In this document: positions 1 to 64,000 of the stretch, piece by piece
How the letters are laid out: every line of letters starts with the position of its first letter
How positions within the stretch are numbered: position 1 is the first letter of the stretch
Virus record (IMG/VR): IMGVR_UViG_3300026484_000110
DNA length: 64,000 nt
DNA from: a virus
Direction: 5' to 3' (one strand)
The notes under the pieces: generated by a model
Database searches by the model: none
What the model was told of the DNA's origin: nothing
What the model saw: the letters and a program-made list of their open reading frames with translations, nothing else
Program-made: the position numbers and the translations under genes

Positions 1-33
1 TTAATAAATCACTATTATATTAAGGAGGAAATT

Positions 34-642
34 ATGGAAAGTATTATACCAATGGACCTATTAGCAGAAATCGCAGCAAATAAAGCACAATTGAAAATAC
101 CTACTAAATTTACAGTTAATGATTTAACTAACGTATTTAACGAAATAGGTAATGAAGTAGGAATTGAGATAAAATCTACTACAACATCTGGTAGAGTAAT
201 TTACAGTGCCTGGAATCGTGAGTATATTGAAACTAGAAAAGACTTTACATTAGAGAGTGCTTTTGAATTGGCTAAAACAATCTATGGAGACTACTTTACA
301 GATTTCGATACCGAACCATTATGGCATCTAAGATTTTGGGATGTTATGCAAAAATTCGTAAGGACATTATTACGTAACACAAGATTTCTAACGAAAAAAC
401 AGAAAGATTACTTAAACAGAAGTTTATGCAATGTACGAATAATAGATGATTTACTGGGTGCTGCAACATGCAGAGAAAATAAAGTCATTGAAGATGAAGT
501 TATAACTAACATTTTGACAATAGATGTTTTGGAAACTGTAACAAAAGAATTGGGTTATGAATGCAATTATGAAGTATTGAAAGAAGACAATGAATACATC
601 CCAAAATACTTACGTAAATTTAAAGTTAGAATAGTTGGGTAA
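34..642 (+). CDS. hypothetical protein (202 aa)
   Basis: ORF with AAGGAGG RBS; no recognisable motif. Confidence 0.8.
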   Translation: MESIIPMDLLAEIAANKAQLKIPTKFTVNDLTNVFNEIGNEVGIEIKSTTTSGRVIYSAWNREYIETRKDFTLESAFELAKTIYGDYFTDFDTEPLWHLRFWDVMQKFVRTLLRNTRFLTKKQKDYLNRSLCNVRIIDDLLGAATCRENKVIEDEVITNILTIDVLETVTKELGYECNYEVLKEDNEYIPKYLRKFKVRIVG

Positions 643-682
643 CCAACTATTCTTTTTTTCTTTTTTACTATATGGGTTTGAA

Positions 683-692
683 TTCCATGAAA
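683..692 (+). promoter_or_regulatory. candidate late-promoter motif TTCCATGAAA
   Basis: Identical 10-mer lies 22 nt before this ATG and 21 nt before the terL ATG (19898-19907, minus strand). Confidence 0.35.
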
Positions 693-714
693 AGCACTAC
701 ATAAGGAGAATAAG

Positions 715-3700
715 ATGGATTTAAGATTTAAAGAATGGTATAGAAAATACGGTACTAGGAAAATGACTGACTTTGTCACTCCGAAATTGATTAATTTAGA
801 TAATATTTTCTACCCTAGAAATACTATTATACATTTTTATAATATGGATAGTAACATTTTCCCAACAACAAATATTTCGTATTTAAGAAATATTAAAAAA
901 GGAATAGTTACAAACTTAGTAGATTATAATAAACCAGTATTTGATGTTAAAAAGAAAACAGTATCGGAAACTACATTTAATAATAATCTAAAAAGAAGAT
1001 TTACGGATTTTAAAATTGTACCACCTAGTAAATTAAACAAACAAATAGAAAACAATCATAGTCTAATTAGGAAATATAATATAATTTACAATTATAGTTT
1101 TATAAATCAATTCTATAGGTATAAAAACTTATATTTAGACGAATACTATAAATTTAGAAATATAGGTAACACAATATTTTCGAATATAATAAACATTAAC
1201 AATATGAATTTTAAACCTAGTGAACAACCTAATCACTTTGTAATAATGAATTTACCATCTACATTTTATAGTAGACAAATCTTATTAAAATACATACATC
1301 AAAAATGGACTAATAGACAGTTATTAAATCTATTTTTCGATTATAACAGATTGAACATTTTAGAACTATTTAAAGCAATAATTAAAGAATTTAAAATAGA
1401 AACTAAATATGACCTAATAAGGAAAAAAAGAGATTTGGACAGTGTGAATATTCTATTTGTCCTTGAAGATAAAGGTATTATAATAAATTTAGGGATTTTA
1501 TTCAGCATGCTTAAAACATATCCCGAACTAGATTACAATACAAAAGTAGAACCTGATAAAATGTTTAAATTATTACACTATATGTTACATGCGATGTATG
1601 TATTACCTGGTTTTACCGTAGATGAGATTGAAACAGGTAAACATGAAGAAAAAATAAAAGATATACTAAATATAAAAGAAAAAACTAATTTATCAAACAT
1701 AGTAGATAATGAAGATAATAGTAAAGTATATCTGGTAGAGGAAATCGATGATAATACAGTAATAGACGATGAAAAGGAAATAGATAAGATAATAGAAAAA
1801 GATGAAGAAACCGAATTAGACATAGATGAAGAGATAAAGACTATTCCCAAATACAAACATATAAAAGAAATGCTCACTACTGATGATAATCCTGCTACTG
1901 ATGTAGATAAAACATTAGAAGCTATAGCAAAGGACATGGATTTAGATAATAAAAAATTAACGAAGATAAAGAAACAATTTGAAGAAGTCTTAAATACTCC
2001 TTCGCCGTTTGGTGATGAAAATACTATAAAAGACTTACTAGAAATAAGTGAACATGAAATAGAAATAAAGAGTGAAGAAAAGAAATTACCAAATGTAAAA
2101 GTAGCATTCGATAAAAAGATGCTAGAAGACCCTATTACAACTATAGATAAAAAATATATAAAACATGTTTATAAAAAAGATATCACTAGGACTGTGTTCA
2201 GTCTACAAAGAGCAGGTATGCTAGTTAAAGATTATAAAGTGGAAAAAGAAGATTCTATATTAGGAGAATATGAAATACATGAAATTACTTTTACAGATAT
2301 TAAAAAAGGTACTCATAAAGTTAAATTAAAACTACCTACAATAAACGAAGACGGTGTTTATAGTATGTCTGGTAACAGATATTTATTACGAAAAAGTAGA
2401 CAAGATCTGCCTATTAAAAAAATTGCTTTTAATAGAGTAAGTCTGTCGAGTGCATATGGTAAACTATTTATAGATAAAGCACCTCTTAAAAAATACGATA
2501 TAGGTTTTAGTATTAAAAAACAATTGACTAAAATGCTAGATAATAATAAAATTAGAAACTTAGTTTTAGGTAACGAAATTCCGCCTGATTTAAAGTTACC
2601 CATAGAATATACATGGTTTATGAGATATATAAAATCTTTTAGACTAAATAACATATTTTTTAATTTCGATTATGAAAATAGAGAGAAGATAGTAATAGAG
2701 AAAGGTCTAAAATTAGAAGATATTGAAAAGGATGGTTATGTTATCTGCGGTACAATAGATAACGACATATTAGTAATAGATAAAGATAATGTACTATACA
2801 GGTATAAAAATAAAAAGTATATTAAAATAGGTAAACTGATTGATGTTGTAGGTTTGGATAAAAAGAAACTAACTAGAGATTATTCAATGGTAAAGATTTA
2901 TAAAAATTATACACCAGTAGTATTTATGCTAATGTTTTACTTAGGATTAGACAATATGTTTAAAATACTAAATATAGACTATGTGAAATATGAAGGTAAT
3001 AAACAAAATAAAGATGAAAATACAATTGTATTTAAAACCAAATTCAGTACCTATTTCGTTAAACCAAAAAATGAAAAAGAAATGATGTTATTAAAAGGAT
3101 TAACACATTGGAAAAAAGAATGTAAAAGTTATCCAGATAATGTATTTAACGATAAAGATTTGATGCTAAGCTTTTTCAGAGATTTAAAAATACCTTTAAA
3201 TGTAATTACTGAAATAGAGTTATTAGATAATCTTTTTATAGATCCAGTTACAGCAAATACATTAAAACAAATGAAAGAACCTACTACGTTTACTGGTTTA
3301 TTATTAAGAGCTAATGAATTGCTGGCTGATGATAATTATATACATCCACAGAGTTTAAAAGGTTATGTTATCAAAGGTTATGAAAGAATTCCTCAGATGG
3401 TATATAACAAAATGGTAGAAGCTATAAGAAATAAAAAGAATGAAGAATTCTTTGGTAGAAATAGATTAGTATTTGATCCTTATAGTGTATGGAGAATACT
3501 AAATGAAGATAGTGCTAGTGTATTAGAAGACGACTTAAATCCTATAATATATCTAAAACAAAAAGAAGATGTCACTTATACTGGTTTTCTAGGTAGAAAA
3601 AAGGAATCAATGAGTAAGAGTACTAGAGAATTGCATCCTGATGATGTAGGCGTAATCTCTGAAGGTCATAAAGATAGTGGTGATGTCGGTATTTCGGCAT

Positions 3701-3832
3701 ACTTATCCGCTAATCCAATAATAAAAAATTTAAGAGGAATGAAAGGTGAAGAAAAAGAATTAAGTTTTAGTAACATTTTAAGTACCTCTGCATTATTAGC
3801 ACCATTTAGTACAACAGATGACTCAAAGAGGT
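715..3832 (+). CDS. rpoB: virion RNA polymerase beta subunit, N-terminal part (phiKZ gp178-like), exon 1
   Basis: beta-like motifs (PDDVGVISEG, GDVGISAYL, DDSKR matching bacterial beta HDDANR); frame broken by a group I intron; spliced product 1406 aa. Confidence 0.88.
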
Positions 3833-4182
3833 TAACTTTAGCCTCACTAGTTGGAAACAACTAGGAAAATTAAGGCGGTTAATTCGGGGGAACTCCTAAT
3901 CTAATAAAAGAGGTGATTTTGGTTAGGACAATCCCGAGCCAAGCTCCTATCTGGTTACGACTGGATAGGTAGAAGGTGTAACGACTATCCCGTGAGGGAG
4001 TAGGGTGCAAGCCACTGGCACTCGAAAAGCCGCCCACCCTAACGTAAAGTCGAGGGTGAAGATATAGTCTGGTCTCTATGGTAACATAGAGCAGAAGTTA
4101 ATGATTATGGGTATAAAGAAAAGTTTTATATCCATAACATTAACTTCGGGTATAGGAGTGGCGTCCTATACTGAACACATCG
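3833..4182 (+). ncRNA. group I self-splicing intron, 350 nt, no ORF
   Basis: P1 GAGGU/GCCUC with U.G at the splice site; P3 GGCGGUU/AGCCGCC; Q AAUCCCGAGC; R GUAACGACUAUC; S AAGAUAUAGUCU; terminal G4182; removal restores DDSKR-L-NFINIQNSH. Confidence 0.93.
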
Positions 4183-5285
4183 TAAATTTTATAAATATCC
4201 AAAATTCACACGTAATACCCATGAAAAATGCTACAGTTTATCCTGTAAGGACTGGTTACGACTCTGTATTAGCTTATAGATTACCTAAAAAGTTTATAGG
4301 ATTTGCTATTGATGATGGTATAGTAGAAACAGCTAGTAAAAATAAAATAATAGTTAATTACAAAAATAAAGGTAAGAAAACTTATATATTTAAAGATTGG
4401 AATAGTAAAGAAGAATCAAATAGTAGTTTTATACACAGAATGAAATCTAATGTTGTAAAAGGGCAAACAGTTAAACATGGAGATGTTTTATATTACGATA
4501 GTAGTTTCTTCGAACCTGATTTCTTCGATAAAACAAAAGTAACTTATAAACCATATCTTACAGTAACAACAGCTTTAATGGAAATAAATGAAACATTTGA
4601 AGATAGTAGTGCTATATCTAAAAAGATAGCTGATCTAGCAGAAATAGAACAAGTTAAAAGCAAATCAGTAATTTTAGATTGTACAGATGAAATTAGTAAT
4701 GTATTAAAAATAGGAGATAAAGTAAATCCTAACACCGCATTAATGACGATAGGTACTAGTATACTGGATGAAACTGGTAAATTATCAGAAGAGGCTTTAG
4801 ATATTTTACAAGGATTTATAAAGACTACTCCTAAAGCTAAAGTAAAAGGTGAAATAATAGATGTAAAAGTATTTTACCATTGTGAAAAAGAAAACATGAG
4901 TGAGTCAATAAGAGAAATAGTAGAATATGCTGAGAAATTTTTAGTAGATAAAAATACTGGTAAAAAATATACTGGTAAGGTAGATAGTAGTTATAGTATA
5001 AAAGGAAAACCTCTAGATCCAGGTAAAATAGAAATTAAATATTACTTTAGATTAGGATCTAAAATGGTAACAGGTGATAAAGCTATTTTTGGTAACCAGT
5101 TAAAAACTACAGTAGGTGAAATATTTAATTATCCGATTGTATCTGACTCTGGTAAAGAAATAGATGCATTATTTAGTGCTAGAGCAATTTACGCTAGGAT
5201 AGTTAACAGTCCTAGTCTAATGGGTACTACTGCTAGATTATTAAGAGAAATCAGTAAAAAAGCTGCTGATATGTATCTGGGATGA
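4183..5285 (+). CDS. rpoB: virion RNA polymerase beta subunit, N-terminal part, exon 2
   Basis: NFINIQNSHV, VRTGYD, FEDSSAIS, GDKAIFGNQLKTTV (beta GDK motif); in frame with exon 1 after splicing. Confidence 0.88.
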
Positions 5286-5343
5286 TTTTCCCAGATACAA
5301 ATATTAGTTTCGTTGAAATAATACGATAAATAAGGAGTAATTA

Positions 5344-6858
5344 ATGGATAGACAGGTAAACAATAAAAAAATAAAAACGTTAATGAAAGAAATTATTATC
5401 CTAACATTAAAAAGAATAGCTGTTGAGGATGATGATTTTAAAAAAGTATTGACTGGAATGGATAATAACGTACTAAAAGATTATGTAGACACTAAAGTAG
5501 AGACTAGAATAAAAGAAATGTTACAAGAATGTGCTGAGAAAAATCCAGCATGTACTGGGACTATAAAGACAATGTTAAATAGTATATTTAGTACTGTTAA
5601 ACTAGAGTCGGTAGATAATGATAACTTTATGCCATTGATACCAGATGTAGATAGTAATCTAATAGAAATGATTGCAAAAAAGATGCTAAACGAAATTTAT
5701 CTATATAGAAAGTTTAATGGTGGATTAAAAGCTTATATAGCTAGTTTAAAAAACCTATTAAACAGTAGTGAAACAATAAATCCTAATGAAATGTTTAAAA
5801 TTACATTTTTGGATAAATTATACTATTTCGATATACTAAAAGAATTTGATAAGTTAAGTCCTACTATTTATAAATTTGATCCTAATAAAGTAGTTACATT
5901 AAATTATGCAGATTTAGACATTGTAAGTTTACCAGATTTGATAGCTAATAACAAAATAGAAATAAATATGGCTATTGAAGATATGATAACACAATTGGAA
6001 GATAGTGAAGAAATTGTATCAAAAGCAATTGATATTTTAACATTACCTACAGCAACAGATATTTATAATAAAATAACAAAATTAAAAATAAAAGATGTAT
6101 ATGTATTAACAGTAGTACAGATTATTTTGGATAACCTATTCGATTTAACAAGTGATAAAAATTTACCTATGTTAAGAGAGGCATTAGGTGGTTTACTAAC
6201 TGAAGTAAATAATCGTCTAAAATATTTTATAGATAGAATAGAAAACTTTATGAATAACAAGATAGTAGTATCTGGTGTAAACATATTAGATAAGTACAAT
6301 TATGAAATTGTAGTAACAAAACCAGTATGGTCTGAATTAAAAAATGAACATCCTGAAGTAAATCTGAATACGCTATATGGATTAGCATTAACAATTGCTA
6401 GTGAGAATCCTGGTACTACTGAAATAGTAAGATATGTTAAAGGAGACGATTTAATAATAAATAAAGAAACATATGATAATGCTATTACTAAATTTATAGA
6501 CATGTTAACATTGAGAAATAAACAAAAAGAAAAAACCAAATTAGCTAGCATGTACTTAATACCAAAACATTTACTACCAAACGGTAAAGCTAACGATGGT
6601 TTATTAACAGAAATTATAACTAATCTGACAGACGAATTAAGTTTATCAACATTATCCGATATAAACGCTACAGCTAAATCAATCATAACTGAATATGCTA
6701 TTAAAACAAATAATACAGGTTATGTATGGTTTTTATGGGGACTAGAGGATATACAAAAACTATTAGGTAAAACTGATATTGATCCAGATGAAGGATATTT
6801 TCTAGGTAGTATAGAAACTCTACTTAGATGGTTAACAAATCAAATTAGAATAGTATAG
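5344..6858 (+). CDS. hypothetical protein (504 aa)
   Basis: Long ORF with AAGGAG RBS; no beta' motifs recognised. Confidence 0.8.
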   Translation: MDRQVNNKKIKTLMKEIIILTLKRIAVEDDDFKKVLTGMDNNVLKDYVDTKVETRIKEMLQECAEKNPACTGTIKTMLNSIFSTVKLESVDNDNFMPLIPDVDSNLIEMIAKKMLNEIYLYRKFNGGLKAYIASLKNLLNSSETINPNEMFKITFLDKLYYFDILKEFDKLSPTIYKFDPNKVVTLNYADLDIVSLPDLIANNKIEINMAIEDMITQLEDSEEIVSKAIDILTLPTATDIYNKITKLKIKDVYVLTVVQIILDNLFDLTSDKNLPMLREALGGLLTEVNNRLKYFIDRIENFMNNKIVVSGVNILDKYNYEIVVTKPVWSELKNEHPEVNLNTLYGLALTIASENPGTTEIVRYVKGDDLIINKETYDNAITKFIDMLTLRNKQKEKTKLASMYLIPKHLLPNGKANDGLLTEIITNLTDELSLSTLSDINATAKSIITEYAIKTNNTGYVWFLWGLEDIQKLLGKTDIDPDEGYFLGSIETLLRWLTNQIRIV

Positions 6859-6879
6859 AGAGTATTGACTCTCTATACT
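6852..6879 (+). terminator. intrinsic terminator overlapping stop codon
   Basis: AGTATAGAGAGT/ACTCTCTATACT stem followed by T-rich tract. Confidence 0.75.
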
Positions 6880-6899
6880 GATTTTATTCTTTTTTTATC

Positions 6900-6912
6900 T
6901 ATATATTATTAA
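6900..6912 (+). promoter_or_regulatory. phage early promoter motif
   Basis: TATATATTATTAA after a T-tract; resembles phiKZ early TATATTAC. Confidence 0.7.
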
Positions 6913-6958
6913 AACGAGAATCTAAGGATTTTACTAAAAACTAAAAAAGGAGTTCAAA

Positions 6959-8820
6959 ATGGAAAAACTAACATTCTGCTTAAAGTAAATAGATGCAACT
7001 TTCTAAAAGTCACTGTACGCTCACCTAGCGATTTCCTAGACGTGCTAAATAAACTAATAACAACATTACCTAATGGAAAGTTTAATACCGATCTAGAGCT
7101 ATCACTAACTACCCATACCAGTGACTGCGATTATCTAATAAAAGATTTAAATACCTCAGAATTAGCAGTTTTTGATAAAAATGGTAAAAAGGTAATGACT
7201 ATATCTAAAACAAAATATCCGAAATTTGCTAATTGGATAAAATGGGAAAGACCACAGTTTGAACTTTATGAAACAACAACGGAAACAAAACAACCAGATT
7301 TAAACAACAATTCCCAAGAAATTATTGTAAAAAATGAATTTTTAAATAGTCTAGAAGATATATTAAAAGAAACAAACAAAAGCATTTGTTTAACTTCTGA
7401 AGGTGAATTATGTTTTACGGACAAAGAAGACCAGATGGATTATATACCAATACCTGTTAGAAATCAACTGTTAAAAATGGATTATGAAGAATTCAAAAGA
7501 CAGGTAGAATATATTAGAACAGAAATAGCAAGAACAAGTAAAAGCAGAAAATACACTGTTTATCTAAAGACAATAAAAGATTATTATCTAAGATTTATTA
7601 TTAAAGCTAAATCATTAAACTACTGCCTATTGAATATTTCTGACTACTTAGCGTATAAACGTAAAGATGATGATTTTTTAGCAATTGATTTAATATCAAA
7701 ATTACCACTTAACGCAGAATATCTTCTAAAAGAAACTGAAAAACGTGATTTTATTCTGTATAGAATAAACCCTGAATTTGATTCTAACAGTAAAGGAATA
7801 AAAATTATTGAATCCGATACTGGAAAAAGAATTGGTATAAAAACTACAGAAGATTGGTGGAATAATCTTAAAGAATTAAAAGAAACATTATACGAAGAAG
7901 GAGTAAAAATGAATTTCAAAAATAAGGACGAAGCAATCGACAAACTCTATAAAGTATTAAGAGATACAAATACATTTCTAGATTTGGACTTAGAGGATTG
8001 TAAAATAGGCGCTAGGATAAACAATCATGGAAATATGGACCATTATATATCTGGTAATTTTGCAAACTTCTTTGTAACATTGAACAATGAACAAGCTATA
8101 AAATTAGTGGAGACTATAATTCCTATAATTCAACGTGAGTTTGATCCAGAGCATACTGTTACAACTAACGTATGTCTAGTTACAAGCGTATTGCCTGATT
8201 TAAATTACTGTTATGAGCAACCTAACAACAAGGAATTACCAGAAATGGAAAATTTAATACTTTCAGAAATTAAAGTAAAAGACGGATACAAATATGAAAC
8301 TTACGTGTCCCACGATGGAAAAAGAAAATTTATAGCAAAATACAAATTAGAAGAGTTTAAAGAAATAGAAACCAACATAACAAACATTTACAGTAAATTT
8401 AAAGAAAATAAAAAACTAACTAATGAAGAGAACGGATATGTGATCCAATACATCGAAAACAAAATTTCGAATAAAAAATCAATAAGTAATGAAGAAATGA
8501 GACTATTTATAATTGCTATTTATTCTAGAATTTGCTGGATATTAAATGCAGTAAAGACATTTCCTGATCTATCTTCTAAACTAGATGAGGTGTTTGATAC
8601 AGTAAATGAATACTTAAATACTGCCAAAAAAGTAGGTTACCTAAAAGATTTCCATACGGTTCTATTTAATGGGATTGAACTTTATATGGCAGACGAGAGT
8701 AAAGAAGACCATATGAACTTGGTAGATGATTTACATTTAGTATTTACTATGTTACTATCAAAGCTTACTGTGGCAACAACCGAAGAATATCAAAAATCAA
8801 ATACAGTACCAGAGGGATAA
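6959..8820 (+). CDS. hypothetical early protein; probable true start 6959 with a 1-nt frameshift (track ORF 7042..8820)
   Basis: RBS AAGGAG before ATG6959; that frame stops after 9 codons while the long frame is already open; GTG7042 has no RBS. Confidence 0.65.
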
Positions 8821-8835
8821 ACTATCCCTCTGGTA
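8807..8835 (+). terminator. intrinsic terminator
   Basis: 13-bp stem TACCAGAGGGATA/TATCCCTCTGGTA plus T tract. Confidence 0.8.
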
Positions 8836-8861
8836 TTTCTTTTTTCCAATCTTTTTTTAAG

Positions 8862-8874
8862 TATATATTATTAA
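8862..8874 (+). promoter_or_regulatory. phage early promoter motif
   Basis: TATATATTATTAA upstream of nvRNAP beta'. Confidence 0.7.
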
Positions 8875-8935
8875 TTTGGTCTAGGTAGTTTCTAGACTAA
8901 TTGTGATCACAATTATTCTACTAAAAGGAGGCCCA

Positions 8936-10150
8936 ATGCCTGTTGTACAACGTATAAAAAATCTGGACGAATACTTTCACGCTACAGAAAGAAAGTTGTT
9001 GCTGAATAATTTTAGTCTTTTAGAGACTAATCCAGAAGACCTAGTAAAACTCCTCTATACTAAATACGAGGATGAAATCACATTAATACCACAATGTGAG
9101 TGTGGTAATTATAAAGGAGCTTATCTATTAGGTAAAGTGTGTCCTAAATGCAATACCACAGTAATCAAGACGTTTGATGAAATTAAACCATTACTCTGGA
9201 TTGAACAATTTAGAGATGATTTACCATTTTTAAATCCTCACTTTTGGACACAGATGCGGTATCTATTATCCAGAAAAATAGATTGCGTAAGATGGTTAGG
9301 TGATACATCATACAATCCACCAGGAGTACCTGCATTTATGCAAACTATTAAAGAATTAATAGGAGGTAGAGGATATAAAAATCTAATTTCCAATATAGAA
9401 AAGATTTTACTATACGTAGCCAATAATAGTCTTTTCAGAGCTAATGGTAAAGATGTTAAAGCTAAAAAGCTATTAAAAGAATATCAGGAGAATAAAGATA
9501 AACTGTTTTCCAGTTATCTACCACTGATAAATAAAAGACTATTTGTAATGGAAGTCACTAATAAGGGTAATTATACTACATCCATGTTAGCCGATACAAT
9601 AGACATAGCATTATTTGCTATCAAGTTAGCTAATCTGGATAAAAACAGTAAAAAGGTAGAAAACGGTACAGCTACCCTAATAGCTAATTTAAGTAACTTA
9701 TTTAACAAGTATGTAAAAGAAAAATTAGCTGGTAAAAAAGGTATGGTAAGAAAACATATTTATGGTAGTAGATCCCATTTTACATTCAGAGCAGTAATTA
9801 CGTCATTACCATCTACTGCTGACTATGATGAATTATGGGTACCGTGGACAATAGGAGTAACAGCATTTAGACCGCATCTGTTAAACAAACTGTTAAAAAG
9901 AGGATTTACCTATAAGAAAGCTAGTAGACTGTTATTTAATTCAGTAAACAAGTATGATCCACTAATAGACGAGCTCTTAATCGAATTAATAAAAGAGAGT
10001 CCTTATAAAGGAATACCTATATTGTTTAACAGAAATCCAAGCCTTCTTCAAGGTTCAATTCAGCTACAATATATAACCAAATTCAAAAAGGATGTTAGAG
10101 ATAAAACTATCAGCGTAAGTATGCTAGTAATAAAGGCGCCAAACGGTGAT
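8936..10150 (+). CDS. rpoC: non-virion RNA polymerase beta' subunit, N-terminal part (phiKZ gp55-like), exon 1
   Basis: AGGAGG RBS; zinc finger CECG..CPKC; RKHIYGSRSHFTFRAVI; NRNPSL; ends in NGD of the catalytic motif; spliced product 481 aa. Confidence 0.9.
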
Positions 10151-11938
10151 CCATTGACTACCCGTTAAACTTAATAAATTTTATTATTATGACTCCTTAT
10201 ATTGAATATTTAAAAAAGGAGTTAAGAATGAAAACAAAAATCAAAAAACAATTTATAAAATACCCAGAGATTCACAAATACCCAAAAGGTTTAGAATGGT
10301 TAAAGGATGCTATAAAATACGTTCCTGCCAAAATAAGACAAGGCAATGGTCCGTATGAAATAGTTCGCATACCGATGTTTGACGCACCTGTTGTATTTTG
10401 CAGTATAAAAACAAGAAAAGAATATGCTGTTGTCCCAATAGCGCCTAGATATGTCGTGGATAAAGTTGGTAATGTTTATGACCTACTAACAAAAACCAAA
10501 CTAAAAACACATGGTCATAACAGCGAATATGAATATGTCGTAATCACAACACAAACACATCCCCAGTACAGAACAACGGTGCACCGCCTTATGGCTTATG
10601 CGTGGTTACCAAACAACGACTTTGTTACAGATTACATTGTGGACCATAAAAATAATGACAAAAAGGACAATCGTTTAGAAAACATTCACTGGACTACTAT
10701 GGAACAGAATTCTGCTAACGTACATAGTAGAACAAACCTAAAATTAGGTATGTATGTGTTAACAAATGTGCTAGATAAAAAGATATGGTTTTGCGATAAC
10801 TTAAACAGAGTGAGTGAAATATTAGGATTGAGTAAATCCACCATATCCGAGAAAAAGACACCATCTTGGTTTAACAAGACATCTAATTCAGAGACAGAAC
10901 CTGATGAGTTATATTATCTAACAGATGACAATAGTTACAGACAATATCTCATGGATCCCAGTTTAATAGATTTACCATGGGGTGTGATTGTTAAAAACAA
11001 GGAAACTGGTGAATTAGAGTTCTATAACAATAAGACTAAATTATGGAGAAAATTGACTGGTGAAAAAGGATACTTATATAAAGATTCTGACTTATTGGAC
11101 GTCTTAAAAGACCATGAAAAGTATGAGTTATTTAAACTACACAAAAAGCAGTCTAAGGAACCAGTGAAAGTCAAAAACTTGGTTACAGGTGAAGTAAAAG
11201 AATTTAATGGTATAAAACCGGCTAAAAAGCTTTTAAAGATAAGTACTACTAAGTTAGCAGAATTTCTAAACGATGACAAGTGTTATAACATAAATGGCTG
11301 GGTGCTATGGAAAAATGGTAAATGGTGTATGGATGACTTAATTAATTATAGTAGAAATACACCTGTATTGGTAGAATTTAAAGATGGAACAAAAAAGGAA
11401 TTCAATGGTATACGGGAGGCAGCTAGACATCTTAATGTAAATCAAAAGACTATTATTAACTTTATGAAAGGTAAGAATGCTCCTATAATAGATTCTCTGG
11501 GTATTAAAAGAATTGTTAAAGTTTAACGGGTCGAGGTCACCCTAGGGTAGTAATACTCTAGCAAAATACTCCCCTAACTGCGGGAACCGTGTAAAAGCTA
11601 TGGCTACCACTCATACCGGGAAACCGAGTATGATACTCATCCCAGTAATGGAGGTGATGAGCATGGTGAAAACGTCATAGTGTTGCGGGATCGACGCAGC
11701 GAAGTCCCTACGTCTTCTATAGATATGGGATATGTTCAGAGGCCACCGAAAGCTGCGACTATGTCGAAAGACATAGTAATAGTGAGGGTAAGGTAAGACT
11801 GCCCGCTGGTAGTGTGACTACTGGTAAAGCGAGTAGGGTACCATCTATATAGATGGGAAACGGGGAGCATCCGACTGCCTAAGGGATGAATTGTCCTATG
11901 GTAAGGGATGAAGATATGGTCCGGGTACAATGTACTCG
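10151..11938 (+). mobile_element. group I intron 1 of nvRNAP beta' (1788 nt) carrying an HNH homing endonuclease gene
   Basis: IGS GUCGAG-GUCACC (11530-11541) complementary to ligated exons GGUGAU|UUCGAC; P AACUGCGGGAA; R UUCAGAGGCCA; S AAGAUAUGGUCC; terminal G11938. Confidence 0.9.
10228..11526 (+). CDS. intron-encoded HNH homing endonuclease with NUMOD1/IENR1-like DNA-binding repeats
   Basis: VHRLMAYAW..VDHKNNDKKDNRLENIHW..N HNH motif; about four C-terminal NUMOD1-like units; RBS AAGGAG favours ATG10228 over 10189. Confidence 0.9.
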   Translation: MKTKIKKQFIKYPEIHKYPKGLEWLKDAIKYVPAKIRQGNGPYEIVRIPMFDAPVVFCSIKTRKEYAVVPIAPRYVVDKVGNVYDLLTKTKLKTHGHNSEYEYVVITTQTHPQYRTTVHRLMAYAWLPNNDFVTDYIVDHKNNDKKDNRLENIHWTTMEQNSANVHSRTNLKLGMYVLTNVLDKKIWFCDNLNRVSEILGLSKSTISEKKTPSWFNKTSNSETEPDELYYLTDDNSYRQYLMDPSLIDLPWGVIVKNKETGELEFYNNKTKLWRKLTGEKGYLYKDSDLLDVLKDHEKYELFKLHKKQSKEPVKVKNLVTGEVKEFNGIKPAKKLLKISTTKLAEFLNDDKCYNINGWVLWKNGKWCMDDLINYSRNTPVLVEFKDGTKKEFNGIREAARHLNVNQKTIINFMKGKNAPIIDSLGIKRIVKV

Positions 11939-11947
11939 TTCGACGGT
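11939..11947 (+). CDS. rpoC: 9-nt micro-exon (TTC GAC GGT = F-D-G) of nvRNAP beta'
   Basis: Lies between terminal G of intron 1 and P1 of intron 2; completes NGD-FDG-DEMN. Confidence 0.9.
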
Positions 11948-12363
11948 TAATGTTGGCTGTCCTAGAGTAGGAATACTCTAGTCAAAAACCCTCCTAATTG
12001 CGGAGACATCCTAAAGCTAACGAGTACTAACTTATCTGGGAAACTAGATAAGGGCATGGAGAGGCGAGTGCTCCATGGTATAGTAAAAAGCTCGTTAGTA
12101 TGGGACAATCCGCAGCGAAGCACCTACGTCCTATTGGATATGGTGTGTGTTCAACGACTGTCGAAAGGATAGCTATTCTGGAAACGGAATAGTGAAAACC
12201 GAGTAGAGTAGGACTCAAGTGAGTTCGAAACGGAGGGCACCCGACTGCCTAAGGGATAAAATATCCTATGGTAAAGGGTGATGGTGTAGTCTGGTCTCTA
12301 GTGAAAGCTAGAGCTGCGGGTAATGCCGCGGGACAGGAGTAACGACCCTGTCTGAACATCACG
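11948..12363 (+). ncRNA. group I intron 2 of nvRNAP beta' (416 nt, no ORF)
   Basis: P1 GACGGU/GCUGUC with U.G; P AAUUGCGGAG; Q AAUCCGCAGC; R UUCAACGACUG; S GGUGUAGUCU; terminal G12363 before GAC GAG ATG AAT. Confidence 0.9.
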
Positions 12364-12585
12364 GACGAGATGAATGCCACAATATTGCTAGACAATGAAA
12401 TGGTGAGACTAGCAGATACATTTAGTCCTGAGTTCAATATTGTGGATTTAGATTATTTTAAGGTAAATAAAAATCTATATCTACCATCTAGTATTATTGC
12501 TACGTTATCTAATTATTTACATAATGAAGATAACAATAAGGTAGATAAAGATCCAGTATTTGAAAAATTGGTATCTACGGGTTAA
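12364..12585 (+). CDS. rpoC: nvRNAP beta' N-terminal part, exon 3
   Basis: Begins DEMN, the usual continuation of DFDGD; in frame with track ORF 12370..12585. Confidence 0.88.
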   Translation, partial: DEMNATILLDNEMVRLADTFSPEFNIVDLDYFKVNKNLYLPSSIIATLSNYLHNEDNNKVDKDPVFEKLVSTG

Positions 12586-12598
12586 ATCTCGTAGATAC
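12571..12598 (+). terminator. hairpin overlapping stop codon
   Basis: GTATCTACGGG/CTCGTAGATAC. Confidence 0.55.
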
Positions 12599-12627
12599 TA
12601 TGTCTAACTTTGACTTAAGGAGGGAAT

Positions 12628-12771
12628 ATGGTAAAATTAGAAGATTTTTTAAAAAGACTGAAAAAACGAAGAATAAAGAATAGAAAAATAAAAGAATGGT
12701 TAGTTAGGACAAAATGTCCAAAAGACGAAGATTATTTTACAAAAGGTGAATTTAAAAATATTACTAAGTAA
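12628..12771 (+). CDS. small basic protein (47 aa)
   Basis: AAGGAGG RBS; MVKLEDFLKRLKKRRIK...; below the ORF-track cutoff. Confidence 0.6.
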   Translation: MVKLEDFLKRLKKRRIKNRKIKEWLVRTKCPKDEDYFTKGEFKNITK

Positions 12772-12792
12772 GAATATTCCAAGGAGTCTAAG

Positions 12793-13839
12793 ATGAAATG
12801 TAAAATTGATTTTAATGTCCAACCAATATTTGATACTGAAGAACTAGCTAAGGTCTATTACGAAACAGATGTATTAGCTAAAGGCAATTTTACTATAATA
12901 CCTGATTTAGGTAAATTAATTGTCTTAAAGAACGAATGGAATACCGGGGATACATTTGATTTATTCAAGTATCCCTGTATATTTAAAGATGAAAATGGTA
13001 ATTGTTTAATAGGTAAATATAAGCCTCAATTCTGTAAAAGTGTAGAAAACAGATTAGAGAATAACATGGACGTTAAAGATACAATAATTGAGGAACTAAA
13101 CGATATAGATAAAAATATACCATTGATTACAAATCTAAAGAATAGCAAGCACTTAAGAATCATAAAACCATTTACAAAACATGACCTCAAGGATTTGAAA
13201 TGGAATAGCGTAATCTATTATCTGGTATATTGTTTCCAAAGAGTGAATATTGGAAAACTGGATATAGGATTAAAAACAGATTATGAATATGTATTAGTAT
13301 TTATAAAAGAAAAAAATAAAAAACGTGTAACTGCTATTAGGTTGTTAAATGTAGATTGCGAAAATGAGTTTTTAAAACCTTATATAAAAATATATAACAA
13401 ATTGAATAAGTACAGTGTATTAAAAGACTATGACTATATCCAGTTAATAATGAACAGATTAAACAGATTATTAAACGGTATCTCGTTTACAGAAATACCG
13501 GAAGAGATATTAAAGAAATCACCTATAGAAAAGGAAAAGAGAGACGAACTAATAAAATTTGTTTATTGGTTAGTCTTGATACAAAAAATGATAACAGAAT
13601 TTAAAATACCATTCATCAGTAGGTATTTAAGAGAGATAGAAAATGATAGTAAAATGCTATTATTTTTAGCCATATATTACTTATATGAAGCCTTGACTGA
13701 TGAGAAATTAGAACTAAAATCTAAAGAAGAAATTACTATAAATGACTTAATACCAAAAAATAAATACGTAGAAGAGGTATTAAGTATTATAGATAAAATA
13801 GCTAGTAGTACGTTAAAGGCATTTATTATGCAGAAATAA
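12793..13839 (+). CDS. hypothetical protein with Cys motif resembling the YkgJ/UPF0153 metal-chelating family
   Basis: PCIFKDENGNCLIGKYKPQFCK; RBS AAGGAG. Confidence 0.5.
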   Translation: MKCKIDFNVQPIFDTEELAKVYYETDVLAKGNFTIIPDLGKLIVLKNEWNTGDTFDLFKYPCIFKDENGNCLIGKYKPQFCKSVENRLENNMDVKDTIIEELNDIDKNIPLITNLKNSKHLRIIKPFTKHDLKDLKWNSVIYYLVYCFQRVNIGKLDIGLKTDYEYVLVFIKEKNKKRVTAIRLLNVDCENEFLKPYIKIYNKLNKYSVLKDYDYIQLIMNRLNRLLNGISFTEIPEEILKKSPIEKEKRDELIKFVYWLVLIQKMITEFKIPFISRYLREIENDSKMLLFLAIYYLYEALTDEKLELKSKEEITINDLIPKNKYVEEVLSIIDKIASSTLKAFIMQK

Positions 13840-13849
13840 GGAGTCCAAA

Positions 13850-14461
13850 ATGGCTGTAATTTTAACCGGGGATATTGACCCTAATATAGTAGCAGATCTA
13901 GCTATATCTGCAGCACAACCACCTGATGTGCTAAATTATTTTAGACACAATTATGAACAGTTTACACAAATGGCTAGTAATTTATCCAGTAGTTTTAGAC
14001 AAAGGGTAGATCAAATTGTAAATTATTTCAATAACAACAGCATAATACAAAAGGCAAAAGAAATTATTGCTAGAAGTACTAATACTGTGTTTAACGATAG
14101 AGTCTATAGTGTAACTTGGGATACGATACATGATGCGGGTTATTTAATGCGAGAGTATATTCTAGCAGAGCCAACTATGTTTAACATGTATATGAATAAT
14201 AGATTGGATGGTTGGATGGATGAAGTATTTGTTCCGGAACAAACTACTGATCCAAAATGGAGAGATGATTATCTATTTGCAATTGATGGAATAATGAGAT
14301 TCGAAAATGAGGATGCAATAATTACACAATGTAGTCTAGAAGTGGATAATCCATTTAATATTACTGAAAGACTAATTATCCAAGATGCTTGGGAAGTAGG
14401 ATTAACTAAAATAGCAGCAGGAATAGATCCTACTAATCCAGATAAAGATAATAAGATATAG
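13850..14461 (+). CDS. probable conserved chimallivirus core protein (203 aa)
   Basis: MREYILAEP..Y...LDGW..DY..AIDG..DPT pattern resembles a conserved phiKZ-like gene found downstream of nvRNAP beta'. Confidence 0.55.
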   Translation: MAVILTGDIDPNIVADLAISAAQPPDVLNYFRHNYEQFTQMASNLSSSFRQRVDQIVNYFNNNSIIQKAKEIIARSTNTVFNDRVYSVTWDTIHDAGYLMREYILAEPTMFNMYMNNRLDGWMDEVFVPEQTTDPKWRDDYLFAIDGIMRFENEDAIITQCSLEVDNPFNITERLIIQDAWEVGLTKIAAGIDPTNPDKDNKI

Positions 14462-14484
14462 ACGGGTTAATATCCTGTCTATAT
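14456..14484 (+). terminator. intrinsic terminator
   Basis: ATATAGACGGG/CCTGTCTATAT plus T tract. Confidence 0.75.
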
Positions 14485-14536
14485 TTCTTTTTTATTATAG
14501 AATACTACTATGAAAAATTACATATAAGGAGAAATA

Positions 14537-14908
14537 ATGGAGAATATTTTAGACTTAGGTTATTCAATTATTAGAAATAAAAAAGTACCCGATTTTAAAA
14601 ACAGAGCTGATAAGTTTAAAAAAGGTTTAGCAATAACTATAGCGACATTCGACACATTGCATATAGTTGAAAAACCAAATGAGAATGATAAAGCTGAATA
14701 TGAAGATTGTAGAAAAGATGCAATCATAGGTTTGCGTATATTACAAGATATGTTTCCTATGTTAGAATATTTTAATACAATCTATACAGAAAAAATTAAA
14801 TTAGATAAAATGTCTGAAAATGATTTTAAAATCCTATATGATACTCTAGTAAGCTTAGAAACATTATTAAGAAATCTATACAATACTGAAATAAAAAAGG
14901 AGAAATAG
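14537..14908 (+). CDS. hypothetical protein (123 aa)
   Basis: ORF with AAGGAG RBS. Confidence 0.75.
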   Translation: MENILDLGYSIIRNKKVPDFKNRADKFKKGLAITIATFDTLHIVEKPNENDKAEYEDCRKDAIIGLRILQDMFPMLEYFNTIYTEKIKLDKMSENDFKILYDTLVSLETLLRNLYNTEIKKEK

Positions 14909-15498
14909 TGAAATTAGATAAAAACACTCTCGATATTTTGTTAGATGATTTAGGTTTAGATAAACTAACAGTATTATTAAAAAACATAGATAAAGGACTA
15001 GAGGTCAGAAGTATTACACTTTATGAAGATTCAACAATACAAGTTAGAATTTATAGAACAGTAAAAAGAATAGAAAATGAATATTTAAGATTACAATTTG
15101 ATTTATTGGGTAAAAATAAAACAAAAATCAGAACAAGCGATATGGAGTATTTTGATTACGTGGAACTAGATGAATTAAACAAAATTATAGACTGCATTTA
15201 TGGGTTTTTAGATAAAGAATTAAATAGAGATACATTAAGTACAATAATAAACTTTATGAAAGAATTAAACTCGCATAACAAATTAGAGACTCTAGGTGAA
15301 AAATTTAAAATACAAAATGAAAAATTCTTTAAAAAAGGTAAAAACACATCAGTAATTAAATTATGGAAAAAAGATAGACCATATGTCAGCGAATTTAAAC
15401 ACCTATTAAAAGGATGGTTAAGCGGTACAGTAAAACTAACAGATAAAAAGAAAGAAGAAAAAGTACAAGTAATAATTAAAGAAGAGGGAGAGGAATAA
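14908..15498 (+). CDS. hypothetical protein (196 aa)
   Basis: GTG start coupled to upstream stop; AAGGAG RBS. Confidence 0.75.
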   Translation: MKLDKNTLDILLDDLGLDKLTVLLKNIDKGLEVRSITLYEDSTIQVRIYRTVKRIENEYLRLQFDLLGKNKTKIRTSDMEYFDYVELDELNKIIDCIYGFLDKELNRDTLSTIINFMKELNSHNKLETLGEKFKIQNEKFFKKGKNTSVIKLWKKDRPYVSEFKHLLKGWLSGTVKLTDKKKEEKVQVIIKEEGEE

Positions 15499-15524
15499 TC
15501 CTCTAGCCTCTATTTGTTTTTATT

Positions 15525-15537
15525 TATATATTACTAA
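15525..15537 (+). promoter_or_regulatory. phage early promoter motif
   Basis: TATATATTACTAA followed by a 5' hairpin. Confidence 0.75.
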
Positions 15538-15592
15538 TAAGAAGAGCCCTTAGAGGGCATAGTAAACAAAAAATCTAATTAAAGGAGAAAAG

Positions 15593-16201
15593 ATGGAAAT
15601 AAAAAGTATTAAAGAAATTTATGAAAAATCAGGACTTACTTATAATCCTGACAAACTTACAAATTGGATAGACGAGATCAAAAGAGGACTAGAGAATGAA
15701 GATGATTTTTTTATGGAAAAACCGGATGTATGGAAAAAAGAATTAGAAGATATGGAAAAAAGATTAGAAATGATTAAAAAACATAAATACTATACTCCAT
15801 ATTATATAACCTATTTTCATAGAGCGCGATTAGTAGATCACGCTCCTGACTATATCAAAAAAGACGCTGTTATTCATCCAACTAGGAGATGGGGTGTTTT
15901 AGCAAAAAATACCCCATTTCATTATTCTGATGGAGTATATAGTAGAGCTGGGAAAACATTTCCGTATATCCGTAATTCAGAATATACAGAACTATTTAAT
16001 AACAGAAAAGAACAGATAGTTGGTCTCTATAAATTTCTATTGGAAAAAACCATCATCGAGCCAAAAGACTTTGAAATAGAAGAAAACGATAATGTAATTT
16101 TAATTTATCCAAAAGATAAAAAAGGATTGTTCATTGGTAAAAAAGGAATAAATGTGAAATTTGTTGGAGAAGCCATAGGGAAAAAAGTAATTATAAAATA
16201 A
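15593..16201 (+). CDS. protein with C-terminal KH RNA-binding domain
   Basis: KGLFIGKKGINVKFVGEAIGKKVII carries the KH GxxG loop. Confidence 0.65.
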   Translation: MEIKSIKEIYEKSGLTYNPDKLTNWIDEIKRGLENEDDFFMEKPDVWKKELEDMEKRLEMIKKHKYYTPYYITYFHRARLVDHAPDYIKKDAVIHPTRRWGVLAKNTPFHYSDGVYSRAGKTFPYIRNSEYTELFNNRKEQIVGLYKFLLEKTIIEPKDFEIEENDNVILIYPKDKKGLFIGKKGINVKFVGEAIGKKVIIK

Positions 16202-16213
16202 AGGAGAAAAAGA

Positions 16214-16672
16214 ATGGAGCAAGCAAAACAAAGAATAGCTTGGTTGGAATACCTAGTTAATCTAGGAAACCAAGCTATAAATAAAGCAAGAATGAAGATT
16301 GATAATTTAATAAAAGAAAAAGAGAATCTTTTACAACAATGGGAAAAAACTATGAAAGAACTTAAACATTGGAAAGAACAAGCAAGTATTTATCTTAAAA
16401 AATATCAAGATGAAAAACTAAGAAACATTGCCCTGGAAAGAGAGAACAAAGCTTTAAAAGCTCTACTAACTGAACTAAAAGTGGAGCTAGATAAAAAACC
16501 ACTTGTTAAAGAAAAAATAATAGAGGTCGAAAAACCGATTATAAAAGAAATCATTCGTGAGGTCGGGGTAGAAAAAGAAAATGTTTTAAACAATACAGTT
16601 GAAACATCTTTCGATATAAAATTAAAAGATGTTAGAGATTGTTTAAAACAAAAATTTGAAAAGTATGCATAA
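16214..16672 (+). CDS. coiled-coil hypothetical protein
   Basis: K/E/L heptad pattern; RBS AAGGAG. Confidence 0.7.
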   Translation: MEQAKQRIAWLEYLVNLGNQAINKARMKIDNLIKEKENLLQQWEKTMKELKHWKEQASIYLKKYQDEKLRNIALERENKALKALLTELKVELDKKPLVKEKIIEVEKPIIKEIIREVGVEKENVLNNTVETSFDIKLKDVRDCLKQKFEKYA

Positions 16673-16682
16673 AGGAGAATAA

Positions 16683-17234
16683 ATGAATAAAATAATAATT
16701 ACCTTTTTTCTTGGTTTTTCTTTTTTATTAAGTTTTAATCATGGTAGTAGAAAAAATATAAAACATGATACTAAATTAATCCAAGAATACAAATATGAAC
16801 TAACTCGTTTAAGCCCGTTACAACAATACTGGATGAATTTACTATATACTAGATGTAGTAAGTACGGTCTGAGTTATACGTGCGTGGCAATAGCTTGGGA
16901 AGAAACCAAGTTTAATAAATGGGCATTTAATCCACTAACAAAGGATTATGGTCTTATGGGTATAAATTTATATTGGTATATGCTAGATAACAATTTACCA
17001 TGGAAGAATAGATATAAACGCATTGAAGCCGCCACCAGATTGATTAAAGATGATGAATATAATATTCAATACGCCATATCTAAACTATTGAAACTAAAAC
17101 AAGAAGAAAACGGTGATTGGATCAGAATATGGGGTAGATATAACGGTGGTAGTAAACCAAATTACCATTATGCCAATCATATTTTAAATAGAATAATAGC
17201 TTTTAAGCAATGGAAAAAATCTATACATAGATAG
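16683..17234 (+). CDS. SLT-family lytic transglycosylase with N-terminal signal/TM segment
   Basis: AIAWEET, YGLMGIN, NIQYA, RYNGG motifs; hydrophobic N-terminus. Confidence 0.8.
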   Translation: MNKIIITFFLGFSFLLSFNHGSRKNIKHDTKLIQEYKYELTRLSPLQQYWMNLLYTRCSKYGLSYTCVAIAWEETKFNKWAFNPLTKDYGLMGINLYWYMLDNNLPWKNRYKRIEAATRLIKDDEYNIQYAISKLLKLKQEENGDWIRIWGRYNGGSKPNYHYANHILNRIIAFKQWKKSIHR

Positions 17235-17252
17235 ACCGTGTGGTCTATCTAT
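17227..17252. terminator. bidirectional terminator between convergent genes
   Basis: ATAGATAGACC/GGTCTATCTAT. Confidence 0.75.
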
Positions 17253-17731
17253 TTCTTTTTATTTTCATCTATTAAATACTGAATATATGTAACTAAAATT
17301 CCTAAATTAAGAAATGAGTCTTTTTTAGACTTAACGCGTAAAACATCCAACATCGGACTAACTATAATATCAAACTCATCTTCAAAAATATTAGACAATT
17401 TTACTATTTTTCTAAGTATTTTATCAGGATTTTTAAGAAGTTCATTATTTAGATTATTAAAAGAAATACCATTAAACACCTCGTAACACTTGCGTCGACG
17501 ATTGGCTTCTTCTATTTCTTTAACAAAATTAAGTAATAACTTAAATTTCTTTATATCTTTTTTATCGCATAACAAAAAACAATTTTGCCCTATCATAGAT
17601 AGTTTTTTAAACATCTTTTTTAGTAACTTAAAATATCTTTTTTCTACATCTATGAAGTCTTCTGTTATTATTTTTAATTTATTACTACAGTTTTTCACCT
17701 TGCATACATAGATACGTACAATATCACACAT
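17249..17731 (-). CDS. hypothetical protein (160 aa)
   Basis: AAAGGAG RBS; downstream of terL. Confidence 0.75.
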   Translation of the reverse strand: MCDIVRIYVCKVKNCSNKLKIITEDFIDVEKRYFKLLKKMFKKLSMIGQNCFLLCDKKDIKKFKLLLNFVKEIEEANRRRKCYEVFNGISFNNLNNELLKNPDKILRKIVKLSNIFEDEFDIIVSPMLDVLRVKSKKDSFLNLGILVTYIQYLIDENKKK

Positions 17732-17749
17732 GTTGACTCCTTTAATAAT

Positions 17750-19876
17750 TTAAGCTGCTCTGGTATATTTTTCTAACCTTTTCATTATTTTTAAATCTTT
17801 CAACATACTATCTAAGTTAAAATTCTTTACTATTCTAGTATCAATATCTTTTTCTAACAATTTAATTTTATTTATTATTCTAAGAGCTACTAATTCATTA
17901 TTTTCTTTTTTAAGTAAATCAAATAGTGCTGTTATCTTACGTTTTAATAATTCCTGTTTTCTAATATACTCTTTAGTTAAACCTGTTTTATTTATTAATT
18001 CAACGTCAGCTACATTCCTTAATACTCTATCTACATCTATACCGTACAAGTGTTTATTATTAGCATTAGTTAAAAACCAATATCCTAATAACCACGACAT
18101 TACCATATCGTCTTTTCCTGATTTAGTATGGTCTATTCTACCATTTCTAACTGTTAGAGATAATATTTGTTCTATAAGGATACTATCTCTTACCTTGTCA
18201 CCAGTATATTTAGCAGATGATTTAAAAATATTACCATATAATAAAGACCTACTAGTTTTACCAGCACCAGATGTAGCAAAACCAAAATACTTTTTCAATT
18301 CTGCAATTGTTTCCATGCTAGGTGATCTTTTACTTAATAGGTCTTTATATTTATCTTTATACTTATTAATATCATCATAGACCCAATTAAATATTTTTCT
18401 AAATGGATTAATATTTTTACTATGCATAATCCTTAGAATGTAATCTAACATAGCGATAGCAGATGATCTTCTCTCAGGTATAAATACCATGTTATCATAT
18501 TTTTCTAATAACGAAACAATAAAATCTGAAAATGTAATTAAATTAGTTTCGTTATATGTACCAGCAGCTACCACTTCGCCGGTGCTGGCTAATCTGATTA
18601 CTAATGCTATATCGTCATTACCTACTGCATCTGACGTATCTAAAGATAATATTAAAGAATCACTATGTAAAATTTCGCCTAGTCTTTGTTCAGTAACATA
18701 CCATCTAATAATATAACCATATTCAGTAATTTCTATCCTAGGATTTTTAATTTCGCTATTTTTAATAATCTCTAATAATTCTTTGTCTAATGGATGTTGT
18801 GTATTACCTGCTATCCATTTATTTAAATAATCACATTCTGCATCTTCACCATCTGCTAGCGCTGCCGCCATTCTTTCTTTCAACCATTCGTCCGTAAAAC
18901 CTAATTGTCTATGATTAAATTCTAATAAAATTAATTTCTGAGGACCTCTACAATTTTTATTTACTACTTCTTTTAATTCTTTTTGATCTTTTAAATCATA
19001 GAGTTCTTCTGTCCAACGCATTGCTGCTTTATAAACTTCATATGCAAATTTACCTTCCTTGGTATTTAATTTACCAGCAGTAGTAGTAAATATAGTACCA
19101 TAAGGTGCTCCTGCTCTTTCTGCAGCTTCTCTAGCTGCTGTAGTAGCCGCTAGTAATACCGGTAAAGTAATTTCTATATTAGGAATATATGCAAACTCAT
19201 CTATTTGCACAATTGGAGTGGTCATACCTCTACCTACGTTATCTGCTGCTTTAGGATCGTTTCTACCTACGTATAAATCTAAAATATTATTAAACAACTT
19301 AACAGTAATTCTCTCACTGTTTTTAATATCCTTTTTCGTCATAAACCGTACATATTCAGGTAGCACATTAATTATTTCTCTAATAGTCAATGATGTCTTA
19401 GCTCTGAGTTTATCATCTTTTGTTAAAACAGAAAGACTAGTATTTTGAGTACCTAAATCTAGTGCCCACGCTAATAATTCTCCAATAGATAAAGATTTAC
19501 CCGTCTGTCTAGGCTGTATGAGATAAGTCGTAATATGATTAAAAAATAGCCAAAATACCGCTATATTTGCCCTATTAGCCCTAAACGGCACATGGTCATT
19601 ACCGGCTACGGCTGGTACTCTAGCTACTTCTCTAATGTAATACCAAAAATTTATCTTACATTCTTCAGCTATCATTTGTTTAGTCTCTAAATCCAAATTG
19701 GGATCATGCGGATCTACATTTCTTAATAATGGATTATGTAAAGCTAACATAAATGCATGATTTTTAATTCCCATATATTTTAACAATCTAGCTAATCTTA
19801 AAAAACTCTCATTTCTAGTTTCCAAATGCACGATAGCGTTCGGGTATTTTTTCCAATCTTCATAAAACAATATCAT
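17750..19876 (-). CDS. terL: terminase large subunit (phiKZ gp25-like)
   Basis: Walker A PRQTGKS, Walker B VQIDEFAY, nuclease LDTSD and KDDMVMS; N-terminus MILFYEDW. Confidence 0.93.
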   Translation of the reverse strand: MILFYEDWKKYPNAIVHLETRNESFLRLARLLKYMGIKNHAFMLALHNPLLRNVDPHDPNLDLETKQMIAEECKINFWYYIREVARVPAVAGNDHVPFRANRANIAVFWLFFNHITTYLIQPRQTGKSLSIGELLAWALDLGTQNTSLSVLTKDDKLRAKTSLTIREIINVLPEYVRFMTKKDIKNSERITVKLFNNILDLYVGRNDPKAADNVGRGMTTPIVQIDEFAYIPNIEITLPVLLAATTAAREAAERAGAPYGTIFTTTAGKLNTKEGKFAYEVYKAAMRWTEELYDLKDQKELKEVVNKNCRGPQKLILLEFNHRQLGFTDEWLKERMAAALADGEDAECDYLNKWIAGNTQHPLDKELLEIIKNSEIKNPRIEITEYGYIIRWYVTEQRLGEILHSDSLILSLDTSDAVGNDDIALVIRLASTGEVVAAGTYNETNLITFSDFIVSLLEKYDNMVFIPERRSSAIAMLDYILRIMHSKNINPFRKIFNWVYDDINKYKDKYKDLLSKRSPSMETIAELKKYFGFATSGAGKTSRSLLYGNIFKSSAKYTGDKVRDSILIEQILSLTVRNGRIDHTKSGKDDMVMSWLLGYWFLTNANNKHLYGIDVDRVLRNVADVELINKTGLTKEYIRKQELLKRKITALFDLLKKENNELVALRIINKIKLLEKDIDTRIVKNFNLDSMLKDLKIMKRLEKYTRAA

Positions 19877-20050
19877 CTTCACCCTTTAAACAATATATTT
19901 CATGGAATGCGAGAAAAATAGAAAACACACTAGACAGGAACTTCCTGTCTAGATAACAAAAAATGTTCCTACAAATTATTGCTCGTGCGGAGGCCGTCAA
20001 TGTCTCAAAAAAAAAATAAATAAACCTATCCTCTAAAAAAGGAGTCCAAA

Positions 20051-20194
20051 ATGAATGTAAATTACTTCAAATCACGGGTGCTAAATCTTAACGTATATAA
20101 CACCCGTGTGGTGAAATTTGCAAACTTGATTTCATTAATTCTCAAAGGAGGTTATGTCCAAAAATTACTTAGCAATTCAAACCAAGGAGTCTAA
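20051..20194 (+). CDS. small ORF (47 aa) with consensus RBS
   Basis: AAAGGAGTCCAAAATG, the same RBS and spacer as at 13850. Confidence 0.35.
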   Translation: MNVNYFKSRVLNLNVYNTRVVKFANLISLILKGGYVQKLLSNSNQGV

Positions 20195-20306
20195 AATGCC
20201 CATCCAATTTCTCGCTGGCCAGCTAAATCTTTTTCAATCCCCAAACCCTGCAAGCTCTCAATGCGGCTACGTTGAATCTTTGTTCCCAGAATGCGTGCGT
20301 TGTTAA
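20154..20306 (+). CDS. small Cys-containing ORF (50 aa; alternative start 20196, 36 aa)
   Basis: Two in-frame ATGs, each with AAGGAG RBS; ends QCGYVESLFPECVRC. Confidence 0.35.
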   Translation: MSKNYLAIQTKESKMPIQFLAGQLNLFQSPNPASSQCGYVESLFPECVRC

Positions 20307-20710
20307 ACCCGACTACTTTGCGCTCTCTCCGAAACCATTTCTGGTTTCAAACTAATAGTCCCAAAAAAAGTTTAACAGATCGTAATTCATTCATCGTGAT
20401 CTACTAGCTGTGGTTTTTTGGTTCTTGCTTTCGATCTTTTTACGATCTGTCATAGTAATGTCATCGAAAAAAAGTTTGTGAAAAACTACAAATGTCAACC
20501 ACATGACAATCCAAACTCTTTTCTCAAAATTTCAAATTTCGAAATTTTGAAAAAAAAAACTGAACACCAAATTTTAGTTGCAAAAGAAAGAAAAGAAAAA
20601 AAGAACCAAAAAAAGAAAAGAAAGAAAAACTACAAGGTATATATATATAGCTAAAGCTATATATAATATTATCTACAAGGTGAGACAATATATACTCAAA
20701 TCTATACTTC

Positions 20711-20745
20711 GTAATATATATAAATATAAAATTTATATATATTAC
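20711..20745. promoter_or_regulatory. 15-bp inverted repeat forming two divergent early-promoter motifs
   Basis: GTAATATATATAAAT-ATAAA-ATTTATATATATTAC; TATATTAC on both strands. Confidence 0.55.
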
Positions 20746-20786
20746 TTCGTATATCTTTTCGTATATATTGTACTAACATTAATTAA

Positions 20787-21452
20787 TAGGGTTTTTCAAA
20801 AATGAACGATCTCAATATACATAACCTGTAAAAAAGATTGAAAAACCCTAAAACAAAACAACTGAGTATACCTGAGTAAAAATATTCCCTAATGGAGTGA
20901 GTTTTAAATTACTCACTCCTTAAAAGCATTTTACTCAGTTGTTTTGTAGTTAGATAATTCATTTTCCATTTCTTTCAAGCAAGCTTGAAAGTTTTAGTGA
21001 AAGAAATGGAAAATGAATTGAAAAGCTATTACTCTGAGAAATTACTTAGAAAGAAATTACCTTGATAGAGTTTTAAAGTAATAGCAAACAATCGTTTACA
21101 AACTTTTTTGAAGATACTATAACATGACAGAAATGTGATAAACGTAACAAAAAAATCAAAAACAACAAATTCATTTAGCATCATTTTTGTGTAGAACTAT
21201 GATAGCTTTGAAACAAACAAGTGTGACAAATTGTGAAAGCATTTTGAAACACCAAACAAAATTAATAGCATGTGGAAAAAGAATACAAAAACAAGGTAAA
21301 TAAAATCACATTTCTGTCATAAACACAGTATTTAGGTAGTATGTAGCGATAGACGAAAACTACTCAAGATTGGAGATAGTGAGTAATCTATCGCAATGAA
21401 ATTTAGTTAAAACATTCATATACGTCAATGTGGTCAAAATAGACCACATTGA
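20787..21452. repeat. contiguous array of long inverted repeats
   Basis: Perfect stems of 13, 16, 9, 22, 9, 16, 8 and 11 bp in succession; no long ORF. Confidence 0.85.
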
Positions 21453-21474
21453 TAATATTTGATTTTTTTTCATT

Positions 21475-21487
21475 TATATATTACTAA
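21475..21487 (+). promoter_or_regulatory. phage early promoter motif
   Basis: TATATATTACTAA; leader nearly identical to the one at 24850. Confidence 0.75.
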
Positions 21488-21520
21488 GATGTAAACAAAC
21501 TAATTAAAAAGGAGTTTAAT

Positions 21521-21982
21521 ATGGTAGCAACAAATACTGTGGAAAGAACAACAAAGTATTCTGTGGAACTTAAGGTATCCGATAAAAAGATAGTAACGGA
21601 AACAATCAGGTTATTACTACCTGATACTATATATGAAATTTTAAAGTATAAGTTTAATGGTTTACATCTTAAATTAAGGAATGTTTTAAATTTAAGTACA
21701 AACCAGGATTTAATAAGACAAATAAGAAAAATAGTAAATTCGATAATAATATTTGAAACATCTAAGAATGATGAAATTTACTTAGATACGGTTGTAGATA
21801 AAGGTAGTTATGAACATCACGTGGTCGTAGCATTGTTATGCGAAATCGGTACATGGTTGGAAGAAAGAGGTTTTGTGAGGATTATAAGATCTAAATATAA
21901 AAGTATTGAGTTGGATGAATTTGATGCAAACATTTTGATTACATTATTTAAAAAGGTATACGATAGAAATAATGAAAATTAA
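21521..21982 (+). CDS. hypothetical early protein (153 aa)
   Basis: RBS AAGGAG. Confidence 0.75.
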   Translation: MVATNTVERTTKYSVELKVSDKKIVTETIRLLLPDTIYEILKYKFNGLHLKLRNVLNLSTNQDLIRQIRKIVNSIIIFETSKNDEIYLDTVVDKGSYEHHVVVALLCEIGTWLEERGFVRIIRSKYKSIELDEFDANILITLFKKVYDRNNEN

Positions 21983-21993
21983 AGGAGACAAAT

Positions 21994-22326
21994 ATGGAGA
22001 AAAGAATATCCTATGGAGAATACCTAGTTTTAAAAGATAAAGGTTTGGTTGCAAAAGATGATTTATTAGAAAGGTTAAGGAAATTAGGGGATGATATTGA
22101 TATCGAGTACGCGTTAGGAAACGACTATGAAGCAGTACTACGTGTTGTTAAGGAATATACCGTTTTAACGGATAATGAAATTAATGATGTGTCCTTGTTA
22201 AACGTTGATGTAGTTGCTTATGTGCTGGCTGCTTTACAATACCATATAAGTGAAGGTGGTCTGGTAAATTGGACATATTACGTAATACCTCCGATATTTG
22301 CTGTAAACGTAGTACTAGAAGATTGA
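21994..22326 (+). CDS. hypothetical early protein (110 aa)
   Basis: RBS AAGGAG. Confidence 0.75.
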   Translation: MEKRISYGEYLVLKDKGLVAKDDLLERLRKLGDDIDIEYALGNDYEAVLRVVKEYTVLTDNEINDVSLLNVDVVAYVLAALQYHISEGGLVNWTYYVIPPIFAVNVVLED

Positions 22327-22351
22327 ATAAGTGTTTCCAATATAAATCATT

Positions 22352-22364
22352 TATATATTATTAA
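22352..22364 (+). promoter_or_regulatory. phage early promoter motif
   Basis: TATATATTATTAA followed by a hairpin with a GTAA loop. Confidence 0.7.
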
Positions 22365-22427
22365 GACAGACTAGTGGCGAGTAATCGCTGCTAGGAGTCT
22401 ATTTAAATCCAAACAAAGGAGTAGAGA

Positions 22428-22577
22428 ATGTTTGATTTTATTAAAGATATTGACTTAAAATGCGTAGTCGTGGGTGCTGTAGCTGGTTTAGTTACTGGTG
22501 GAGCTATATTGGTAGGTAAGAAATTATTGGACAAAGATGAGAATGACGGAAAAAAAGGAGGTAAAGATGAAAATTAA
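22428..22577 (+). CDS. small single-pass membrane protein (49 aa)
   Basis: AAGGAG RBS; CVVVGAVAGLVTGGAILVG segment; not in the ORF track. Confidence 0.7.
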   Translation: MFDFIKDIDLKCVVVGAVAGLVTGGAILVGKKLLDKDENDGKKGGKDEN

Positions 22578-22722
22578 AGACCTCCTAAAAACAGCTGCGG
22601 TGGTGGTCATTGCTGTACCGGCCGTTGTAGTAGCAGCTAAGTATGGAGAAGATATCTATGAATGGAGTAAGGACAAATTAGAGGATATCTTCTCCAAAAC
22701 AGAAGAAGTAGACATCGAATAA
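22567..22722 (+). CDS. small single-pass membrane protein (51 aa)
   Basis: AAGGAGG RBS before ATG22567; TAAVVVIAVPAVVVAA segment. Confidence 0.7.
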   Translation: MKIKDLLKTAAVVVIAVPAVVVAAKYGEDIYEWSKDKLEDIFSKTEEVDIE

Positions 22723-22776
22723 TTCCTGACTTCTTCTGTCTTTTTTTCTTATAATAAATAATATAAAGGATTAAGC

Positions 22777-23223
22777 ATGGAAAAAGAATATAAAAATAAA
22801 AATCTAATAATTAAATTTTTAGAGGATAAAGGTTTGTATAAAAATGAAGTAAAAGTATTGAAATTAACAGAGGTAAAAGAATATGCTGAGAATGTATTAG
22901 GTATTCATGATCCTGATGAGCAAATTACCAAGGATCTAAACGAAATCAGATTTTGTAGAACTGATTTTATTGTTTACTCATTTCTACATAATTTAGGAGA
23001 TGTTGGTTCAATGATAACTCGAGGTAAATGGGAGTACCTTTTTAATAATGTAGAATTTATTTTCCTAAACAAGAATACAAATAATGATGTCATCATTTTT
23101 ACAAATGATCCTGGATACTTAATTGGTAAAAATGGTGAGAATATAAAAAATGTAGCAAAATTTTTTAATTTAAAATTAAACAGAAAATTGAGGTACATAG
23201 TGAAAAAAGAAGATGAAGAATGA
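22777..23223 (+). CDS. protein with C-terminal KH RNA-binding domain
   Basis: NDPGYLIGKNGENIKNV (KH GxxG loop). Confidence 0.65.
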   Translation: MEKEYKNKNLIIKFLEDKGLYKNEVKVLKLTEVKEYAENVLGIHDPDEQITKDLNEIRFCRTDFIVYSFLHNLGDVGSMITRGKWEYLFNNVEFIFLNKNTNNDVIIFTNDPGYLIGKNGENIKNVAKFFNLKLNRKLRYIVKKEDEE

Positions 23224-23360
23224 AACAAAATTAATTTAAATAAAGAAAATGAAAAGATAGTTAAAGATGCTATCAGGATAAAATCCTGATAGTGTACTCT
23301 TTTTTATTTTTATATCATTAATACGAGATAGTCAGTGTTTTCTAAAATAAGGAGTTTGTA

Positions 23361-23933
23361 ATGGCAACTGGTATGGTGAATGACAGACTAATGGTCTATT
23401 GCATTAGAAGAAGTGATGTAATTGATTTGTTTGTAATGTATAATGGTCTATGGTGTGGTAAAACATATAGTAAAGATACACTAGGTGAATATTTATGGAA
23501 GGATTTTAGTTTTTTAATAGAGGGGGAGTTGATATTTTTAGGAGATTTTGAAATGTTAACAGAATTTCTATTTCCAAAATATATTAAAATTACTGAAGAT
23601 AATTTTGGAGATTACATAGATTTGAAAATTGGTTTAATAGGTAGTTTACTTAGAAGATATGGTTTAATACCTGATGAATATTTATCAATAATAAAAATCT
23701 ATAAAAACATTCTATATGTTTTAAAGGAAAGGAACAATGAGAACGATAAAAATAAAGCAGGAGCTATAAAAGAGTTTTTGTTGTGGTGGAAGACTAATAT
23801 GTGGTTAGAACCTTACGTAGAATCTGAAATAGGAATGTTGTTGTCTACTATATTAGTGTTTTTTAATATTGATGTAAACGGATATAGGATACTAAATACT
23901 AACAATGAAAGGAGTGATTATGACAATAGTTAG
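23361..23933 (+). CDS. hypothetical protein (190 aa)
   Basis: RBS AAGGAG; variant promoter TATATCATTAAT at 23311. Confidence 0.75.
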   Translation: MATGMVNDRLMVYCIRRSDVIDLFVMYNGLWCGKTYSKDTLGEYLWKDFSFLIEGELIFLGDFEMLTEFLFPKYIKITEDNFGDYIDLKIGLIGSLLRRYGLIPDEYLSIIKIYKNILYVLKERNNENDKNKAGAIKEFLLWWKTNMWLEPYVESEIGMLLSTILVFFNIDVNGYRILNTNNERSDYDNS

Positions 23934-24369
23934 TATAGTAAAAAGTATTCAAGATTTTCTAGGCATAACAGGATATAAGTTTGTCATAATAGATGACAAA
24001 TTGGTATCGGTAAACAAGTTTTTTAAGATAAAACATAAAGCTGGTGATATTTTCTTACAACTGTTAAGAGAACATTGTTTAGATAATATCGATAATAATT
24101 TAACCCGTATCTATTCTTTATGGAAAGAAGCAATATGTAATATTACGAAATACATAAAAATAGAAAATAGAGAATACATGATATTTGTTGGATATGATAT
24201 TGAAACACATTCAATTACTCTATCTATAAACAAAGATGAATTTGAGACACTTGATAGCGACATGATTAAAATTGCTAACATAATAGGTGTAGAAATATTA
24301 AAAATTCTTTTAGATTTTGAATTACAAGAAAAATATTTAAAAGGAGTGCAAAATGAGTATAATAGATAA
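23920..24369 (+). CDS. hypothetical protein
   Basis: AAGGAG RBS favours ATG23920. Confidence 0.7.
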   Translation: MTIVSIVKSIQDFLGITGYKFVIIDDKLVSVNKFFKIKHKAGDIFLQLLREHCLDNIDNNLTRIYSLWKEAICNITKYIKIENREYMIFVGYDIETHSITLSINKDEFETLDSDMIKIANIIGVEILKILLDFELQEKYLKGVQNEYNR

Positions 24370-24838
24370 ATGGTTAGGAGATAGACTAAATAAGGCTAAA
24401 AAGAATAGCTATCCCGATTTACATAGTTTACAAGACATTATAGACATAGATCCAAAGGATAATACACTGTTTATAAAGTATTATCATGGTGAAGTAGAAC
24501 CATTGACTACTATAAGACTTTTAGAGTTTTTTCTAAGACAAGCTGAGTTTAAATTTGTTGTTAAAGCATTAAGGAGTGGAGATATTAGGTATAGTAGTTT
24601 AATAGATGATATATTAAAAAGAGAAATATGCGGCATTACGTGGCATGAGGGTAAAAAGATCAAGGGTTGTTTTAGGGAATTGGAGAATGGGAATAAAATT
24701 CAATTTACTATAGAGTCTGACGAATATGGTTTAGTAGATAAAATTAAAATAATGAGAGAGTTATTACCTGTTGTAGGTGGTAGAATTTTAGAATTAGCTT
24801 ATGCTTACAAGAATGGGATAAAATTAGATAACATCTAA
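24353..24838 (+). CDS. hypothetical protein (161 aa)
   Basis: RBS AAGGAG; overlaps upstream stop. Confidence 0.75.
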   Translation: MSIIDKWLGDRLNKAKKNSYPDLHSLQDIIDIDPKDNTLFIKYYHGEVEPLTTIRLLEFFLRQAEFKFVVKALRSGDIRYSSLIDDILKREICGITWHEGKKIKGCFRELENGNKIQFTIESDEYGLVDKIKIMRELLPVVGGRILELAYAYKNGIKLDNI

Positions 24839-24849
24839 AGTATTTTATT

Positions 24850-24862
24850 TATATATTACTAA
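24850..24862 (+). promoter_or_regulatory. phage early promoter motif
   Basis: TATATATTACTAA. Confidence 0.75.
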
Positions 24863-24890
24863 GATGTAAATAAATTAATTAAAGGAGTCT

Positions 24891-25616
24891 ATGATGTTTG
24901 GACAACAATCATCTCTCAACAACAACAGTACATTCTTGCTATCAAGTTTCCCGGTTACAGAAAGCGGTTATTCGGTAGAGAAGAAATCACAGGTAAAAGC
25001 TATTATTGATAATTACAGCCTTGATACGTTTATTTCAATTCCTGGAGGTACCATATGGGTCCCAGGAGTAGAAATGGAAGTTATAAATATAGACAGTTTT
25101 CACGCCGATAATGAAACTGGTAAAATTAAGGAAATGAAATTTAGTGGTGAACCAAAAGTAGTTCTACTAGATGAATGGGAAGTAGCGGGCGTGAACGTAA
25201 CGTTGAATTATGAAATGACAAACTATATTATTAACAACCTAATATTTAGGGATGGTAAACTAGATTTTAACGGTGAAGGGATTGAAATCTTAGAATTAGC
25301 CGATGAGGATTTACAATTACTTTTACATAGTAATTTTATTAAGACTAGGTTAAAAGAAATGATAGATGAATTTGATTTTGATTTAGTAGAACTAAGGTTC
25401 GAAAAAAATGACAATTGCGATGTTATGGGTAGAGTTAAAGTAACTTATGATTATGATGGAAGAATCTATCACATGGTCTTTCCATTCACCATGCCTAAGT
25501 GGGGGTATGAAATAGTCATTTTAGATAATGAAGAAAAAATTTCTCCAAATAGTGCTGTGTTATTTAAAATATTTTTGAATACTCTTATAAAAAGAGAATT
25601 TAAAAACGGAGAATAG
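24891..25616 (+). CDS. hypothetical early protein (241 aa)
   Basis: RBS AAGGAG. Confidence 0.75.
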   Translation: MMFGQQSSLNNNSTFLLSSFPVTESGYSVEKKSQVKAIIDNYSLDTFISIPGGTIWVPGVEMEVINIDSFHADNETGKIKEMKFSGEPKVVLLDEWEVAGVNVTLNYEMTNYIINNLIFRDGKLDFNGEGIEILELADEDLQLLLHSNFIKTRLKEMIDEFDFDLVELRFEKNDNCDVMGRVKVTYDYDGRIYHMVFPFTMPKWGYEIVILDNEEKISPNSAVLFKIFLNTLIKREFKNGE

Positions 25617-25624
25617 GAAGACTC

Positions 25625-25939
25625 CTATCTCCTCTTTTTATTTTTCTTATTTTTATCTTTCCACTTTTTGACACACTCACAATCTTTACCAAGCTTTTTT
25701 CTAATACCAAAATTATTAGCAAATATAGCTCTTTTGTGTAAAACAGGATCATCAGTCTCCAATGCTTTACAAATACATTCACAAGTGACACCTTCAAAAC
25801 CTTGTTCTATACACCATTTTGTAAATGCTCCAGGATGTTTAATTTCTATTTTAGGTTTTTTATTTTTATCGTTTTCTTTTTTATTATTTTTAGGTTTGTT
25901 TTCTTCGAAACCTAAATATTTCGTTAATATGTTTTCCAT
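25625..25939 (-). CDS. small basic Cys-rich protein, probable head protein
   Basis: LGFE and QGFE candidate protease sites; KHPGAFTKWC; CxCxC. Confidence 0.55.
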   Translation of the reverse strand: MENILTKYLGFEENKPKNNKKENDKNKKPKIEIKHPGAFTKWCIEQGFEGVTCECICKALETDDPVLHKRAIFANNFGIRKKLGKDCECVKKWKDKNKKNKKRR

Positions 25940-25951
25940 TGTTGTCTCCTT

Positions 25952-27169
25952 TTAGTTTTGTTTTAACATTCTTAAAAACATATAAATTACAATTATTATA
26001 ATCAATGAACTTATGACCCAAGACGTTTTCACAGTCATGCATTTTCTTAATACTTTCTTAAAATATTTTTTAACTGTATCCATATCCTTATTTTTTACTT
26101 TACTACTACTCCAGTAATTTCTTAACAACACTAGTGCATTAGGTATATTAGCTCTATTCGATATACTTACATTCATTCTTTGTAAGTATTCCATGTTAAT
26201 AGATATTACTAATTCTATAATTTTAAACATATCTTTTGGTTTATTTATTTTCTCATTTGTTATACATTTTATAGCATCCTGAATATACTTTTCTTTTACA
26301 TTAGGAAATAAACTACTCACTACGTACAATAAGTTATTATCTAAAAAGTCATTAGGTTTATAAATGATATTTTTTAATATAGAAATGTAGACTGTTTCGT
26401 TAGTACGTTCACGTATCTGCTTTTCATTTTTTTCTCCACCTACATACGTAGTATCTTCTGTAGATATGGTAGTCTTATTTTTTACTACATCTACCAATAC
26501 TTTATAAATACTAACTAACATTGACCTTAATTTGGTTTGTGTATCTATAATTATTCTAACTGCATCTTCAGTAGTTAGTCTAAGTATTCTATTGTAAAAT
26601 TGTGATTTTTTATCTAAACACATTTTTACTCTATATAAAAATACATCTTGCCATGATTCAAGTTTTTTAATTAGGTATTTATGAGATAATTTTTCATATA
26701 CTGTTAATGCTGTGTTTTCATCTACAGCATACTTAAAGTACCAGCTATAAAGAGACGAAAACATTCTATACTGCATTATTAAACATGCTTCTTTTACTCC
26801 ATTATGTCTTTCATTTTCACTTAGTTCTTTATTATTTAAGAATCTATGCGCTGTATAAATTAATAACTGGTAAATTAGATTGCTAGCTACTTTCCATTTT
26901 TTATCTATTCCGTTTACTTTATATAAGTCTTCTTGTAACTTTTTTGGATCTTGTATATTGAAAATACTCAATAGGTTTTCATCGTCTATTGATGAAAATC
27001 TTATACTATGTACTCCAACAAGATTACTACCCAAAAATTCTATATATTCTTCATCTTTAGTGCTCCATTCTAATCTAAAATTTTTTAATTTATTTATTAA
27101 TGTCCTATCGAATTTTATATCTTTTAGATAATAGGAGAAAAAGGATTTTATGTCTTTATATTTTTCCAT
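25952..27169 (-). CDS. probable phiKZ-like virion structural protein (405 aa)
   Basis: FLGSNLVGVHSIRF and LSHKYLIKKLESW resemble a conserved jumbo-phage structural gene. Confidence 0.55.
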   Translation of the reverse strand: MEKYKDIKSFFSYYLKDIKFDRTLINKLKNFRLEWSTKDEEYIEFLGSNLVGVHSIRFSSIDDENLLSIFNIQDPKKLQEDLYKVNGIDKKWKVASNLIYQLLIYTAHRFLNNKELSENERHNGVKEACLIMQYRMFSSLYSWYFKYAVDENTALTVYEKLSHKYLIKKLESWQDVFLYRVKMCLDKKSQFYNRILRLTTEDAVRIIIDTQTKLRSMLVSIYKVLVDVVKNKTTISTEDTTYVGGEKNEKQIRERTNETVYISILKNIIYKPNDFLDNNLLYVVSSLFPNVKEKYIQDAIKCITNEKINKPKDMFKIIELVISINMEYLQRMNVSISNRANIPNALVLLRNYWSSSKVKNKDMDTVKKYFKKVLRKCMTVKTSWVISSLIIIIVIYMFLRMLKQN

Positions 27170-27177
27170 TTTGTATC

Positions 27178-27558
27178 CTATTTTTTATTTTTTAAAGATT
27201 TTTCTATTAATTCTACAATATTTACCTCTTCTAAATAGAAATTATTTTTATAATTATATTCGTAAGCCTCAAATTGAGTTATTGAATGTAATTCTCTATT
27301 TACGGCCAATAGATATTTTTTACTTTTTTTATCGTAGACTATTTTAGCTTTTACTGGTAATTCTAACCATAGCATAATTAATAAACTTAATTCATATTCT
27401 TCTATAAATTTTTTACCTGCAGGACATTTCTCTAAATTTTTCATTGCTATGTGAAATTCTCTTATTTTGTCTTTACCAGTCATCGCGTCACCTATAGCTC
27501 CTAATACCTCTAGTAATCCATCTAAAAAACCTTCATTTCCAGTTACTATGTTTTTCAT
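27178..27558 (-). CDS. probable head protein with short propeptide (126 aa)
   Basis: N-terminal VTGNE|GF matches the S/A/G-X-E processing pattern. Confidence 0.5.
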   Translation of the reverse strand: MKNIVTGNEGFLDGLLEVLGAIGDAMTGKDKIREFHIAMKNLEKCPAGKKFIEEYELSLLIMLWLELPVKAKIVYDKKSKKYLLAVNRELHSITQFEAYEYNYKNNFYLEEVNIVELIEKSLKNKK

Positions 27559-27641
27559 CTTTGCTCCTTTAAATCTTAATGTTTCACATCATTTTTAAAA
27601 CATTTACATTTTCTGAATGTAAAAAATAATAAAGGTAAGGA

Positions 27642-29507
27642 ATGATGGTAAGTGAGGAAAAAATAAATGAATATTTAAAAGAACTAGAACATGACAATAT
27701 TTTCTTAAAACCTGTAAATTCTGAAATATATGAAAAATTAAGTAAAGAGGAACATAGAGATTTAGTTAAAAGAATTATATCTAGCAGGTATAACAATTAT
27801 GAGGAATATAAGTTATTTAAAGATACAAAATTATCCACAATTTTAAGTAGACCGTTTATGAGTAGGTTAATAGGAATACAAGATGCCAGCAATGCTATAA
27901 ATGAGGTAATCGAAAATAATGGTTTTATTTTACATATATGTGATTACGATGTAGATGGAGTAACATCAGGTGCTATTGGATACAAAATGTATAAAAATCT
28001 TTTTGAACATACTAATTTTGAAATAATGGTAAATCGTAGAGAGTGGAGTAATGGTATAAATAATACAATAGTAAATAAAATATTAGAATTAAGCAAAACT
28101 AGAAAAATAGACTTAATAATTACTTCTGATCACGGTAGCCATGATAAAGACAGATTAAAGATATTAAAAGATAAGTTAAATTGTAAAATAGTAGTAACAG
28201 ACCATCATCTGTTTGATGAAAAAGATAGCGTACAGTCAGTAGTTGATGGTTTTGTAAATCCACAAAGAAACGATAATAAAGATTTAAAACAAATTACTGG
28301 TGCTAATGTATTATACTTTACGTTACTTTATAGTTATTTAGATTATATTACTAAACACCCAGAGTATAAAACAATCGTAAATAAAGATATTGTAAATATA
28401 AACACATTAACAAAATTAGATTATATATATTATCTTTTATCATATGTAGCTATGACAATTATCTCTGATGTAGTGGATGTTAAATTCTATGTTAATCGCA
28501 AACTTCTGATAAAAGGTTTATCTACTATAAATAGTAAAACTGTCATTCATGAAGTATTCTGGGAATTAGCAAAAGAAAGACTATCTACTAGTTATTTTAT
28601 CGATGAAACAGTATTAGGTTTTGATATTGTTCCAGCTTTAAATAGTGCTGGTAGAATAGATAATCCTAGATTGGCATATGAACTTTTAATAACTGAACAT
28701 AAAGAAAAGGCTATAGAATTTGAGGATAATATCTTAGAACTAAATAATAAAAGAAAAGACATACAAAATACAGCTATGTTAAGAGAGGATATTTTGGAGT
28801 ATAAATCAGATAGAGTATATGTAGCTTTAATAAAAGATAGCGAAGGCGTACAGGGTAATATTGCTAATAACATTTTGTTTAATAGTAATTATAGTGTGGT
28901 AATTTGTTTTACAGAACAGGTAAATGAAAGAGGTAAAATATTTATAGGTTCAGGTAGATTATCTGGCAATGGAAATTTAAAAGAATTGTTAGATAAAATA
29001 AACGAAGAAAAGGATATCATTATTGATTATGGTGGACATAAACAAGCATGCGGTATTAAAATAAAACCTAAATTAAAAGAATTTTTTAAATCAATAAACA
29101 AATTAGTAAATGAACATGATATTAAAAAAGAAGATAAACTCTTCATAGACGAAGTAATTTATAGTAATAGAAAATTGTTTACTAGTCTTTTTGATGTAAA
29201 AGTAGCAGGACCATATGGTATGGGTTATCCTAAACCATTATTTGTATCTGATGTTTATCTACATAGTTTTAGAATATTTACTAAGAAGAATAAAAAATAT
29301 TTAAATGCTAAGGTATTGTTGAGTCCTATTTCCGATTTTAAAGTAAATTTATTTTATTCACTTACTAAAAACGATATAGAAAATAATCTGCATGATGAAA
29401 TAAAAAATGTAAAGAAACTTAGGTTGGTTTATACAATATCTATTAATACATATATGAGTAACAATCAGATATTGTTAAATGTTGAAAAATTAGACATACT
29501 GGAGTAG
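27642..29507 (+). CDS. recJ: RecJ-like DHH/DHHA1 single-stranded DNA exonuclease
   Basis: DYDVDG, ITSDHG, VTDHH, LNSAGR, GSGR, YGGHKQACG. Confidence 0.88.
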   Translation: MMVSEEKINEYLKELEHDNIFLKPVNSEIYEKLSKEEHRDLVKRIISSRYNNYEEYKLFKDTKLSTILSRPFMSRLIGIQDASNAINEVIENNGFILHICDYDVDGVTSGAIGYKMYKNLFEHTNFEIMVNRREWSNGINNTIVNKILELSKTRKIDLIITSDHGSHDKDRLKILKDKLNCKIVVTDHHLFDEKDSVQSVVDGFVNPQRNDNKDLKQITGANVLYFTLLYSYLDYITKHPEYKTIVNKDIVNINTLTKLDYIYYLLSYVAMTIISDVVDVKFYVNRKLLIKGLSTINSKTVIHEVFWELAKERLSTSYFIDETVLGFDIVPALNSAGRIDNPRLAYELLITEHKEKAIEFEDNILELNNKRKDIQNTAMLREDILEYKSDRVYVALIKDSEGVQGNIANNILFNSNYSVVICFTEQVNERGKIFIGSGRLSGNGNLKELLDKINEEKDIIIDYGGHKQACGIKIKPKLKEFFKSINKLVNEHDIKKEDKLFIDEVIYSNRKLFTSLFDVKVAGPYGMGYPKPLFVSDVYLHSFRIFTKKNKKYLNAKVLLSPISDFKVNLFYSLTKNDIENNLHDEIKNVKKLRLVYTISINTYMSNNQILLNVEKLDILE

Positions 29508-29525
29508 TATCTACTACTCCAGTAT
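29496..29525 (+). terminator. hairpin overlapping recJ stop
   Basis: 14-bp stem ATACTGGAGTAGTA/TACTACTCCAGTAT. Confidence 0.65.
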
Positions 29526-29533
29526 AATAAAAT

Positions 29534-29690
29534 TTTGAGTACGGGCATCTTAAATATTTAATTTTAAATAACATATGTAGTCTCTTTATTTTTTTTTACA
29601 ACTTTTAGCATATAGCATTATACCTATAACATCCCCTAAAAATGAAAATCTCTTAGTAAGGTAATGAGAACTATTAAACCCGTACTCAAA
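29534..29690. other. intergenic structured element closed by a 12-bp stem
   Basis: TTTGAGTACGGG/CCCGTACTCAAA; contains a 20-mer also found in the chmA leader. Confidence 0.55.
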
Positions 29691-29728
29691 GAAAAGATAG
29701 AATGAATTAATAATATTAAGGAGAAATT

Positions 29729-31744
29729 ATGGATATTCTTAGTAAGTATGGAGTAGAAAATACCACAATAGGTTTCGAATCATTAATAAAACCTCAACTA
29801 GATGACTGGTTTAGTGTTTTTTTATTGGATTGGGTAAATAAAGTAAGAGGAAAAATAAAATCTAGTAAAAAAATGGAAGACACATTTAAAGAATTAGAGG
29901 ATAACATAGAAAAAAGATTTGGAATACCGGTAAAATGTAGATTGGCTAATCTAGATGATTTTGGTACAATTACTATAGGTGTTTTAGCTGATTCTTTAGA
30001 TAAAGGATTAGTACCAGGTGAAGTTATTAAAGAGTGGAGTAAAGGGGATAAAACAATTAAATATGTGATGGAAATGTATAAAGAATTAAAGAAACTAAAT
30101 TTAGAAATAGATTTTGATAAAGCGGTTATAAAAGGTCTTAAGAAAGATATGAAATCTTTATTGTTCATAGGTAAAAATCTTTTTAATGCTCCTACTGTAT
30201 CTGCTGAAGAATACGTAGCAATTATACTGCATGAAATAGGGCATATGTTTACTTTTATAGAAGTACAGGGTAGAGCTGTTAGAAATACTACTGAATTACT
30301 AGAAGCTATAATTTTATATAAATCAGGAAAGCCTGATAAAGCTATGAAAAATGTTTATAAAATTACTAATTCTAAACCAGATGATGATAAAGTAAACGTG
30401 ATGTATAACTTAATTAATAAGTTTAATAACTCTATTTTACCAGTTACACAGCAATTAGGTAATCCTGAAGGTATGTTTTCTGATTCTGAAGTTTTGGCGG
30501 ATAGTTTTGCTGTTAAATTTGGTTTTGGTAAATATCTAGCTACCGCTTTATCAGATTTTTATAAATCTTATAATTTTAAAAGAGAATATTTAAAATTAAT
30601 TTTTAACAATCTAATTAAACTTATTGGAAGTGTTTTATTAGCTTCTAGCGTTGGCATAACTATAATTAGTGGTTTTGGACAAATTGTAATAGGAGCATTG
30701 TTGATTATATTCTTAGACATGGTCTTCTTAATGCTTACAGCTAATACTTATAGAACATATGATAAATTACACGAACGTCTTGAAAAAATGAAACTAGAAA
30801 TGATACGAATGTTACGTACTTATAATTTAGATAAAAAATATGTGAAAAAAATAATATCCGATATTGAAGATGTTGATTTTATTGTAAAAAAAGTATTTGA
30901 AGAAAGATCATTTAGAGGCTTCATACTAGCAGCTAGTAATATATTAAATATGGGACTAGAGTTAAATAATGAGAAACAAGTTAAATTATTAATAAGGAAG
31001 TTAATAGATAATGATTTACATTATTTGTCTGCAAAACTAGAAGTAGGTAATGAAGAATTTGTATATAAACTACCTGATAATAGAATTTATGAAATACTGA
31101 ACGATGAAGATAAAAATTCAGTATCTGAGAAATTAAATAACGTTTTAAAAGATTTGGGTGTAGCTATAGACTTTGAAGATAGACAGATAATTACCGAAGA
31201 ATATATAGTATTAAATAGTGGTTATTTTTCAATAGCTCTGACTAATAAAGAAACCAATGAAGTAATTATTATAACAGTAGACGGAATGAAAAATAAATGG
31301 TTATCTATGAATCCATATATTAAGTTATTAGATGTTATAAAGATACCAATTAATGAAATTAAAAACATATATATAATTAGAACTGAAAAGTTAAATACAT
31401 TTCAAACATTATCTAAAGAAGAAAAGGAAGAATTAAATAAGGTAATAAGTGAAATAGAATCCATAAGAAATAAAATATTCGATGATTTTGGCTCATTACG
31501 TATAGATAAGATGTTACCTATGTTTATTAATTATATAGAAGAAAAAGATTTACCTAGTGAGATAAAAGATCAATTTGAAGTTTTATTAGAAATGACTAAA
31601 ACACTTAATTTAACAGAAGATGATGATGTAGTTCTCGATATACACGGAGGTAATTTTGCTATAAATAGGGATAATAAAATTGTAATTTTAGATCCAGTTT
31701 ATAATCGTAGAGAGTATGGTAAGTTAGTACCTAATGATTACTAG
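29729..31744 (+). CDS. probable head protein: HEXXH metallopeptidase-like domain fused to a C-terminal kinase-like domain
   Basis: IGFE|S propeptide; IILHEIGH; E..ADSFA; internal VGNE|E; LNSGYFS; DIHGGNF..ILDP. Confidence 0.65.
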   Translation: MDILSKYGVENTTIGFESLIKPQLDDWFSVFLLDWVNKVRGKIKSSKKMEDTFKELEDNIEKRFGIPVKCRLANLDDFGTITIGVLADSLDKGLVPGEVIKEWSKGDKTIKYVMEMYKELKKLNLEIDFDKAVIKGLKKDMKSLLFIGKNLFNAPTVSAEEYVAIILHEIGHMFTFIEVQGRAVRNTTELLEAIILYKSGKPDKAMKNVYKITNSKPDDDKVNVMYNLINKFNNSILPVTQQLGNPEGMFSDSEVLADSFAVKFGFGKYLATALSDFYKSYNFKREYLKLIFNNLIKLIGSVLLASSVGITIISGFGQIVIGALLIIFLDMVFLMLTANTYRTYDKLHERLEKMKLEMIRMLRTYNLDKKYVKKIISDIEDVDFIVKKVFEERSFRGFILAASNILNMGLELNNEKQVKLLIRKLIDNDLHYLSAKLEVGNEEFVYKLPDNRIYEILNDEDKNSVSEKLNNVLKDLGVAIDFEDRQIITEEYIVLNSGYFSIALTNKETNEVIIITVDGMKNKWLSMNPYIKLLDVIKIPINEIKNIYIIRTEKLNTFQTLSKEEKEELNKVISEIESIRNKIFDDFGSLRIDKMLPMFINYIEEKDLPSEIKDQFEVLLEMTKTLNLTEDDDVVLDIHGGNFAINRDNKIVILDPVYNRREYGKLVPNDY

Positions 31745-31778
31745 GAGGCAAACTCCTGGTAATCTAAATATTTTTACT

Positions 31779-31791
31779 TATATATTATTTA
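31779..31791 (+). promoter_or_regulatory. phage early promoter motif (phuZ operon)
   Basis: TATATATTATTTA. Confidence 0.65.
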
Positions 31792-31819
31792 GAGGATAAA
31801 AACAATAAAGGAGTCTAAA

Positions 31820-32539
31820 ATGAAGAATATTGTGTATGAAATTGTCCTAACAAAAACATTAGCCAATAAGTTTAGAACAGAATTGTATATTAACAGACCT
31901 AATGATGGATTTCAGTTATTGTTAAATTACTGGGAGGATTATAACGTTTACGAGGTAGTAGAAAAAGCTCTTATTGATTATTTAGATTTAGTTGTCCTAA
32001 ATGATAACTCTGTTGAAAATACTTTGGACTTAACTAGTTTAGCTGTTTTTGGTAAGTATAATCTAAAAGATTTAGTTATCCAAATGGTTAGGTCCAACAA
32101 TATTAAAACTCTAATGACAAATTTCTCGATTGAACTTTTAGAGAAAATGGTAAGAAATATATCTGGTATGACATATGAAAACCGGGATATTGTATGTTAT
32201 ATGAATTCAGATACAAATATAGAAACATTTAAGGAAGAAATGTTTGAAGATATAGTATTAGATGCAAAAGAAGAAAGTGAAGAATTAGGTAAGAAAGTGC
32301 AAGAATTGTTGGAAAAATATGTTTATGTAAACAGAACTTGCAAAGACGGTATGTATGTAATAAAAGTAGAATATAGTAAAAACGAATATTTAGATGTAAT
32401 TCTGGTATTGTTTTTTGCATGGTTACAAGGTTGTGCATCCGATAGGTTTGAAATAGTATCAGTTGTCAAATATTTTACTACAAATCTAATTAATCTAAGT
32501 ATTGAAAATCTTAAATTAAAACTAAACAATAAAAAATAA
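31820..32539 (+). CDS. hypothetical early protein (239 aa)
   Basis: RBS AAGGAG. Confidence 0.75.
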   Translation: MKNIVYEIVLTKTLANKFRTELYINRPNDGFQLLLNYWEDYNVYEVVEKALIDYLDLVVLNDNSVENTLDLTSLAVFGKYNLKDLVIQMVRSNNIKTLMTNFSIELLEKMVRNISGMTYENRDIVCYMNSDTNIETFKEEMFEDIVLDAKEESEELGKKVQELLEKYVYVNRTCKDGMYVIKVEYSKNEYLDVILVLFFAWLQGCASDRFEIVSVVKYFTTNLINLSIENLKLKLNNKK

Positions 32540-32561
32540 AATAAAACTAAAAGGAGTAAAA

Positions 32562-32813
32562 ATGAATAGAAAAATTTTTGAATTGGATTTCAGCAAATGT
32601 GATAAATATGAGTTAGTAGTTAATGATTCAGTATTTAATATTAAATTTGAAGATGGTAAATTAAACATAACATTTAATAAAGGTAATGTATCTGATTTTG
32701 GTTTAGTAGAAAAAGTAAATAAAGTAAAACGTGAAAAAGTTAAGTTCTTTGTTGAAACAGAAGATGAAATAACATACGCCAGTATAAAATGTAAAAAAGC
32801 AAAAGGAGAGTAA
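32562..32813 (+). CDS. hypothetical protein (83 aa)
   Basis: RBS AAGGAG. Confidence 0.7.
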   Translation: MNRKIFELDFSKCDKYELVVNDSVFNIKFEDGKLNITFNKGNVSDFGLVEKVNKVKREKVKFFVETEDEITYASIKCKKAKGE

Positions 32814-32814
32814 T

Positions 32815-33849
32815 ATGAAAGGTAAAATGATTCTTTATGGTATTGGTGGTGCCGGGATTAACATTGTATCTGATATAAAAAATGACCTAATGAATTTAGG
32901 AGAAGGATTTTCAGACATTAGTGTTAGGACAATAGATACCACTGATAAAACAGTTAAAAAGTATGATGATTTAGCGGATACATTTTATAAAGTAGAGTCT
33001 AATAAGGTCTCTACTAATGGTTTAGACGGCATGGCAGGCGAAAGAAAAAATCTAGATGCAGTGAAATCTATTCAAACATCTATGAAGAAATATCTAGATG
33101 AGGTGGTAGGTGAGAATAAGAAAAATGAGTATCATATTTTAATCTCGTCAGCATCAGGTGGTTCAGGGAGTCTTATAAACAGTATTCTGTTATCCATGTT
33201 AAGACAACATGATTACAACGTATTACCAGTAATTGTTGGTGATGAATCTACATTGTTAAATATTACAAATACAATTAACACAATTGTGGGATTTAACAAC
33301 ATTGCTAGAAAAACAAATTCGGCATTAGGTGTATTCTACATTAGCAACAGTATAAATGGAGTCACTACTCCTAAATATGAAAAAGAAGTAAATCTTGATA
33401 TAAAGAGATATCTATCGGTAGTATCTATGTTTGTATCTGGAGATGTGCAAGATATAGACCAACAAGATATGAATAACTTCTTCATACCGTCTAGATATAA
33501 AAGTTTTGATGTAGAGCCAGGAATTTACAGATTAGGTACAAAAGTATCTAAGATGGATGATGGTAATGCAATTATTGTCAGAACAGCAATAATAAAAGGT
33601 AAGGATTTTACTATCGACTTACCATTATTGCATAATAAAGTGGGTACAGTAATGGATACACATATTGATGTATTTGGAAATAAATCATTTCCGGTATTCC
33701 TAACTTTAAAGAAAAACGAATTCAATACGGTAGTTGAAACATTACAAGAAGATTATAAGAAACTAGAGGCTATTAAAAATACAAAATCGTCTACATTAGA
33801 AAAATTATCTGATTCCGTAGATGATGAGGAATTCGGCTTAGTACTATAG
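32815..33849 (+). CDS. phuZ: phage tubulin PhuZ
   Basis: YGIGGAGINI, DTTD, SASGGSGS tubulin signature, DQQDMNNF, acidic C-terminal tail. Confidence 0.92.
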   Translation: MKGKMILYGIGGAGINIVSDIKNDLMNLGEGFSDISVRTIDTTDKTVKKYDDLADTFYKVESNKVSTNGLDGMAGERKNLDAVKSIQTSMKKYLDEVVGENKKNEYHILISSASGGSGSLINSILLSMLRQHDYNVLPVIVGDESTLLNITNTINTIVGFNNIARKTNSALGVFYISNSINGVTTPKYEKEVNLDIKRYLSVVSMFVSGDVQDIDQQDMNNFFIPSRYKSFDVEPGIYRLGTKVSKMDDGNAIIVRTAIIKGKDFTIDLPLLHNKVGTVMDTHIDVFGNKSFPVFLTLKKNEFNTVVETLQEDYKKLEAIKNTKSSTLEKLSDSVDDEEFGLVL

Positions 33850-33866
33850 GGTAAACCTATAGTACT
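33840..33866 (+). terminator. intrinsic terminator overlapping phuZ stop
   Basis: AGTACTATAGG/CCTATAGTACT plus T tract. Confidence 0.75.
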
Positions 33867-33910
33867 GTTTTTCATTTTTAGTCTCTTAGTTGACTGCCTA
33901 AGGAGGTATT

Positions 33911-34219
33911 ATGGAAAATTATGGAATAGTAATAGATATGTCTACTCTGAGTCCTAATCTATATAACCAGGAACTATACGATTGGTTTATCAGAAAGACA
34001 TTAAAAGAACAGTTTCCATTTATAAATTTAGAGAATAAAAGTTTTCCAGATGAAACAGTTTTTAATAAATTATATTTAGAAAATATTAATCAGTTTTTAG
34101 TAATAGAAAATAGAATTTTTGATATGTTGGCATCTTTAGGTATCCATATTCCGGATAGAGGTAAAATTATGACAAGAGATGATTATGTAATTATATTTTT
34201 AGGAGAAAAAACATGGTAA
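33911..34219 (+). CDS. hypothetical protein (102 aa)
   Basis: AGGAGG RBS. Confidence 0.75.
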   Translation: MENYGIVIDMSTLSPNLYNQELYDWFIRKTLKEQFPFINLENKSFPDETVFNKLYLENINQFLVIENRIFDMLASLGIHIPDRGKIMTRDDYVIIFLGEKTW

Positions 34220-34971
34220 CAGAATATAGAAGACCCATAAACTTAAAATTAAGAATGGAAGATAATGTGTTAATAGATGAATCTGAATATTTTATTACAG
34301 AAATATTTACAATTCCTATACCAGCAATGGTATTGAATTTAGAAGATATTTTTAAAGATATATTTCCAGAAATATATATACGTGATGGTCTTTACCTACC
34401 TGAAAGTAAATTACCTATACTTGAATTTAATATGCCTTATAAAACAAATACAGGCGAAACAGTAGTTATTAATAGTTTAGAAGATTTAGAGGATGCATTT
34501 ACTAAGTATAGTTTTATAACGGTAAGTAATAAAACTATATTAAGTAAAGAAGCATTCCTAAGTATTAGAAATTTATTATCAGATAGGGTAACATATCCTG
34601 TAGTGCTTAGCGGTATAATTGATTTTATAATAGGTAATTTTCAGGTAGAAGAGAATCCTGAGTCAAATTTAATATTCGAAGACTTTATGGGTATTAGTAA
34701 TAATATTAAATTGTTACCACCGTATATCGAACAATACTACTCTGTATATGATTATATTTTAGGATTGGGAATTGTTAATCAAGATTATTTAAATTTAATT
34801 ATGGAAAGAGTAAAATACTTAGAAGATGTAATTTATAGTAAGTTAAGAGAAGATATCTTGTCTACATATAGGGCAAAAGTGAAAAATAGTTTTATCTATA
34901 TAGAAAAATTACCTAGTCCTAGTAGTAGAAGATATTTTTTAAACATGGAGAAACAAAAACAAGGAGTCTAA
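34213..34971 (+). CDS. hypothetical protein (252 aa)
   Basis: AGGAG RBS; coupled. Confidence 0.75.
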   Translation: MVTEYRRPINLKLRMEDNVLIDESEYFITEIFTIPIPAMVLNLEDIFKDIFPEIYIRDGLYLPESKLPILEFNMPYKTNTGETVVINSLEDLEDAFTKYSFITVSNKTILSKEAFLSIRNLLSDRVTYPVVLSGIIDFIIGNFQVEENPESNLIFEDFMGISNNIKLLPPYIEQYYSVYDYILGLGIVNQDYLNLIMERVKYLEDVIYSKLREDILSTYRAKVKNSFIYIEKLPSPSSRRYFLNMEKQKQGV

Positions 34972-34972
34972 A

Positions 34973-35551
34973 ATGTTTAATTATTTATTTAGTGTAGAAA
35001 AACTGAGTGAATTAGTGAACACGTTAAAAGGTATAACTACCATTAGAGGTGTAGGTTTTGTCGAATTAAAGTTTATAGATAACTATGCTAATTTATTAGC
35101 AAATGAAATAGAAATTATGTATAGAACTGATTATATTAATGACATTGCTTCGGTCTGTAGAACAGCCCTAATAGATAGTCTTTATGTATCTCCTGATGAA
35201 CCGAGTGAATATATAGAAAATTTTTTCATGCAGTTTGATTATTGCTTAAATGACAGATTTTTAACTACATTAGTTTTCAATATTAACAAGGAAAGAATTA
35301 AGCAAATAATTTTAGATTTCTTAAGCAATGTACGGCATAGTATAGATATGTTTGTTAAATGTGATAAGGTAATTTCCAGAATGGATTGCATCGCAATTGT
35401 AGAGTCTCCAGAGAACATGGGACTGGTTACCGAAATAAATGGAAATCTACTATCTACTATTATACCAAATAAAAGTATAGGTATAATTTATGATGTTACA
35501 GATAATATTTTAAAAGTATTATACGTAGGAGAGATAAATGAAAATTCGTAG
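34973..35551 (+). CDS. hypothetical protein (192 aa)
   Basis: AAGGAG RBS. Confidence 0.75.
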   Translation: MFNYLFSVEKLSELVNTLKGITTIRGVGFVELKFIDNYANLLANEIEIMYRTDYINDIASVCRTALIDSLYVSPDEPSEYIENFFMQFDYCLNDRFLTTLVFNINKERIKQIILDFLSNVRHSIDMFVKCDKVISRMDCIAIVESPENMGLVTEINGNLLSTIIPNKSIGIIYDVTDNILKVLYVGEINENS

Positions 35552-35858
35552 AAAATTAAATCTCTCCTTTATTAAAGATTTTTATGGTAAAATAGTCCCT
35601 GGTTTAAAAACTGAAATAGCTTTAGCAAAAAAGTTTGAATATCCTAATTTTGCTACCACGTTAGATAACTTTATATTATTTTTGGAAAATAAATATGGAA
35701 TATCTCCTAAGTATGATGTTCTAACATTGTTTATAACATACTTAGAACATAGAATTATACCTGAATGCGATGATGTTAGTAAATATTTATTATCTATAAA
35801 GGTAGTAGATATTAATGAAAATTTTGAGGCTACTGTTGAAATAGAATACGAAGACTAA
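35538..35858 (+). CDS. hypothetical protein (106 aa)
   Basis: AGGAG RBS; coupled. Confidence 0.75.
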   Translation: MKIRRKLNLSFIKDFYGKIVPGLKTEIALAKKFEYPNFATTLDNFILFLENKYGISPKYDVLTLFITYLEHRIIPECDDVSKYLLSIKVVDINENFEATVEIEYED

Positions 35859-35869
35859 AGGAGTCTACT

Positions 35870-36313
35870 ATGGATAAAAAAATAATGTATGAGGATGAAT
35901 TTGGTGTATCAGTAATTGGAGTAGTAAATCTTGATTATACGTTGCTAATAAAAGAAGTAGAAGATTTTCTATTTAATTCGGATTTGAAAGATTACGCTAT
36001 AGAATTTAGTAATCTATTAGCAAATTCTATAATTGATTTTTATTTAAGCTATGACAACAATCTCCACAATATGGTAGAAGAACTAATATCCACTATTAAT
36101 GATGTTTTAGAAAAGAATAATAATAAATATAGTTATGAAATAAGATATATGATTAATGAAGATAAATTCAAAAGCGATTTAACTGCTTTTTTATATAATT
36201 CATTCTTTCTTAGAAATAATAAAATATTGAATTTAATAAAGCAGTCAGGATTTAATATATTTCCAGGTAAGGACTTAGGAAATAATATTAAAGAAATTTT
36301 ATTAGGAGTCTAA
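35870..36313 (+). CDS. hypothetical protein (147 aa)
   Basis: AAGGAG RBS. Confidence 0.75.
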   Translation: MDKKIMYEDEFGVSVIGVVNLDYTLLIKEVEDFLFNSDLKDYAIEFSNLLANSIIDFYLSYDNNLHNMVEELISTINDVLEKNNNKYSYEIRYMINEDKFKSDLTAFLYNSFFLRNNKILNLIKQSGFNIFPGKDLGNNIKEILLGV

Positions 36314-36314
36314 A

Positions 36315-36848
36315 ATGAGCAGAGATAAGGTTTTATTAAAAATTTTGTCCAGATTTAATTTATATAGCGAGGATTTGGAACCATACGTAATAGATGTATT
36401 AATAGATGAAATACTTGATATTGGAGAAATTGTCTATAAACCTATTAATACATATTTGATAGAGAACTACTTGTTAATTTATTTAAAAATGACCCCAAGA
36501 TTTCATGTTTTATCTCCTAAACATTTAACGTCTATCCTTAATATTCTTATAGAGAATTTTATAGTTGGTTTTTTAGATAAAAATCTATCTCTCGATTTAA
36601 AAAATATGATTCCTGGTTTAGCAGATGAGATTTTAGATACTATTGGGTATCCTAACAATAATAACTTTGTAGATAAAGATGATTTTATTAAATTGTTGTT
36701 AAATTTGGCAGATGATAAAATATTTAAAAAACTAATTCTAGATACTATAAGTATTCCTAATAGAAAGTTATTATTAGCAATCCCAACAAGATGGATAACT
36801 GATAAACAACTAGAAATACTCTTAGGAGTAGAAAGGAGTCTAAATTGA
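36315..36848 (+). CDS. hypothetical protein (177 aa)
   Basis: AGGAG RBS. Confidence 0.75.
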   Translation: MSRDKVLLKILSRFNLYSEDLEPYVIDVLIDEILDIGEIVYKPINTYLIENYLLIYLKMTPRFHVLSPKHLTSILNILIENFIVGFLDKNLSLDLKNMIPGLADEILDTIGYPNNNNFVDKDDFIKLLLNLADDKIFKKLILDTISIPNRKLLLAIPTRWITDKQLEILLGVERSLN

Positions 36849-37165
36849 TAACAGGTACGCTGGTTTTACCTATAGATGATAATCTTAGAAATTTATTTCA
36901 TAAATTAAATTTAACTAGTAGTAAAGATAAATTATATTTCTTTACTTTGCTTTTAGGAGCAATTACTAATGATAATTTTATTTTTACAGATATTGTTCGA
37001 ATTGTTAAAATTTTTGATAGACCTAGACAGGCTAGGCTTGTTTACAACTACGTAAAAAATTATCTAAAACCTATATTAAAATCGTATAATGTGAATAACG
37101 TAGTAGATATTGTAATAAATAAAAATTTGATTATAATTAAACACATTAATTCTGTAAGGAGATAA
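36845..37165 (+). CDS. hypothetical protein (106 aa)
   Basis: TTG start with AAGGAG RBS. Confidence 0.65.
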   Translation: MITGTLVLPIDDNLRNLFHKLNLTSSKDKLYFFTLLLGAITNDNFIFTDIVRIVKIFDRPRQARLVYNYVKNYLKPILKSYNVNNVVDIVINKNLIIIKHINSVRR

Positions 37166-37166
37166 A

Positions 37167-37565
37167 ATGTTTGAAATAGGTAAAAGATATAGTTTTACTA
37201 CAATAGCTCCAGTAACGCTAGGTGCTGTATATAGTAATGTAAAAGCTACTGCTAATTTAACTTTTGATTTAGCTATAAAATTTGCAGATATAATTTCTAT
37301 TAGAAATAAGATTAAACAAGAAACAGATATAAATTTACTAGACCCGAGAGATGTTTTATACACAATGTTTGAAACAGTGGATAAGAAGACTATTGTTTTA
37401 GCAAATGACTGGATAAATACCAGTTCAATAACACTAATAGACAGTATAGTAGCAAATATCAGAATTGAAAATATTACTACTGAGGATATAATCAATATTA
37501 GGAATATGTTGGAAGCTATGGGTTATAAAAATTTTGATATAGACACTACATCTACCTCAGAGTAG
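37167..37565 (+). CDS. probable conserved phiKZ-like small protein (132 aa)
   Basis: FEIGKRYSFTTIAPVTLG..Y.NVK pattern recalled from phiKZ-like genes near the tubulin gene. Confidence 0.55.
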   Translation: MFEIGKRYSFTTIAPVTLGAVYSNVKATANLTFDLAIKFADIISIRNKIKQETDINLLDPRDVLYTMFETVDKKTIVLANDWINTSSITLIDSIVANIRIENITTEDIINIRNMLEAMGYKNFDIDTTSTSE

Positions 37566-37572
37566 ATGTAGT
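37545..37572 (+). terminator. intrinsic terminator
   Basis: ACTACATCTAC/GTAGATGTAGT plus T tract. Confidence 0.75.
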
Positions 37573-37614
37573 AACTTTTTCTTTTTGTGAATGAATGATG
37601 TAAGGAGAATAAAA

Positions 37615-39804
37615 ATGGGAAATAAAGATGTTAATAAATGGTTAAATGAAGTATCTGAAAATTGGAGAAATAATAATTTAAAACCAAAGAGCATACAGGA
37701 AGAAGCTAAAGAAACAGATATTGATCCCGTTGAGGAGACAATGGTAGTATCAGATTACGTAATGAGAAAAACAAGGAATTATGAGAACATAGTAAATAAT
37801 GATGTAAGTGTGAAAGATGAGGATTGGGTATTCGATTCTTTTTTAGTACCTAGAATTGAATTAGATCCAATAGATGAATTACATAGATATTGGAGCATTA
37901 CTGAAACAAAGTTTACTGATACCAGCTTAGGTGGTAATATTGCTATTAATGTTTATCCACAATTTACTAGGTATGCTGATATTAGATTAAAAGGTAGATT
38001 ATCAAATAGAAACGATGTAAGAGTGAATAATATTTCTGGAAATATAGGTATGGGTAGATACTATGGAGAAGTGATAGACGATAATGCTTTTGATGTATAT
38101 TTCACATTCGGAGTACCTGAATTTAATAGTCTATTTACTTTTATACTAAACAGTATGGATTATAAACAATCAGTAGTAGCAAATGAAGGTAGGAGTCCTT
38201 TTATGTATAACCTAGGACAGATATGGGGACTAGTGGCTGTTGCTGCTGGTTTTGGTATTGTGGGAATAGCAGTTACTGTTTTAAGAAAAGTAGTGTCTAC
38301 TGTATATGATATTGTAGCAGGTCCAGGTAGATTTAGTTATTATTATCTTAAACCTACTATGTTTATGTATTGGTCTACAGTCAATAGTTTAGTCACTATG
38401 ATGGCTACGGAATTAGGACTAGTGACGCCTTCTTTAATGCCATCTAATAAAGATAATGTGGGAGTACCTATTAAATTAGATAAAAAAGATACTGAATTTC
38501 TACGTGAGTATATGCCAGATATAATTACTAAAGATAATTATATAGACGTTTTTAATATGGTTACTAAGACACAAAGATTATATAACGAAATGCATAAAAA
38601 AGAATTAGAACTCTATGAGAATATAAATAACATAACAAGTGTATCCGACAATCTAGGTAAAGAGTTACTTAAGATATCCGATAATGTAAAAAATAGACCT
38701 AGTGACTTTTTCGAGAGAGTAAGAAAATCTACAAAAAATAGTAAATGGTATGGTTTTAAACAGAAAGAAGAAACTAATAACAAGGACACAAATACAACAA
38801 AACCATCTGATAAACAACATATTACATATGATAAAGATGGTACTATAAAAAGATCTAAAGAAGACGATCCTAGTTTTATTAATGAGGTTTTCACACATTA
38901 TAGAGATATGATGCAAGGCGGTGCAGCTTATGCTGTGTTTAGAGTAGAAAATCCAGGCAGCGTATCTGAATCATTTAGTAATGAAACAGGCGATATTGAA
39001 TTAGAGGGTATGTTAAAATCAATCGGTGGTAAAGCAAAAGCTTTGCAGTACGATTTAGCAGGCGGGGTAGTGCCTGGTATGGGTGATCTTTTAAAAGGAA
39101 TAAAAGATTTCGCTTCTGGTGCGTTAGATATGATTACATTTGGTTTATCAAATGTTCTAACAGCATTACTAGGAAATGCAAATATGGATATGCCTAAACG
39201 TTGGATAGATAGTAGCGCTAGTTTCCCAGAACATACATTCAAAATGAGATTACAAGCACCATATGGTAATCCAATTAGTCAGTTAAGGAATATTTATATA
39301 CCGTTAGCAGCAATATTAGCGGCAGCATTACCTAAAGCAGCTGGTCCATCCAGTTATACGTCACCATTTTTATGTAGTATGTTTATTAGGGGATATAACG
39401 AAATAAAATTAGGTATGATTACTAATCTTACTATTACTAGAGGAGTATCTAACTTACCTTTTAACAAACAGAGACGTCCTTTAGCAATTGATGTCACCTT
39501 TACAGTAACAGACTTTAGTAAAATATTAGCTATGCCGGTAGTTACAGAAATAGGACAAGAAGCATTTACATCTTTTAACGAAGATAGTCCTATTAATAAA
39601 TATATTGCTACATTATGTGCTAGAGATTTATATACATCAAAATTCTTTATACCAAAGATGAAATTAAATTTTGCCAGATTTAAAGCTAATATGGATATGA
39701 TGTTTAGTAGTAGTTATGCAGCAGCTAAGTTATATGATGCTACTCCTGATATTTTAAAAGATGCTTTAGAAAGAAAGGCCGTAAACTATACAGAACATTA
39801 TTAA
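37615..39804 (+). CDS. virion structural protein, probably baseplate/tail-associated
   Basis: DTSLGGNIAINVYPQFTRYAD, FGVPEFNSL, GMITNLTITRG; RBS favours ATG37615. Confidence 0.65.
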   Translation: MGNKDVNKWLNEVSENWRNNNLKPKSIQEEAKETDIDPVEETMVVSDYVMRKTRNYENIVNNDVSVKDEDWVFDSFLVPRIELDPIDELHRYWSITETKFTDTSLGGNIAINVYPQFTRYADIRLKGRLSNRNDVRVNNISGNIGMGRYYGEVIDDNAFDVYFTFGVPEFNSLFTFILNSMDYKQSVVANEGRSPFMYNLGQIWGLVAVAAGFGIVGIAVTVLRKVVSTVYDIVAGPGRFSYYYLKPTMFMYWSTVNSLVTMMATELGLVTPSLMPSNKDNVGVPIKLDKKDTEFLREYMPDIITKDNYIDVFNMVTKTQRLYNEMHKKELELYENINNITSVSDNLGKELLKISDNVKNRPSDFFERVRKSTKNSKWYGFKQKEETNNKDTNTTKPSDKQHITYDKDGTIKRSKEDDPSFINEVFTHYRDMMQGGAAYAVFRVENPGSVSESFSNETGDIELEGMLKSIGGKAKALQYDLAGGVVPGMGDLLKGIKDFASGALDMITFGLSNVLTALLGNANMDMPKRWIDSSASFPEHTFKMRLQAPYGNPISQLRNIYIPLAAILAAALPKAAGPSSYTSPFLCSMFIRGYNEIKLGMITNLTITRGVSNLPFNKQRRPLAIDVTFTVTDFSKILAMPVVTEIGQEAFTSFNEDSPINKYIATLCARDLYTSKFFIPKMKLNFARFKANMDMMFSSSYAAAKLYDATPDILKDALERKAVNYTEHY

Positions 39805-39834
39805 GACGAATAGGAGTATCTACTCCTATTCGTC
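39805..39834. terminator. bidirectional terminator
   Basis: 14-bp stem GACGAATAGGAGTA/TACTCCTATTCGTC between convergent genes. Confidence 0.8.
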
Positions 39835-40248
39835 ATTATCTTTGGTTTTATTTTTGATATAAATATCCCTATATTTTATATTCTTATTATTTTCTAGTAT
39901 TTCTGTATATTTGTCTATTTCATTTGGTAATGGTATTGGTGTAGCCAATAAAATCATTTCATTTTTTACTTTTACTGCATCCAATAATTGTTTAAACAAT
40001 ATTAAATATGTTAACATTTTATTTTTATACCCACCGCCTAATAAGTATGCTATTAAAAGAGTCCTATTATCTAACCAGAATTTTTCTTTTCTATTAATCT
40101 CTTTTAACCATCTAAATTCTTTAATTTTGTTAAATCTTTCCATTATAGATTTTATTTTAGGTCCTATGAATACTACTTTAAATAAGTTATTTCCGAGAAT
40201 ATTAGGTATTTTATCACTTTTTAATTCTTCTATAGTCCATAAATACAT
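39826..40248 (-). CDS. hypothetical protein (140 aa)
   Basis: AAGGAG RBS. Confidence 0.7.
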   Translation of the reverse strand: MYLWTIEELKSDKIPNILGNNLFKVVFIGPKIKSIMERFNKIKEFRWLKEINRKEKFWLDNRTLLIAYLLGGGYKNKMLTYLILFKQLLDAVKVKNEMILLATPIPLPNEIDKYTEILENNKNIKYRDIYIKNKTKDNDE

Positions 40249-40257
40249 TCTTTCTCC

Positions 40258-41328
40258 TTAGGCAAAATTTGATATTGGGTTATCATTAATCATCGTTTTA
40301 TTTTTAGGCAATTTCCTAGACTTCATTAACTCATCGTTAAAAGCTAAATACCTGGATACATCTTTATCGTTTATTTCCGTGGCTAATTTGGACTTTGTGG
40401 ATGTGTTTGTTAAATATGTGACGCTATTATTATTTTTATCTACCTCATCAATGCTGACATCCTTACTAGCTAGTAGAAATGATTTATTTATATCTTCATC
40501 CTTTAAATCAAGTTCTTTTTTATCTTTTTTCCATGTATCCGGAATAATTTTATTAACTAAACTTTTACCTATTTTTATTCCTTCTTTATAGGCTGCCTCG
40601 CGTGTTGTTGATTTAGTTATACTAGCAATCGTAGTAAAATTTAATTTTTTACTTTTTATAAGTTTATTAGCTGCCTTTCTGACATATTTATTATCTACGT
40701 TTTTATTTAGGAAATTACCTATTAAAGAACTACTCGTTTTGGGATCGGATAAACATTCTAATATTTTTAATAGATCAGCTGTAGTTAAAGTGGATAGAAC
40801 GTTTTTTATAGCTTGGTTATTATTTAGTTTATTATCCAAATCTATATTACATAATTTTTTAATTAACTTTTGTAAATCGCTTTTTGTTTTAATAGATAAC
40901 TTTCTACTAACTAGCTCGTTTGCTATATTGTTTATTAGGTTTTCTCTTAATTTTGATACTACGTCACTATTTAAATCAATTTTACAATCATCAGCGTAGT
41001 CTTTAGCTAATTTAATAATTGTTCTATTATCTACCGATTTACTTACCGCAGTTCTTAAACTATCTAAAACGCTTTTATCACTATCTTCTTTACTCATTTT
41101 AGATACAGCATCGTTATCCATCTTTTTGAAACTACCTATAGAAATCGTGTTTGTATTTTTAGTATTTAAGTCACTATCTAAATTTGTTTTCTCTTTTTTA
41201 TTAGTTTTAACTGGTGTGGTTTTTACACTATCTATTGTAGCATTCTTACTATCTTTGTCTGTTAAATAATCAGTAAAGCTACCTTTTATTTTTTTTACAA
41301 AACTTAAATCATCTAAGTTTATACCCAT
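40258..41328 (-). CDS. hypothetical protein, possibly virion-associated (356 aa)
   Basis: Long ORF near the tail genes. Confidence 0.6.
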   Translation of the reverse strand: MGINLDDLSFVKKIKGSFTDYLTDKDSKNATIDSVKTTPVKTNKKEKTNLDSDLNTKNTNTISIGSFKKMDNDAVSKMSKEDSDKSVLDSLRTAVSKSVDNRTIIKLAKDYADDCKIDLNSDVVSKLRENLINNIANELVSRKLSIKTKSDLQKLIKKLCNIDLDNKLNNNQAIKNVLSTLTTADLLKILECLSDPKTSSSLIGNFLNKNVDNKYVRKAANKLIKSKKLNFTTIASITKSTTREAAYKEGIKIGKSLVNKIIPDTWKKDKKELDLKDEDINKSFLLASKDVSIDEVDKNNNSVTYLTNTSTKSKLATEINDKDVSRYLAFNDELMKSRKLPKNKTMINDNPISNFA

Positions 41329-41359
41329 TTCATATCCTTTAAATTAAACTTTTTTTAAT

Positions 41360-41372
41360 CATATATTATTAA
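41360..41372 (+). promoter_or_regulatory. phage early promoter motif
   Basis: CATATATTATTAA. Confidence 0.6.
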
Positions 41373-41501
41373 TAGGAGATATACTATTACAATCATTGAA
41401 ATCAATGATTATTTATTAGTATATCATTAATTTGGATTACAACATCCAACATTTTTTCAGCTTAGATCTAATCTGAACAAAAAACAAAAAAGGAGTAAAC
41501 A

Positions 41502-41951
41502 ATGGCTGACAAAGTAATTTTAAACGGTGTAGAATTTGAGGTTAATGTAGAAGGAAATACTGTTGTAGTAAATGCAGATGAGAATGCATTTATAGACTAT
41601 ATGAAAAATGAAAAAGAACTTACAAAGGCAGAAATCAAAAAAGTATCAGTCGGTATGAATGACTATCTTAAAGCTGTGGTAGATACAGCTGTAGATAAAG
41701 CAGGTAAAGAACTAATTAACCATTGCGATGCTGAAGCTGTAAATGTGAAATTTCCTTTTGGCGTAAATAAATCTGATGTAGTAGAAGTTCATGTTCAAAG
41801 AGAAAAAGATGTTAGAATTCCTACTACCGGAGAGGTAGTGAAAAAACCTGCTATTAAAGTGGCTGTAAACACTAAGGCTACAAGAATTAGTAAATCCCAT
41901 ATAAGAGCCTTAAGAGAAGATTTAGAAGAGGTACTAGCCAAAGGATGCTAA
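41502..41951 (+). CDS. possible HU/IHF-fold DNA-binding protein
   Basis: VKFPFG..VEVHVQREKDVRIPTTGEVVKKPAIKV resembles the HU beta-arm. Confidence 0.45.
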   Translation: MADKVILNGVEFEVNVEGNTVVVNADENAFIDYMKNEKELTKAEIKKVSVGMNDYLKAVVDTAVDKAGKELINHCDAEAVNVKFPFGVNKSDVVEVHVQREKDVRIPTTGEVVKKPAIKVAVNTKATRISKSHIRALREDLEEVLAKGC

Positions 41952-41983
41952 TTCCTTTGGTTTATTTTTTTTGGAGAAAGAAA

Positions 41984-42541
41984 ATGTATTTAAGAGTTTT
42001 AGATATAGAAACTAAAAAAGTGTCAATAATAGATTTTGACACATATCTTGGTAATTTGCCTAAAAATTTTGGTATAGTTGAAGTAGTAGATGATTATAGC
42101 ACAGAAAGAAAATTAGAGGATAAGAAAAAGATACTGGACAAAGTTACGCCTGAATGGTACAAAAGATTAGAGAATGTTATTAATAATAGAACACAAAGAA
42201 AAATAGAGATACCACTGAAAAAGTATGCTGAAATATTAGGATTAGACTATAACTACGTGTTTGATAAATATAAATCCGGTAAACTAGATGGTGTTAAGAA
42301 GAATTCTAATGGTAGATTAAGTATTGTTGTTGATGAAATATTTCTACTAGAAAATAAAAACAATAACGAAAGAAAAGGCAATGAATACACAACAGTATCT
42401 AATAAACCTGTTGAAGTTAGTAAGCCTACTAATGAACATGAGAAATTAATAATTGAGAATAAGTTGTTAAAGAAAAGACTATTATTGATGAAACAAATGA
42501 TAGAAGTTCTTTTACCAACTATATTAGAAGAAGAATTATAG
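41984..42541 (+). CDS. HTH (excisionase/MerR-like) protein with C-terminal coiled coil
   Basis: IPLKKYAEILGLDYNYVFDKYKSGKL; HEKLIIENKLLKKRL; start ATG41984. Confidence 0.5.
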   Translation: MYLRVLDIETKKVSIIDFDTYLGNLPKNFGIVEVVDDYSTERKLEDKKKILDKVTPEWYKRLENVINNRTQRKIEIPLKKYAEILGLDYNYVFDKYKSGKLDGVKKNSNGRLSIVVDEIFLLENKNNNERKGNEYTTVSNKPVEVSKPTNEHEKLIIENKLLKKRLLLMKQMIEVLLPTILEEEL

Positions 42542-42569
42542 TATTCGGGAATTATATCCCGAATACTAT
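42538..42569. terminator. bidirectional terminator
   Basis: ATAGTATTCGGGA/TCCCGAATACTAT. Confidence 0.8.
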
Positions 42570-43498
42570 TTTTTATTGTTTGTGTTGTCCATTTGATAAT
42601 AAACATCCATATCGTCGAATGATTTAAGTGTACTAGCAATCGTGTCTGCTGGTAATAGGATTTTATCAGGTGTAAGCGTATAAAGTTTAAGACTATCAAG
42701 AATTGTTTTAGCAAGATTCATTACGTTCACATTAGTAGGTGGTAATGCTAACCCACCGAACTCGATAGTCATTTCTTTCATTTCTTTAGCTGCTTTTTTA
42801 TCTTTTTTACCGATAATATCTGGTAAGCTAGTAGGATATAAGTTACTTACTAACCACGCATGAATAGGTTTTCTTTGTAGTACATCTGGCTCTATAAATA
42901 AGATTGTAGATGTCCACCATTCAGGTGTATGTACATCAATATTCTCACCGCCAGGTAATGTTGTTAATAGTGGCGCTTTAGTATCTGGATCCATAAATCC
43001 GTATCTAATATTTGTATCTATTAGAATTTCAAAAGGAATACCATATTTTTCATCTAACGTAATACTTACATTTGTTTCTTCTCTAGTAACGTTAGTAGGT
43101 TCTTTAAATTTAGCACCTTCTAATCCTGTTTCTGTTTCACCAGATTCTACAGTTAAACTACTGTTTAGTCCCTCAATTACTCTTGCATGCCTTTCCCACA
43201 TTGCCTTATAGCTAGCATGCCATGCTTTACTATTTGGTAGTAAATCAAATACTCTAGGTGTTTGTAATACTACAGGTATAATATCTCTTCTTATGTATCT
43301 TTGATTATACATATATGAATGTATTGCTTTACCATCTCTTACTCCACCTATCTTAGGTAAGTATCCCCACTGACCTCCATATCTTAAGTCGAGTGTTGGT
43401 AAATCTTGAGCCCATACTCCAGTTTTATCATCAGCAGATACTTTACTAAATGGGTTTACAGTTATGTTTCTGCTATTACTTGTTACTTTATCAGCCAT
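42566..43498 (-). CDS. tail tube protein (phiKZ gp30-like)
   Basis: LDLRYGGQWGY motif; directly downstream of the sheath gene. Confidence 0.8.
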   Translation of the reverse strand: MADKVTSNSRNITVNPFSKVSADDKTGVWAQDLPTLDLRYGGQWGYLPKIGGVRDGKAIHSYMYNQRYIRRDIIPVVLQTPRVFDLLPNSKAWHASYKAMWERHARVIEGLNSSLTVESGETETGLEGAKFKEPTNVTREETNVSITLDEKYGIPFEILIDTNIRYGFMDPDTKAPLLTTLPGGENIDVHTPEWWTSTILFIEPDVLQRKPIHAWLVSNLYPTSLPDIIGKKDKKAAKEMKEMTIEFGGLALPPTNVNVMNLAKTILDSLKLYTLTPDKILLPADTIASTLKSFDDMDVYYQMDNTNNKK

Positions 43499-43539
43499 TG
43501 TTTAATCCTTTATATTTTTTATTAAATAGGAAGAAGGCA

Positions 43540-45696
43540 TTAAGCCATCTCTTCCAATCTATAAGCTTCGATATAGAATGTGTTAACTGTTTTCATATTG
43601 TTAGCACCTAGCTTAACAACAGTTGTCCAACTATAACCTCTTTCTTTATCAAAATCAGTTATCATAGCTTTTGTAACTACTTTAATAATTCCAGCAAAAG
43701 TATCAGCTAACTCACTATTCATATAGTTTTCTACATTTTCAATTAACTCTTCAGATGTCCATCTAGTTACACCTGTGAATTTCCTATGGCAAGCAGCTGC
43801 TACTTTTGTAATTTTAGTCAACGCCATACCTACAGGGAAACTATTCAATACAGATGTATCGTTTTCATATACTGTTTGCATAGCAGGAATGTAATATCTT
43901 TCAATGTCATATCTCTCAGGCCAGATTAGACCAGAACTCCATAATGCAGGTTTAACACCTTGTGGTACGAAAGCTGGTTGAATATCTACCATATCATCAA
44001 TGATATTATCTTCACCTTTATCGAATAGATAATCAGGGTTCCATTTACCGTTACCTGCTCCCATCATTCTAGCAGCTTTAACTGCTATGTGAAGTGATAA
44101 AGGCCATCTATGTCCTGTTGTGTCATTTTTATCTAAACCATTACCTGCTACGATACATGCTCTAGCTACTGGCGTGCCAAAGAATGTACTTTCAGGAGCT
44201 AATTGACATCTAGCTTTTAAGTTAATAGCTATAGCTCTTTCAGTTACTAAGTCGTTGAATTTGTCGCCTAATTTATCTTCTCTAGTGGATAATACTAAGA
44301 AAGTATCTTTTCTTACAGTAATGAAATTTACTAAAGATTTTTTAGTATCAATACTGAATCCACTATCGTAGAATACAGATTCTACATTTACAGCTAAATC
44401 CATTACTTCACTGTTTGGATCTATATATTTATTCATTTCGTTTCTTACTAGTTTTTCAAAGTTTTCATCAGTAATTTCACCATCAGTACCATTACCTAAA
44501 AAGAATGGTAGGTTATTACTAAAGAATACTTCTTTTGTACCTTCAGGTAGCGTGACAGCTGTGTTGTCGTATACCACACTAAAGTATTTCACTCTTTTAG
44601 TAGAAAATGCGTTAAATACATTTAACAGGTATTTTTGATCTTTGTCTTCTAAATCAGGAATAAAATCAAACCAGTCTGTTGTATTAACAATGCTACCTTC
44701 CACTGTTTTAACGTCAGCAGCAATATAAGGTTTTTCAGTTTCTAGAACTTTAGATAAAATACTATCGATATTTTTATAATAAACATATGGTGTTTTAATA
44801 TCTGGATATACTAATGGTAATTCAGGGTTTTTAGTATTGTACCAGTTCTGAATCACATCTTTTAATTCCAAACTACTATTTGTAACCGGATCAGTTACAT
44901 CTTTTCTAAATACAAAATGTTCTTTTGTACTACCGAATAAGTCCTTTTTAATTACAGGAATACCATTTTGTTTTTCGAAAACGAATAGTTCAAATGGTAA
45001 TGCTTTTATACTAGCTAATACATCTTCATTTACGTCATCTTTACTTTGTAAACTAAATGCAAAACCTGTATTTTCATACGCTTGACCTTCATAAGCTGCA
45101 ACAAATTCTACTACAGGCACCATAGTAGATGGATTACCATCACTATCAGTCATATAACCTGTTTTCATGGTTTTATTACCTAGAGCTTGACCTACTTTAT
45201 GTTCATCTACTACCGCATATACTTTTACTCTGTATCCATCAATTGGTGAATCTGAGTCTTCAATTGGATTTCCATCGGTATCGTATGCAATACTACCGTC
45301 TTCATGTCTTTTATATTTTTTAACTTTATCTTTAATGTAATCCACATATATTGTTACATTAGCTAATTTATCATTATCTTCAGGTATTAATCTTTGTACC
45401 ATAATTGTGTTACCAGTACCTATAATTTTTGTAGCAAATTTAGTGGCGTGATTATAATACTTACTTTTTGGATTTACAGTGTTTTCTCCATAAAGTCTCA
45501 TAAGTTTTCCACCATCGCAAAGTTCTTTAACTATTAATCCCATTTCATTTTTAGCCGGTCCTTTTTCTGTCCAAAGATAGAATAAAGGCAAATGACTAGG
45601 AATAGGAATTGGTTGTGGTGTAATTGGTTTTATAGACTTATCATCTGTACCTAATGGTACGAACATTGGTGCTGCATTTACAATTGTGTATCCCAT
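43540..45696 (-). CDS. contractile tail sheath protein (phiKZ gp29-like)
   Basis: IVNAAP..G.DD.S..P..P.HLP..Y..KGP start; FYDSGF; C-terminal RGYSWT..GANNMKTV. Confidence 0.88.
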   Translation of the reverse strand: MGYTIVNAAPMFVPLGTDDKSIKPITPQPIPIPSHLPLFYLWTEKGPAKNEMGLIVKELCDGGKLMRLYGENTVNPKSKYYNHATKFATKIIGTGNTIMVQRLIPEDNDKLANVTIYVDYIKDKVKKYKRHEDGSIAYDTDGNPIEDSDSPIDGYRVKVYAVVDEHKVGQALGNKTMKTGYMTDSDGNPSTMVPVVEFVAAYEGQAYENTGFAFSLQSKDDVNEDVLASIKALPFELFVFEKQNGIPVIKKDLFGSTKEHFVFRKDVTDPVTNSSLELKDVIQNWYNTKNPELPLVYPDIKTPYVYYKNIDSILSKVLETEKPYIAADVKTVEGSIVNTTDWFDFIPDLEDKDQKYLLNVFNAFSTKRVKYFSVVYDNTAVTLPEGTKEVFFSNNLPFFLGNGTDGEITDENFEKLVRNEMNKYIDPNSEVMDLAVNVESVFYDSGFSIDTKKSLVNFITVRKDTFLVLSTREDKLGDKFNDLVTERAIAINLKARCQLAPESTFFGTPVARACIVAGNGLDKNDTTGHRWPLSLHIAVKAARMMGAGNGKWNPDYLFDKGEDNIIDDMVDIQPAFVPQGVKPALWSSGLIWPERYDIERYYIPAMQTVYENDTSVLNSFPVGMALTKITKVAAACHRKFTGVTRWTSEELIENVENYMNSELADTFAGIIKVVTKAMITDFDKERGYSWTTVVKLGANNMKTVNTFYIEAYRLEEMA

Positions 45697-45751
45697 TGTT
45701 TTTCCTTTACATTTAATTTTGAAATATAATCATAAGAAGTTTAAAAAACAT

Positions 45752-45785
45752 TATGTACTACTAGGAAATTTCCTAGTAGTACATA
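45752..45785. terminator. 34-bp perfect palindrome at gene end
   Basis: TATGTACTACTAGGAAA|TTTCCTAGTAGTACATA. Confidence 0.6.
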
Positions 45786-47605
45786 TAAAATTCATAAACA
45801 TCCTCATCATTTTTATTTTTATCTTTATAGTAAGCTAATATGTTACCATTTTTTAATTTAATAAATCCATTAAATGGTTTAGTGTCAATTATATCATTTT
45901 CATAAACAGTAAACGTAGCTTGTTTTCTATTATAAACCATAAACGATCTAGGATCATCTTTTCTAAAGTACAATACATTTCCATTTAATAAATTAAAACT
46001 CAACAATGAAATATTTCTATATTCGGCAGGTATAGTAGGGCCTTCTGTTATGTCGTCTCTACTAAAATCATAGATTATACATCTACCTGTACTTAAACTA
46101 GGTATTGGAATTATTGTAACTGTGTCATAATCAATTAGATTAACAATTATTTCGGTTAATTCAACATCTGTATTTATATCAAAAGTTTTTACGATATTAA
46201 TTTTAAGATTAGGATCTAGTAAATTTATTTTCTTAATAGTTACCGATTTTTCACCAGTAATTTCTATAAAATGTAAATCGTTATTTATAAGAAAGAAGTT
46301 GTTATTTTTTATTACTGATTTATCAGATATTTCATGTGTTTTTAATAATGTAAATGTTTCCTTATATACGTCATACTTATAAAAATCTAATTTTATTTTA
46401 TCATCATTTGTTATATATCCAAATAAACCAATGTAGTTAGGTAATAATTCAAATTTAATTTGTTTAGCATCATATGTTAAACCTAGATTATACATTGTTT
46501 TAAATCGTAAGTTCTCACCACTATTTATCATTAGTTCTAAATCTAATTTTTTATTACTATTTAACATTGGTATTAGACCTGTAATCATTTGTTCTGATAC
46601 TTGTAAGATATCAATATTTAAATCAAGATCATCAACTAGTACATCTTTTAAAAATTTAAACCCATTTACATAATCAAAATCGAAATTAAAATATTGATTT
46701 TCAGATACTCTCATAGTTTTAATATAATGTTCTACATTTTCTGTAATTAGCTTACCGGATACAGGTTCTATATATTGTATGTTAAGAGACAATATATAAC
46801 TACTATTAGGTTTTAATGGATTAGATGGTATTGTTATTGTATTATCTTTAATAGATAAATTTGTTTCTACTGTTTTATCTAGATTTAACAGATAACCACC
46901 TAATACAGTAATTCCGTTATCTGTGGTTGAAATTAATTTAAGTTCAAAATCTTCATTAATAGGTATGTTATTTAAATCTTTATCAAACTTATAATACGTT
47001 TTAGAGATTTCTATTTTATCTCTGAAAAATTTACTACAACTACCTAAATGTCCTCTGTATCTTACTAATACTTCTATATCTTTAGTAGCTGTAAAATTAT
47101 AAATATCGTTAGATACAGTTAAATTAAACATATCATCAGTTTTATTCATTTCTGAATAAACGACTTTGTTATTTACTCTAATTATCCAATCAACTCCTGT
47201 TACGCCAATACCATCTTGAGGTTCGATAGCTTTTAACTTCAAACCGTTATCAGGATCTACAGATATAAATTCTACATAAGGATCTTCTACGTATACTTTT
47301 GGTTTTAATGGTTCTATAGAAACTTCAGCTGTTTCTATAATAGGTTCAGGCCCCAACCATGTTGGATTATCTACCTCGTTACCATTTGAATCTTTAAAGT
47401 GTCTTTTAGCTCTAACATAGTAAATACTATCACTAGGAATAGCTAATTCAACTATCCAAGTGTTTAATTGTTCTTCAGATGTTTCTTCTAATAATACATT
47501 TGAAAAGTTTAGATTGTCAGACACTTGCCATGTGGTAGCATAATGAGTTAAACCAGAATCTCCTGAATCCCATGGTCCTATGTTTATAATTTTCACGTTT
47601 GCCAT
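45773..47605 (-). CDS. probable virion (tail/baseplate) protein with N-terminal FN3/Ig-like region
   Basis: HYATTWQVSD..F and YYVRAKRH; beta-rich C-terminus. Confidence 0.55.
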   Translation of the reverse strand: MANVKIINIGPWDSGDSGLTHYATTWQVSDNLNFSNVLLEETSEEQLNTWIVELAIPSDSIYYVRAKRHFKDSNGNEVDNPTWLGPEPIIETAEVSIEPLKPKVYVEDPYVEFISVDPDNGLKLKAIEPQDGIGVTGVDWIIRVNNKVVYSEMNKTDDMFNLTVSNDIYNFTATKDIEVLVRYRGHLGSCSKFFRDKIEISKTYYKFDKDLNNIPINEDFELKLISTTDNGITVLGGYLLNLDKTVETNLSIKDNTITIPSNPLKPNSSYILSLNIQYIEPVSGKLITENVEHYIKTMRVSENQYFNFDFDYVNGFKFLKDVLVDDLDLNIDILQVSEQMITGLIPMLNSNKKLDLELMINSGENLRFKTMYNLGLTYDAKQIKFELLPNYIGLFGYITNDDKIKLDFYKYDVYKETFTLLKTHEISDKSVIKNNNFFLINNDLHFIEITGEKSVTIKKINLLDPNLKINIVKTFDINTDVELTEIIVNLIDYDTVTIIPIPSLSTGRCIIYDFSRDDITEGPTIPAEYRNISLLSFNLLNGNVLYFRKDDPRSFMVYNRKQATFTVYENDIIDTKPFNGFIKLKNGNILAYYKDKNKNDEDVYEFYMYY

Positions 47606-47710
47606 ATTATTATCCTTTATTATATTATAGGTAAAGTTTCATACAAACGATTTCAGCACTTATTTTTTTCTATAAATCATTCTCTGAATAGTATATTTAA
47701 AGGAGATATT

Positions 47711-49183
47711 ATGGCTAAAATTTTTAGAAAAAAGAATGACTTAAAAATTAGACCAATGATAAACGTAGGGGCGTTATTAGATATACCTACAGGAGCTATT
47801 ATTACTGGAGCAAAGGGAGAATCAATTATAAACGGAGGTCTATCTAATATTGAAGGATTTGCAGGTCTAGGTAATACATTTAAATCTACTTTAATGCACC
47901 ATATGATGTATACTGCTGCTGATAGGTTGGCATGTAGTTATAACGATATGATTATGATGGAAACATATGATACTGAAGATAACATGTTATTAAATGTAGA
48001 TAGATATAACAATCTTGTAAATAAACATACACAATGTTTGGATAGAAATCCTATAGAAACAGGACAGTGGTCTATTGTCCAAAAATCGCAAAAAACAGCA
48101 GATAAATGGTTAGAAGAAGATTTATACCCATTGGTAGAAGAAAAACAAAATTCCAAAGACTTGGTAGTAGAATTTGAAGCTTTTAAAGATAAAGACACTG
48201 GTAAACCACTAAAAGCATTAATACCTACTTTTATAGAAATAGATAGCTTAACAGAATTTGAATCTGAGACAACTATTGATATGTTAAAAGAGTTATCTGA
48301 AGATAAAACAAATACTTTATTTATGAAACAGGGTCTTTATAAAACAAAGGTAATGAAAGATTTACCAGGTCTATCCAATAGAGCTAATATATATTTTCTG
48401 TTAACGACGCATCTAGGTAAAAAAATAGATATGTCAGGAAACCCTTTTGCCAAACCTACTAAAGATTTACAATTTATGAAACAAGATGAAAAAATAAAAG
48501 GTGCTACTGATAAGGTAATGTTTTTAACTACGCATTATTGGAAAACATATAGTCCGTCTGTGTTAATAAATCAAAGTACAAAACAACCTGAGTATCCTAT
48601 TTATGATAGTGATGTAGAAACAGATTTGAACTTAATAAATTTACAACAGGTGAGAAGTAAATCCGGGCCTTCGGGATTTGTATTACCTATAGTGGTATCG
48701 CAAACTGAAGGTGTCTTACCTGATTTAACAGAATTCCATTATATTAAGACTAATAAATTTGGATTAGATGGTTCTGTTAGGAGTTATTGGTTAGAATTGT
48801 ATCCTGATGTAAAATTATCCAGAACTACTGTAAGAAAAAAATTACAAGAAGATTATAAATTAAGAAGAGCAGTTAATATAACAGCTGAACTATTGCAATT
48901 ACATACTTTTAGACCGCATATGACGGATTTACTATGTAGTCCTAAAGAATTAAGAGAAGACCTAGAAAAAATGGGTTATAATTGGGATATCTTATTAAAT
49001 ACAAGAGGTTGGTGGACTATTAAACAATATAATCCAAGAATAAAACCATTTTTATCCACTGTAGATTTATTAAAAATGAGAAAAGGACTTTATATTCCAT
49101 ATTGGATAGATGAGAAAACAAAAGAAGTTAAGAAAGAGTATAAACATCATTTTGTAGAGAAGGAGAATAAAGATGGAAAATAA
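47711..49183 (+). CDS. uvsX: UvsX/RecA-like recombinase (phiKZ gp152-like)
   Basis: NVGALLDIPTG, P-loop GLGNTFKST, IEIDSL, RSKSGPSG. Confidence 0.85.
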   Translation: MAKIFRKKNDLKIRPMINVGALLDIPTGAIITGAKGESIINGGLSNIEGFAGLGNTFKSTLMHHMMYTAADRLACSYNDMIMMETYDTEDNMLLNVDRYNNLVNKHTQCLDRNPIETGQWSIVQKSQKTADKWLEEDLYPLVEEKQNSKDLVVEFEAFKDKDTGKPLKALIPTFIEIDSLTEFESETTIDMLKELSEDKTNTLFMKQGLYKTKVMKDLPGLSNRANIYFLLTTHLGKKIDMSGNPFAKPTKDLQFMKQDEKIKGATDKVMFLTTHYWKTYSPSVLINQSTKQPEYPIYDSDVETDLNLINLQQVRSKSGPSGFVLPIVVSQTEGVLPDLTEFHYIKTNKFGLDGSVRSYWLELYPDVKLSRTTVRKKLQEDYKLRRAVNITAELLQLHTFRPHMTDLLCSPKELREDLEKMGYNWDILLNTRGWWTIKQYNPRIKPFLSTVDLLKMRKGLYIPYWIDEKTKEVKKEYKHHFVEKENKDGK

Positions 49184-49592
49184 TCCAGTTTTAGAACAGC
49201 AAGCTAACTACCTGAAAGAGCTAGAAGAAGCCAGTAAACAATTAAGAGCTATAGGTAACAAATTATATTTAGCTAAGAAAACAGATAATGATGTAAACCT
49301 ATTTAGTATAATTGTAGATACATTAAAGAAAATAAGTAAAGAAAAAGCACAAAGATTTGAAATAATGATTAAAAGTATAGAACCAAATATAGAAGAAAAA
49401 ATTGATACGGTGCAGAAATTAATTATATCTGATTTCTTAATTACTAGGTTATACCAATTGAAAGCAGAGGATCCTGGTTTTAATATATTGCCAATATTGA
49501 CTTTGATTCCTTATTACATGGATAACGAGAGTTTTACAGAGTGTATGGTAAATCATACTTTACCGTTACTAGTAAATAGTAATGTAATCTGA
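49173..49592 (+). CDS. hypothetical protein (139 aa)
   Basis: AAGGAG RBS; coupled to uvsX. Confidence 0.75.
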   Translation: MENNPVLEQQANYLKELEEASKQLRAIGNKLYLAKKTDNDVNLFSIIVDTLKKISKEKAQRFEIMIKSIEPNIEEKIDTVQKLIISDFLITRLYQLKAEDPGFNILPILTLIPYYMDNESFTECMVNHTLPLLVNSNVI

Positions 49593-49620
49593 TGAATTAT
49601 TGAAATTTAAGGAGAAACTA

Positions 49621-50346
49621 ATGAGTAGTTTAGAAAATAGAGAATTTAAGATTAGTAACGGTAATAATAAGAATGATTTCGATATTGAGTATAATTTAAA
49701 ACTGACATCTTCTGTACCAATTATGAATTTTTCAGATGGATTAGTGGATAACTTATTGTTAGATAGTTTTACTGTAAAAAATGAAGAACCTAACAATAAA
49801 CCGTATGATGTTGAAATGGATGATAGGTTTAAATTTATATTAGAATTTAAATCTTTACAGAGAGATATTAGTTCTGTTGTTTATTACGATAAAAAGTATA
49901 ATGATTTTATTGTATTTCCTAATCCAGATTTAATAGATGTATCAAATATTAAAAATAAGGTGTACCATATTACATCATTTACCATAGGTAGTAATAAACC
50001 GGATGTTAAATTCGGTACAGGTTATGAAATTTCTATACAAGGTATAAATAAGGTATCTTTACCAGAACCTGATAAGACTATTGAAAATTATGATGGTCTA
50101 CTATTAAACGTACCCGGGATTTATAACGGTTTTAAACAAAGAATTAGAAAAAATCTTAGTACTGGTGTAGTAATGTATAAAGATGTAAACATGGTCTTAT
50201 TCTTGAAAATAAAGACTAGTGATCTTTACACTAATTCTGTAAAATTACCAGTATCTACACTAGTACCAGATAGTGAAGTAAAATTTAGAGTAGAATATAA
50301 TTCGTTAAAAGAATTAGATAACATATATATACCTATTACAGTATAG
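49621..50346 (+). CDS. hypothetical protein
   Basis: AAGGAG RBS favours ATG49621. Confidence 0.7.
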   Translation: MSSLENREFKISNGNNKNDFDIEYNLKLTSSVPIMNFSDGLVDNLLLDSFTVKNEEPNNKPYDVEMDDRFKFILEFKSLQRDISSVVYYDKKYNDFIVFPNPDLIDVSNIKNKVYHITSFTIGSNKPDVKFGTGYEISIQGINKVSLPEPDKTIENYDGLLLNVPGIYNGFKQRIRKNLSTGVVMYKDVNMVLFLKIKTSDLYTNSVKLPVSTLVPDSEVKFRVEYNSLKELDNIYIPITV

Positions 50347-50365
50347 AGGATATATCCTCTATACT
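50340..50365 (+). terminator. 26-bp perfect palindrome over stop codon
   Basis: AGTATAGAGGATA|TATCCTCTATACT. Confidence 0.65.
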
Positions 50366-50385
50366 AAACTCCAATTTTTTTCATT

Positions 50386-50398
50386 TATATATTACTAA
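50386..50398 (+). promoter_or_regulatory. phage early promoter motif
   Basis: TATATATTACTAA. Confidence 0.75.
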
Positions 50399-50404
50399 GA
50401 TAGA

Positions 50405-50522
50405 AGACGACTGGAAAATGAGTTGTCTATATAATTTCGTCATGGGTAACGTCAGGCGGAAGCTCTTAAGCCGCCTATAGAATTGAGCGCTCTTCGTGAG
50501 CTCTTAATATGGCGTCCATGAC
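50405..50522 (+). ncRNA. candidate structured leader RNA (hairpin plus three-way junction)
   Basis: GUCAUGG/CCAUGAC and ACGUCA/UGGCGU closing stem; GGCGG/CCGCC; AUUGAG/CUUAAU with GCUC/GAGC. Confidence 0.5.
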
Positions 50523-50536
50523 ATTGGAGGTTTAAA

Positions 50537-51202
50537 ATGGCTAGAAGAAAAAGAGAAGTTACGACACAAAGAGAAAGAAATAGAAAGTTCATTAAGAAAT
50601 TTAACAAAAAACATTTTCCTATTGTGTTGGAGTTAATAAGAGAAGCTAGAAAATATGTAGGTAAAGTTTATTCTGCCAAAGTGACAAAAGATGTTAAAAT
50701 AAAAACAAGAGGCCATACCAATTATGAGGAGTTTTGTCATTCCAGAGGGATTAAGAAAAATTATGGCGATCAGATAATCCCGATGGAATTTGAATATGAA
50801 ATATTACCAAAAGATATTGCTGTAAGTTTCATCCTCTGGAAAACTGATGTTTTTGGTACTATTTTGACAACTCAGGCAGATATGGAGAGAATGCTAAAGG
50901 AAATTTTTGAAAAAGTTGTTTACAGTTTTAATACGTGTATCAAGGTAGAGTTGACCTTGATAGAGATGGCGATCCAATGGGTAATGGATGCAACATATGC
51001 TGACTCTTTGGGGTCAGTTAGTCCAATTTTCACTTATGAGTACGACGGTGACATCGTGTCGTTCTATTTAGACGGCACTTGTTCTTTTAATAACGTTACA
51101 GATGATGGTTATACCGTAAGCGATGAGGAGTTAGCTGCGCATCTTTTGGGAGAGTTAAGAAGAAGAACAATAGATGTTGTTGATTACAGGTATTGTTCAT
51201 AA
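50537..51202 (+). CDS. hypothetical early protein with basic N-terminus (221 aa)
   Basis: GGAGG RBS; MARRKREV... Confidence 0.75.
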   Translation: MARRKREVTTQRERNRKFIKKFNKKHFPIVLELIREARKYVGKVYSAKVTKDVKIKTRGHTNYEEFCHSRGIKKNYGDQIIPMEFEYEILPKDIAVSFILWKTDVFGTILTTQADMERMLKEIFEKVVYSFNTCIKVELTLIEMAIQWVMDATYADSLGSVSPIFTYEYDGDIVSFYLDGTCSFNNVTDDGYTVSDEELAAHLLGELRRRTIDVVDYRYCS

Positions 51203-51254
51203 TCTTCTTCTCCTTTTTCTTTTTTGTCTGAAAAAGATTTTTAAAGGATAACAA

Positions 51255-51926
51255 ATGAATAAAAAAAGGCAAGAAGTAGAAAAATTTATTAAGGATTGGA
51301 TTTATAAAATTACAAAATCTAAGAAGAATGTAGAACTATATGAAGACTTATTTAAATCTATGAATGACGACGAATTTAAACAATTGATGGAAGATTTAAA
51401 ATCAGGTAAGAAGACCTTACAAGTAATCATACCTGTAGATGGATTTGATGGAAAGGTAGATTTAGAAAATAATTACAAATTAGCTAAAGAATTAGGATTT
51501 AACTTTTTCGAACACTTAATCATTGGTCCAGGTGATGATTTTCCTAAATATAAGACTCCTGAAAAGTATATGGTAATAGATTTACCATTTAGACGTACTA
51601 AACAAACTTTGGATAAAGGTCTATCTGTGGCTGATAGTGCAAAAGAAGTAGATTCTATCACAGGACAAGTAAAAGGAGATGATAGAGTATCAAAGATCTC
51701 ATTTCCGGAATTACAAGTTTTAATAGGTTTAGGTTTAAAAGATAGTCTAATAGAATTAATGAGAGACAGAGGCGGCGATGTAACATCTAATAGCATTATG
51801 TTAAATTCAATATCTAAGTATGGTAGAATTTCTAGAAAACTAATAGATATGTATGCTGAAGGTGCTTTATCCACAAAATCTCTTAAAAATTATTTAACTG
51901 GGATGCATTTAAAAAATACACTGTAG
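51255..51926 (+). CDS. rpoB: virion RNA polymerase beta subunit, C-terminal part (phiKZ gp149-like)
   Basis: LPFRRTKQTLDKG, DSITGQV, ISFPELQVL, ELMRDRGGD. Confidence 0.8.
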   Translation: MNKKRQEVEKFIKDWIYKITKSKKNVELYEDLFKSMNDDEFKQLMEDLKSGKKTLQVIIPVDGFDGKVDLENNYKLAKELGFNFFEHLIIGPGDDFPKYKTPEKYMVIDLPFRRTKQTLDKGLSVADSAKEVDSITGQVKGDDRVSKISFPELQVLIGLGLKDSLIELMRDRGGDVTSNSIMLNSISKYGRISRKLIDMYAEGALSTKSLKNYLTGMHLKNTL

Positions 51927-51950
51927 ATCCTAATCTGGATCTACAGTGTA
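51917..51950. terminator. bidirectional terminator
   Basis: TACACTGTAGATCC/GGATCTACAGTGTA. Confidence 0.8.
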
Positions 51951-54506
51951 CATTGTGTTTGTAGGTACAGTTATTATATTGTCTTCTTGAGCTACAGTAT
52001 TACTATCTACCAAAGCAATTGTTTCTTTATCATTATTATCGGTATTTAGAATATTATCTGTTTTAGAATTTATATTACTACTTGTATTATCAGGATCAGA
52101 TTTTTTATTATTAGTTACGCTATTTAAAGTAGTTATTTCGCTATTACCTGATTTTATCTTAGGTTCTATATATGTTTCAATATCAGGATTTAGAATTATA
52201 TCATTAGTTAATTTTTCTTTTTTATTATAAGTCATAGTTTTTTCAGTTTTATAATTGGCGTAGACAGCGTTTAATTCAAATTCTTCGTCTAAATATGTCT
52301 GCATATCTTTAATATTGTATCTTAAAATAGGTCTTTTCACACTTATTTCGTTTATTGTTTTACTATCTACTGTAGTAATGGTTGTTTTACTAGTATATGC
52401 TGATGATTTAGTATTTATTGTATTTAATAAGATACCGTAATGTCTGGACATAAAATTTTCACAATTTACTAATATATCTGTATGTTTATAATTTATATAA
52501 GTTTTTTCTACTGTTTTAAAATTGTCCATTTTATTATAATCATTAGTAGTTATATTACCATTTGGTAATTGATAATAATGTTCCCATATTCTCGTAGGAA
52601 TGTAATATCTATAATGCCCATATTGAACAGTAACTATACCTTTGTTAGTATTACCCATCTGTAAGCTAGTACTATATGTTTTTTGGATATCTAATAACTG
52701 CGTATCGAAGACAAACTGTAAAGTATAAGACTTAAATTTATTAGATAGTTTTATGTAAGCTTTTAATTTATCTATTATAGTATCAATTTCTCTAACCGGT
52801 ATACCTATTACATCTTTAAATAAAGTTCTTAATCCTGCATATGCGAATTCCGAAGTTATCTTTCTAGATAAACCTAGGTTATCTATAAATTTATTTAAAT
52901 CGTATGGTATATCTTCTACAATTTTACCTCTTGTAAATAAACGATTAAATAATAGTTTTAAATCAGCAGATAACATATTATCATTTACATTTGTAATTAG
53001 ATACCACATATAAGAAATACTTACTGCCATAGTAGATATATATTCTTTAAATTTAGTAATTTGATTAAAATTACAAACATTATCTAATGTGTTTACAAGT
53101 TCCTTTACGAATGGTAATAACTGTTTTTCATACATTAAATCTTTTACTAGGTCATTTATATCGTTAGGAGATTTATATACCATATCGAAAAGATAACTAC
53201 TTAATTTTAGTTCTCCAGTTAAATTTATATCCGATATATATAGCATATAGTAAATGATTAAATAAAATAATTTTTCATTATCTAATTTTATTAATTTCAT
53301 TGTGTATGGATCTATAAAATTCATACCTATGTATATGTTTTTCTTTTTTAGGTAATAAATTAAATTAAACCAAGCCATCACTATTAAAGAGTCTTGATAA
53401 AATGTGCCCAAATCTTTTCTATCTATGTATAAAACTTTTGTAGGACTATCGTTTTCGTTTATTGATATTAAACGTTTTTTATAAACATCGGCTAAATGTT
53501 TTAAATTTATATTTTCACTAATTAAACCTAAATCTTTTTCTGTTTCTAGGATATTTTCAATAGTAGCTTTATTATCGTCTTCTTTTACATAATTGCTATT
53601 CAGAGGCATCATATATACACTGTGCTTATTATCCAAGTCTAAAATTGATTTATTTGGTTTATATATATTTTCTTCTATTAATTTAGGTTTTAATTTACCT
53701 ATATGTAAATTTCCAACTCCTATATTATTATAGTCTAGTATTTTATTTATTAAATAATTTAATATTCTATTGTGTCCTACGTTTGTTTTAATATCGTTTA
53801 AATTACCGTATAACCATATTTGTGTAGTTAAGTCCAATAAACCAGTAGGGTCTAATTTCTTTAATGTATAGAGATGGTTTAATAAATGGAATCTATCCAC
53901 ACTGTTAGTTAAAACGTAACTTATTCTTCTAGCAATTATAAAACCAGGTAATAAAGAATATAAGTTACTTAGCATAGCTGATAAGTATAATTCATCTATT
54001 GTGTAATCTTTTACATGGTATCTAGTAAAAAAATTATTTATAAATGTTTCTATATCTGAAATTAGGTTTATTTCATTTTCTTGTACTAGATCTTTTCTAT
54101 AGTATAAAATAGTACCATTTTTAGCAGGTAAACTAATCTCTGGACTAATAGGATTTAATATACCTCTTATTAACAATGCCTGCGATGGATAATTTTCTAC
54201 CAAATTGTTAAATGTTTTATCAAATTTTAATAATTCATTTTTTAGAATAGGATACTTTTTTATGTTGTCTTTTGTAATAACATCAGTTTTGTCAATATCT
54301 GGAATATATGTTATAATTGGAATATCGATATTCGTATATTCGCCATTCATATTTTTATAATATTTCCATTCATTAGGATCGTCTATTTTTATGTTTAATG
54401 TTTTCTCAACAATCATATTTGTAAATACTGCTTCATCGTTAAATTTAATTGTTAAACTATTTACTAGGTTAATGGTTGATTTGATATAATCGTAAATATT
54501 TATCAT
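51930..54506 (-). CDS. virion structural protein (phiKZ-like, probably baseplate-associated)
   Basis: WKYYKNMNGEY, YPSQALLIRGILNP, QIWLYGNL. Confidence 0.65.
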   Translation of the reverse strand: MINIYDYIKSTINLVNSLTIKFNDEAVFTNMIVEKTLNIKIDDPNEWKYYKNMNGEYTNIDIPIITYIPDIDKTDVITKDNIKKYPILKNELLKFDKTFNNLVENYPSQALLIRGILNPISPEISLPAKNGTILYYRKDLVQENEINLISDIETFINNFFTRYHVKDYTIDELYLSAMLSNLYSLLPGFIIARRISYVLTNSVDRFHLLNHLYTLKKLDPTGLLDLTTQIWLYGNLNDIKTNVGHNRILNYLINKILDYNNIGVGNLHIGKLKPKLIEENIYKPNKSILDLDNKHSVYMMPLNSNYVKEDDNKATIENILETEKDLGLISENINLKHLADVYKKRLISINENDSPTKVLYIDRKDLGTFYQDSLIVMAWFNLIYYLKKKNIYIGMNFIDPYTMKLIKLDNEKLFYLIIYYMLYISDINLTGELKLSSYLFDMVYKSPNDINDLVKDLMYEKQLLPFVKELVNTLDNVCNFNQITKFKEYISTMAVSISYMWYLITNVNDNMLSADLKLLFNRLFTRGKIVEDIPYDLNKFIDNLGLSRKITSEFAYAGLRTLFKDVIGIPVREIDTIIDKLKAYIKLSNKFKSYTLQFVFDTQLLDIQKTYSTSLQMGNTNKGIVTVQYGHYRYYIPTRIWEHYYQLPNGNITTNDYNKMDNFKTVEKTYINYKHTDILVNCENFMSRHYGILLNTINTKSSAYTSKTTITTVDSKTINEISVKRPILRYNIKDMQTYLDEEFELNAVYANYKTEKTMTYNKKEKLTNDIILNPDIETYIEPKIKSGNSEITTLNSVTNNKKSDPDNTSSNINSKTDNILNTDNNDKETIALVDSNTVAQEDNIITVPTNTMYTVDPD

Positions 54507-54572
54507 GGTACTTCCTTAATTTTTGGCTTTTCAAGCCAATTTGGTATCTTGATGATAACAAAAGGAGAATAA

Positions 54573-57080
54573 ATGGCAAAAGTAAAATTAAAAAATAAAA
54601 TACCAGTAGAAGATCCGGTTTTAAATTTGTTAGAAAAACAATTTAACGCAAAAAAACAATTAAAAGAAAAAGAGACTAAGGTTAGTTATGCAGATATTTT
54701 TAAAATAAAAAAATACAGTAAAAATGTAATAGAGAATAATGAGGATATTTTAAATATTTTTCCAGATTTGGAATTAGCAAAAGAGATTTTAGTATCTTCT
54801 ATATTATCGCCTAATGACATGGTGTCTGTGAATTTAAATTATAAAATTAAGAATATACAGTTACCTGTTGATATAAAAACTATGATTTCAGATACAATAA
54901 GAAACCATGTAAAAGAAGAGTATAATTATTTGGATAAATTACCTACTATTATAGAAGAAACTTTATTTAGTAAGGGTAGTTATGCAGAAATAATTATTCC
55001 CGACTCTTTCATCAGTAAATCCAAATTAAAAATTACAGCAGGATTAGAAAGTACTGTAGATGCAATATCTAAAATTAATAACACAGGAATAATTAGAACT
55101 AAATCTTTATTAAAAGACGGTAACGAGTCTATTTTAGAGATAACAGATAATTCATCAGTACTTTTAGCAGAAGATATTTATTATAAACAAATAGAAGAAA
55201 ATTTAGAAAATAATTTAGCAGGCACTACAGTAGGTTATGAAGCTAACGTAGTGTTAAATAAAGCATTTAGAAATGAAGTAGAAGAAGTAGTAACAATTAC
55301 AAATGATGGTAATAATTCAGGAATACCGTTGGTTAAAAAAGTTTTTCCAGAATCAGTAATACCTATCTGTAGTAAAACAGATCCATCTAAACATTTTGGT
55401 TATTTTATATTAGTAGATGAAACAGGTGCACCTTTAAATACTGAATTAACTAATGATCCTATTGTGGGATTAGATAATAGTAAAAACGAAAATTCAATGC
55501 TTACCAAAAAAATTTTAAATAGAGCTAAAAAATTATTATACGACACACTAGGTAAAGAACCTACATTATCTAATTTAAACGAATTAAAAGAAGAACTAGT
55601 AATTAAAAAATTACAGACAGTATTAAAAGATAGTAAAATTGGAAAAATAGCCAAATTAGACATTAATGATAGAGAAGAAATAATTGATATTTTGCTGGAT
55701 AGAATATTAAAAAGTAAAAAAACTAAAATTCTATTTGTACCTGAAAACTTACTGGCTTATTATGCTATCAGATATAGAAAGAATGGTACTGGTGAATCTT
55801 TATTAGAGAGAATAACTGTTTTATCTAGCTTTAGAGCTATTATTATATTTGTAAGCTTGTTAAGCTTTATTAAGTCATCTATACCTATTACAAATGTAAA
55901 TGCTCAATTAGACGAAAATGATGTAGATTATGAAAAGACTATGGAAAAAATAATGTCTGAAGTTCTAAAAAACAGACAATTAAATTTACCTATAGGAATA
56001 TTAAAAGTTGATGACTTAGTAGATTGGGTACATAAAATAGGATTTGCATTTAACTTTAAGCATCCAGGTTTACCAGATATAGATATAAATATTGAAGAAA
56101 AAAATCCTGAAGTAGAACCAGTTAATACTGATTTAAAACAGATGATAGATAAACATATAATATTAGCATTAGGTTTAACTCCTGAAATTATTGATAATGC
56201 CTATAGTCCTGATTTTGCTACTACAATAGTAGCTAATAACACATTATTAAATAAACGTATATCAAAATACCAAGAACAGTTTAACAAATTAATTACAAAA
56301 AATATTAAAAAACAAGCTATTGCGGACGGTTTACTAAAGAGAAAGTTAGAAGACATTATAAGACCTAACATTAAGTCTATTAAAACATATTTAAAAAGAA
56401 TAAAACATAACCTAAATATAAATATAGAAGAATTATTAAAAATAGGTGATGATACGCTAGTAGATTTTATAATAAGAAATAGTATAAAAGGTCTAGATAT
56501 TACGTTACCTAAGCCCGAAATAAAAGATAATGATAATCTAGGTGATCTATTTAATAAATATAAAGATTCTTTAGATAATGTTTTAGATTTACTGTTTAGC
56601 GAGGACGCGTTACCTGAAGAATTAATTGGCGAATTCTCTGGTAAGATAGAAAATATTAAAAACGTAATTAAGACAATTTTAATTAAGAAATGGATAAGTG
56701 AAAATGGATATCTAACAGATGTAACAGAACTTATGACCATAGGGGATGACGGAAAACCGACACTAAATCTATTGGAAGAATACGAGACTTATGTAGAAGT
56801 ATTAGAAAAAGCTGTATTGCCGTTCCTAAAAACTATTAAGAAAAAATCTGAACAAATAGACAAAAAACTATCTAAAATAGAAGAAGATAACGAAGATGAA
56901 GATGAAAATGAAAACAGTGATACAGGTAGTAGTGAAGAAAATGATAATGAATTGGACAATACGGAAGAATCTGATACAGAAGAAGATGAGGGTATGGAAG
57001 AAGGCATCGATACAGAAGAAGAGGATACCGGTAGTGAAGAAGATACTGGTACTGGAGAAGAAGAGTTGCCTGATTTATAA
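54573..57080 (+). CDS. portal protein (phiKZ gp129-like)
   Basis: FPDLELAKEILVSSILSPNDM, PESVIP..HFGYFILVDETG, NGTGESL; G-X-E sites; acidic tail. Confidence 0.8.
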   Translation: MAKVKLKNKIPVEDPVLNLLEKQFNAKKQLKEKETKVSYADIFKIKKYSKNVIENNEDILNIFPDLELAKEILVSSILSPNDMVSVNLNYKIKNIQLPVDIKTMISDTIRNHVKEEYNYLDKLPTIIEETLFSKGSYAEIIIPDSFISKSKLKITAGLESTVDAISKINNTGIIRTKSLLKDGNESILEITDNSSVLLAEDIYYKQIEENLENNLAGTTVGYEANVVLNKAFRNEVEEVVTITNDGNNSGIPLVKKVFPESVIPICSKTDPSKHFGYFILVDETGAPLNTELTNDPIVGLDNSKNENSMLTKKILNRAKKLLYDTLGKEPTLSNLNELKEELVIKKLQTVLKDSKIGKIAKLDINDREEIIDILLDRILKSKKTKILFVPENLLAYYAIRYRKNGTGESLLERITVLSSFRAIIIFVSLLSFIKSSIPITNVNAQLDENDVDYEKTMEKIMSEVLKNRQLNLPIGILKVDDLVDWVHKIGFAFNFKHPGLPDIDINIEEKNPEVEPVNTDLKQMIDKHIILALGLTPEIIDNAYSPDFATTIVANNTLLNKRISKYQEQFNKLITKNIKKQAIADGLLKRKLEDIIRPNIKSIKTYLKRIKHNLNINIEELLKIGDDTLVDFIIRNSIKGLDITLPKPEIKDNDNLGDLFNKYKDSLDNVLDLLFSEDALPEELIGEFSGKIENIKNVIKTILIKKWISENGYLTDVTELMTIGDDGKPTLNLLEEYETYVEVLEKAVLPFLKTIKKKSEQIDKKLSKIEEDNEDEDENENSDTGSSEENDNELDNTEESDTEEDEGMEEGIDTEEEDTGSEEDTGTGEEELPDL

Positions 57081-57091
57081 TATTTTTGAAA

Positions 57092-57160
57092 AATATATTA
57101 TTAATACAGATTACAGGAAATATTCCTGTAATCTAATGTTTTTTATTGGTATATTATTAA
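57092..57160 (+). promoter_or_regulatory. two tandem early promoter motifs separated by a hairpin
   Basis: AATATATTATTAA 57092-57104 and GGTATATTATTAA 57148-57160. Confidence 0.6.
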
Positions 57161-57212
57161 TATGCTCGATGAGCATCTTTCCGGAAAGATTTACATTAAG
57201 AAGGAGTCTAAA

Positions 57213-57821
57213 ATGTGGAACAACCAATTTAATCAGTTTGGTCAGGGTTTTCCTAACCAACAGAATATGTACCAGCAATATAAGCGACAAGGGTTTCAGC
57301 AACAACAAATGCAGCAAGTAAACCCAATGTATCAACAGCAAATGAATGCTGGTTTTCAACAACAAGTAAACCCAATGTACCAACAACAACAGATGAATCC
57401 AGCATTTAACCAGCAGCAAGTGAATCCGATGTATCAGCAACAAATGCAACAAGTAAACCCAATGTATCAACAGCAAATGTATCCGATGTATCAACAACAG
57501 ATGATGAATCAGAGGATGCAAAATGTTCAAACTAGAATGCAAAATATAGGTTTTGGACAAAGCGGTATGAGAATGCCTGCCAGTCAACCAGTAGCAGGAC
57601 CAATGGGGTTTGATAATAATTTTGCTCAACAACAGCAAGCACAACAAACAGTTCAACAACAAACGTGTAATCCTGCCAAACAGATCGATAGGTCTAATTA
57701 TAAACCAGAAACTGGTCATGAATATCCACCGCTTTATGACGAAACTAAAGAAATTCTAGAAATCGTCTTTGATGACATTAAACAAACTTACAAATTTATC
57801 GTAAAAAATAAAAACATTTAA
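57213..57821 (+). CDS. Gln/Met-rich low-complexity protein with small C-terminal domain
   Basis: Four VNPMYQQQ units plus MYPMYQQQ; RBS favours ATG57213. Confidence 0.8.
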   Translation: MWNNQFNQFGQGFPNQQNMYQQYKRQGFQQQQMQQVNPMYQQQMNAGFQQQVNPMYQQQQMNPAFNQQQVNPMYQQQMQQVNPMYQQQMYPMYQQQMMNQRMQNVQTRMQNIGFGQSGMRMPASQPVAGPMGFDNNFAQQQQAQQTVQQQTCNPAKQIDRSNYKPETGHEYPPLYDETKEILEIVFDDIKQTYKFIVKNKNI

Positions 57822-57831
57822 AGGAGACGTT

Positions 57832-58587
57832 ATGGTACTTAAAGAAATTAATGATATTCTTGGATTTGATAATATATACGGGGTTAAAAATTTGTTAGCG
57901 TATGAAAATATGTTGTTAGGTAAAAATGAATATTGTCTTGCGAATATTAATCTTATTAATATTAAACCTATATCTAAAATAGATGACAAAAAATCAGAAT
58001 TAATGATTAAACCTAGTGAGTATTTAAAAATTGGCGGAATGTTGCCTGAAATTAAAAGCGATCTTGATCCAGCTGTAAAAGAGTTTGTGAATGCACAACT
58101 AACAAATGAGTGTAATAGGAAGTTAAAAAGCATGATAGGCGAAGTAGAGATTGATGACTACAGTATAGATAGACAGGATATAATTGTAGCTGCCAGAACA
58201 GATGAAAGATATCTAAAATTCATAGAACTCTTTGATAACTTTACTGACAAAGAATCTGAGATAGACGATATCGATTCTATAGATGGTTACAAAGTAGAAG
58301 GTCTAAAGGCAGCAGGATGGACTACACCGGCGTATGGCGTATTAGTAGAACAGGATATGATACCTAAAAACACAGATTTGGAAAAAGGTAAAGCTTATAG
58401 ATTAACTAGTAATAGAAAACTCTATAAGCTGTTGAAACCTAAAATAGAAGAAAATGCAAACTATGAAATTCTAGTATTCACAGATCATGATAACATTTAT
58501 ACAATTATGATGTCCGTTTATGGTTATCCTACTATAAGAAAAATAAATCCAGGAAATTATTTTAGGTGGTCTATAGGGAACGAATAA
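57832..58587 (+). CDS. hypothetical protein (251 aa)
   Basis: AAGGAG RBS. Confidence 0.75.
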   Translation: MVLKEINDILGFDNIYGVKNLLAYENMLLGKNEYCLANINLINIKPISKIDDKKSELMIKPSEYLKIGGMLPEIKSDLDPAVKEFVNAQLTNECNRKLKSMIGEVEIDDYSIDRQDIIVAARTDERYLKFIELFDNFTDKESEIDDIDSIDGYKVEGLKAAGWTTPAYGVLVEQDMIPKNTDLEKGKAYRLTSNRKLYKLLKPKIEENANYEILVFTDHDNIYTIMMSVYGYPTIRKINPGNYFRWSIGNE

Positions 58588-58598
58588 TTCCCTATAGA
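58570..58598. terminator. bidirectional terminator
   Basis: TCTATAGGGAA/TTCCCTATAGA. Confidence 0.75.
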
Positions 58599-58610
58599 TT
58601 TATTTTTTTT

Positions 58611-59420
58611 CTATATAACTGGATTTATACTACTTTTTATAAATCTGCTATAACTTTCAGTGTCATTCATAAATGCTATCTTTCTCCAAACAGTATTAAG
58701 AAACTCTCTATATTCGTCCCACTTGTCCGAATAACTCTCTACAATTTCTGTTAATTTATTTAATTCATGTCCTCCATAAATTAGACCTTTATCTAATTCA
58801 GTTACTAAATCAGTGTAAATATATCCCTGTGTAGCTAATAAACACAATCTACTAAATTGTGGATATACTCTAGGATTTAAATCTCTCATATCTTCTTGAT
58901 ATTCTAGTTTTACTCTTAAATATCCTCCAATATTTGTAAATAAAGATTCATGTACTAATATAGTGTTTGGTCCTATTAATTCCAAATTACTAGTAGTAAA
59001 TCCTCCTACATTTGTGTCTATACCATCCATAGCACGTTCTACTAATTTTAAACCTGGATTACCGTATAAACCGTATCCTAGATAAGTAGGATTATAAACA
59101 CTATAAGTTAGCGATAATGCTGAAATTATATTTCTATTATCTCTTAACTCAGGTGGAATATAAATTACTAAATAATTACCAGTTGGATTATACGGTATTA
59201 ATTCTTGATAGCACTTATCTACAGGTATTGTAACAGTAGTACCACCTACTAAACTAGCATCTACTAAGACTTTAGGTTTTATTACTAGTGTTTCTATTTG
59301 TTGTTCAACGGTAGGTCTAATTACGTTAGTCTGGTTTATCTTTCTTAAAAAAGCTAATTCTAATATTTGCATAGGTATTTCAAAAATTATATCTTGTATT
59401 GCTTTTTGAATTGGTATCAT
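58611..59420 (-). CDS. probable conserved phiKZ-like virion protein (269 aa)
   Basis: PIQKAI..I..EIP.QILELAF start; C-terminal YREFL...W.KIAFMND. Confidence 0.6.
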   Translation of the reverse strand: MIPIQKAIQDIIFEIPMQILELAFLRKINQTNVIRPTVEQQIETLVIKPKVLVDASLVGGTTVTIPVDKCYQELIPYNPTGNYLVIYIPPELRDNRNIISALSLTYSVYNPTYLGYGLYGNPGLKLVERAMDGIDTNVGGFTTSNLELIGPNTILVHESLFTNIGGYLRVKLEYQEDMRDLNPRVYPQFSRLCLLATQGYIYTDLVTELDKGLIYGGHELNKLTEIVESYSDKWDEYREFLNTVWRKIAFMNDTESYSRFIKSSINPVI

Positions 59421-60484
59421 TTTGTCTCCTTTAATAAGTTATTTAATTCTATTTCTAATATTAATTCAATCTCATCGTCAGGTACTCTACTAATAATATT
59501 AGAATTAATAGCATTCCTTAATTCTAATTTCAAATAGCTTATCCATTTATTATTTATTCTTTTTGCATCCTTACTAAGTGATAATAGTTTTTTAATTATA
59601 TCTATTCTGGAATACCATAAAATCCATTTATTATTACTAGACCAAAATGTATTGTTAAATTTTAATACTTCCAAAACGTTACTTTCTATTAACGGGATAG
59701 AAAATAAATAGTCTTCATATTTTTCTTTTTTAAAACTAAATATTCTATCTACCAATTTTTCATATTCTCTATCTAACTTATCTGTAAAATCGGGTATATC
59801 AATAGGTATTTTACTAATATTAGGATCCTTTTCCATATTTAAAATATATCTGTTAATTAGCGAATAATTGGTAATTGATTTAATCGTATTAGGTATTACT
59901 ATTGTCGCTACAAATCTAGCTATATCTGTATCATTATCTAACATATACTGTTCTCTTAGCCAGTAATAGAACTGAATACCTAATGCTACAACATCTATTT
60001 CATAAATAGCAGTGGTAAAATCTTTAATAGTTGTTTTAGAATTTTGTGGATAAAAAGGACCTATTTCTGTTAGATTATGATATACACATTTTACGGTACT
60101 TATATCTTTATAATTATTATATGTAATATCATCTATATCTATTTCCATAGATATATAAAATTCTTTAGTATTGTTTAATATGGTATTTTTAAATACTTTA
60201 GACTTCGATATATCACTAGCTATTCCAAAATGTTTTAAAAGATAATCTTCATTGGTCTGTAAATCAAAGATAATATCTTCTATACTAGAATTTACCTTTA
60301 CAGGCAAACTGTTTATCAAGTCTACTAGCTTATTTGGTCTGTTGACATATATATGTGTATTGTTATAGTAATTAATTACTACATCTATATATTTATTAAA
60401 TTTATCCAAATAGTTTTCTAATTTTAAATTAGTCAATATTGGTCTAGCAGTGGTAATATTTGTTGTAAATAATCTTAACATCAT
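59417..60484 (-). CDS. probable conserved phiKZ-like protein (355 aa)
   Basis: Long ORF coupled to the downstream gene. Confidence 0.55.
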   Translation of the reverse strand: MMLRLFTTNITTARPILTNLKLENYLDKFNKYIDVVINYYNNTHIYVNRPNKLVDLINSLPVKVNSSIEDIIFDLQTNEDYLLKHFGIASDISKSKVFKNTILNNTKEFYISMEIDIDDITYNNYKDISTVKCVYHNLTEIGPFYPQNSKTTIKDFTTAIYEIDVVALGIQFYYWLREQYMLDNDTDIARFVATIVIPNTIKSITNYSLINRYILNMEKDPNISKIPIDIPDFTDKLDREYEKLVDRIFSFKKEKYEDYLFSIPLIESNVLEVLKFNNTFWSSNNKWILWYSRIDIIKKLLSLSKDAKRINNKWISYLKLELRNAINSNIISRVPDDEIELILEIELNNLLKETK

Positions 60485-60544
60485 CTATCCTTATAATTTA
60501 CTTTTTCATTCCATTCCGATTATTGGATCAAAGTTTTTTTATTA

Positions 60545-60750
60545 CTATATTATTGATATGATAGATGTTAAGTCTATCATGCTGAGTCATAATTGACTCA
60601 GCGGTATATGGTAGTATATACCGAATTGATGAATTTCAAATTTTTTTCGGTATATATTATTTAGTTGGCACAGAGTAAAAAACTGTGCCGGTGTGTTAAA
60701 GGTTATTGACGCCTAAGTTGTAAAAAATCTCTTAGTAAGGTAAGAGATTT
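60545..60750 (+). promoter_or_regulatory. chmA leader: two tandem early promoters, each followed by hairpins
   Basis: CTATATTATTGA 60545 and TATATATTATTTA 60651; stems ATGATAGA/TCTATCAT, GCTGAGTCA/TGACTCAGC, CGGTATA/TATACCG, GGCACAG/CTGTGCC, AAATCTCTTA/TAAGAGATTT. Confidence 0.65.
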
Positions 60751-60789
60751 CAGATCTGAAATCTAGAAAAATATTTAAAGGAGTACGAA

Positions 60790-62604
60790 ATGGCTTTAAA
60801 AGACAAAACTAAAGCAACCATAGAAGAAAAAGTAGAAAAAGTATTTGGTGGTACTGATACTGGAAGTACTACTAGTGGAGCTACAGGTGGAACAATGGGA
60901 TTCGATGATGACTTTATACCTGGACTATTCAAAACTACTACAAGTGGTAGTGAATATGTAAACAAATTTACAGAGAAAGCTAAAGAGCTTTTCAAAGAAC
61001 CAGCTAGAGTAGCAGGTAATGAAATCCAGACTAGAATCTTTAAACTAGATAACAATGATTTTATGGATTTACCATATTCATATGTTATTCTCGCGTCAAA
61101 ATCAGCTGCAAGCAGTGCGGTATATTACCATGTAATACTACTTGAAGCTACTGGTAGAAAACCAGTACAAGTTAGTCATATATTAGAAGAAATTAAATTC
61201 AAAAACAGTACATTAATTTATGTAGCTGCTGATACATTTGCAGATCCAATGTTAAGACAATTGGTAAATAAAGTAATTGTAGACGCATATGGTGTAACAG
61301 AAAAAGACTTAAGACCAACTGAAGGTCTAGTAGTGCCATATGACCAAGATCCAGAAACCGTAGCAGTTCCAGCAGCTGTAATTGCATATAATGCAAATGT
61401 AGCTAAACTAGGACTTGAACAAGGAATTATTAAACCAATTAATTTACCTAACTATGTTCAAAACCTAAGAAGTAAAAACGGTTATTTACAACTAGATGTA
61501 GCTATTAATAATGGTGTTACAATCAATGCTGTTGGTAAACCAATCAGAGCTGATTTTGAATTAGACCTATATAAAGTTACAAATGTAAACGTACAAGGCA
61601 TTATGCCAAGAGACACTAGAAAGAGAACATCTACAGTAGTAGGTTATATGGAGTATCTACCTGAAGATGTAGCAGTAGCACCAGGAGTTACTAAAAAGAT
61701 GTTTACACCAATGATTATCCTAGACGAGTTCCATGCTAGTAGACCAACTAGTGAAATGACTTTACTAAGTATAATCAACAGTGCAACATTCAGTAACCCG
61801 AGTATGTTATTAAGATTATTGACTGGTGTTAATAGAGATTTAGGTGTATTGAATGTACTAGCGAATATGGACCAAGACAAATCTGGTTATGGTAAGAAAA
61901 TTAAACTAAAAGATGGTAAACTAACAGATGATAAAGTTTATCAAATTCTAACTAACATGGTACAATTCCAACCAATTGTTGCTATTGAAATTGAAAACTT
62001 TGGTCCTAACTTTGGAACACTCGCGCCATTTGCTGCGTTGGCCGTACCAGGTGTAGCCGCTAAAGCAAATGATGAAATTGTTAAAACAGCAGAGTTACTA
62101 TTAGGACAACAAATTCAAAACAGACAAGTAGCAGCAAATGATGGTATTGTAGTACCAGTTGGTGAATGGGTAGATAATACAGGTACAAAAAGAGATATTA
62201 GGGAAATCGATTTAGCATTTGTACTAGATAAAACAAATGATATTAATCTAGTATTCAAATGGATTATGAGTAATGTACCTGGTAAAGTAACTGGAATGGA
62301 TCCATATCTGCTTAAACTAGAAGTAATTAATGCGCTAATTCCAAATGCGGTAATTACTGGTAAAGCAGTAAGGATTCCGTTAAACGCAGCATTCGTATCT
62401 GAAATAGTAGAGAAAGCAATGGCTGCAGGTTATAATCCTAAATCTGATATTGGTCAAGTTGGATTTACTAACTACAACAACCTACAAGCAATTGCTGCTG
62501 CATATGGTAATGCAAAAATGCAGAATATCAATTTCGGATATAGTGCTCAGCCACAGCAATACTATACACCTAATGTCGGTATGTTTGGATTCGGAGGATT
62601 CTAA
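60790..62604 (+). CDS. chmA: chimallin, major phage nuclear shell protein
   Basis: 604 aa; LDNN, ILLEAT, GKPIRADF, VVGYMEYL, RDLGVLN, VGEWVDNTGTKRDIREID, ITGKAVRIPLN follow the recalled ChmA pattern; aromatic/Gly C-terminal tail. Confidence 0.85.
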   Translation: MALKDKTKATIEEKVEKVFGGTDTGSTTSGATGGTMGFDDDFIPGLFKTTTSGSEYVNKFTEKAKELFKEPARVAGNEIQTRIFKLDNNDFMDLPYSYVILASKSAASSAVYYHVILLEATGRKPVQVSHILEEIKFKNSTLIYVAADTFADPMLRQLVNKVIVDAYGVTEKDLRPTEGLVVPYDQDPETVAVPAAVIAYNANVAKLGLEQGIIKPINLPNYVQNLRSKNGYLQLDVAINNGVTINAVGKPIRADFELDLYKVTNVNVQGIMPRDTRKRTSTVVGYMEYLPEDVAVAPGVTKKMFTPMIILDEFHASRPTSEMTLLSIINSATFSNPSMLLRLLTGVNRDLGVLNVLANMDQDKSGYGKKIKLKDGKLTDDKVYQILTNMVQFQPIVAIEIENFGPNFGTLAPFAALAVPGVAAKANDEIVKTAELLLGQQIQNRQVAANDGIVVPVGEWVDNTGTKRDIREIDLAFVLDKTNDINLVFKWIMSNVPGKVTGMDPYLLKLEVINALIPNAVITGKAVRIPLNAAFVSEIVEKAMAAGYNPKSDIGQVGFTNYNNLQAIAAAYGNAKMQNINFGYSAQPQQYYTPNVGMFGFGGF

Positions 62605-62663
62605 TCCTCTGGATCTTAAATTTTCTTTTTAAACAAATAAAAAATAAAAAAAAGGAGTTCAAA

Positions 62664-63023
62664 ATGAGTAAACCTACATTTGACGGAGTAGAACCAGTAT
62701 ACGGTGTTTTAATGTTACAACAAGATAGAGGTGAGAGTTCTCCTACTTGTAATGCGAGATTGGAATTTGTAGATACCTACAACAATGCACAAAAATTATT
62801 ACAAGAAGAATACGAAAGAATTAAAAATTTTCTATCTGAATCAGATATTGACATGGATATAGATAAAATAAATGAAGAAAAATTTGTAGTAGCTACTGAT
62901 CAACACGATCCGTTGCTATTTGCTAAGGGTACAATTGTAGTGGCTAATCCTGGTAACATAAGTTATCTAGACAATGATTTAGTCGATTTAGAAGGTTATG
63001 AAGTAAGCACTGATGAAGATTAA
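62664..63023 (+). CDS. acidic hypothetical protein (119 aa)
   Basis: AAGGAG RBS. Confidence 0.75.
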   Translation: MSKPTFDGVEPVYGVLMLQQDRGESSPTCNARLEFVDTYNNAQKLLQEEYERIKNFLSESDIDMDIDKINEEKFVVATDQHDPLLFAKGTIVVANPGNISYLDNDLVDLEGYEVSTDED

Positions 63024-63049
63024 ATTTAAACAAGTAGAAGGAGTCTATC

Positions 63050-63406
63050 ATGCCTATAAAAATAGAAATCAGGGACGAAAATAGAATTCCAGAAAATGTC
63101 TTAAATGTATTAGCTAATAAAGACTTATTTCTTGTCACAAATGTTAGTAGTAATGGCGCCGAGATGTTTGTTGATGATTTTTCAGTAATGTCGAATGATG
63201 AACTTAAAAGGATGATAAAAGCAAAAATAAATCAAAAATATGAAGGTTCTGTGAAGTTTATTTATGAGATAGAACTCAATGGCAGCATTATCTTCACTAT
63301 TGAACATGGAATGTATTCCATAGATAAATATATATGTAAAAGATTTAGTAATATTGAAGATAAAGTTATTCAATTGCAAGATGAGTTGTTTGGAGACTAT
63401 GAATAA
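63050..63406 (+). CDS. hypothetical protein (118 aa)
   Basis: AAGGAG RBS. Confidence 0.75.
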   Translation: MPIKIEIRDENRIPENVLNVLANKDLFLVTNVSSNGAEMFVDDFSVMSNDELKRMIKAKINQKYEGSVKFIYEIELNGSIIFTIEHGMYSIDKYICKRFSNIEDKVIQLQDELFGDYE

Positions 63407-63417
63407 AAGGAGACAAG

Positions 63418-63630
63418 ATGAAAAAATTAAGAGACATTATTGATGATATATTATCTGTGAAAGGTAATATAGAGGCAAACTCTATGTATAAAGAAGCTTC
63501 TATCTTAGAAAAGGCTGTGACTGATTTAGAAGAAATGGAGAATGAATTATATAAAATCTTACATAAAATGGATAAGTATGTAATTCATAGAGGGGATGAA
63601 AGTGAGGAAGTAGAATTAACACTTCCTTAA
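63418..63630 (+). CDS. hypothetical protein (70 aa)
   Basis: AAGGAG RBS. Confidence 0.7.
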   Translation: MKKLRDIIDDILSVKGNIEANSMYKEASILEKAVTDLEEMENELYKILHKMDKYVIHRGDESEEVELTLP

Positions 63631-63702
63631 CTCTTTTTCTTTTTTCTTTAAAGATATAATGTAATAATCTGAATATTAACAAGATATATTAAGGAGAATA
63701 GC

Positions 63703-64000
63703 ATGTTAAATGTATATGATGGTACATTAGGCGAATCTATAAATACAGATAAAATAATAAAATCTTTAAATACGTATTTAATTAATAATAACGAACCTTT
63801 AAATTATGAAGTAAAAGAAGATAAAGCTAGGGTAGTTATAATTACTGGTAAAAATGAACAAGAAAAAGATTTACCAGAATTTCAACATCCAATAATTTTT
63901 GAAGACCATAAACATAGAACTACTATTGCTGTAGATATGAGATTGTATATGAGACAAAATCTAGACGATATGATAAATGTTACTGATTATCTAGCTGATA
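63703..64000 (+). CDS. protein truncated by the window edge, probably a conserved phiKZ-like gene
   Basis: AAGGAG RBS; open to window end; LPEFQHP..AVDMRLY. Confidence 0.6.
   Translation, partial: MLNVYDGTLGESINTDKIIKSLNTYLINNNEPLNYEVKEDKARVVIITGKNEQEKDLPEFQHPIIFEDHKHRTTIAVDMRLYMRQNLDDMINVTDYLAD

Follow-up and report, generated by a model that had tools for sequence, protein, structure and literature searches.

The stretch of DNA analysed here (64 kb in length; referred to as the window) carries on its plus strand a gene for the phiKZ-gp55-like β'-N subunit of a non-virion-type RNA polymerase, whose coding sequence is distributed over three exons. Exon 1 (positions 8936–10150; 405 codons) begins with the ATG at 8936, upstream of which AAAGGAGG is found, and ends with AAC GGT GAT (10142–10150), the codons for N-G-D with the first catalytic aspartate. 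It is followed by a group I intron of 1788 nt (intron 1; 10151–11938), by the micro-exon TTCGACGGT (11939–11947), which encodes F-D-G with the second catalytic aspartate, by a further group I intron of 416 nt that contains no ORF (intron 2; 11948–12363), and finally by exon 3 (12364–12585; 73 codons plus the stop codon), whose first codons GAC GAG ATG AAT specify D-E-M-N with the third catalytic aspartate. The last base of each intron is a G (G11938 and G12363), and all of these borders, as given in the preliminary description, can be read directly from the sequence.

Joining the three exons from the ATG at 8936 yields a protein of 481 amino acids containing NGDFDGDEMN; our recomputed translation reproduces the earlier claim of a 481-residue product with an NGD-FDG-DEMN junction, and the peptide predicted across the junctions is ...APNGDFDGDEMNATILLDNEMVR. 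This product can be aligned without any gap to the intronless homologues from PhiPA3, FLC9 and AgentSmith across NADFDGDxLN to the C-terminus, and its homology to β'-N proteins of the phiKZ gp55 type extends over the full length, including the NADFDGD motif. Exon 1 is covered in its entirety (100%) by a tblastn match to PhiPA3 gp054 (33% identity), a protein annotated as similar to phiKZ gp055; taken alone, exon 1 has no Pfam match, and PF00623 is present in the uninterrupted relatives. When the intronless relative P0007 was compared with the window by tblastn, its residues 1–403 mapped onto 8936–10150 and its residues 407–458 onto 12364–12519, leaving uncovered between the two pieces exactly three residues, FDG. 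An intein as the cause of the interruption was rejected on the basis of stop codons in all frames and the RNA structure of the intervening segments.

Covariance-model scans with Rfam RF00028 (Intron_gpI; gathering score 50 bits) were conducted on pieces of about 430–550 nt, as a scan of the whole window at the gathering threshold and an E-value scan of 2.6 kb both missed the introns, an artefact of the speed filter. Intron 2 is matched at 11941–12313 with 70.7 bits (E 4.2e-18) and lies above the gathering score; intron 1 is matched at 11524–11943 over the full model with 38.6 bits (E 1.8e-8), a score below it. The two cores that the preliminary description had expected from such a scan are thus both recovered. 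Support for the folds comes from an alignment of 11 related introns (A1), in which 86.3% of the cells are paired, versus 35–42% when the partner strand is slid, and in which 49 of the 68 pairs have changed on both sides, a result reached in none of 500 shuffles; the helices P3, P7 and P8 are paired in 93.9, 100 and 92.5% of their cells, respectively. Both covariance-model alignments contain insertions in the interval between P7 and P3', of the P7.1/P7.2 type in intron 2, and a P7.2 helix drawn by hand is 76% paired and shows changes on both sides. The two cores of the window share 57% identity and find each other in nhmmer searches. They do not form a twintron: the introns lie side by side, 9 exon nucleotides apart, and each is equipped with a separate P1, core and terminal G. 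Judged by their sequences, they are independent of each other, though related. The splice-site rules of group I introns are obeyed throughout, as a U precedes both 5' splice sites and pairs in P1 with a guide G, and both introns terminate in a G. Shifted sites, with the 5' site after TTCGACGG and the 3' site after ...CAC, would likewise encode FDGDE; they were discarded, as they violate the U rule as well as the rule of a terminal G. In all, scans of this kind place three group I introns in the window.

The ribozyme core of intron 1 is located at its 3' end, and its P1 is interrupted by a looped-out ORF (10228–11526, plus strand) for a putative homing endonuclease of the I-HmuI type with 432 amino acids. 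The ORF lies wholly within the intron and combines HNH and NUMOD modules (Pfam HNH_3, 3.4e-8; NUMOD1, 5.2e-9; I-HmuI_NUMOD-like, 2.4e-6), and its product matches the HNH homing endonuclease of PDB entry 1U3E (E 8.2e-5). Its translation had been proposed to start at 10189; the start is most likely the ATG at 10228, which stands behind its own Shine-Dalgarno sequence AAGGAGT (10216–10222), itself able to pair with ACTCCTT at 10192–10198. Because the ORF is looped out of P1, some 1.4 kb separate the internal guide sequence from the 5' splice site. We correct the position of this guide to 11530–11541: GUCACC (11536–11541) pairs with GGUGAU of exon 1 to form P1, with U10150 opposite G11536, and GUCGAG (11530–11535) pairs with UUCGAC of the micro-exon to form a P10 of 5–6 bp that directly adjoins P1. 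The ligated junction of exon 1 and micro-exon pairs with this guide over 12 consecutive base pairs (-20.5 kcal/mol), and in two relatives (L007 and L010) P10 covaries with the 3' exon, as judged by reading. The loop of P1 is closed by a long-range helix between 10160–10189 and 11502–11531 (plus strand), the highest-ranking inverted repeat in this part of the sequence (30 nt; 80% complementarity; duplex -21.1 kcal/mol).

P1 of intron 2 is local and is formed by the guide GCUGUC (11956–11961) with GACGGU (11942–11947), U11947 standing opposite G11956 (-6.0 kcal/mol). Its P10 is weak, with about 3 bp and -1.1 kcal/mol; many introns are known to do without this helix. The micro-exon consequently serves both neighbours: its bases 1–6 enter P10 of intron 1, its bases 4–9 enter P1 of intron 2, and GAC is common to both helices. 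One might argue that the segment 10151–12363 is a single composite intron in which these nine nucleotides occur by chance, given that the two cores are related (57% identity) and that related tandem introns can fold as one large ribozyme (PMC10136302). We regard this as exceedingly unlikely. Such an intron would leave a product devoid of FDG in an otherwise invariant motif, and the nonamer placed exactly between the terminal G of intron 1 and the first base of intron 2 codes for precisely the missing residues; a sequence of the form TTYGAYGGN is expected by chance in 16 of 262,144 nonamers (about 6e-5). Moreover, the nine nucleotides pair with both guides and are identical in the relative L004, and relatives carry each intron alone at its own site.

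In L004 (67% protein identity), the layout of the window recurs, including the 9-nt micro-exon (at 7994–8002). The exons of L004 are 68% identical to those of the window, compared with 84% at the nucleotide level for the endonuclease gene and 94–96% for the intron cores (95.7% for intron 2), and the core ACCCGUUAAAC/GUUUAACGGGU of the long-range helix is preserved. This conservation bears on whether the gene might be a pseudogene in decay, or at least one of the two ribozymes dead, with the polymerase function supplied from another copy. The score of intron 1 below the Rfam cut-off would fit such a scenario, as would the failure of ONT-cappable-seq, a long-read procedure, to detect splicing of the predicted phiKZ gp56 intron (PMC10914365), an observation from which it follows that such introns may splice poorly or under some conditions only. 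Against it, the micro-exon, both guides and every helix of the cores are intact and have been conserved in L004 despite an exon identity of only 68%, and the frames of all exons are open and retain the residues conserved in the family. No paralogue of the β'-N gene was found within the 64-kb window, the region that our search for a second copy covered. In the phiKZ nvRNAP, the catalytic motif is carried by the gp55-type subunit, a further argument against the loss of this gene. We therefore consider decay very unlikely. Taken together, the covariance-model matches, the covariation, the P1 and P10 pairings, the gapless alignment and the layout of L004 support the gene structure, and with it the proposal that each exon carries one catalytic aspartate. 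We estimate at roughly 0.88 the probability that the β'-N gene is split in its NxDFDGD motif by two group I introns flanking a 9-nt micro-exon, and that both are spliced out to give the 481-residue subunit.

Splicing itself, its order, the junctions and any function are what we infer from the DNA. Each intron would splice itself by the ordinary two-step, guanosine-initiated pathway, intron 1 by means of the P1 and P10 pairings and intron 2 by means of the P1 pairing given above, with the long-range helix bringing the guide of intron 1 back to its 5' splice site. Both splicing events would be required to join NGD, FDG and DEMN into the 481-amino-acid subunit. The order is probably 5' to 3' during transcription, because P10 of intron 1 can form before the guide of intron 2 is made, although either order should work.

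The sharing of the GAC between P10 of intron 1 and P1 of intron 2 also invites the idea that the intron pair is a regulatory device, in which ordered or alternative splicing times or limits the supply of active polymerase or generates a catalytically dead subunit, either by skipping of the micro-exon or by the use of a cryptic AACGGU site in exon 1 by intron 2. The nine nucleotides are in frame, so that skipping would leave a product, NGD-DEMN, that can still be translated; the guide of intron 2 can pair with AACGGU at 10142–10147 (5 bp; -3.8 kcal/mol); and exon skipping has been documented for the 23-nt exon of phage Twort and for engineered tandem introns (PMC10136302). However, the authentic P1 is both stronger (-6.0 versus -3.8 kcal/mol) and local, and many relatives have only one intron or none. 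In addition, micro-exons of 11, 12 and 13 nt occur at other pairs of sites, and several of these would cause a frameshift when skipped, which makes a conserved skip isoform improbable. A regulatory role is hence unlikely in our view, and we favor two introns that are both removed to restore the full motif.

The relatives reveal how frequently this motif is interrupted. The earlier suggestion to look for the same two insertion sites in other β' genes was productive: both are occupied in L004, site 1 alone is occupied by the same element in L007, and site 2 alone is occupied in L014, to which 11 clusters that end in ...DxDG can be added. Other intron pairs, around micro-exons of 11–13 nt, are present in L005, L010 and L012; for the introns behind NG in L011 and L012, no exact boundaries consistent with the rule of a U before the splice site were found, and the micro-exon lengths are approximate to that extent. 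Among the 120 closest protein clusters, about 60% break in or near NxDFDGD, where the gene models are truncated. At least six breakpoints fall within about 25 bases, with several independent twin arrangements.

The codons of this highly conserved motif are probably a hotspot for homing and reverse splicing, and the two sites of the window would have been colonised separately. Intron 2, which is devoid of an ORF and inserted only 9 bp from the site of intron 1, is probably co-carried during homing driven by the endonuclease of intron 1. Purifying selection, instead of a recent joint transfer, could also account for the close similarity of the introns in the window and L004. As a tentative and rather doubtful extension, the NxDFDGD codons of chimallivirus β' genes may be a site of intron conflict, at which ORF-less introns insert a few bases at most from the site of an endonuclease-bearing intron, ride its co-conversion tract, alter the target of the neighboring endonuclease and repeatedly give rise to catalytic micro-exons of 9–13 nt. 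If this were true, inclusion of the micro-exon would need two ribozymes that share one short exon, and self-splicing introns would be packed more densely here than in any other known protein gene of phages or bacteria.

Tandem group I introns in phages and the phiKZ gp55 intron are already known, and the 9-nt case within a catalytic motif is a new variant of these. The preliminary description had noted that single introns are known from RNA polymerase genes of the phiKZ family, and rightly so: the intron of phiKZ gp55/gp56 (HNH)/gp56.1 was predicted by Mesyanzhinov et al. (2002; as cited in PMC10914365). It lies in the same gene family and the same motif, with an HNH endonuclease ORF that closely follows the 5' splice site and precedes the core; in contrast to the window, this is a single intron, inserted behind the Asn of NADFDGD according to our reading, and there is no micro-exon. 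In Twort, introns 2 and 3 of orf142 flank a 23-nt exon (Landthaler and Shub, 1999, as described in PMC10136302). As in the window, one protein gene harbors two adjacent and closely related group I introns, of the IA type in Twort and possibly so in the window, with a very short exon between them, and the full product depends on the splicing of both. The host genes and the exon lengths (23 versus 9 nt) differ, and, unlike in Twort, the exon of the window constitutes the middle of a catalytic motif, an HNH endonuclease gene resides in P1, and splicing is deduced rather than observed.

A similar arrangement is present in the homologous gene of Escherichia phage vB_EcoM_Goslar (MK327938; Goslar_00188/00186/00185), where we find two group I introns inside NADFDGD, one of them with an HNH/NUMOD1 ORF; the micro-exon that they enclose has about 13 nt and reads C GAC GGT GAC GCT. 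The insertion points differ (after NADF and after DGDA), and the ORF is placed behind the first core instead of in P1. The database record annotates one Intron_gpI feature only, together with separate hypothetical proteins, and we found no paper describing the twin arrangement. The suggestion that the architecture is singular consequently has to be toned down, given the phiKZ gp55 intron, the 23-nt exon of Twort and the 11–13-nt micro-exons of the relatives and Goslar. The literature that we searched, which included few subscription journals, did not describe twin introns or a micro-exon for any RNA polymerase gene of a phage. Megablast of the locus returned no match among 50,697 phage records, the matches from distant blastn searches were short and confined to introns from phages of Vibrio, Staphylococcus and Pseudomonas, and a search of IMG/VR with exon 1 produced no confirmed relative.

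The intron of PhiPA3 gp210, a group I intron that is mobile and has an HNH endonuclease with nicking activity, likewise adjoins catalytic aspartates in an RNA polymerase gene of a chimallivirus, although it is a single intron in the gene for the β subunit of the virion enzyme. A competitive function was demonstrated for it by experiment (Birkholz et al., 2024; PMC11620839), so that an effect of such an intron on the competition between phages, PhiPA3 and phiKZ, has already been shown. Short exons between self-splicing introns are also retained in the tandem introns of the Coxiella burnetii 23S rRNA, but there in an rRNA gene and with 34 nt, and in organelles, such as the 1-bp exon of placozoan cox1 (PMC5436844), which are mitochondrial and outside the realm of phages and bacteria.

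With six of nine bases engaged in P10 of intron 1 and six in P1 of intron 2, the exon has almost no spare room; it amounts to a natural test of the minimum exon that two group I ribozymes can share while accurate splicing is kept, the published cases from phages and bacteria that we found for comparison having 23 and 34 nt. The hotspot also offers good material for studies of competition and hitchhiking among mobile introns, and since Goslar can be cultured and has a similar arrangement, such questions can be addressed experimentally. Gene-calling programs break this essential polymerase gene up into spurious pieces, and the share of truncated gene models among the closest clusters calls for intron-aware annotation of giant-phage polymerases. 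Upstream of the β'-N gene, an ORF (7042–8820) occupies the position of the chimallin gene in PhiPA3 and phiKZ. Its identification as chimallin was dropped, since it has no Pfam match and no tblastn match in phages. In the relative L019, a chimallin gene recognized by Pfam lies upstream.

Exon 1 of the beta' gene (8936-10150, + strand) starts with the ATG at 8936, preceded by the Shine-Dalgarno sequence AAAGGAGG, and ends in AAC GGT GAT, beyond which the frame stays open for five more codons before a stop. A tblastn search with exon 1 matched 318 phage records, all of them from phiKZ-like giant phages; the best matches share 31-36% identity over nearly its entire length and include PhiPA3 gp054, annotated as similar to phiKZ gp055. 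In phiKZ, gp55 serves as the beta'-N subunit of the non-virion RNA polymerase and bears the NADFDGD magnesium site. Behind an endonuclease ORF lie 837 bases (11527-12363) that are richer in G+C and form two similar halves, divided by the micro-exon TTCGACGGT (11939-11947, +); exon 3 (12364-12585, +) then opens with GAC GAG ATG AAT and reaches its stop at 12585. Joining the three exons reproduces the 481-aa product claimed in the preliminary description, containing ...APNGDFDGDEMN..., and this product aligns gaplessly with the uninterrupted proteins of PhiPA3, FLC9 and AgentSmith through NADFDGDxLN to the C-terminus. In the uninterrupted metagenomic relative P0007 (483 aa), residues 1-403 correspond to 8936-10150 and residues 407-458 to 12364-12519, which leaves exactly three residues, FDG, unplaced; the micro-exon encodes them, and the chance expectation for TTYGAYGGN is about 6e-5 per position. 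The earlier observation and its structural reading, two introns around a 9-nt micro-exon with one catalytic Asp per exon, were right. Directly upstream of the gene, at the place taken by the nuclear shell gene in PhiPA3 and phiKZ, a 592-aa ORF (7042-8820, +) had no Pfam match and no tblastn match among 50,697 phage records, and it is absent from the corresponding place in L004, the locus of a relative discussed below.

The two insertions are both group I introns. The Rfam model Intron_gpI (RF00028) matched two cores, as the preliminary description had stated: intron 2 (11941-12313) with 70.7 bits (E 4.2e-18), above the cut-off of 50, and the core of intron 1 (11524-11943) with 38.6 bits (E 1.8e-8), below it. 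These are results of short scans; whole-window and 2.6-kb scans returned nothing at the twin introns, an effect of their speed filters. We aligned both cores with nine related introns from the relatives' loci, using helices drawn from intron 2 (P2, P3, P4, P5a, P6, P6a, P7, P7.2, P8, P9, P9.1 and P9.2). Standard pairs occupy 86.3% of the helix cells, versus 35-42% after a shift of the 3' partner by 1-3 columns, a comparison in which the unshifted register is favoured by drawing the structure from one aligned sequence. Independent of that choice are the both-sided changes, present in 49 of the 68 pairs; none of 500 shuffles reached the observed values. Large insertions between P7 and P3' in the covariance-model alignments of both introns suggest the P7.1/P7.2 helices of subgroup IA.

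Both 5' splice sites are preceded by U, and both introns terminate in G. The guide of intron 1 (11530-11541) lies directly before P2, far from its own 5' splice site. Its part GUCACC forms P1 with GGUGAU of exon 1, placing U10150 opposite G11536, and the adjoining GUCGAG forms P10 with bases 1-6 of the micro-exon. Because the two parts adjoin, the ligated junction GGUGAU|UUCGAC pairs with the guide at 12 consecutive positions (-20.5 kcal/mol). A long-range helix (10160-10189 / 11502-11531, -21.1 kcal/mol) closes the 1.35-kb ORF loop; it ranks first among the inverted repeats of the region, and its core is preserved in L004. Within it, a second complementarity of 27 nt (10247-10273 / 11491-11517, +; 81%) joins the start and end of the endonuclease ORF. 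By our reading of the loci, the P10 part of the guide varies along with the 3' exon: GUCGAG faces UUCGAC in the window, GUUAUA faces UAUGAC in L007, and AUUAUG faces UAUGAU in L010. In intron 2, P1 is local (GACGGU, 11942-11947, with GCUGUC, 11956-11961; -6.0 kcal/mol) and P10 is weak. The GAC of the micro-exon takes part both in P10 of intron 1 and in P1 of intron 2. During transcription, P10 of intron 1 could form ahead of the synthesis of the intron 2 guide; sequential splicing would therefore need no special mechanism, and we infer a 5'-to-3' order. The NG| introns of two relatives (L011, 1400-1800; L012, 5730-6130) seem, with approximate boundaries, to have their 5' splice site behind a G (AAUGGG|) that faces C in P1, unlike the usual U opposite G.

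Intron 1 carries a homing endonuclease ORF (10228-11526, +) with HNH_3, NUMOD1 and I-HmuI-type NUMOD-like domains that matches the solved I-HmuI structure 1U3E; intron 2 is without an ORF. The endonuclease Shine-Dalgarno sequence AAGGAGT can pair with an upstream ACTCCTT (10192-10222, +), a hairpin preserved in L004 with a changed loop and resembling those by which T4 intron endonuclease genes hide their ribosome-binding sites.

A large protein database yielded 234 relatives at E<=1e-10. Among the best 120 clusters, about 47 are uninterrupted, 16 have ORFs that stop after RN of NRNPSL, and about 57 have ORFs that stop inside NxDxDGD(E), with at least six distinct end points. Of the loci read, L004 (67% protein identity to the window) carries both introns, with the same 9-nt micro-exon and a likewise placed endonuclease. 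The intron 1 type stands alone at the same site in L007/L008 (52%), and in L014 (53%) one lone intron occupies precisely the site of intron 2 (GGT|...ACG|GAT). Since each site is occupied alone elsewhere, the two introns are independent elements. Other pairs surround about 11 nt in L005/L006 (58%), the 12 nt TATGATGGAGAT in L010 (50%) and about 13 nt in L012 (43%); L011 (43%) has one intron, and L019 (46%) has introns at RN|PS and NA|D, with a Pfam chimallin gene upstream. Twin arrangements with tiny catalytic exons have thus emerged on several occasions. Between the chimallin and beta' genes of L019 lies an IS605 OrfB/TnpB-like gene (3209-4378, Cas12f1-like_TNB). Nucleotide identity between the window and L004 is 68% in the exons, 94-96% in the intron cores and 84% in the endonuclease gene, a pattern that fits either joint movement of the two introns or a strong constraint acting on the ribozymes.

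Among cultured phages, the phiKZ gp55/gp56/gp56.1 region can be read as one intron, placed at N|ADFDGD and carrying an HNH ORF; its prediction dates from 2002, and its splicing was undetected by ONT-cappable-seq (PMC10914365). In Goslar (MK327938), exon 1 ends ...AAT GCC GAC TT and is followed by a group I core and an HNH/NUMOD1 ORF, then by C GAC GGT GAC GCT, another intron (about 355 nt, 3' end ...CACG) and ATG AAC AAC.... Its GenBank record holds one Intron_gpI feature and gives the exons as separate hypothetical proteins; the second intron (167861-168235, between Goslar_00186 and Goslar_00185) is unannotated.

Tandem group I introns around a short exon are already known in kind: around 23 nt, with exon skipping, in Twort orf142, and around 34 nt in Coxiella 23S rRNA (PMC10136302). 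Organellar micro-exons can be as short as 1 bp (PMC5436844), and a single intron of a chimallivirus RNAP beta gene, one with a nicking HNH endonuclease, confers a competitive advantage (PMC11620839). Our literature search, of incomplete coverage, found no paper linking group I introns with DFDGD and none describing a micro-exon within an RNAP gene of a phage. With 9 nt, the present exon is the shortest such exon that we encountered among group I introns of phages or bacteria. The architecture, which the preliminary description took to be undescribed, is new in degree, through this length and a separate exon for each catalytic Asp, and in context, a crowded hotspot in which twin arrangements recur; it is not new in kind.

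A third group I intron of the window, without an ORF (3823-4183, +), was likewise missed by the whole-window Rfam scan; it scores 100.2 bits with RF00028 over 3823-4091. It interrupts a large gene, leaving ORFs 715-3864 and 4101-5285, neither of which has a Pfam match. Its 5' site reads ...GAT GAC TCA AAG AGG T|, and its 3' end ...CACATCG is followed by TAAATTTT; L004 and L006 have a single gene of 1404-1406 aa at this position.

Follow-up and report, generated by a model that had tools for sequence, protein, structure and literature searches.

How are two neighbouring introns removed from a gene when the exon between them is nine nucleotides long and helices of both draw on the same three bases, and does such an arrangement dictate the order of splicing or even the timing of gene expression? 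This question is raised by a 64,000-nt stretch of DNA, here called the window, in which an RNA polymerase gene is interrupted twice within its catalytic motif. The twin introns belong to a giant phage, uncultured and sampled in a hydrothermal-vent metagenome. We consider it likely that two related selfish introns have been stacked at an insertion hotspot, and that the overlap of their helices is a geometric side effect of the close spacing that may bias the order of splicing and does not act as a timer. All positions given below are those of the window, all features lie on its + strand, and related sequences are referred to by L numbers.

The polymerase gene and its exons

Exon 1 (8933-10150) was delimited from the ORF list, tblastn and PHROG 2987, and belongs to an RNA polymerase beta'-N gene homologous to phiKZ gp55 and PhiPA3 gp054. 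In tblastn searches 93-100% of the exon aligned with PhiPA3 gp054 and with the proteins of other jumbo phages at 31-36% identity, and it matches PHROG 2987 'RNA polymerase beta subunit' (E=8e-103) at profile positions 1-418 of 478. The listed ORF opens with a GTG start at 8903 and runs to an intronic stop at 10166-10168, while direct reading of the sequence places the end of the exon at ...GCG CCA AAC GGT GAT (...APNGD) at 10150. Exon 3 (12364-12585), which begins GACGAGATGAAT at 12364 and reads DEMN... to the stop, encodes the C-terminal 73 residues of beta'-N; it was identified by tblastn with the C-terminal parts of uninterrupted homologues and covers positions 422-478 of PHROG 2987. The gap between the two profile matches amounts to exactly three positions, the size of the micro-exon TTCGACGGT (11939-11947), which encodes Phe-Asp-Gly of NGDFDGD. 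A splice-site script, which demanded T as the last base of the 5' exon, G as the last base of the intron and N.D.DGD in frame, returned a single solution, NGD-FDG-DEMN (hyphens mark the splice sites), restoring NGDFDGDEMN. The identical micro-exon TTCGACGGT is carried by L003 and L012, and it is spanned by contigs from three more runs of another study.

Given this similarity and the catalytic NGDFDGD motif, the gene is assigned by sequence to the phiKZ-type beta'-N subunit, and the predicted status of its polymerase as 'non-virion' is taken over by orthology alone. Nothing in the phage collection matched 8900-12600 by Megablast, and an exon-1 protein scan of IMG/VR found no relative. The ORF at 7042-8820, which lies directly upstream at the position of phiKZ gp54 and was inspected for chimallin, had no PHROG or tblastn match. 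Gene callers give two or three truncated ORFs for this essential polymerase gene, and the complete catalytic subunit is recovered once the introns and the 9-nt exon are recognised.

Structure of the two introns

Intron 1, as defined by the splice-site solution, profile and covariation, comprises 1788 nt (10151-11938); its leader at the 5' end is followed by an HNH ORF, which P1 loops out, and by a ribozyme core, with ...GTACTCG at its 3' end. Intron 2 is much smaller (416 nt, 11948-12363); it begins TAATGTTGGCTGTCC at 11948, finishes ...CATCACG at 12363, folds by profile and covariation into P1-P9.2, and contains no + strand ORF of at least 40 aa in the ORF list. By structure and covariation both introns are group I ribozymes, IA-like with P7.1/P7.2. 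In an alignment of 15 introns, counted over P2, P3, P4, P6, P7, P8, P9, P9.1 and P9.2 with P7 written as a pseudoknot with P3, 87.7% of the cells pair vs 38-46% with the partners slid, and the covariation score is 0.452 vs at most 0.126; none of 500 shuffles reached the observed value. Both-sided changes occur in 34 of the 51 pairs, among them five of six pairs in P3, three of four in P6 and all five in P8, and P7 is 100% paired. The motifs AAYUGCGG, AUC..GCAGC, GUUCARMGRC and GAURKURURGUC, which from their consensus forms we take to be the P, Q, R and S elements, are present in both introns, and the alignment contains invariant columns. Each intron ends in the expected omega-G (G11938 and G12363, respectively), and in each the exon and the guide form six of six P1 pairs with U.G at the cleavage site. 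A profile built without the window or L003 recovered both cores, with E=8e-31 for intron 1 and E=1.5e-41 for intron 2. With Rfam, group I models matched neither anywhere in the window at gathering score nor within 9500-13000 at E up to 10; the only output was chance-level hits to unrelated families. Hence, the group I identity rests on our own alignment and its covariation, and since the structural hallmarks are all present, the Rfam result is best seen as a limit of the models for this phage lineage.

The 5' strand of intron-1 P1, GGUGAU (10145-10150), pairs at all six positions with the internal guide sequence GUCACC (11536-11541; -6.8 kcal/mol), U10150 being the U.G partner at the 5' splice site. 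The 12-nt end of exon 1 before intron 1 is identical in L003 and L006. The guide is located directly 5' of the P2 hairpin, an arrangement common to intron 1, intron 2 and L006. A 10-bp helix between CCCGUUAAAC (10161-10170) and GUUUAACGGG (11521-11530) would clamp the 5' splice site beside the guide 1.4 kb downstream; the duplex of the clamp flanks amounts to -33 kcal/mol, the helix is kept in L003, and G11530 is common to its 3' arm and the P10 guide discussed below. The ribozyme core (P2-P9, 11527-11938) was delimited by alignment, helix table and pair counts; its P7 is GGCC/GGUC, and the P9 hairpin GGGUAC-AAU-GUACUC directly precedes the terminal G. Intron 1 also contains an ORF of 445 aa (10189-11526) with Pfam matches to HNH_3 (E=3e-8), NUMOD1 (E=5e-9) and I-HmuI_NUMOD-like (E=2e-6), all above the curated cut-offs, and a further match to PHROG 59 HNH endonuclease. 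From these domains its product is predicted to be an I-HmuI-like HNH homing endonuclease.

The two introns share their architecture and are 62% identical, and in a stretch of about 60 nt the 3' (P9) domain of intron 2 shows 83-87% identity to the phiKZ gp55 intron. A recent origin of intron 2 by copying of intron 1 was rejected, because at this level of identity the two are about as distant from each other as either is from L006. A search for P10 in intron 2 found none: the 8 nt 5' of its guide are unpaired with exon 3, and the loop of its P1 hairpin has just 4 nt.

Shared pairing partners on the micro-exon

The P10 guide of intron 1, GUCGAG (11530-11535), directly abuts the P1 guide and pairs at six of six positions with UUCGAC, nt 1-6 of the micro-exon, in contiguous pairs (U.G, U-A, C-G, G-C, A-U, C-G). 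At one fixed register such a match has a chance of about 0.003 at the local base composition. The P1 guide of intron 2, GCUGUC (11956-11961), pairs with micro-exon nt 4-9, GACGGU, likewise over six pairs including the splice-site U.G. The calculated duplex energies are similar, -5.8 kcal/mol for P10 and -6.0 kcal/mol for P1, and the latter reaches -8.1 kcal/mol as a local hairpin with two added intron pairs. The sequence thus bears out the original prediction in its micro-exon numbering and in both of its helices. It is also correct that the two share the triplet GAC (11942-11944), which makes full intron-1 P10 and full intron-2 P1 mutually exclusive, and that loss of the 9-nt exon would stay in frame (NGD-DEMN).

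The further claim that splicing must be sequential is not supported, because P10 acts solely in the second step of intron-1 splicing and is weak or absent in related introns. It comprises 1-2 adjacent pairs in L034, L004 intron 1 and phiKZ, and a search that also included L050 intron 2 and L044 intron 1 returned 1-4 weak pairs, hence P10 is no conserved feature of the intron family. In L006, an orthologue with a single intron, GUUAUA lies opposite UAUGAC and the pairing is kept via both-sided changes, a covariation that amounts to one independent comparison and needs a 1-nt offset. Moreover, the exon pairs of P1 number just 3-4 in L004 intron 2/L018 and in L044/L048, so that partial helices may suffice. 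It also speaks against an obligatory sequence that an orthologue of intron 1 occurs without intron 2 in L006/7/9, and that L050/L061 possess an intron at the same GACGGU site, with the guide GCCGUC, downstream of a different partner. The six-mers that the three guides target also occur elsewhere in the pre-mRNA. Specificity must stem from tertiary structure and position, and base pairing by itself is weak proof. An overlap of P10 and P1 is unavoidable with any micro-exon below about 12 nt, and a spacing of 9 nt yields the overlap by geometry.

Insertion hotspot and block transfer

The comparison with L003, whose contig matches the window across 10213-12403 only, gives an identity of 66-68% for the exons, 82% for the endonuclease ORF, 94% for the core of intron 1 and 96% for intron 2. 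The high identity of the introns relative to the exons indicates that the twin unit moves as a block, and is indirect evidence for the putative site-specific nicking of intron-less alleles by the endonuclease. Structural constraint, and not recent transfer, could account for part of the high ribozyme conservation; the endonuclease ORF, at 82% against 67% for the exons, argues for transfer. Contigs of four DNA runs contained no junction lacking either intron, a result that concerns DNA and has no bearing on expression.

The insertion sites cluster in the N(A/G)D(F/Y)DGD codons. In the best 120 homologues, no interruption is seen in 47; about 59 break off at roughly five different points within the motif, and 12 do so at an RNQ site further upstream. 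Where introns are paired, the micro-exons measure 11 nt in L004/5/8, 12 nt in L050/61 and L047, and 3 nt in L044/48/49/52 and L054, and one relative has as many as three introns inside 18 nt. Together with the window these cases form a natural series of micro-exons (3, 9, 11 and 12 nt) in the Mg-binding-loop codons of a phage polymerase, as read from the sequences. It could be used to test interference between neighbouring group I ribozymes with overlapping P1 and P10 partners, a question that the published exon-skipping cases posed and left unanswered. In this regard the wider picture of the hotspot, with seven Mg-binding-loop codons invaded at at least five points, may outweigh the single overlap.

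Splicing order and rival explanations

In the explanation we favour, introns 1 and 2 would be related but distinct selfish group I introns that reside 9 nt apart in the N-G-D-F-D-G-D codons. Intron 1, which bears the endonuclease ORF, would be the mobile partner, and its 12-nt guide GUCGAG-GUCACC is complementary to the ligated junction GGUGAU-UUCGAC. Intron 2 most likely spreads by co-conversion during intron-1 homing, a hitchhiking suggested by co-inheritance in just two lineages. The active site would be restored only by the splicing of both introns. The local P1 hairpin of intron 2 would usually form first, owing to its greater stability and its independence of any long-range contact, and after the departure of intron 2 the micro-exon would be free for the full P10 in the ligation step of intron 1. 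Intron 1 may also be able to finish first, with partial or no P10, and the order would thus be biased without being obligate. A stricter version, according to which intron 2 must leave first for accurate intron-1 ligation, with misligation or skipping as the penalty, such that the relay sets polymerase yield and timing and a dead beta' arises as by-product or regulator, appears highly improbable.

The original prediction saw in the common GAC a device that forces a strict sequence and delays beta', and thereby a possible timer for the non-virion polymerase and for middle/late transcription. This we regard as quite improbable. The mutual exclusion of the full helices would fit it, the UUC/GAG remainder of P10 alone is unstable (+1.2 kcal/mol), and time-dependent spliced transcripts were found during infection for some Bastillevirinae introns (PMC11878797). 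Furthermore, in L044/L048/L049/L052 with their 3-nt micro-exon the downstream P1 GGAU/GUCC seems to include the terminal G of the upstream intron, thus a real dependence between introns may exist in the hotspot. However, introns of the family that occupy neighbouring sites have a weak P10 or none, which makes this helix unlikely to be indispensable. The twin arrangement was transferred horizontally as a selfish unit, and a lineage-wide need for delay is not visible, because the orthologue of intron 1 occurs alone in L006/7/9 and the 47 uninterrupted genes among the best 120 homologues do without introns. As sequence says nothing on rates, a timer is pure inference. A related thought is that splicing passes over the micro-exon, or turns to a cryptic site, in a sizeable fraction of the transcripts, giving a dead in-frame beta' that is perhaps dominant-negative or regulatory. 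Skipping would be in frame and the two ribozymes are related in identity and architecture, as in Twort orf142 and SIOphi; the repeated Gly-Asp codons provide look-alike sites, the guide of intron 2 pairing 5/6 at -3.8 kcal/mol with AACGGU of exon 1, located 3 nt before the splice site of intron 1, and the guide of intron 1 pairing 6/6 with GGUGAC at the junction of micro-exon and exon 3 (-8.1 kcal/mol). We nevertheless hold it to be clearly unlikely, since the intron-1 P10 guide fits exon 3 poorly (-3.8 vs -5.8 kcal/mol), the true P1 pairs more strongly than the cryptic site, and making a catalytically dead subunit would come at a cost. A splicing order or a skipped isoform, if true, would represent a rare RNA-level control of a phage's own transcription machinery.

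It is also rather unlikely, although slightly less so, that intron 2 protects the genome by breaking the target of intron-1-type or other homing endonucleases 9 bp downstream of the intron-1 site, in which case the twins would reflect competition between introns. I-HmuI-type enzymes contact mostly 3'-exon DNA, which would suit such a role, and many introns compete for the same few codons. Intron endonucleases are moreover known as weapons between co-infecting chimalliviruses (PMC11620839). On the other hand, both lineages with this type of intron 2 (the window and L003/L012) also carry intron 1, and no close relative with intron 2 only was found. That the region is never spliced, the gene being split or decayed and the ribozyme-like sequences mere relics, is hardly credible. 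The missing Rfam match would agree with it, but each intron has a complete set of intact core helices, which show covariation throughout the family. Each guide is an exact fit to its exon, each 5' splice site has its U.G and each intron its terminal G, joining the three exons yields the precise catalytic motif in the correct frame, and the conservation of the introns stands at 94-96% between phages with just 67% identity in the exons.

Comparison with known systems

The closest counterpart is found in phiKZ, where an intron interrupts the orthologous gene in the same catalytic motif (gp55/gp56 (HNH)/gp56.1) and the HNH ORF follows the 5' splice site immediately and reaches almost to the guide, as in window intron 1. 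The phiKZ record annotates gp55, gp56 and gp56.1 as separate genes and no intron. In contrast to the window, phiKZ has a single intron at APN-ADFDGD, 6 nt upstream of the window intron-1 site, lacks a micro-exon, and offers at best 1 adjacent P10 pair vs six in window intron 1.

Tandem group I introns of phages are known to skip exons, in SIOphi in more than 47% of transcripts (PMC11878797), and exon skipping in Twort orf142 (Landthaler and Shub 1999) is mentioned as cited in PMC11878797 and PMC11620839. A small internal exon lies between two introns in the phiNIT1 ribonucleotide reductase gene, and in Bastillevirinae the 5' splice site of one intron was seen joined to the 3' site of the next (PMC11878797). 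Twort, SIOphi and phiNIT1 resemble the window in having several related group I introns in one phage gene. They differ in being experimental cases from DNA-metabolism, terminase and tail-tube genes of Herelleviridae, whereas the window concerns a polymerase known from sequence and has a 9-nt exon inside active-site codons.

In Bodo saltans virus, polr2a and polr2b contain an endonuclease-bearing 'parental' intron and related ORF-less 'offspring' (Deeg et al. 2018, PMC5871332), the latter thought to depend on the parental endonuclease (PMC5871332). As in the window, an RNA polymerase gene of a large virus has been invaded by ORF-bearing and ORF-less introns. However, this is a eukaryotic giant virus, and its offspring introns are up to 94% identical to each other vs 62% for the window introns, which are therefore not recent mutual copies. 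Placozoan mitochondrial cox1 contains a single-nucleotide micro-exon between group I introns that is retained in the mRNA (PMC5436844). It has in common with the window a micro-exon far too short for independent P1 and P10 partners, but cox1 is an organelle gene, the exon has 1 nt vs 9 nt, and no endonuclease-driven block transfer has been described. Finally, the virion RNA polymerase beta gene gp210 of PhiPA3 is interrupted by a group I intron whose HNH enzyme is an I-HmuI-like nickase (Birkholz et al. 2024, PMC11620839). It differs from the window in the virion-type polymerase, the other subunit, the single intron and a role in phage competition that is shown by experiment. It resembles the window introns in interrupting an RNA polymerase at its catalytic codons; in this chimallivirus the insertion immediately follows the codons for catalytic Asp.

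The interrupted polymerase gene

The low-GC DNA of the window stems from an uncultured jumbo phage, and the sequencing runs that contain it in full are exclusively from hydrothermal-vent metagenomes. Its ORF at 8903/8933-10168 corresponds to the N-terminal half of beta', a subunit of a phiKZ-type multisubunit RNA polymerase; it matched PHROG 2987 (E=8e-103) and was in tblastn searches over its full length 31-36% identical to PhiPA3 gp054 and other annotated jumbo-phage RNA polymerase subunits. The reading frame runs to ...APNGD and then into PLTTR and a stop codon, whereas the PhiPA3 homologue is an uninterrupted protein of 488 aa. Directly upstream, a 592-aa ORF (7042-8820) takes the position of the nuclear shell protein in phiKZ and PhiPA3; a PHROG search and tblastn against the phage collection gave no match for it.

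A script evaluated every combination in which the 5' exon ends in T, the intron ends in G and N.D.DGD is kept in frame; it returned a single solution, MLVIKAPNGD^FDG^DEMNA (^, splice site). All parts lie on the plus strand: exon 1 ends at T10150 (...AAC GGT GAT), intron 1 spans 10151-11938 and has a terminal G, the micro-exon TTCGACGGT (11939-11947) codes for F-D-G, intron 2 (11948-12363) also has a terminal G, and exon 3 starts at 12364 with GAC GAG ATG AAT. Independently of the script, the PHROG profile assigned positions 1-418 to exon 1 and 422-478 to exon 3, the three remaining positions matching the micro-exon.

Group I structure of the introns

Because an Rfam search yielded no group I match for either intron, their structure was tested directly. 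Among 238 metagenomic homologues of the exon-1 protein, 66 loci were fetched via protein alignment and a few more by exact protein look-up. With a nucleotide profile from six cores, about 40 loci were seen to carry between one and three related cores downstream of exon 1. Fifteen introns were aligned, the helices of intron 2 were projected onto them, and P7 was entered as a pseudoknot against P3. Across these introns standard pairs occupied 87.7% of the cells versus 38-46% with partners shifted by 1-3 columns, the covariation score was 0.452 versus at most 0.126, both sides had changed in 34 of the 51 pairs, and none of 500 shuffles reached the observed pairing or covariation values. Introns 1 and 2 themselves differ by compensatory changes in P3 (CUCCCC/GGGGAG versus CCCUCC/GGAGGG), P6 (UCCC/GGGA versus CACC/GGUG), P7 (GGCC/GGUC versus GACU/AGUC) and P8 (CAUCC/GGAUG versus CACCC/GGGUG). 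When the window and the metagenomic locus L003 were left out of the profile, it still detected both intron 1 (E=8e-31) and intron 2 (E=1.5e-41). Additional hairpins separate P7 from the 3' strand of P3, which we take as pointing to an IA-like subclass.

A third group I-like intron, ORF-less, is located at 3833-4183 in another polymerase gene upstream. It shows the recognisable elements AAUUCGGGGGAAC, AAUCCCGAGCC, GUAACGACUAUCC and GAAGAUAUAGUCUGG and the 3' end ...CUGAACACAUCG, and was missed by the intron profile at E up to 10.

Intron 1 harbors an ORF of 445 aa (10189-11526) with the domains HNH_3, NUMOD1 and I-HmuI_NUMOD-like, which sits in the P1 loop, downstream of the 5' splice site and upstream of the guide sequence; the endonuclease ORF of phiKZ is likewise found within the P1 loop. 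In the long-range helix of this intron CCCGUUAAAC (10161-10170) pairs with GUUUAACGGG (11521-11530), giving a two-flank duplex of about -33 kcal/mol; the helix is also kept in L003. The 12-nt guide GUCGAG-GUCACC (11530-11541) is complementary to the ligated exons GGUGAU^UUCGAC, of which GGUGAU lies at 10145-10150. Intron 2 lacks an ORF; immediately 5' of its P2 is the guide GCUGUC (11956-11961), which forms a local P1 hairpin of 8 pairs, two of them intron-only (-8.1 kcal/mol), and a search for a P10 in this intron found none.

Overlapping helices and the order of splicing

The original prediction stated that the P10 helix of intron 1 shares a triplet with the P1 helix of intron 2, so that the two cannot fully coexist, and derived from this a sequential splicing, a possible timer function and a possible exon-skipped isoform. 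The overlap itself is real, since GAC at 11942-11944 is common to both helices, and the probability of the 6/6 pairing at fixed register is about 0.003. In the loci L006/7/9, a single-intron orthologue of intron 1 occupies the same site (NGD^YDGDEMN) behind an identical 12-nt exon-1 end; there GUUAUA stands opposite UAUGAC, and pairing is kept despite changes on both sides, provided that the register is shifted by 1 nt relative to the P1 guide, which gives some comparative support for P10 in this lineage.

Nevertheless, spacing geometry, relatives and block transfer argue against reading the overlap as a regulatory device. Any micro-exon shorter than 12 nt necessarily produces it, because the helices comprise 6 bp. 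P10 is essentially absent from related introns at neighbouring sites (L034, L004 intron 1, phiKZ), and some relatives manage with 3-4 exon pairs in P1, which are GAU/GUC plus a long intron extension (L004 intron 2, L018) or GGAU/GUCC (L044/L048). The two partners also occur apart: the intron 1 type stands alone in L006/7/9, and in L050/L061 an intron whose guide is GCCGUC occupies the GACGGU^ site, beside a different upstream intron at NA^. Moreover, identity between the window and L003/L012 rises from 66-68% in the exons to 82% in the endonuclease ORF, 94% in the intron 1 core and 96% in intron 2, the L003 contig aligns over 10213-12403 only, and the micro-exon is spanned together with both flanking introns, at 95-99% identity, by contigs of three runs from another study of 2025. 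Judged from these comparisons, the twin-intron arrangement behaves as a selfish block. On the whole, the interpretation in the original prediction finds partial support. We saw no evidence supporting a timer role. Loss of the micro-exon would preserve the frame, and skipping between phage group I introns has experimental precedent (PMC11878797).

The P1 of intron 2, local and more stable, should usually form first; once intron 2 is removed, the micro-exon would be joined to exon 3 and available for the full P10. Generally, P10 of group I introns helps to choose the 3' splice site and is often dispensable, and intron 1 probably ligates also with only the P9 hairpin and the terminal G positioning the site. 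Hence, a bias towards intron-2-first splicing is to be expected rather than an obligate order. For skipping, the P10 guide of intron 1 fits exon 3 poorly (-3.8 kcal/mol). The repeated Gly-Asp codons of NGDFDGD create a second target for each guide, two look-alike sites absent from the original prediction. The intron 2 guide GCUGUC pairs 5/6 with AACGGU in exon 1 (10142-10147), 3 nt upstream of the intron 1 splice site, and splicing at this site would result in APNG^DEMN. The intron 1 guide GUCACC pairs 6/6 with GGUGAC, made by joining the micro-exon to exon 3 (11945-11947+12364-12366), which could act only as a decoy, because the U.G required for cleavage is missing.

An intron hotspot in the catalytic motif

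A rough classification of the 120 best homologues revealed 47 uninterrupted genes, about 59 that stop inside N.D.DGD at five or so distinct points, and 12 that end at an upstream RNQ site. Reconstructed tandem arrangements leave micro-exons of 11 nt in L004/5/8 (NGDF^FDGD^EMN, the Phe codon being split between exon 1 and micro-exon), 12 nt in L050/61 (NA^DFDG^DAVN) and L047 (NG^DYDG^D...), and 3 nt (GAU) in L044/48/49/52 (...DG^D^ELN). In L054 (5724-8285), three group I introns apparently crowd into 18 nt of the motif (NG^DYDG^D^ELN; micro-exons of 12 and 3 nt, the latter GAU). Where the micro-exon has 3 nt, P1 of the downstream intron (GGAU/GUCC) seems to take in the terminal G of the upstream intron; if true, this would be a forced ribozyme interplay and a far stronger case of interdependence than that of the window.

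In a distant subfamily (L045, L046, L047, L049, L052 and L054, in all of them near locus positions 5715-5740), the 5' exon at ...DG^ ends in GGA, GGG or GGC besides GGU, so the inferred 5' splice-site nucleotide is not always U, and the L047 guide CCCAUC forms a G-C there. This would mean either a relaxed cleavage-site rule or a different position of the splice sites. A second insertion site, past a conserved RN(P/Q) that precedes the motif by about 100 nt, was observed in L015, L026, L027 and L062; at least 12 of the 120 homologues have a group I core there, often alongside a catalytic-motif intron, and L015 has three cores.

Comparison with known systems

The main value of the twin introns is that they offer a natural test of how adjacent ribozymes interfere, and that they belong to a very dense intron hotspot. 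The literature search gave no description of tandem introns or micro-exons in a phiKZ-type beta'-N gene. In phiKZ, the HNH gene gp56 comes directly after this gene, and 370 nt without annotation separate gp56 from the small ORF gp56.1; the sequence has one intron, at APN^ADFDGDQLN. Related precedents have been published: chimallivirus polymerases carry introns at catalytic Asp codons (PMC11620839), ORF-less offspring introns accompany endonuclease-bearing parental ones in the RNA polymerase gene of a virus (PMC5871332), small exons separate phage group I introns (PMC11878797), and micro-exons between group I introns can be as short as 1 nt (PMC5436844).
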